Assembly: GCA_051294375.1 (NCBI GenBank) | Contig: CM119271.1 | Span: 3,974,113 to 3,993,311 of the forward strand | Direction: 5' to 3' | Length of the DNA stretch: 19,199 nt | Origin: Paraspadella gotoi | Lineage: Eukaryota > Animalia > Chaetognatha | Shown: one piece after another, positions 1 to 19,199 of the stretch | Position numbering within the stretch: position 1 is the stretch's first letter | Layout of the letters: the number at the start of each line of letters is the position of its first letter | Position numbers and translations under genes: made by a program | Notes under the pieces: generated by a model | What the model was told of the DNA's origin: nothing | Seen by the model: the letters and a program-made list of their open reading frames with translations, nothing else | Database searches by the model: none

Positions 1-141
1 CTCCTGCACCTGTAACCGCCTGAGTTCGTCGTCCTTCGCCTCCAACTCTCTCGACAGGTGCGCGAGACGCCGCCGGAACTCGGCCTTGACGCGACGCAGC
101 CTGTCCACCTCTTGTCGCATCTTGGTGACTTTGCTTTGCAT
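1..141 (-). CDS. ERC1: ELKS exon (MQSKVTKMRQEVDRLRRVKAEFRRRLAHLSRELEAKDDELRRLQVQE), continues off window
   Basis: Open coiled-coil frame. The 5' boundary is uncertain (CCCCCAAG|ATG, or inside the N gap at 160-323). Confidence 0.7.
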   Translation of the reverse strand, partial: MQSKVTKMRQEVDRLRRVKAEFRRRLAHLSRELEAKDDELRRLQVQE

Positions 142-3100
142 CTTGGGGGAAATTTGAGGNNNNNNNNNNNNNNNNNNNNNNNNNNNNNNNNNNNNNNNNN
201 NNNNNNNNNNNNNNNNNNNNNNNNNNNNNNNNNNNNNNNNNNNNNNNNNNNNNNNNNNNNNNNNNNNNNNNNNNNNNNNNNNNNNNNNNNNNNNNNNNNN
301 NNNNNNNNNNNNNNNNNNNNNNNGAGAGATAAAGACAGAGAGAGAGAGAATAGACAATATTGATTAATCGCGAATTAAGGCAACTTAAAAATATTTACAA
401 AATTTAATTTGCTTTGAATCTCAACTAGAAACAAAAGTGTGTCTCACATCTCACTCCATTAAATGCTGATTTACTGCTGATTTACTCAAAATATCTCATT
501 GATCGGTTGAACAAACATCATTAAACCTCTCCAACGGACAGTTCACACGGATTCGCTCCTTTTTTGGTATTTTCCAAACCCAACAAGAAAAGAGAGTGAA
601 TAGAAGTGTCAACTCCGGCACGCCCACCTATTCCTGTCTCCGCACCGTCACCCGCGCCGCTCGACGATCCGCCGCCCGCGGCTGCAACAGCCGCCGCCGC
701 CGCCGCCACGGCCTCGCCCTTCTTGGGGCTGTAGAGCATCTCTCTGAGGCCCCTGACGACGCGGTCCCGGTGCCGCTTCTCCGCGTCGAGGCTGCGGCAG
801 CAGCGGTTCAGCTTCGCAGCCTCCACCTTCAGCTTCCGGAGGCTTTCCCACTGAAGAAAAATATGGGAAGGACAAAGAAAGGCTTGTAAGAAATTTATTG
901 TTATTAATTGTTATTATATTTATGAATTGTTGTAAGCCGATGCTAGTGAGTTCCGTTGTTTAAAATTTATATAAAATAATTTAATATAGGATTAAAAACG
1001 TCGAATTTGGGTTCAAGTGCAGTTTTTTTTTATTGAAAACTAATATTTAGATCTTATTTGTCAGATCATCGTTCAGGGTAGTTTTACTAAATTCGACGTT
1101 TTTAATCAATATTTAAACTGTGCACGCGATGACTCTACAAACTAATTTTACATACATGAATATGACCAGTACAAAAATATTCATTCAATAAACAAGCTCT
1201 CCTGACTCCTGAGTATAGTGGGTTAATATGCCTTTATTCATCTCGCTGGACTAAACTAAACTAAACTAAACTAAACTAAACTCTGAACGCTTTTAATACT
1301 CTCCTACATTCTAGTTCATTTACCTTTAGGGTTGTGAAATAAAATTCTAAATCTAAGGAAGAATCTCTTTCATCTTCATGTTCTCTATCTAAAACTGTTC
1401 CTTAATCACGAAAACAAGGAATTTTTCATGCATACTATGTTAAAAATATTATTAATAAACGATTTCATTGAATTATATTTTAAAAACTAATTTACCTGGG
1501 TTCCCAACTGCGACTCCAAATCGCTCACTTTTTCCCTCAGTTGTTTCTCCTTCGCCGTTTCTTCTTTCTCGTTTTCTTTGTTTTCTTTGTTTTCTTTGTT
1601 TTCTTTGTTCTCCGCGTCGGCCATTTGTTGACTCTCCAGCCTTTGACGGAGCGAGACCATTTTGTCTTTTTCCTGGAAATTAAAAAAATCCAAAAAAAGA
1701 TAAAATTATCCATCCATTTAATAAATAAGCTATCTTGACCCTGACTTTGGGCAGACTTGGGTGGTTTAAGGCCTTCATCACACTTACAAGATAATGACAT
1801 AGCAGGTCCCTGCGAGCTTTCAATCAAGATTCTCTCAAGTCTCGTTTATTTACTTCCCCATCAATAATAAGGAATAGTATCTAAAAGAAGACGACTCCTT
1901 TAAAATTATGATAAAATTAAATTGCGTAGATACAATTAAATGAGCTAAAAATGTTTCTGACCCCGTTAATCGTTATCATTATCATTAATCGTTAATCATT
2001 ATCATTAATCGTTATCATTATCATTAATTGTTAATCATTGTAGTCGGGCATTGCCTAGGTTAATCGTTAATCGTTATCATTATCGTTAATCATTATCATT
2101 ATAATTATCATTATCATTATCATTATCATTAATCGTTATTCGTTATCATTTCCACCTTTGTCCAGAGCTGGAACAAAATTAAGGAGCAACGACAACAGCT
2201 AATCTTTGTATAACGACGACAACAACATCAAAAACAACAACAACAAAAAAACAAGAACAACAACAACAACAAAAAAACCCCTCTCACCTGATGAAACCTC
2301 TCCAGCCTGAGATCCAACTGCTGAAGATGCTCCTCGAACTGCGTGATCTTGGCGTCTTTGACGATGACCATTTGCCGCAACTCGTTGCTGCCCTTCTTCA
2401 GCACCCGAAGCTCCAAATCAGCGTCCTCCAACTTCCTCTCCAATTTCTCGGGCTGTTGGTTGCATTCGAGAGTTCGGAGCCGGCCGCTGAATCCAAGCGG
2501 AGATGATCCAAAGAATCAAGGATGTTATAAATTAAATTAAATTAATAACTAAATAAATTAATAAATTATTAATTAAATTAATAAATAAGTGAATAAATAA
2601 ATAAATCAGGTTATCGATAGATCAATCAATCAAATAATTTATCGACCAATCAATCAATCAATCATTGTATCCTTTTAACCATCCATCCATCAATCAATAA
2701 ATCAATCTATCAATCATTAAATCAATTAATTAATCAATCAATTAATCAATCTATCAATCAATAAATCAATTATTCAATCAATCAATCAATCCATCAAACC
2801 ATCAATCAATCCATCGAACAAAAACTCCAAAATAATCTCACCTCATATATTTCTCGAATGTCTCTTTTTCTTGCTTCATCATCGCCAGGATTCTTTCTTT
2901 GTCTCTCAATTCTTCCCTCAAATACCAAAGAGCGGAATCCGTGGAGATGTTTTCTCCTTGATTCTTCAACGTCTCCATCAGCTTATTCTTGTCCTGCAAT
3001 AATAGTTAATTTATAATTAATAACAATGATTAATAAATTTACTAATGGCGGCAATAAATTGCGAAGATTCCCTGAGACAGTTTTTGACCAAAAATTTGCC

Positions 3101-6100
3101 GGCAATGCAGTCAGATGGAATACATTCATTGCACGATTCATTGCAGCCGAGTCTTACTTGCAAAGAATCCTCCATATTTTCTATTCTTCGCTGCAAAACG
3201 TTGATCTTTCGTTCCTAAAAAAACAAAAGACATCATCGTTTGATTTCACGCTATAGCAGAATAGGTTATAAATTTTATAATTGTAAACAATCCTTTGGAA
3301 CCTTGATGTCGTTCGACGTCCGGAATCCGCTGACTTCCGATTCCAAGAGAGACGTTTCCTAATTCGTTGATGCTCATTGCGATTTGATTCAGCAAAACGT
3401 CTTTTTTCCTATCGAGACCAACAACAACAACAAAAAAAACATGAACGGTGATTCCAACGTGTTCACGAGTATTTCTTTTTGATCACGTGATATGACATGA
3501 CTAAAAAACTTGTATTGCATCGAAATTCCGTCTTTTATTCCTCATAGTTTTAGGATTTCCTGAAGTCCCTTAGATTTGAGGTTTTTTTTCTGTGTTAACA
3601 AATGAGCAAATTATGCGAATTATATGCATTTTTAGCGTAAGTGGGACAGACCGACCGACAGACAGACGGACTACAGACAGGCCGACAGANNNNNNNNNNC
3701 CGACCGACAGACAGAACGACTACAGACAGGCCGACAGACCGACCGAAAAGTGACTTTTAGAGTACCTCCGCGAGTAGTCGCGGGGCAACTAAAAATCAAT
3801 TTGTTGATCGCTATATAAATGATTCAAAAACGTAAAATTGATGCTCGAGTTAAATTCGATGATAAAGTGCTAAAACAAAATAGAATAAATCGTGTTCTTC
3901 GGTCGCTTGAAAATCATCGCCCGGTTAGCTCAGTCGGTAGAGCACAGGACTCTTAATCCTGGGGTCGTGGGTTCGAGCCCCACATTGGGCGCGATGATTC
4001 TTTTTCTTGAATTTACAAACTCGGCAACTTACAGACGTTGATATAGAAATTGGACACGAAATATTGATAAATATCGAGTTTTTTTTTGTTACAATCTTCA
4101 AATAAAAACCCTCAACATGAAACCCACCCATTCCTTACCTTAAGCCTTCCCCTGATCTCCTCGGACTCGGCGTAGAGCGACGCGGTGTGTTGATCCTTGG
4201 TGTTGACGGTCTCCTTCAACACCTCCACGTAGGAAGACAAATCCGAGATCTGCTTCTCGAACATCTCAAGTTGCTCCTCCAGGCACGTCGCTCGGTCGCG
4301 CTGCAGTGGGAGGGAAAGGGTGATAATTTTTTTTTTCTTCATCTAACCCGCAAGTTCATTATGTCTAATTGTCTATCTGTTTAAGTACTTTCTTTCTGTT
4401 TCCGCCTGTCTGTCTGTCATCAACCTGTCCTTTAAGTACATGTCTTTTCTTTCTTCTCGCCGATCTTTATATTTTGTTCCTTCATTCCTTTATATATAAT
4501 TATATATATATATGTATTTATTTATTTACGACAGAGATTTAACATTTATTAATATTTATTGAATATTCTTTATTCATTGAATATCTCTGTCGTCCTCTCC
4601 CGTCTCCAAAACCAACCTTCATCTTCAAACCCGTCTTCAGCTCCTCGTGCCGCTCCCGCAGCACCGACTCCTGATCCTGCAGCTGCTCCAGACACTTGAG
4701 GTTCCACGAGTCCTCGACGAGGTCGGGAATGACGCCGACGAGGGAGGCGTGGCGCGTGTCCATCCGGGACATGACCCCGCTGGCCACGCTGCGGGCGTAC
4801 ACCTTTAGTCTGGTAAGTTAGAGAAAGGGGTTGAGGTGAGTCTCGATCGACTGAAGATTTGTATTTAACGATGGGTCAAAAAAAATAGGTGACGTAATTT
4901 TGGTATCTCGAGAATTGGTACTGTGAATAATTAGAATCCAAAAAAATTGGATAAGGTGCTAATTCATTTAATCCCCAGGGCCAGATATGAATTCGGTCTA
5001 AAATAATTTAATTATCATTCCTGGTTTACAAACCGCAAATTTCTGAATTGGCGTTATTAAAATTCAATATTTTTGAAATATTCACCACGACAACTTCACA
5101 AAAATCTCCAAACTCAAAGCAACCCTTTGGCCTATGGCCTTTGGCTTTGCCCCCGACCTGTAAAGTTGCATTCTCAAGGTTTTGTATGTGATGTTCCAAC
5201 ATCCGAGTTGCCCTTCCTTCTCTTCGATTTCCGCTTGGAGCCGGGAGGCCTCGGGGAGCTCACGTTGACCTGGTTGGAAGGACGTTGAAAAAGCTAGGTA
5301 ACGTCGATAATTAGCTCTCATTGTTACAAACTTCGTCCTCTAACCTTTTCCCAAACGATTTGATGATCTTGTCTCAATTCCTCCAACTTTTGGCTGCTGC
5401 TCTCAGTTCCTTTTTCAGTTCCCCGATCTCTTTTCACCTGAAAAGAAATTATTATTTAATTAACTAAATATTTATTATTTATTACGATTTTATCATTAAT
5501 TATTTATTTTTAATTATCAAATAATAAATCAATGATTCAATGAGTAAATAAAATTCAATGAATAAAGAAGGAATTAATGATATAAAAATGAATTAACTAA
5601 TGAAAAATTGGCCCGAATGATTTAATCAATGAAGAAAAAATGAACGAAGGAATGAATTAAATATGGAATTGATATAGCAGGGTGGTGTATTAACTAATTA
5701 AAGCTAATTAATTAATTAAATACTCAATAGACGATTCAAACGAATCACCGTCGGAAAGAACGAATCGATAAACCCCCCTCTCCCCCCCCCAAAAAAAAGA
5801 AAGCCAACCTTGACGATCAACTCGGCTCGAGCTTGTTCTCGCCGCCTCCGTCGTTTCCACGGAGACGCGCAACCTCTCCACGCCACGACCTCTCATCCAG
5901 CTCTCCTCGTTCTCCTTCTCTCTCTCCTCTCTCCTTCTTTCCTTCCTCCTTTCTTCCTCTTCTTTCTTCTTTCCATCTTTGTCTTCTCGAAGCGTCTCCG
6001 AAATTTCGTTCATCGTTGTCAGCATTTCGTCACGGACCTGGAGAGTGAGAGAGGGAGCGAGATTGGTTGATCGTTTTGATTTAACTTATCGTCCCAGCGA

Positions 6101-9100
6101 GAGAGAGAGGTAAAGAAGAATAAGAGAAAGAAAAAGAAAACGTGGAAGGACGACCGACCTGCAGAACGACATCCCCTTGGCGGCTTTCATCTTGGCGGCT
6201 TCGATGTCGTTCTTCACTCTTATCTTAGAGGCGTCCACTTCGGCGAGACGAGACTCCAGTTCCTCGATTACCTGGAGAAATCCGAGCCGGAATCAAAGGA
6301 TGGATTTATTTTTTTAAATTAAGATCGGGGACACGGTTTATTTATTGGCAACGACGATTTATTTTAATGTGAGACGAACGCGATTCGGCTCTTATGTTGC
6401 AAAATTTCGCGCTGATGAAGGCTCGAACATGGAGCCGAAACATGTCCGTCTATGGTGGACTAAAATCACACCAACCGTTCATCAGCGGCCATTGGTGCCG
6501 GAGGCAAGTCATTCGCCTCCCAACCCAAAGGTCCGGGGTTCTAGCCCGTTGGCCGCCTGGCAGTTAAGAGGGACGGGGCGCTTAACCCGCCTGTAACACG
6601 GTGTTACAGCCTGATCCGAAGCTCAGGGACTATTTATATTGAACGGTTCTGTCACTAACACGTAACAATAATTACTGACTCTTCACGTCTTCATTAAAGT
6701 AAATGGTTGTTGCCAATAAATAAACAAAAAAGAAAGGATTTTCTCGTCATAAAACTAGATCATAACATGTTACTATAAATAAACATTAAAGAAGATTATC
6801 CCTTAATGAAGTTTAGCAATCACTTTACTAACGTAGAAGGCGATAGTAAATGTAAATAAATCATCTGGAAATTTGAGAAAAAACAATTAATCAAAATTGT
6901 TTTCGTTTCTCCCACCAATAATTCCTGACATACCTTCAACTCTTCAACCTCCAGCGCTTCGTTCGCCCTCATCTCCTCCTCCAGTCTCTCCACTTCCAAC
7001 AGCTTGAGTTCAATTTCCGCCTGAAACAAAACAATTTTATTATTAATTATTAATTATTTATAGATTACGCGGACCCAAATAAAAGTTCCCTACCGACCGT
7101 GTAATTTTTGAATGACGATTGATTTATTCGTGGGCGAATGATAGTATGAAACTTTTAAAGCAACGGATCAAAATTAAATACTTAAAAATAATCACGCGAC
7201 GACATGCAAATGAGATTAAGGCACTCGAATCTTCCCAACCTGTTTCTCCTTGTATTCTAAATTGACTCCCTCTTCAATGTCCAAATCCCTGAGGAGCGAC
7301 TTGACGCTTTTAAGGTCGTCCTTTCGCGCCGCTCGCTCCTTCTTCAGCTCCGGCGACCAAAAGGTTTTGATGCTGGAGTTTTTGTCCGAGAGGCGAGTCT
7401 TGACGATCTCCAGTTGGCGGCGAATCGATGATCCCTCGCGCTGCTGGTCGATGATTTGCTTCTGAAGATCGAGCATGTAACTGTAGGAGAGAGAGAGGTC
7501 AGGTGGACCGCGAAATAAAGTGACCATTGCTGGGGGAAACTTTGAAATCTTTGGTTCTTCCAAGACTCTCAGACTCTCACCGCCCGCTCTCTGTGCTGCT
7601 CCTGTTGGCTAGAAATTCGGCGGAACCTTCCGAAGCGACTCCTTTGAGGCTTTGGCTCGCTCCAGCCGACGTCGTCGCGGGGGTAGCGATGGCACCAGCG
7701 ACCTCGGAGTTATCGACTGCGGATCTGTTTGAATAGTAATTTAGTATATCAGGGAAATACATATTTGGTTTTTGAATTAGAAAAAAAAAAATAAGAAGAA
7801 CAAAAAATGTAGTGTGTAATTAAATATCAAAAATATTTTTGATTATATTTGTTAACTTTTCAAGTATATTAAATAACAATATCGTTGACTATTAAACGTC
7901 GTTTTCTTTCCCTCGGCGCATGATGGCACCTGTCATCGTCGAGAGACTCTCTGCACCTGGAGACGTTCGTCAAGGACCTGGCGGAGCGGAGGTTGTTGAA
8001 GGATCTGGAGGAAGTCGGTTGCTGAACGCAGTAGCCTGGAGGTTGGAAGAGGGGCGTCGAAATAGTAACGCTGAGTCTCGTGCTCGGTAATTTATGTACT
8101 ATAACTATTAACTATTATAACTAATCCATGAGTATTTTCGCACCCAATTGTCAAAAACACCAATACGGGAACAGCCTTTAGAACGTAAGAAACTATTTAA
8201 AGACGTGATTCATATCTATTATCGAGACGAAAAACGACAAACTACAACGACGACAACAAGGACGACAACAACAACGACGATACAACGACAACAACGACAA
8301 CGAGGATCGTAACTTACCCGCGGAATCGTCGTCTCCGTCCTCCATGCTCCGCGCAGAGAGACGTCGCAAGGCCGTCATCTCTTTCTCCACGGAAAAGTTT
8401 CGGGCGAGAGTAAAGTGTTTGGGCGAGGAAATCGCCAGGGCAGAGTTGGGGTCAAGATGGAATCTGAGCATGGCGGGGGGGGAGGGGGAAATGGGGGAGA
8501 AATCGGATGGAATTCGATGGAATTTTGGAGAGAGAAGATATATATCCAATGGACATTGATTGTTATTAGTAAATGATAATATTAGTCAATCTTATCTTGA
8601 TTATAAATTCATACTAAAGGACTAATTTTGATTAAATTAAGTTAAAAAATTAATAATTAATAATAAGTTAACTAATTTAACTAATTTAACTAAATTAACT
8701 AGATTAATTAATTCAACTAAATATACTAATCTAACTAATTTAACTAATTAAATTGATTTAACTGTAGTTCAACCTGGCGCCGCAAATGGTGGGTCGGGAG
8801 ATCTTCGAAGGAGCCGTCGGGGTCTTCGACGCGGGCGGCGGGGCCTCGGCCTTATCGGCGTCGTTGTCGGCCCCGTCGTCGGCCAAGGAGGTGTCGGCCA
8901 AGTTGTCGGGCAAGGATGCGTCGAAAAAGTTAAAGGCTTCGAGGTCGACGTCCGCGTCGGCGGAGGCAAAGGCCTCGTCGAATGGGTTGGCAAGGAAAGG
9001 GTTGACGGAACGGAGGCCCTAGAGATTATGGCGGGAATTTTTGAAAAATTTTAAAGCGTCAAAATGTTTAATAATTTACATGCAATGCAATTTTTTTTTT

Positions 9101-9708
9101 TTAAGAAAGAACTTTTGAAATTTTTGAGTATCGACCTTGTCACTTTCGTCCTTATTATCGCTATCACAATTATAATTACTAATCTGCAAAAAAAAAAAAA
9201 AATTGGTGTCCTTTGTTTTGAAAAGTCTGATCGAGGCTCTATTTACTCATATGCATTATTTTTCATTCATTTTTTCTCTATTCATTAATTTCTCTACAAA
9301 CTACTTTTTTGAAGGTTTATTTTTAATTATTTTAATTTTCGGGTTTCGAACAATAATAAAAGGGCAGTACCGTAAATTGTCCGTACTTGGTACTTTCAAT
9401 GTCAACCGATCAACTCACGTCGAAAAACGGATTCGTCGAGTAAAGAATTTCATCGTCTTCTTCGTTTCCCGCAGCTGCGGCTGGGGCGCCGGCTGCGGCG
9501 CCTGCGGCTCCGGACGGCCGCCGGCGCCTCGTGGGCGAAGGGGAGGTGGCGGAGTGGGCGGAGGAGCCGTTGGAAGGGCGGCGACGACGGGGGGACGGAG
9601 TCGAGGAGCGGGTCGCTGGAGTGAAAAAAAATTCATAAATCAATAAATAAGTAATATAAGAACATAAGTAACATAAGAACGAGAGCAGGGATGAGAGAGA
9701 GAGAGGAG

Positions 9709-9766
<58 letters not shown>

Positions 9767-9871
9767 AGTGAGAGATGGAGAGAGAGAGAGAGGCCCACCC
9801 GTTGGCGCCAAAGATTCTTCGCCACCGACGCCGATGTAATGTGGATTGAGCAGCGCCATGGATTCTGGCAT
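1..9871 (-). CDS. ERC1: ELKS/CAST/ERC family (Bruchpilot N-terminal homolog) active-zone coiled-coil protein, multi-exon, 3' end outside the window
   Basis: Manually spliced GT-AG exons (minus): 9799-9871, 9419-9615, 8774-9018, 8318-8463, 7930-8035, 7581-7724, 7240-7480, 6934-7020, 6159-6271, 5809-6037, 5345-5437, 5158-5269, 4617-4809, 4139-4300, 3302-3408, 3158-3214, 2842-2993, 2288-2486, 1496-1672, 628-850, 1-141 (~3.2 kb, ~1060 aa). Family hallmarks: SSIKTFWSPELKKERAARKD, YVEVLKETVNTKDQH, ERKINVLQRRIENM, TDSALWYLREELRDKER. Phases are consistent from 9871 to 6271 and from 3214 to 628. There are frame breaks at 5158-6176 and 3302-3408. The symbol is family-level; no ERC1/ERC2 orthology is implied. 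Confidence 0.9.
628..850 (-). CDS. ERC1: ELKS exon (WESLRKLKVEAAKLNRCCRSLDAEKRHRDRVVRGLREML...)
   Basis: TTTTTCTTCAG acceptor, phase 0. Donor AG|GTGGGC is less certain. Confidence 0.75.
990..1107. mobile_element. MITE-like element with 19-bp perfect inverted repeats
   Basis: GATTAAAAACGTCGAATTT at 990-1008 and AAATTCGACGTTTTTAATC at 1089-1107, with an 80-bp spacer and AT-rich flanks. Confidence 0.55.
1251..1282 (+). repeat. (CTAAA)6 microsatellite
   Basis: Direct reading. Confidence 0.95.
1496..1672 (-). CDS. ERC1: ELKS exon with ENK tandem repeat
   Basis: TTTCCAG|GAA ... CAG|GTAAAT, 59 codons, phase 0/0. Confidence 0.8.
1964..2150 (+). repeat. low-complexity (ATTATC/GTTAATC)n array
   Basis: Direct reading. 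Confidence 0.85.
2288..2486 (-). CDS. ERC1: ELKS exon (GRLRTLEC...LERKLEDADLELRVLKK...LERFHQ)
   Basis: TTCAG acceptor in phase 2 matches the upstream exon. CAG|GTGAGA donor. Confidence 0.8.
2620..2815 (+). repeat. degenerate (TCAA)n/(TCCA)n microsatellite
   Basis: Direct reading. Confidence 0.85.
2842..2993 (-). CDS. ERC1: ELKS exon (DKNKLMETLKNQGENISTDSALWYLREELRDKERILAMMKQEK)
   Basis: TTGCAG|GAC ... AG|GTGAGA. Resembles the ERC TDTALTTLEEALAEKER segment. Confidence 0.85.
3158..3214 (-). CDS. ERC1: ELKS exon (ERKINVLQRRIENMEDSLQ)
   Basis: TTTTTTTAG acceptor, GTAAGA donor. Close to ERC ERKVNVLQKKIENL. Confidence 0.9.
3302..3408 (-). CDS. ERC1: ELKS exon with indel frameshifts (EKDVLLNQ...LESEVSGFRTSNDIK)
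   Basis: 107 nt between phase-0 neighbours. Needs indel correction (A6 run at 3402-3407). Confidence 0.65.
3435..3795. mobile_element. Helentron-associated (HINE/DINE-1-like) non-autonomous element
   Basis: Internal (GACA/GACC)n array at ~3645-3745, then a GC-rich hairpin CCGCGA-GTAG-TCGCGG (3768-3783) framed by TTTTAG/CTAAAA, ending in an A run. The left boundary is approximate. Confidence 0.45.
3919..3991 (+). tRNA. trnK-CTT: tRNA-Lys (anticodon CTT)
   Basis: 73-nt cloverleaf: acceptor GCCCGGT/ATTGGGC, D stem GCTC/GAGC, anticodon stem CAGGA/TCCTG with loop CTCTTAA, T arm GTGGG-TTCGAGC-CCCAC. Intact A and B boxes. Confidence 0.97.
4001..4005 (+). terminator. Pol III terminator (T5) of tRNA-Lys
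   Basis: TTTTT 10 nt downstream of the tRNA 3' end. Confidence 0.7.
4139..4300 (-). CDS. ERC1: ELKS exon (RDRATCLEEQLEMFEKQISDLSSYVEVLKETVNTKDQHTASLYAESEEIRGRLK)
   Basis: CTGCAG|CGC ... AAG|GTAAGG, 54 codons. Resembles ERC HIEVLKESLTAKEQ. Confidence 0.9.
4617..4809 (-). CDS. ERC1: ELKS exon (LKVYARSVASG...LRERHEELKTGLKMK)
   Basis: CTTACCAG acceptor, AAG|GTTGGT donor, GC-rich open frame. Confidence 0.75.
5158..5437 (-). CDS. ERC1: two ELKS exons (5345-5437 and 5158-5269), frames uncertain
   Basis: Canonical splice sites and coiled-coil peptides (SSSQKLEELRQDHQ; EASRLQAEIEEKEGQL), but the phases do not join without indels. Confidence 0.6.
5809..6271 (-). CDS. ERC1: two ELKS exons (6159-6271 and 5809-6037)
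   Basis: VIEELESRLAEVDASKIRVKNDIEAAK and VRDEMLTTMNEISETLRE. The phase mismatch is fixed by one extra G in the run at 6173-6176. Confidence 0.75.
6409..6449 (+). ncRNA. minimal type I hammerhead ribozyme (Penelope-like element type)
   Basis: Stem I GCG(6409-11)/CGT(6447-49). Core CTGATGA 6412-18 plus an extra A. Stem II GGCTC(6420-24)/GAGCC(6432-36). GAAA 6437-40. One-bp stem III capped by the palindromic tetraloop CATG. GTC triplet with predicted cleavage after 6446. Confidence 0.75.
6485..6640 (+). mobile_element. tRNA-derived SINE-like unit (tRNA-Gly-like head) with structured body and AT-rich tail
   Basis: GCGGCCA(6485-91)/TGGCCGC(6550-56) acceptor-like stem, A-box-like TGGTGCCGGAGG, B-box-like GGTTCTAGCCC, and TTCGCCTCCCA resembling the Gly(CCC) anticodon arm but unpaired. 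Followed by hairpins and a TATTTATATT tail. Confidence 0.55.
6934..7020 (-). CDS. ERC1: ELKS exon (AEIELKLLEVERLEEEMRANEALEVEELK)
   Basis: TTTCAG|GCG ... AAG|GTATGT, 29 codons. Confidence 0.8.
7240..7480 (-). CDS. ERC1: ELKS exon carrying the signature IKTFWSPELKKER motif
   Basis: CCTACAG acceptor in phase 2, CAG|GTTGGG donor. The motif is diagnostic of ERC1/ERC2/Bruchpilot/elks-1. Confidence 0.95.
7581..9871 (-). CDS. ERC1: six N-terminal low-complexity exons of the ELKS gene (9799-9871, 9419-9615, 8774-9018, 8318-8463, 7930-8035, 7581-7724)
   Basis: All six junctions have matching phases (1,0,2,1,2,2) with GT-AG sites and no stops. The start codon (9871 or 9859) is not proven. Confidence 0.7.
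9692..9792 (+). repeat. imperfect (GA)n microsatellite
   Basis: Direct reading. Confidence 0.9.
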
Positions 9872-10093
9872 CGACACCACCGGAGAAGTCGGGTCGTCGT
9901 CGTCCCAGACTCTGTTAGGGTGAGCGGGTTAGGGTCGTAAGGGAAAGAGGAAATTATGAAAATTATACTAAATAATGATAATAATAATATTAAGATCGAG
10001 GAAAATCGGGAAGAGAAAACGTAGTAGATACTAAAAATTATATTATAAGTCATGGTTTTAATGATGGGATGATTAGGAAATGGAAATAGGGAT

Positions 10094-10218
<125 letters not shown>

Positions 10219-10281
10219 AACAATTTACCTTTTATGCGACTCTGGTAAGTAGTCACTAGTTGTCCTTAAGTCTCTCAGTAG

Positions 10282-10287
10282 TTTATT
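10282..10287 (-). terminator. candidate polyadenylation signal of the Id/emc gene
   Basis: AATAAA on the minus strand about 340 nt after the stop codon. Confidence 0.4.
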
Positions 10288-10569
10288 CCATTGTCTCACT
10301 TAGACTTAGTATCTCCATTGTTACTGCTATTGCTTATTCCTTTCTTGATCTGTAACTCTTGTCACCTTCCATCGCGGTATGATTACTAATATATAAATCC
10401 CAGGTTTAGCAACTTATGTCTATTAAAGAAATTGAATATTCTATGAAATTGGTTTCTCTCACTTGCGAGATGATGAATCCATCCCTGCGAGTTTTCAAAA
10501 GGTTTCGTTGTATTCCGATAGAGGGCTTAGTAGAATTGTCTCCCTTCTAGACTAATTACGGGGTGAGTA

Positions 10570-10570
10570 A

Positions 10571-10618
<48 letters not shown>
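10570..10618 (+). repeat. (GA)n microsatellite in the Id/emc 3' UTR
   Basis: Direct reading. Confidence 0.9.
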
Positions 10619-10620
<2 letters not shown>

Positions 10621-10624
10621 TCCT

Positions 10625-11785
10625 TTAACTCCCTCCGCAGACTCGATCCTTGCTAACGCGGTCAGCTTCGTCCAGAGTTCGGCTCAATTCCGAGATATAG
10701 TCGATTGTGTGTTGAAGGATCTCTGTGTTGCTCACGTCCGAAGTTTCCTTCACGGACGGGACGAGGGACTTGAGCACGGTGAAGCAAGCCTGGAAGGATG
10801 AAGTTGGAGGAAAAGGGTGTGGTGATTCGAGAGCAACTAGCAAAAGACGCCAAAACCGCGGTCGGCGAAAATAAAATTTAGCCCTGCAGTTTTTCAGAGC
10901 TTGCCAACAGTTAAATAATTAACAAATAAATGCATTTTATTTAAAAAAAAGTCTTTAAAACATACCCATTTCTTTAATAAAATTAAGTTATTAATTCTTA
11001 CGTATTATTGAACAAAGCAATAACATCATTGAATGAATATTATTCTGTGAATCAGTACAAATAGGAAGTAATAAAAACAAATAAACAAAACCCTTAATTC
11101 AAATAACAAACCTGCATTTCTTTCGCCTCGGCCAACTTCCTCGTCGTCGTCGTCGTCGTTGCGGCGTCTTCCTCCGTCGAATCCTGAGGCGATGCCGACG
11201 AGGGAGGCGTCGGAGTGTTGGGCGGTCGGCGGGAGGAGTCGGGGCCTTCGTCCGGGCTGCGGGGCGATCGGTCCAGGGCGGCGGTTGAGGGGCGGGCGGG
11301 CGACTGGGGGCGAGAGGATGGGGTTGGGCGGTTGGAAGGAATTTGGGGAAGTAGACAATCGAGGGAAATTAACTGCAGTGGAGTCGAGCTTGCTTTGCAC
11401 CAGACCTCTGGAATGGAGGCCTCGGCTTATCGTGACCTTTCCAGATGGCTTGTTATTTGAAAGAATGGATAATTTTATATTGAGTGAATCAATTTCAGTG
11501 ACCGAATGAAATACTATCAGTTATTATTGTAATAGAATGTAACGATATTTTTCTGATATTTAAAAAAAAAACATTTACAAGTAATTTTGTAACTTTCGCA
11601 CTATCACACAATGAAGCCTTTTGATCGGAAAATCAGTTTTTTTAATTTCGCACTTTTGATCACTCTCTAGGTTAAATTCACGTCAACCTCACCTCGGATC
11701 CGACAGACGGCGAAGCGGCGGCGTTGTTCAGCGGCGGCGGCGGCGGCGGAGAAGGCGGCGGAGACGAAGAGGCGATAGTCGCCAT
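10625..11785 (-). CDS. emc: Id/extramacrochaetae-type HLH inhibitor (no basic region), 3 exons, 149 aa
   Basis: Exons 11693-11785 (GCCATGG Kozak; MATIASSSPPPSPPPPPP...), 11112-11303 and 10625-10789, all phase 0. The spliced HLH reads EAKEMQ|ACFTVLKSLVPSVKETSDVSNTEILQHTIDYISEL, matching the Id consensus (CYSxLKELVP...VSKxEILQHVIDYIxDL). The preceding region is acidic/Thr-rich, not basic. Confidence 0.85.
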
Positions 11786-11842
11786 GGCGACGGAGGGTAA
11801 GGACTTGGGTTAAGTACCGCAGCACGAAGGGGGGAGTGGGGG

Positions 11843-11885
11843 TTAAATAAAAAGGAAAAGAGGACGTCACGTCACGTGATGACGT
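11843..11885 (-). promoter_or_regulatory. putative proximal promoter of the Id/emc gene (TATA-like, CRE and E-box motifs)
   Basis: TATTTAA on minus (11843-49) about 60 bp upstream of the ATG. Overlapping GACGTCAC, GTCACGTGAT and TGACGT at 11863-11885. Confidence 0.5.
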
Positions 11886-12266
11886 TTGTCGTCTCGCGAT
11901 CGTCTGTGTGACGTTTGGCTCCTCTTGTTTTTATGTCGCATGGTTTACTGTTCTTCAAAAGAAATCGTTTTTATTTAAATTTGCTTAAAAAATATGGAAT
12001 CTAAATAACATAGCATATTGTTTTGATATTGTAACCAATTTATGCTTAGAGATAATTGACTTAGCTTTCCTTTTAAAATTAAATTATAGTCTCAAACTTA
12101 TTATTATTACATGGATTCTAATGACAAAAATAGTTTTACACCCGCGTTAGTGTTTGTGAAGAAGTAGTTTTTTTTTCTCGGCGATTAAATAAAATCTGTT
12201 CCATCTCAGTGCGAGCGTTCTGAAAAAATCACGACCTTCATGGCTGGGGACAGAAGGAATTTCCAT

Positions 12267-12284
12267 GAGAGAGAATGTGGAGAG

Positions 12285-12346
<62 letters not shown>

Positions 12347-12364
12347 GAGAGAGAGAGGAGAGAG
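12267..12364 (+). repeat. (GA)n microsatellite (duplicate at 17723-17825)
   Basis: Direct reading. Confidence 0.9.
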
Positions 12365-13310
12365 TTGAGCATAATAATCGAGCTAATAACCGGCATGTAT
12401 TGATTAAATCGGAAAAAATGACATTAAGACCACACTTTCTTTTAGAGACCGGATTTTAAAAATAATTAAAAAAATAAACGAAAAGTAACTTTTAATTGAG
12501 ACATAATCTAAGTAGTCTCTCTCATGTGTCATGAAACGACGAACAACCATAATAAAGTCTGCATTATTAGTTTATTAGTCGAAAGAAATGGAAAAACACA
12601 TTTTTTCCAAATGTGTTAGTTTTAGGAGAGGAAAAAGAAAATATTACGCTATGTCCTAAGCTCTATGATGGAGGAAAGGTGTGAAAGGTGGGGGGGTCTG
12701 CATCGAGAGAAGAGCACGCGACGTTTGAGCGTGCCGAGATTGGAACTCTCTCTCTGCTCTTCTCTTGTTCTTCTCTCTCTCTGACCGCTTCGCTGTTCGT
12801 ACGAGAAAGAGCACTTTCTCTTCCTTCTTTCCTTCTACATATTATTTTCCGTATTAATCAAGTCTGTGCTACCGAAAAATGCATTGTGTGTTTCTAAAAA
12901 TTGAAATTGAAATTTTTATATTTTTATATTTTCCTATTTATATTACTTTTATCTTAAATTTATTATTTTCTGACAAATTCCTTATTCTTTAAAATGCCCT
13001 AATCCAAATGCAAAAATTATGAACTCATTAGACATTTGGTTTTTTGTCAGTTATTAAATTTGATTATTTCACTGCTAGGAGAATTCCGACACTTTTGCGG
13101 TTTTATTTAACAATGTGAACATCGCACAAGTGTTTTGTGTCTCTCTAAACTTAAATTAATTATGTTTTCAATTCAATTGTAGAATATCCTTAAATTGTAA
13201 ATGTTTTAGTTTAGAAAACTTGCGGTATTTAATTTTACCACATGAATTTAAAACCAAGTTTACGACCACCAGCTCCAAAACATAAAGCTATCACTAAAAT
13301 GTACTTAGCG

Positions 13311-13504
13311 CCAATGAAACTGACCAATCACGCGTGAGCTTTGAGGAAGAACACGAGTCTACATCGACCAATTCGACGACGAGAACAGGATGGGTAACTG
13401 CTATTGGCGATCAGGCCAATTTCCTTAGCTCGGCGCAGCGGGAGGCAAGAAAGTTCTTAATTCTGACCAAATTCACAACACGGCGTTTTCATAATGCAAC
13501 CAAT
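13311..13504. promoter_or_regulatory. CCAAT-box (NF-Y) cluster, copy 1
   Basis: CCAAT/ATTGG at 13311, 13324, 13368, 13403, 13416 and 13500, followed by a GC-rich GGCGTC tract. Confidence 0.55.
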
Positions 13505-13894
13505 CGGGATCAAGGAGACGAGATGGAATCTCCGGAAGTGCGCTCTGATAGAACGCTGTGGTGCTCTTGGAAATGAACAGCCACGGCGTAGGCGTCGTCA
13601 GCGGCGTACGGCGGCGTCGGCGCTACTTTCGGCGTCGGCGCCGTTTGCCTTCTTCGCTAAATATGTTCATAAAATTTAATGTAAAAATCAAGGAATAACA
13701 TTTCCTCCGATCAGTTTTTGACGCATTACGATTCAAACAAAGATCTTGCCAGTCTGTGAAATTGTTTCACATTTGAGATTTTTACTGTCTTTTTATTTGT
13801 GTAAGCCTCCAGGGATACGAGAATGTTCTGTGACTGTGGTCAGATTTGGCCAGCGGAGACTGTTCTATCAGTTTTTGACATGGAATCTCTCTCT

Positions 13895-13919
13895 NNNNNN
13901 NNNNNNNNNNNNNNNNNNN
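13895..13919. other. assembly gap of 25 N (other gaps at 160-323 and 3690-3699)
   Basis: Direct reading. Confidence 1.
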
Positions 13920-15724
13920 GCAGGATCTCGTGGTTTTTACGAAGATACGCATTCTTTTATGAACTGTCGCCGGAATCCGTTGAATGTGAACATTTCGGAA
14001 TTCTATCGGAAATTGGAGGTCTAAATTAGCACCCAATTGCCAAATCTTATTCGGACGCCGCATTGGCAGAAAACTTATAAAACCCACTTCTGCGTTCAGC
14101 AAAAATTTTCTCTGTTTATACCCGTCTTTAGGGGGAAATGGATGATACTGAAAAAGATTTCAACAAAAAATTTAGTTGCATTGGAACAGCCGCGGTTTCA
14201 CTAGGTCGAGTGCCTAGAGAATCTGGAATTATTTTTTTTATCCCCGATAAATGAATTGCGCATCGAAGAAGTAAAAAGACCTGTTACGGAGAGGAGTGTT
14301 CGAGACGTGAGTATAAACGCCCCATGAATGGGTCAAGGGGGTCCTGGATAAACGCAAAGTTTGTATCTAATACCTCGCCGACCTTGTGCGGAGCAACTGC
14401 CACATATTTTCCGACACTGTTCGAGTGTACTTCGTAGCCGAGATTATCTCGACGCTTTGGGGCTGGGCTCACGGGTGTCTTTGGTATATTAAGAAACGTA
14501 GTCTGCGAGAATGCTCGACTTTTTTGGAAACTGCTCTTGGGAGGCAGGTATGACCTCGAACACTCCTTGAAGATCGGATTGCAAGAAGATACTGTGGTAG
14601 GGTCGAGGGCGGAGGAAAGAGATTGAAAAACGGGCGTTGATTAATTTTGTGTATTCGATCGCAGAGCCGCAAACTAGTGCATTAAAATATCTTAAATCGA
14701 ACTGCCATCTATCAATCAGAGACGTATTTTACCCGCAGCGTTTGGTCGTCTGCTGTGTGCCAAGGGGAAGATTCATCCGCTGGCGCAGTATTCAAAGATC
14801 CTCTTAGTGAAAGGTTGTGAAATTTCTGCTCGGGAAGCTCTTTAAGAGGTTTCCTGACGCCTAGTTTACGACAATGCTGGAAGGGAAGCATCTTTCACCC
14901 TTTTATGATTCAATCTATATTGTGATATGCTCAAAGAACCCGGATTCTCGACATTGAAAGATTTGGGATTATGCCGGTTTAGAGATATGTTTTACGGGCA
15001 AGCGACCCTTTTTTGAGAGTATTCTGAACAGATTAACTTGAAGCACGTTCTCAATCTTGAATTGATGCCACGAAGATGTTTCTATCAACATTCTAGATTT
15101 AAAAAATCATTTTATTCAAGGAGAGAAGACCTTCACGAGAAGAATAAAGTTCCAAAATTTTCTATTTTGCGGAATTGGCCGGTTGGATGATGTAAATGCG
15201 TGAATCGAGTTATTGGTTAAGGTATGAAAGAAACTTGGTAGCGTCTCGTTGGTAAGAACATAAGTTTGGTTGACCAAAAAAATATGTTGGCCATAGAGGC
15301 TTTTCAACGTCTTATCTCTCCGGTCCGGTCGCTTTTAAATTTTTTTATCGGTGCGCGCGAGTGTGTGCTTGTTCATAGCACAGATAACATTTGAAAAAAG
15401 CGGCTTGTGTTGCACCGTGTCTTTAATTTTCGTTTACGTAAACAAAAAAATATATGAAATGACCGTTTAAAGGGGGGAGCATTGTTTTTGCTTAATTTAG
15501 TTCGAGTTGATCTATATTTGAACGCCCAAGCGGTCTATACGGCGATTTTATTAATCGTGTTTCATCCTCATTTCACACAATAAATGACTTTATTCATGGT
15601 TTTTATCAGATTGTCTATCATAGAAGTACTTTGTATTTAACATTGCAGTGTTTTCTCTTTAATTTAATTGTATAAGTTATAATAAATTTTGGTGAATAGT
15701 GCTCATAAAACTCTTTGGAATTAG

Positions 15725-15864
15725 ACCATGTTTCTTATGAGCTCTCGAAGATGTTGTATGTCCGTTGCGGAAACGATATTTTCGATCAGGAAGTTATTGG
15801 AAGGGTTTCGGTCGCAAAACGAAATCTAAAGGAGTTTCAAAATAAATTAGCTCAGTTCATTCTG
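15725..15864 (+). CDS. possible isolated exon of an unknown gene (HVSYELSKMLYVRCGNDIFDQEVIGRVSVAKRNLKEFQNKLAQFIL)
   Basis: TTAG acceptor, 46 open codons, CTG|GTGAGT consensus donor. No recognisable family. Confidence 0.3.
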
Positions 15865-16398
15865 GTGAGTTAGATTCAAAGTGATGTATCTGTACAGTTT
15901 TGCTATAAGAAAAACTCAAATGCTTTCAAATCGAAGTAGTTGATAATTTACATTTCAGAGGGAATAGTCATACTCAGGGAATAGTTGAAAATGGAAACTT
16001 ACTTCTTCTTCTCAAAAGATAATCGAAACATAAAAAGTTGTTAAACCTTGAACCAGTTTCAAAGACTTTGATTGTGGAAATATTTAAATCCTAAAGGCAA
16101 GTTTTGACTTTCGAAAAAAGATCTCTTTTTTCCCAACAGTTTAAAGCTTACGCTTCCTTGGTGTATGATAGTTACAAGTTGACATTTCAAGTTATTTTTA
16201 TAAACAACAGAGCTATTCCTTTGTATTTAAACTCTACACCCCAACTTATAAAACTTTCGTATATTCGATAATGATTGAAAACGGTGTAGCTGCAAGAAAG
16301 ATGTTATGTGAAAACGGTCTTAGCTATTGCGCAATTCATTTATCATTTTGAAAAATTTGCCAAGATTCGAGTTTCGAAGATTCCGCGATAGAGTCTTC

Positions 16399-16470
16399 TG
16401 CGGTGCGCCGATGGATGGATCCAGTTTGTGGGTCAGAGATGGTGTAACTTATCCGTAAAACAATCCTTCG
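16399..16470 (+). pseudogene. frameshifted Kazal-type serine protease inhibitor domain fragment
   Basis: GAT CCA GTT TGT GGG TCA [GA] GAT GGT GTA ACT TAT CCG gives DPVCGSDGVTYP after removing 2 nt, the Kazal PVCGSDGxTY motif. It may be a real gene read with errors. Confidence 0.55.
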
Positions 16471-16799
16471 CAGCAACCGCCTACCAAAAAAAATAATTTT
16501 TAGGCTCTCCTTGTTGATAAAATGTTTTTTTTATAAATCTAGATGTGATAGAAACATGTCTTACGGGTAGTTAATTTCAAGATGGGTGAGACGTGGGCTT
16601 CAGTTAAATTGTTTCCGCGATATCTTCAAAAAGGTGGGGTGGTGGTTGCGTTGCGTAAATATCTCTTTACCGGATAATCCCGGAACTTTTCGAATGTTCG
16701 AGACGTGTCCTTGAGTCTTTCATCATTTTTTAGTTGAATGCATAACGTGTTGAAGATTGCTCCCCAGCAGCCAAGGAACCAACCTCGAAAATATACTAA

Positions 16800-17310
16800 A
16801 ATGTCGGAAATGGCGGGGGGCTGGGGGATGTTAGTCGGTGGTGTGTGTGGGTGGAGAGGTGGGGTGGTATCGGAGGTGGTGGTGATTTGTGCGTGTTGTT
16901 TAATTGTCGCGTGTGGGGATACGAGCTGTGAGCGGCTGTCGGGGGTGTTGGTGGTGGAAGAGTCGTGAGGGTGAGAGGGTGTGGGATGTGGTGTAGGATG
17001 GATGGTAGGCTGTGTCATGGGGTAGAGTTGTGGTGCATTGTGAGGGGTCGGAGCATCTGGACTTTAGGGGGTCGGTACGGGTGGTGCGGTAATAGTTGGA
17101 GTGTGGTGGGAAATGGCTGGGAGGAGGGCGGATGGTCGGATGTGGGGATGGTGTAGTGGTGAAATAGAATGGTAGGTGTAATGGGGTGGTGCTGCTGGGT
17201 ATGGTGAAAATGTGGTGGATAGGGTGTGGGGATGGGGGATGTGGTGTGTGGTTGTTATGTGTGGGTGTGTAGGGATGGTGGGCTGTTGGTGGTTGGGGTC
17301 GTGGCGTCTG
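16800..17310 (+). other. G/T-rich low-complexity stretch without periodicity, probably low-quality read sequence
   Basis: Extreme G+T skew, no repeat unit, abuts the second copy of the duplication. Confidence 0.6.
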
Positions 17311-17320
17311 CAAGGGAGTT

Positions 17321-17746
17321 AAGGAGAAAGAGATACGTCAGTCACGGTGAGTTTACGTCTTGTCGGCGATCTGTGTGACGCTTTGGATCCATCTTGTTTT
17401 ATATGTCGCATGGTTTTCTGTTTTCCAAATTTAATCGTTTTATTTAATTCTGCTTAAAAACAATGGACAGATATACAGTAATTGTTTTATAGTACAATTT
17501 GTCGTTAGAATACATTTGAGCTTTCCTTTTTAAAATACAATTCATAGTCTACAATTAATTATTCATTACATGGATTCAATGACAAAAATTTTATACACCC
17601 CAGTGTTTGTGAAGAAGTAGATATTTTTTTTTTCTCGGCGATTAAAATAAAATCGTGTTCCATTCTCAGTGCGAGCGTCTTGAAAAAATCACGACCTCAT
17701 GGTGGGGAAGAAGGAATTCCATGAGAGAGAATGTGAGAGAGGAGAG

Positions 17747-17785
<39 letters not shown>

Positions 17786-17790
17786 AGAGA

Positions 17791-17823
<33 letters not shown>

Positions 17824-18190
17824 GACGTATGAGGCATAACTAATTAATCGAGCTAATAACCGGCATGTATTGATTAAATCGGAAACAAATGACATTAAGA
17901 CCACACTTTCTTTTAGAGACCGGATTTTAAAAATAATTAAAAAAACAAAAACGAAAATAACTTTAATTGAGCGATAAACTAAGAGTTTTCAATCTAATTC
18001 ATGAAACACGAACAAAATCAGTCGCATATGTTTATAGCGAAAGAAATGAAAACACATTTTTTCCCAATGTTTAGTTTAGGAGAGAAAAAAAAATTGTGTC
18101 GAAGCTCTATGATGGAAGGAAAGATGGGAAAGGGTGGGGGGGGTTGGCATCGAGAGAAGAGCACGCGAGTTTTGAGCGTGCGAGATGGAA

Positions 18191-18229
<39 letters not shown>

Positions 18230-19199
18230 GACCCGCTCTCGCTGTCGTACGAGAAAGAGCACTTTCTCTTCCTCTTCCTTCTCCATATATTTTCCGTATA
18301 TAACTCAATCTGTGCTACGAAAAATCGCATTGTGTTTCTAAAAATTGAAATTGAAATTTGTTAATTTTTATATTTTCTATTTAATTACTTTTTTAAATTT
18401 ATCATTTTCTGACAAATTCCTTAATTCTTTAAATGCCCTAATCCAAATGCAAAAATTATGACTCATTAGAATTGTGGTTTTGTCAGTTTATTAAATTTGA
18501 TTATTTCCGCTAGGAGAATTCCGACACTTTTGCGGTTTTCATTTTAAACAAGTGAACATCGCCACAGTGTTTTTCTCTCTAAACTAAATTAATTATTTTC
18601 AATTCAATTGTAGAATCTGTAAATGTAAATGTTTTTAGTTTAGAAAACTTGCGGTACTTAATTTTTCCTCCATGAATAAAACCAATTTACGACACCAGTC
18701 AAAAACATCAACTATCCTAAAATGTACTACGCGCCAATGAAACTGACCAATCACGCGTGGAGCTTTGAGAAAACACGAGTCTACATCGACCAATCCGACG
18801 ACGAGAACAGATGGAGAACTGCATTGGCGAGAGGCCAATTCTAGCTCGCGCGCGGGAGGCAAGAAGTCATTTTTCTGACCAATCACAAACACGGCGTTTT
18901 CATAAGCAACCAATCGGGAGCAAGAGACGAGATGGAATCTCCGGAAGTCGCTCGAGAACCGCTGTGGTGTGGAAATGAAGCAGCCGAGGCGGCGTCAGCG
19001 GCGTCGGCGGCGTCGGCGGCGTCGGCGCTACTTTCGGCGTCGGCGCCGTTTGCTTTCTTCGCTAAATATGTCATAAAATTTAATGTAAAAACAAGGAATA
19101 ACATTTCCCCGATCAGTTTTTGACGCATTACGATTCAAACAAAGATCTGCCAAGTCTGTAAATTGTCTTCATTGAGATTTCTTCGTCTTTTTATTTGTG
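17321..19199 (+). repeat. ~1.9-kb direct duplication, copy 2 (runs to window end)
   Basis: Colinear with 11851-13801. Confidence 0.95.
18734..18914. promoter_or_regulatory. CCAAT-box (NF-Y) cluster, copy 2
   Basis: CCAAT/ATTGG at 18734, 18747, 18790, 18823, 18835, 18879 and 18910, several in RRCCAATC context. Confidence 0.6.

What the first reader, a model, noticed from the sequence alone, without database searches (positions are those of the whole stretch)
6336..6725. Composite 390-bp non-coding mobile unit: inverted arms + hammerhead ribozyme + tRNA-derived Pol III module
Seen: ~40-bp terminal inverted arms (6336-6376 / 6686-6725) enclose a hammerhead (6409-6449) and a tRNA-like A/B-box module with three hairpins (6485-6640). 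The left arm is a contiguous antisense copy of the hammerhead 3' half plus the right terminus. In the sense copy these parts are separated by ~235 bp bounded by a CGTCT direct repeat (6447-51 / 6686-90) that starts exactly at the predicted cleavage site. Known: Penelope-like pLTRs carry minimal hammerheads and often form inverted structures, and SINEs have tRNA heads. Inference: either a SINE landed in a PLE remnant, or this is a chimeric retrozyme/SINE family mobilised as one unit, with a 5' end set by self-cleavage or by Pol III.
Basis: partly seen in the sequence, partly recalled or inferred. Interest (0 to 1): 0.8.

Follow-up and report, generated by a model that had tools for sequence, protein, structure and literature searches.

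The report
Twister-bearing solo LTR inside Penelope relic
This 390-base stretch of an animal gene is not one mobile unit but two nested pieces: a very abundant 235-base repeat, likely the leftover end of a tiny retrotransposon that joins a tRNA-like promoter to a predicted self-cutting "twister" RNA, sitting in what is likely a small Penelope-type relic with a hammerhead motif.

Summary
The arms, hammerhead and tRNA-like part are real, but public contigs split the unit into three tiers. The arms are near single-copy. The hammerhead (6409-6449) recurs at many loci with unrelated flanks. The stretch 6451-6685 is a family with roughly thousands of copies and sharp ends. Among the longest listed pieces, only two single-copy-depth contigs, read as this locus, join hammerhead and insert, so the chimeric-family idea fails.

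The host is likely an ordinary inverted Penelope-like remnant. The insert is not a normal SINE: TA...CA ends, a 4-bp duplication (CGTC), no tail, and a tRNA-Gly-like part starting 34 bases inside fit a solo LTR of a Helenus-type TRIM.

They form a type-P5 twister-like core: descriptor 1 of 20,000 shuffles (post hoc), best window hit of a model built from phage sequences (E 0.044), and family letters repair stem P5. Rfam does not detect it, P2 is one base short, no two-LTR copy was seen, and cleavage is untested. I found no paper describing tRNA-promoter LTRs with twisters.

The parts
6328..6392 (-). Inverted copy of the Penelope-like end: hammerhead 3' half (GAAA changed to GAAT, so likely dead) plus the AATAAA-bearing 3' end, running at least 8 bases past 6336
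   Evidence: Alignment. A second single-copy locus matches 6328-6392 with 8 differences in runs X1, X2 and X9.
6409..6449 (+). Minimal type I hammerhead motif of the Penelope kind; predicted cut after C6446, predicted to need a dimer
   Evidence: Pairs and descriptor, 1 of 5,000 shuffles. Repeated in the genome with its own loose ends at 6409/6410 and 6447/6449.
6447..6450 (+). Left target-site duplication, CGTC
   Evidence: one copy only in the uninterrupted left arm.
6451..6685 (+). 235-bp high-copy repeat with TA...CA ends, likely a solo LTR of a Helenus-type TRIM
   Evidence: Depth and loose ends at 6451 and 6685 in four runs; no T4 run on the + strand.
6485..6557 (+). tRNA-Gly(CCC)-like segment, likely a Pol III promoter (B box at 6537-6547; A box degenerate)
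   Evidence: ARAGORN at lowered threshold; fold z -2.03.
6559..6634 (+). Type-P5 twister-like fold: P5 6559-65/6628-34, P2 6586-88/6568-71, G6572-A6573, T1 6574-76/6616-18, P1 replaced by self-complementary GGCGCT 6577-82, predicted cut T6583/A6584, T2 6589-90/6621-22, P3 6591-98/6602-09, P4 6610-14/6623-27
   Evidence: family letters.
6473..6648 (.). 9-bp perfect inverted pair 6473-6481 / 6640-6648 enclosing the tRNA-like and twister-like parts
   Evidence: marginal, 25 of 1,000 shuffles reach it.
6686..6689 (+). Right target-site duplication, CGTC
6690..6725 (+). Sense 3' end of the Penelope-like remnant with AATAAA motifs (the right arm)
   Evidence: near single-copy depth.
6272..6933 (-). 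Likely intron of an ERC/ELKS/CAST gene that holds the whole structure; both ribozyme motifs lie antisense to the host transcript
   Evidence: GT/AG and frame by eye. Pfam Cast matched 2 of 6 exon pieces; ERC-family homologues at 56% identity or less.

Best explanation
An abundant 235-bp repeat (6451-6685) has inserted, with a 4-bp duplication, into what is likely a small inverted Penelope-like remnant carrying a minimal hammerhead, and this repeat is likely a solo LTR of a protein-free Ty3/gypsy-dependent TRIM that joins a tRNA-like Pol III promoter to a predicted type-P5 twister ribozyme. SHOWN by sequence or reads: separate repeat tiers, sharp ends, the duplication, TA...CA ends, no tail, and the pairings of the twister-like core. 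INFERRED: Pol III starts near 6485 in the 5' LTR of a full two-LTR copy and reads through, since there is no T4 terminator. The two twisters would pair through their self-complementary GGCGCU segments and cut at the U6583/A6584 equivalent, giving a unit-length RNA that would circularise as plant retrozyme RNAs do. A gypsy reverse transcriptase and integrase would copy and insert it, and recombination or short cDNAs would leave solo LTRs like this one. That the duplication starts right at the hammerhead cut site is taken as chance. Both motifs are antisense to the host gene, so they would not cut its pre-mRNA.
For: Nesting: three depth tiers and separate loose ends (before 6451 in 73/80/66 contigs of X1/X2/X5; behind 6685 in 143/146/96/37; before 6410 in 42/39/23; behind 6449 in 30/32/15). 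Of 24 listed pieces (518 in all, longest kept), 2 bridge 6449-6452, both at single-copy depth. A second locus holds arm plus hammerhead half with no insert. LTR reading: 4-bp duplication; flank consensus reads ATAT-like on both sides; animal Helenus have 4-bp duplications, tRNA-like LTRs up to 323 bp and solo LTRs (PMC10886601); Helenus-3_MeDo-LTR has TA...CA ends. Twister: all of P3, P4, T1 and T2 pair; descriptor hit in 1 of 20,000 shuffles and 0 of 120 loci holding only the linear motif; best window hit of a model built from 17 viral-contig sequences, 12 bits, E 0.044; the three listed family variants in P5 all make Watson-Crick pairs, and no listed variant falls in the core; GGCGCU homoduplex -8.3 kcal/mol; twister stays active without P1 (PMC5408937 abstract). 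Penelope reading: hammerhead features match PMC4209133; inverted truncated copies with a one-sided tail are typical (PMC8557442).
Against: Rfam finds no twister at E<=10 on 6540-6660. The descriptor was written after seeing the window and recovers only 2 of 6 Rfam-confirmed twister-P5 loci. The model's E-value is rough and weak, and one of its 17 rows (L250) has a short P1 zone and looks like tandem P1-type twisters. P2 has 3 bases against 4, and the first T1 pair is swapped relative to the Rfam consensus. The predicted monomer fold forms a rival hairpin over the core, z 0.07. No two-LTR copy, primer-binding site or polypurine tract was seen, and no 6685-to-6451 joint is among the 15 of 51 joints shown. 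The left end is TA, not TG. Box A lacks TRGCY. The tRNA call is weak. 32 of 73 variant rows were not shown. No Penelope coding sequence is linked to the remnant here.
Confidence: 0.58

Rival explanations
1. Nested insertion of a tRNA-bearing solo LTR (plain Helenus type) whose twister-like part is a chance or dead fold; the element would use the ordinary TRIM cycle without self-cleavage.
For: No Rfam twister match; short P2, swapped T1 pair, rival hairpin; weak model score.
Against: Both pseudoknots and P3/P4 pair, with compensatory swaps against the Rfam consensus shown; 1 of 20,000 shuffles; family letters repair P5.
Confidence: 0.17
2. The insert is a tRNA-promoter, twister-bearing SINE-like or non-LTR retrozyme element (analogous to the Schistosoma hammerhead SINE-like elements), copied by a non-LTR or Penelope reverse transcriptase.
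For: No two-LTR copy seen; very high copy number; non-canonical left end. Hammerhead plus Pol III SINE-like elements are known (PMC6765202 passage), and twisters occur in non-LTR elements (PMC8501958 passages).
Against: Both ends are fixed and lie away from the tRNA start (6485) and from the predicted cut (6583/6584); no tail; 4-bp duplication; no tandem head-to-tail joint among those shown.
Confidence: 0.14
3. The insert is a non-autonomous DNA transposon (Crypton-, Dada- or Sola-like) that captured a tRNA-derived piece; the 9-bp subterminal inverted pair would be its recognition site.
For: Starts with TATGG like CryptonS termini (PMC3212892); 9-bp subterminal inverted pair as in Dada (PMC3706591); one X9 contig has an inverted copy of the 5' end after 6484.
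Against: CryptonS has TATGG at both ends and this has it at one; Dada makes 6-7-bp duplications inside RNA genes; no terminal inverted repeats; the 9-bp pair arises in 25 of 1,000 shuffles.
Confidence: 0.07
4. One reading: arms, hammerhead and tRNA module move as one 390-bp unit with a 5' end set by hammerhead cleavage or Pol III.
For: The duplication starts exactly at the predicted hammerhead cut; the whole unit folds strongly, z -7.3, mostly from the arms.
Against: Arms near single-copy; hammerhead and insert have separate ends and very different depth; only two single-copy-depth contigs bridge them among the listed pieces. Runs X1 and X6 carry an allele about 22 bases shorter right of 6405.
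Confidence: 0.03

Closest known systems
Animal Helenus TRIMs / TRIMp3 (Kojima 2024, PMC10886601; main text parts 1-4 of 6, passages, supplement parts 1, 5, 7, 9 of 11 and two motif searches)
   Same: tRNA-like segment inside a short LTR-sized unit, GGTTC B box, 4-bp duplication, CA right end, solo copies; a TA left end occurs in Helenus-3_MeDo.
   Different: Twister-like core after the tRNA part (the paper's text mentions ribozymes only in a reference title); box A lacks TRGCY; no T-rich run after the tRNA part; no shared family motif in the supplement (motifs split over line ends could be missed); two-LTR form not seen here.
Plant LTR retrozymes (Cervera, Urbina, de la Pena 2016, PMC4918200; passages)
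   Same: Ribozyme inside the LTR of a non-coding element, 4-bp duplications, solo LTRs, proposed gypsy dependence.
   Different: Type III hammerhead in plants versus a twister-like fold in an animal; tRNA-like promoter here; circular RNA not shown here.
Type-P5 twister ribozyme (Rfam RF02684; consensus seen; PMC5408937 parts 1-2 of 7)
   Same: Order P2'-GA-T1'-P1-UAA-P2-GC-P3-P4-L4 (UCCGAAGC against UCCCAAGC), both pseudoknots, P5 closing the ends.
   Different: P1 reduced to a 6-base self-complementary segment, P2 one base short, first T1 pair swapped, no Rfam match.
Minimal hammerheads in Penelope-like pseudo-LTRs (Cervera and de la Pena 2014, PMC4209133, parts 1-2 of 4; Craig et al. 2021, PMC8557442, passages)
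   Same: Extra base between positions 9 and 10.1, G-C base of stem II, short stem I, palindromic helix III, many dispersed single copies, inverted truncated copy with a one-sided tail.
   Different: Only about 150 bases remain; no reverse transcriptase gene could be linked.
Schistosoma hammerhead SINE-like elements and Perere-3 twister variants (PMC6765202, PMC4918200, PMC8501958; passages)
   Same: Pol III or tRNA part plus a ribozyme in one repeat; twisters with weak P1 in retroelements.
   Different: Those are tandem or non-LTR elements whose ends follow the cut site; here the ends are LTR-like and the cut would be internal.

Membership tests
Helenus (TRIMp3) | tRNA-derived sequence inside the LTR | tested here: met
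   tRNA-Gly-like 6485-6557, 34 bases inside the family end; weak call, 19 of 200 shuffles at the loosest threshold.
Helenus (TRIMp3) | 4-bp target-site duplication (animals) | tested here: met
   CGTC at this locus. Other copies were seen only as flank consensus, so a fixed length is not shown.
Helenus (TRIMp3) | TG...CA LTR ends | tested here: inconclusive
   TA...CA; one animal Helenus consensus has TA...CA.
Helenus (TRIMp3) | Box A TRGCY/YGG and box B GGTTC | tested here: inconclusive
   Box B present at 6537; box A lacks TRGCY (paper says 'most' LTRs have it).
Helenus (TRIMp3) | Two LTRs with primer-binding site and polypurine tract between | not testable with these tools
   No genome held; no such joint among 15 of 51 shown.
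LTR retrozyme | Type III hammerhead in the LTR | tested here: not met
   No hammerhead descriptor hit inside 6451-6685; a twister-like fold instead. It works like a retrozyme but is not a member as defined.
LTR retrozyme | Self-cleaved circular RNA | not testable with these tools
   Only contigs were available.
Twister ribozyme type P5 | Stem P4 and pseudoknots T1, T2 | tested here: met
   5, 3 and 2 pairs.
Twister ribozyme type P5 | Stem P2 of 4 bp | tested here: inconclusive
   2 adjacent pairs plus a third with a bulged A; 5' strand 3 bases.
Twister ribozyme type P5 | Stem P1 | tested here: not met
   Cannot form in one molecule; GGCGCU could form 6 pairs in a dimer. P1 is dispensable in vitro (PMC5408937 abstract).
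Twister ribozyme type P5 | Conserved GA, UAA, GC and L4 AAGC bases | tested here: met
   Present in register with the Rfam consensus; one conserved G-C pair of T1 is swapped to C-G.
Twister ribozyme type P5 | Rfam RF02684 match | tested here: not met
   None at E<=10.
Twister ribozyme type P5 | Self-cleavage at U/A | not testable with these tools
   Needs an assay.
Penelope-like pseudo-LTR hammerhead | Minimal core, extra base 9/10.1, palindromic helix III, short helix I | tested here: met
   against PMC4209133.
Penelope-like pseudo-LTR hammerhead | Link to a Penelope RT/GIY-YIG gene | not testable with these tools
   No genome held.
tRNA-derived SINE | tRNA head at the 5' end | tested here: not met
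   Family end lies at 6451, head at 6485.
tRNA-derived SINE | A-rich or simple-repeat tail (recalled definition) | tested here: not met
   Sharp end at 6685 followed by mixed flanks, agreement 0.42-0.46.
   2 of 24 listed pieces bridge, both at single-copy depth.

The most novel reading that the evidence does not exclude
The 235-bp family is the LTR of an animal 'twister retrozyme': a Pol III-driven, gypsy-dependent TRIM whose two LTR twisters lack their own P1 and cut only as a dimer, releasing a unit-length RNA circle. It would merge the Helenus promoter trick with the plant retrozyme cycle through a different ribozyme class, at thousands of copies per genome.
Probability: 0.45. Interest if true: 0.75.

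Novelty: new variant of a known kind. Interest (0 to 1): 0.55.

Why it matters
The insert matters more. If confirmed, it gives twister ribozymes a role in LTR retroelements of animals and suggests a dimer-only twister that works as a switch, like dimeric hammerheads. It would also show that the retrozyme design arose again with another ribozyme and a Pol III promoter. It is directly testable with short RNAs. Repeats of this kind would be filed as SINEs or tRNA pseudogenes and missed by Rfam. Unchecked notes of this scan report the same design in other families of this genome, so this locus adds a family, not the first sighting.

Tried and rejected
No whole genome is held, so no genome-wide BLAST was possible; contigs of public runs stood in. 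No RNA holder was listed, which says nothing on expression. Run X10 (organism B) gave 0 laid records, which is no proof of absence.

Relatives of the insert elsewhere: 0 matches in viral contigs and metagenomes. 31 prokaryote matches to a 17-mer are chance: about 69 expected, longest alignment 31 bases. 128 loci from twister-variant patterns gave 1 with a paired P4, none with the full core and no BLAST hit. No look-alike was found among earlier findings by sequence or nearby place, and none by words.

Rfam: whole window only tRNA-Lys; 6540-6660 nothing; 6380-6560 four sub-threshold matches. RF02684 in one bacterial genome and 14 controls rang nowhere. A second hammerhead on the minus strand at the CTGATGA near 6479-6485 was rejected by eye, since no GAAA follows the partner strand. 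Crypton, Dada and Replitron readings were checked against paper passages and fit poorly. A 5-bp duplication was rejected because copies start at T6451, and in the subset ending at 6686 the fifth flank base is mostly C; this is indirect. The host taxon stayed unresolved: ERC-family hits at 56% identity or less. Literature searches for the twister plus tRNA plus LTR combination and for hammerhead plus SINE chimeras listed no such paper. The library lacks most subscription journals, and Repbase/Dfam could not be searched.

Full report
Setting. The window is animal DNA. Minus-strand exon pieces match Pfam Cast (2 of 6 pieces) and ERC/ELKS proteins at 56% identity or less, so the taxon is unresolved. 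By GT/AG and frame, the finding lies in an intron at 6272-6933 (inferred). No whole genome is held. I therefore used contigs of public runs of the same organism: 9 of 11 listed runs hold the stretch, from 3 studies.

Observation. The arms are real: 6336-6369 and 6692-6725, 31 of 34 matching. The left arm continues, uninterrupted and antisense, into the hammerhead 3' half. The hammerhead 6409-6449 has a 3-bp stem I, CTGATGA plus one extra A, a 5-bp stem II, GAAA, the palindrome ACATGT and GTC. My descriptor hits it once in the window and in 1 of 5,000 shuffles; Rfam scores it far below threshold. These are the features of Penelope-type minimal hammerheads, which show no or low cleavage in vitro unless dimeric (PMC4209133, parts 1-2 of 4). 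The tRNA-like part is weak: default ARAGORN misses it, a tRNA-Gly(CCC) pseudogene appears at threshold 86 or lower, and 19 of 200 shuffles get a call at 80 (no control was run at 86).

The unit is nested, not a family. Laying four runs on 6100-7000 (6,928, 13,808, 2,440 and 903 records) gave three tiers. In X1 the flanks have depth about 14, the arms 25-40, the hammerhead bin 9,642 and the bins within 6472-6657 from 529,000 to 1.1 million. Summed depth is not copy number. At 6458-6481 the ratios to single-copy depth are about 8,500, 1,250 and 1,750 in X1, X2 and X9, so 'thousands' is an order of magnitude only. Loose ends with mixed AT-rich flanks pile up before 6410 and behind 6449, and separately before 6451 and behind 6685. 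On 6320-6490 (226, 252, 36 and 0 records), 24 of 518 pieces were listed, longest kept. Two bridge hammerhead and insert, both at single-copy depth, and I read them as this locus. A third ends at 6453 with its contig and cannot count. This fits the inverted truncated copy with a one-sided tail described for Penelope-like insertions (PMC8557442 passages). X1 and X6 carry an allele about 22 bases shorter somewhere right of 6405. It probably lies in the hammerhead, because X1's contig does not break there as X2's does (inference).

The insert is not a normal SINE. Copies begin at T6451 and end at A6685, with no tail. The duplication is CGTC on both sides, present once in the uninterrupted left arm. 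The tRNA-like part starts 34 bases inside, and there is no T4 run on the + strand. This fits a solo LTR of Helenus, TRIMs with tRNA-like LTRs that make 4-bp duplications in animals (PMC10886601: text parts 1-4 of 6, passages; supplement parts 1, 5, 7, 9 of 11). Most Helenus LTRs I saw start with TG; Helenus-3_MeDo starts with TA. Five of six motifs from our element were absent from the supplement and the sixth was a 7-mer in a fungal LTR (line breaks could hide matches). I reached this reading before consulting earlier findings (note). The defining two-LTR form with primer-binding site and polypurine tract was not seen; no such joint is among 15 of 51 shown. Crypton, Dada and Replitron fit worse (passages), and the 9-bp subterminal inverted pair is marginal (25 of 1,000 shuffles).

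The hidden ribozyme. Unchecked notes on other families of this genome mention twisters behind tRNA-like boxes in LTRs. They are leads, not support; none matched our sequence. I tested our copy. Against the Rfam Twister-P5 consensus printed, 6559-6634 has GA at 6572, T1, UAA at 6583, GC, an 8-bp P3, a 5-bp P4 with loop TCCGAAGC, T2, and a 7-bp P5. P1 is replaced by GGCGCT, which can pair only with a second copy (-8.3 kcal/mol). A descriptor written after seeing the window hits this one place, 1 of 20,000 shuffles, 0 of 120 loci with the linear motif only, and 25 of 121 loci fetched with a twister pattern, but only 2 of the 6 that Rfam confirmed among 20 tested. A model from 17 of 26 parsed viral-contig sequences (near-duplicates dropped; 5 Rfam-confirmed) ranks 6569-6626 first in the window at 12 bits, rough E 0.044, with the next at 7.7. 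Of five variant places listed in 6557-6634, three lie in P5 and each makes a Watson-Crick pair (6632 and 6633 in about 99% of depth); two lie at the P3 tip; none lies in the core (32 of 73 rows not shown). Against it: Rfam finds nothing at E<=10, P2 is one base short, one conserved T1 pair is swapped, and the monomer fold has a rival hairpin with z 0.07. No relative was found in viral, metagenome or prokaryote collections.

Mechanism (inferred by analogy with PMC4918200 passages, and PMC10886601). Pol III would start near 6485 in a 5' LTR and read into the 3' LTR. The two twisters would pair through GGCGCU and cut at U6583/A6584. The unit RNA would then hold one whole permuted LTR, which explains how the 34 bases upstream of the promoter are kept. 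It would circularise and be copied and integrated by a gypsy element, leaving 4-bp duplications and many solo LTRs. One of these landed in an old Penelope-like remnant; its position at the hammerhead cut site occurs once and is taken as chance. My odds: nested rather than chimeric 0.95, solo LTR about 0.75, selected twister about 0.7, whole account 0.58.

Novelty. Each part is known: Penelope hammerheads, Helenus, LTR retrozymes with hammerheads in plants, twisters in non-LTR Perere-3 (PMC8501958 passages), and hammerhead plus Pol III SINE-like elements in Schistosoma (PMC6765202 passages). Twister activity without P1 is from the abstract of PMC5408937 (parts 1-2 of 7 read). Preprint 10.64898/2026.07.22.740005 (part 1 of 5) links animal non-LTR retrozymes to Penelope elements, and PMC11167929 passages found no reads ending at a Penelope hammerhead cut site. 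Searches listed no paper on a tRNA-promoter LTR with a twister; only listings were seen for papers not named here, and Repbase/Dfam were not searchable. The insert is a likely new variant of a known kind, already noted in other families of this genome by unchecked notes. Interest 0.55.

Noticed in passing
window 11852-13801 and 17321-19199: A direct duplication of about 2 kb at 84.8% identity with many small gaps; it may be a segmental duplicate, a repeat or a noisy second assembly of the same stretch.
   Followed up: no
window 3919-3992 +: Intact tRNA-Lys(CTT) gene, antisense and between exon pieces of the ERC/ELKS gene.
   Followed up: no
window about 2270-7500 -: Exon pieces of an ERC/ELKS/CAST active-zone gene, 56% identity or less to named proteins.
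   Followed up: partly
window 6406-6490: Runs X1 and X6 (two studies) carry an allele about 22 bases shorter here, probably within the hammerhead; X2 has a small insertion near 6404.
   Followed up: partly
window 6484, run X9: One contig continues after 6484 with an inverted copy of the insert's first 15 or so bases; it could be a fold-back artefact or two opposed copies with a deletion.
   Followed up: no
PMC10886601 supplement, Helenus-2_SyJa-LTR and Helenus-2_SyUm-LTR: By eye these gall-wasp LTR consensus sequences hold a hammerhead core 3' of the tRNA-like part; the paper's text does not mention it. A tRNA plus hammerhead LTR may thus sit unremarked in published data.
   Followed up: no
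window 6580-6591 and the Ajax LTRs of PMC10886601: A 12-base stretch over the predicted twister cut site also occurs in both Ajax LTR consensus sequences; chance is not excluded.
   Followed up: no
L250 1-197 -: A viral contig with closely spaced tandem twister-like units of about 55 bases.
   Followed up: no
window 6409-6449 family: Across loci only the 40-base hammerhead core is shared; length changes cluster in loop II (6425-6432), and the downstream flank consensus is T-rich followed by an AATAAA-like run.
   Followed up: partly
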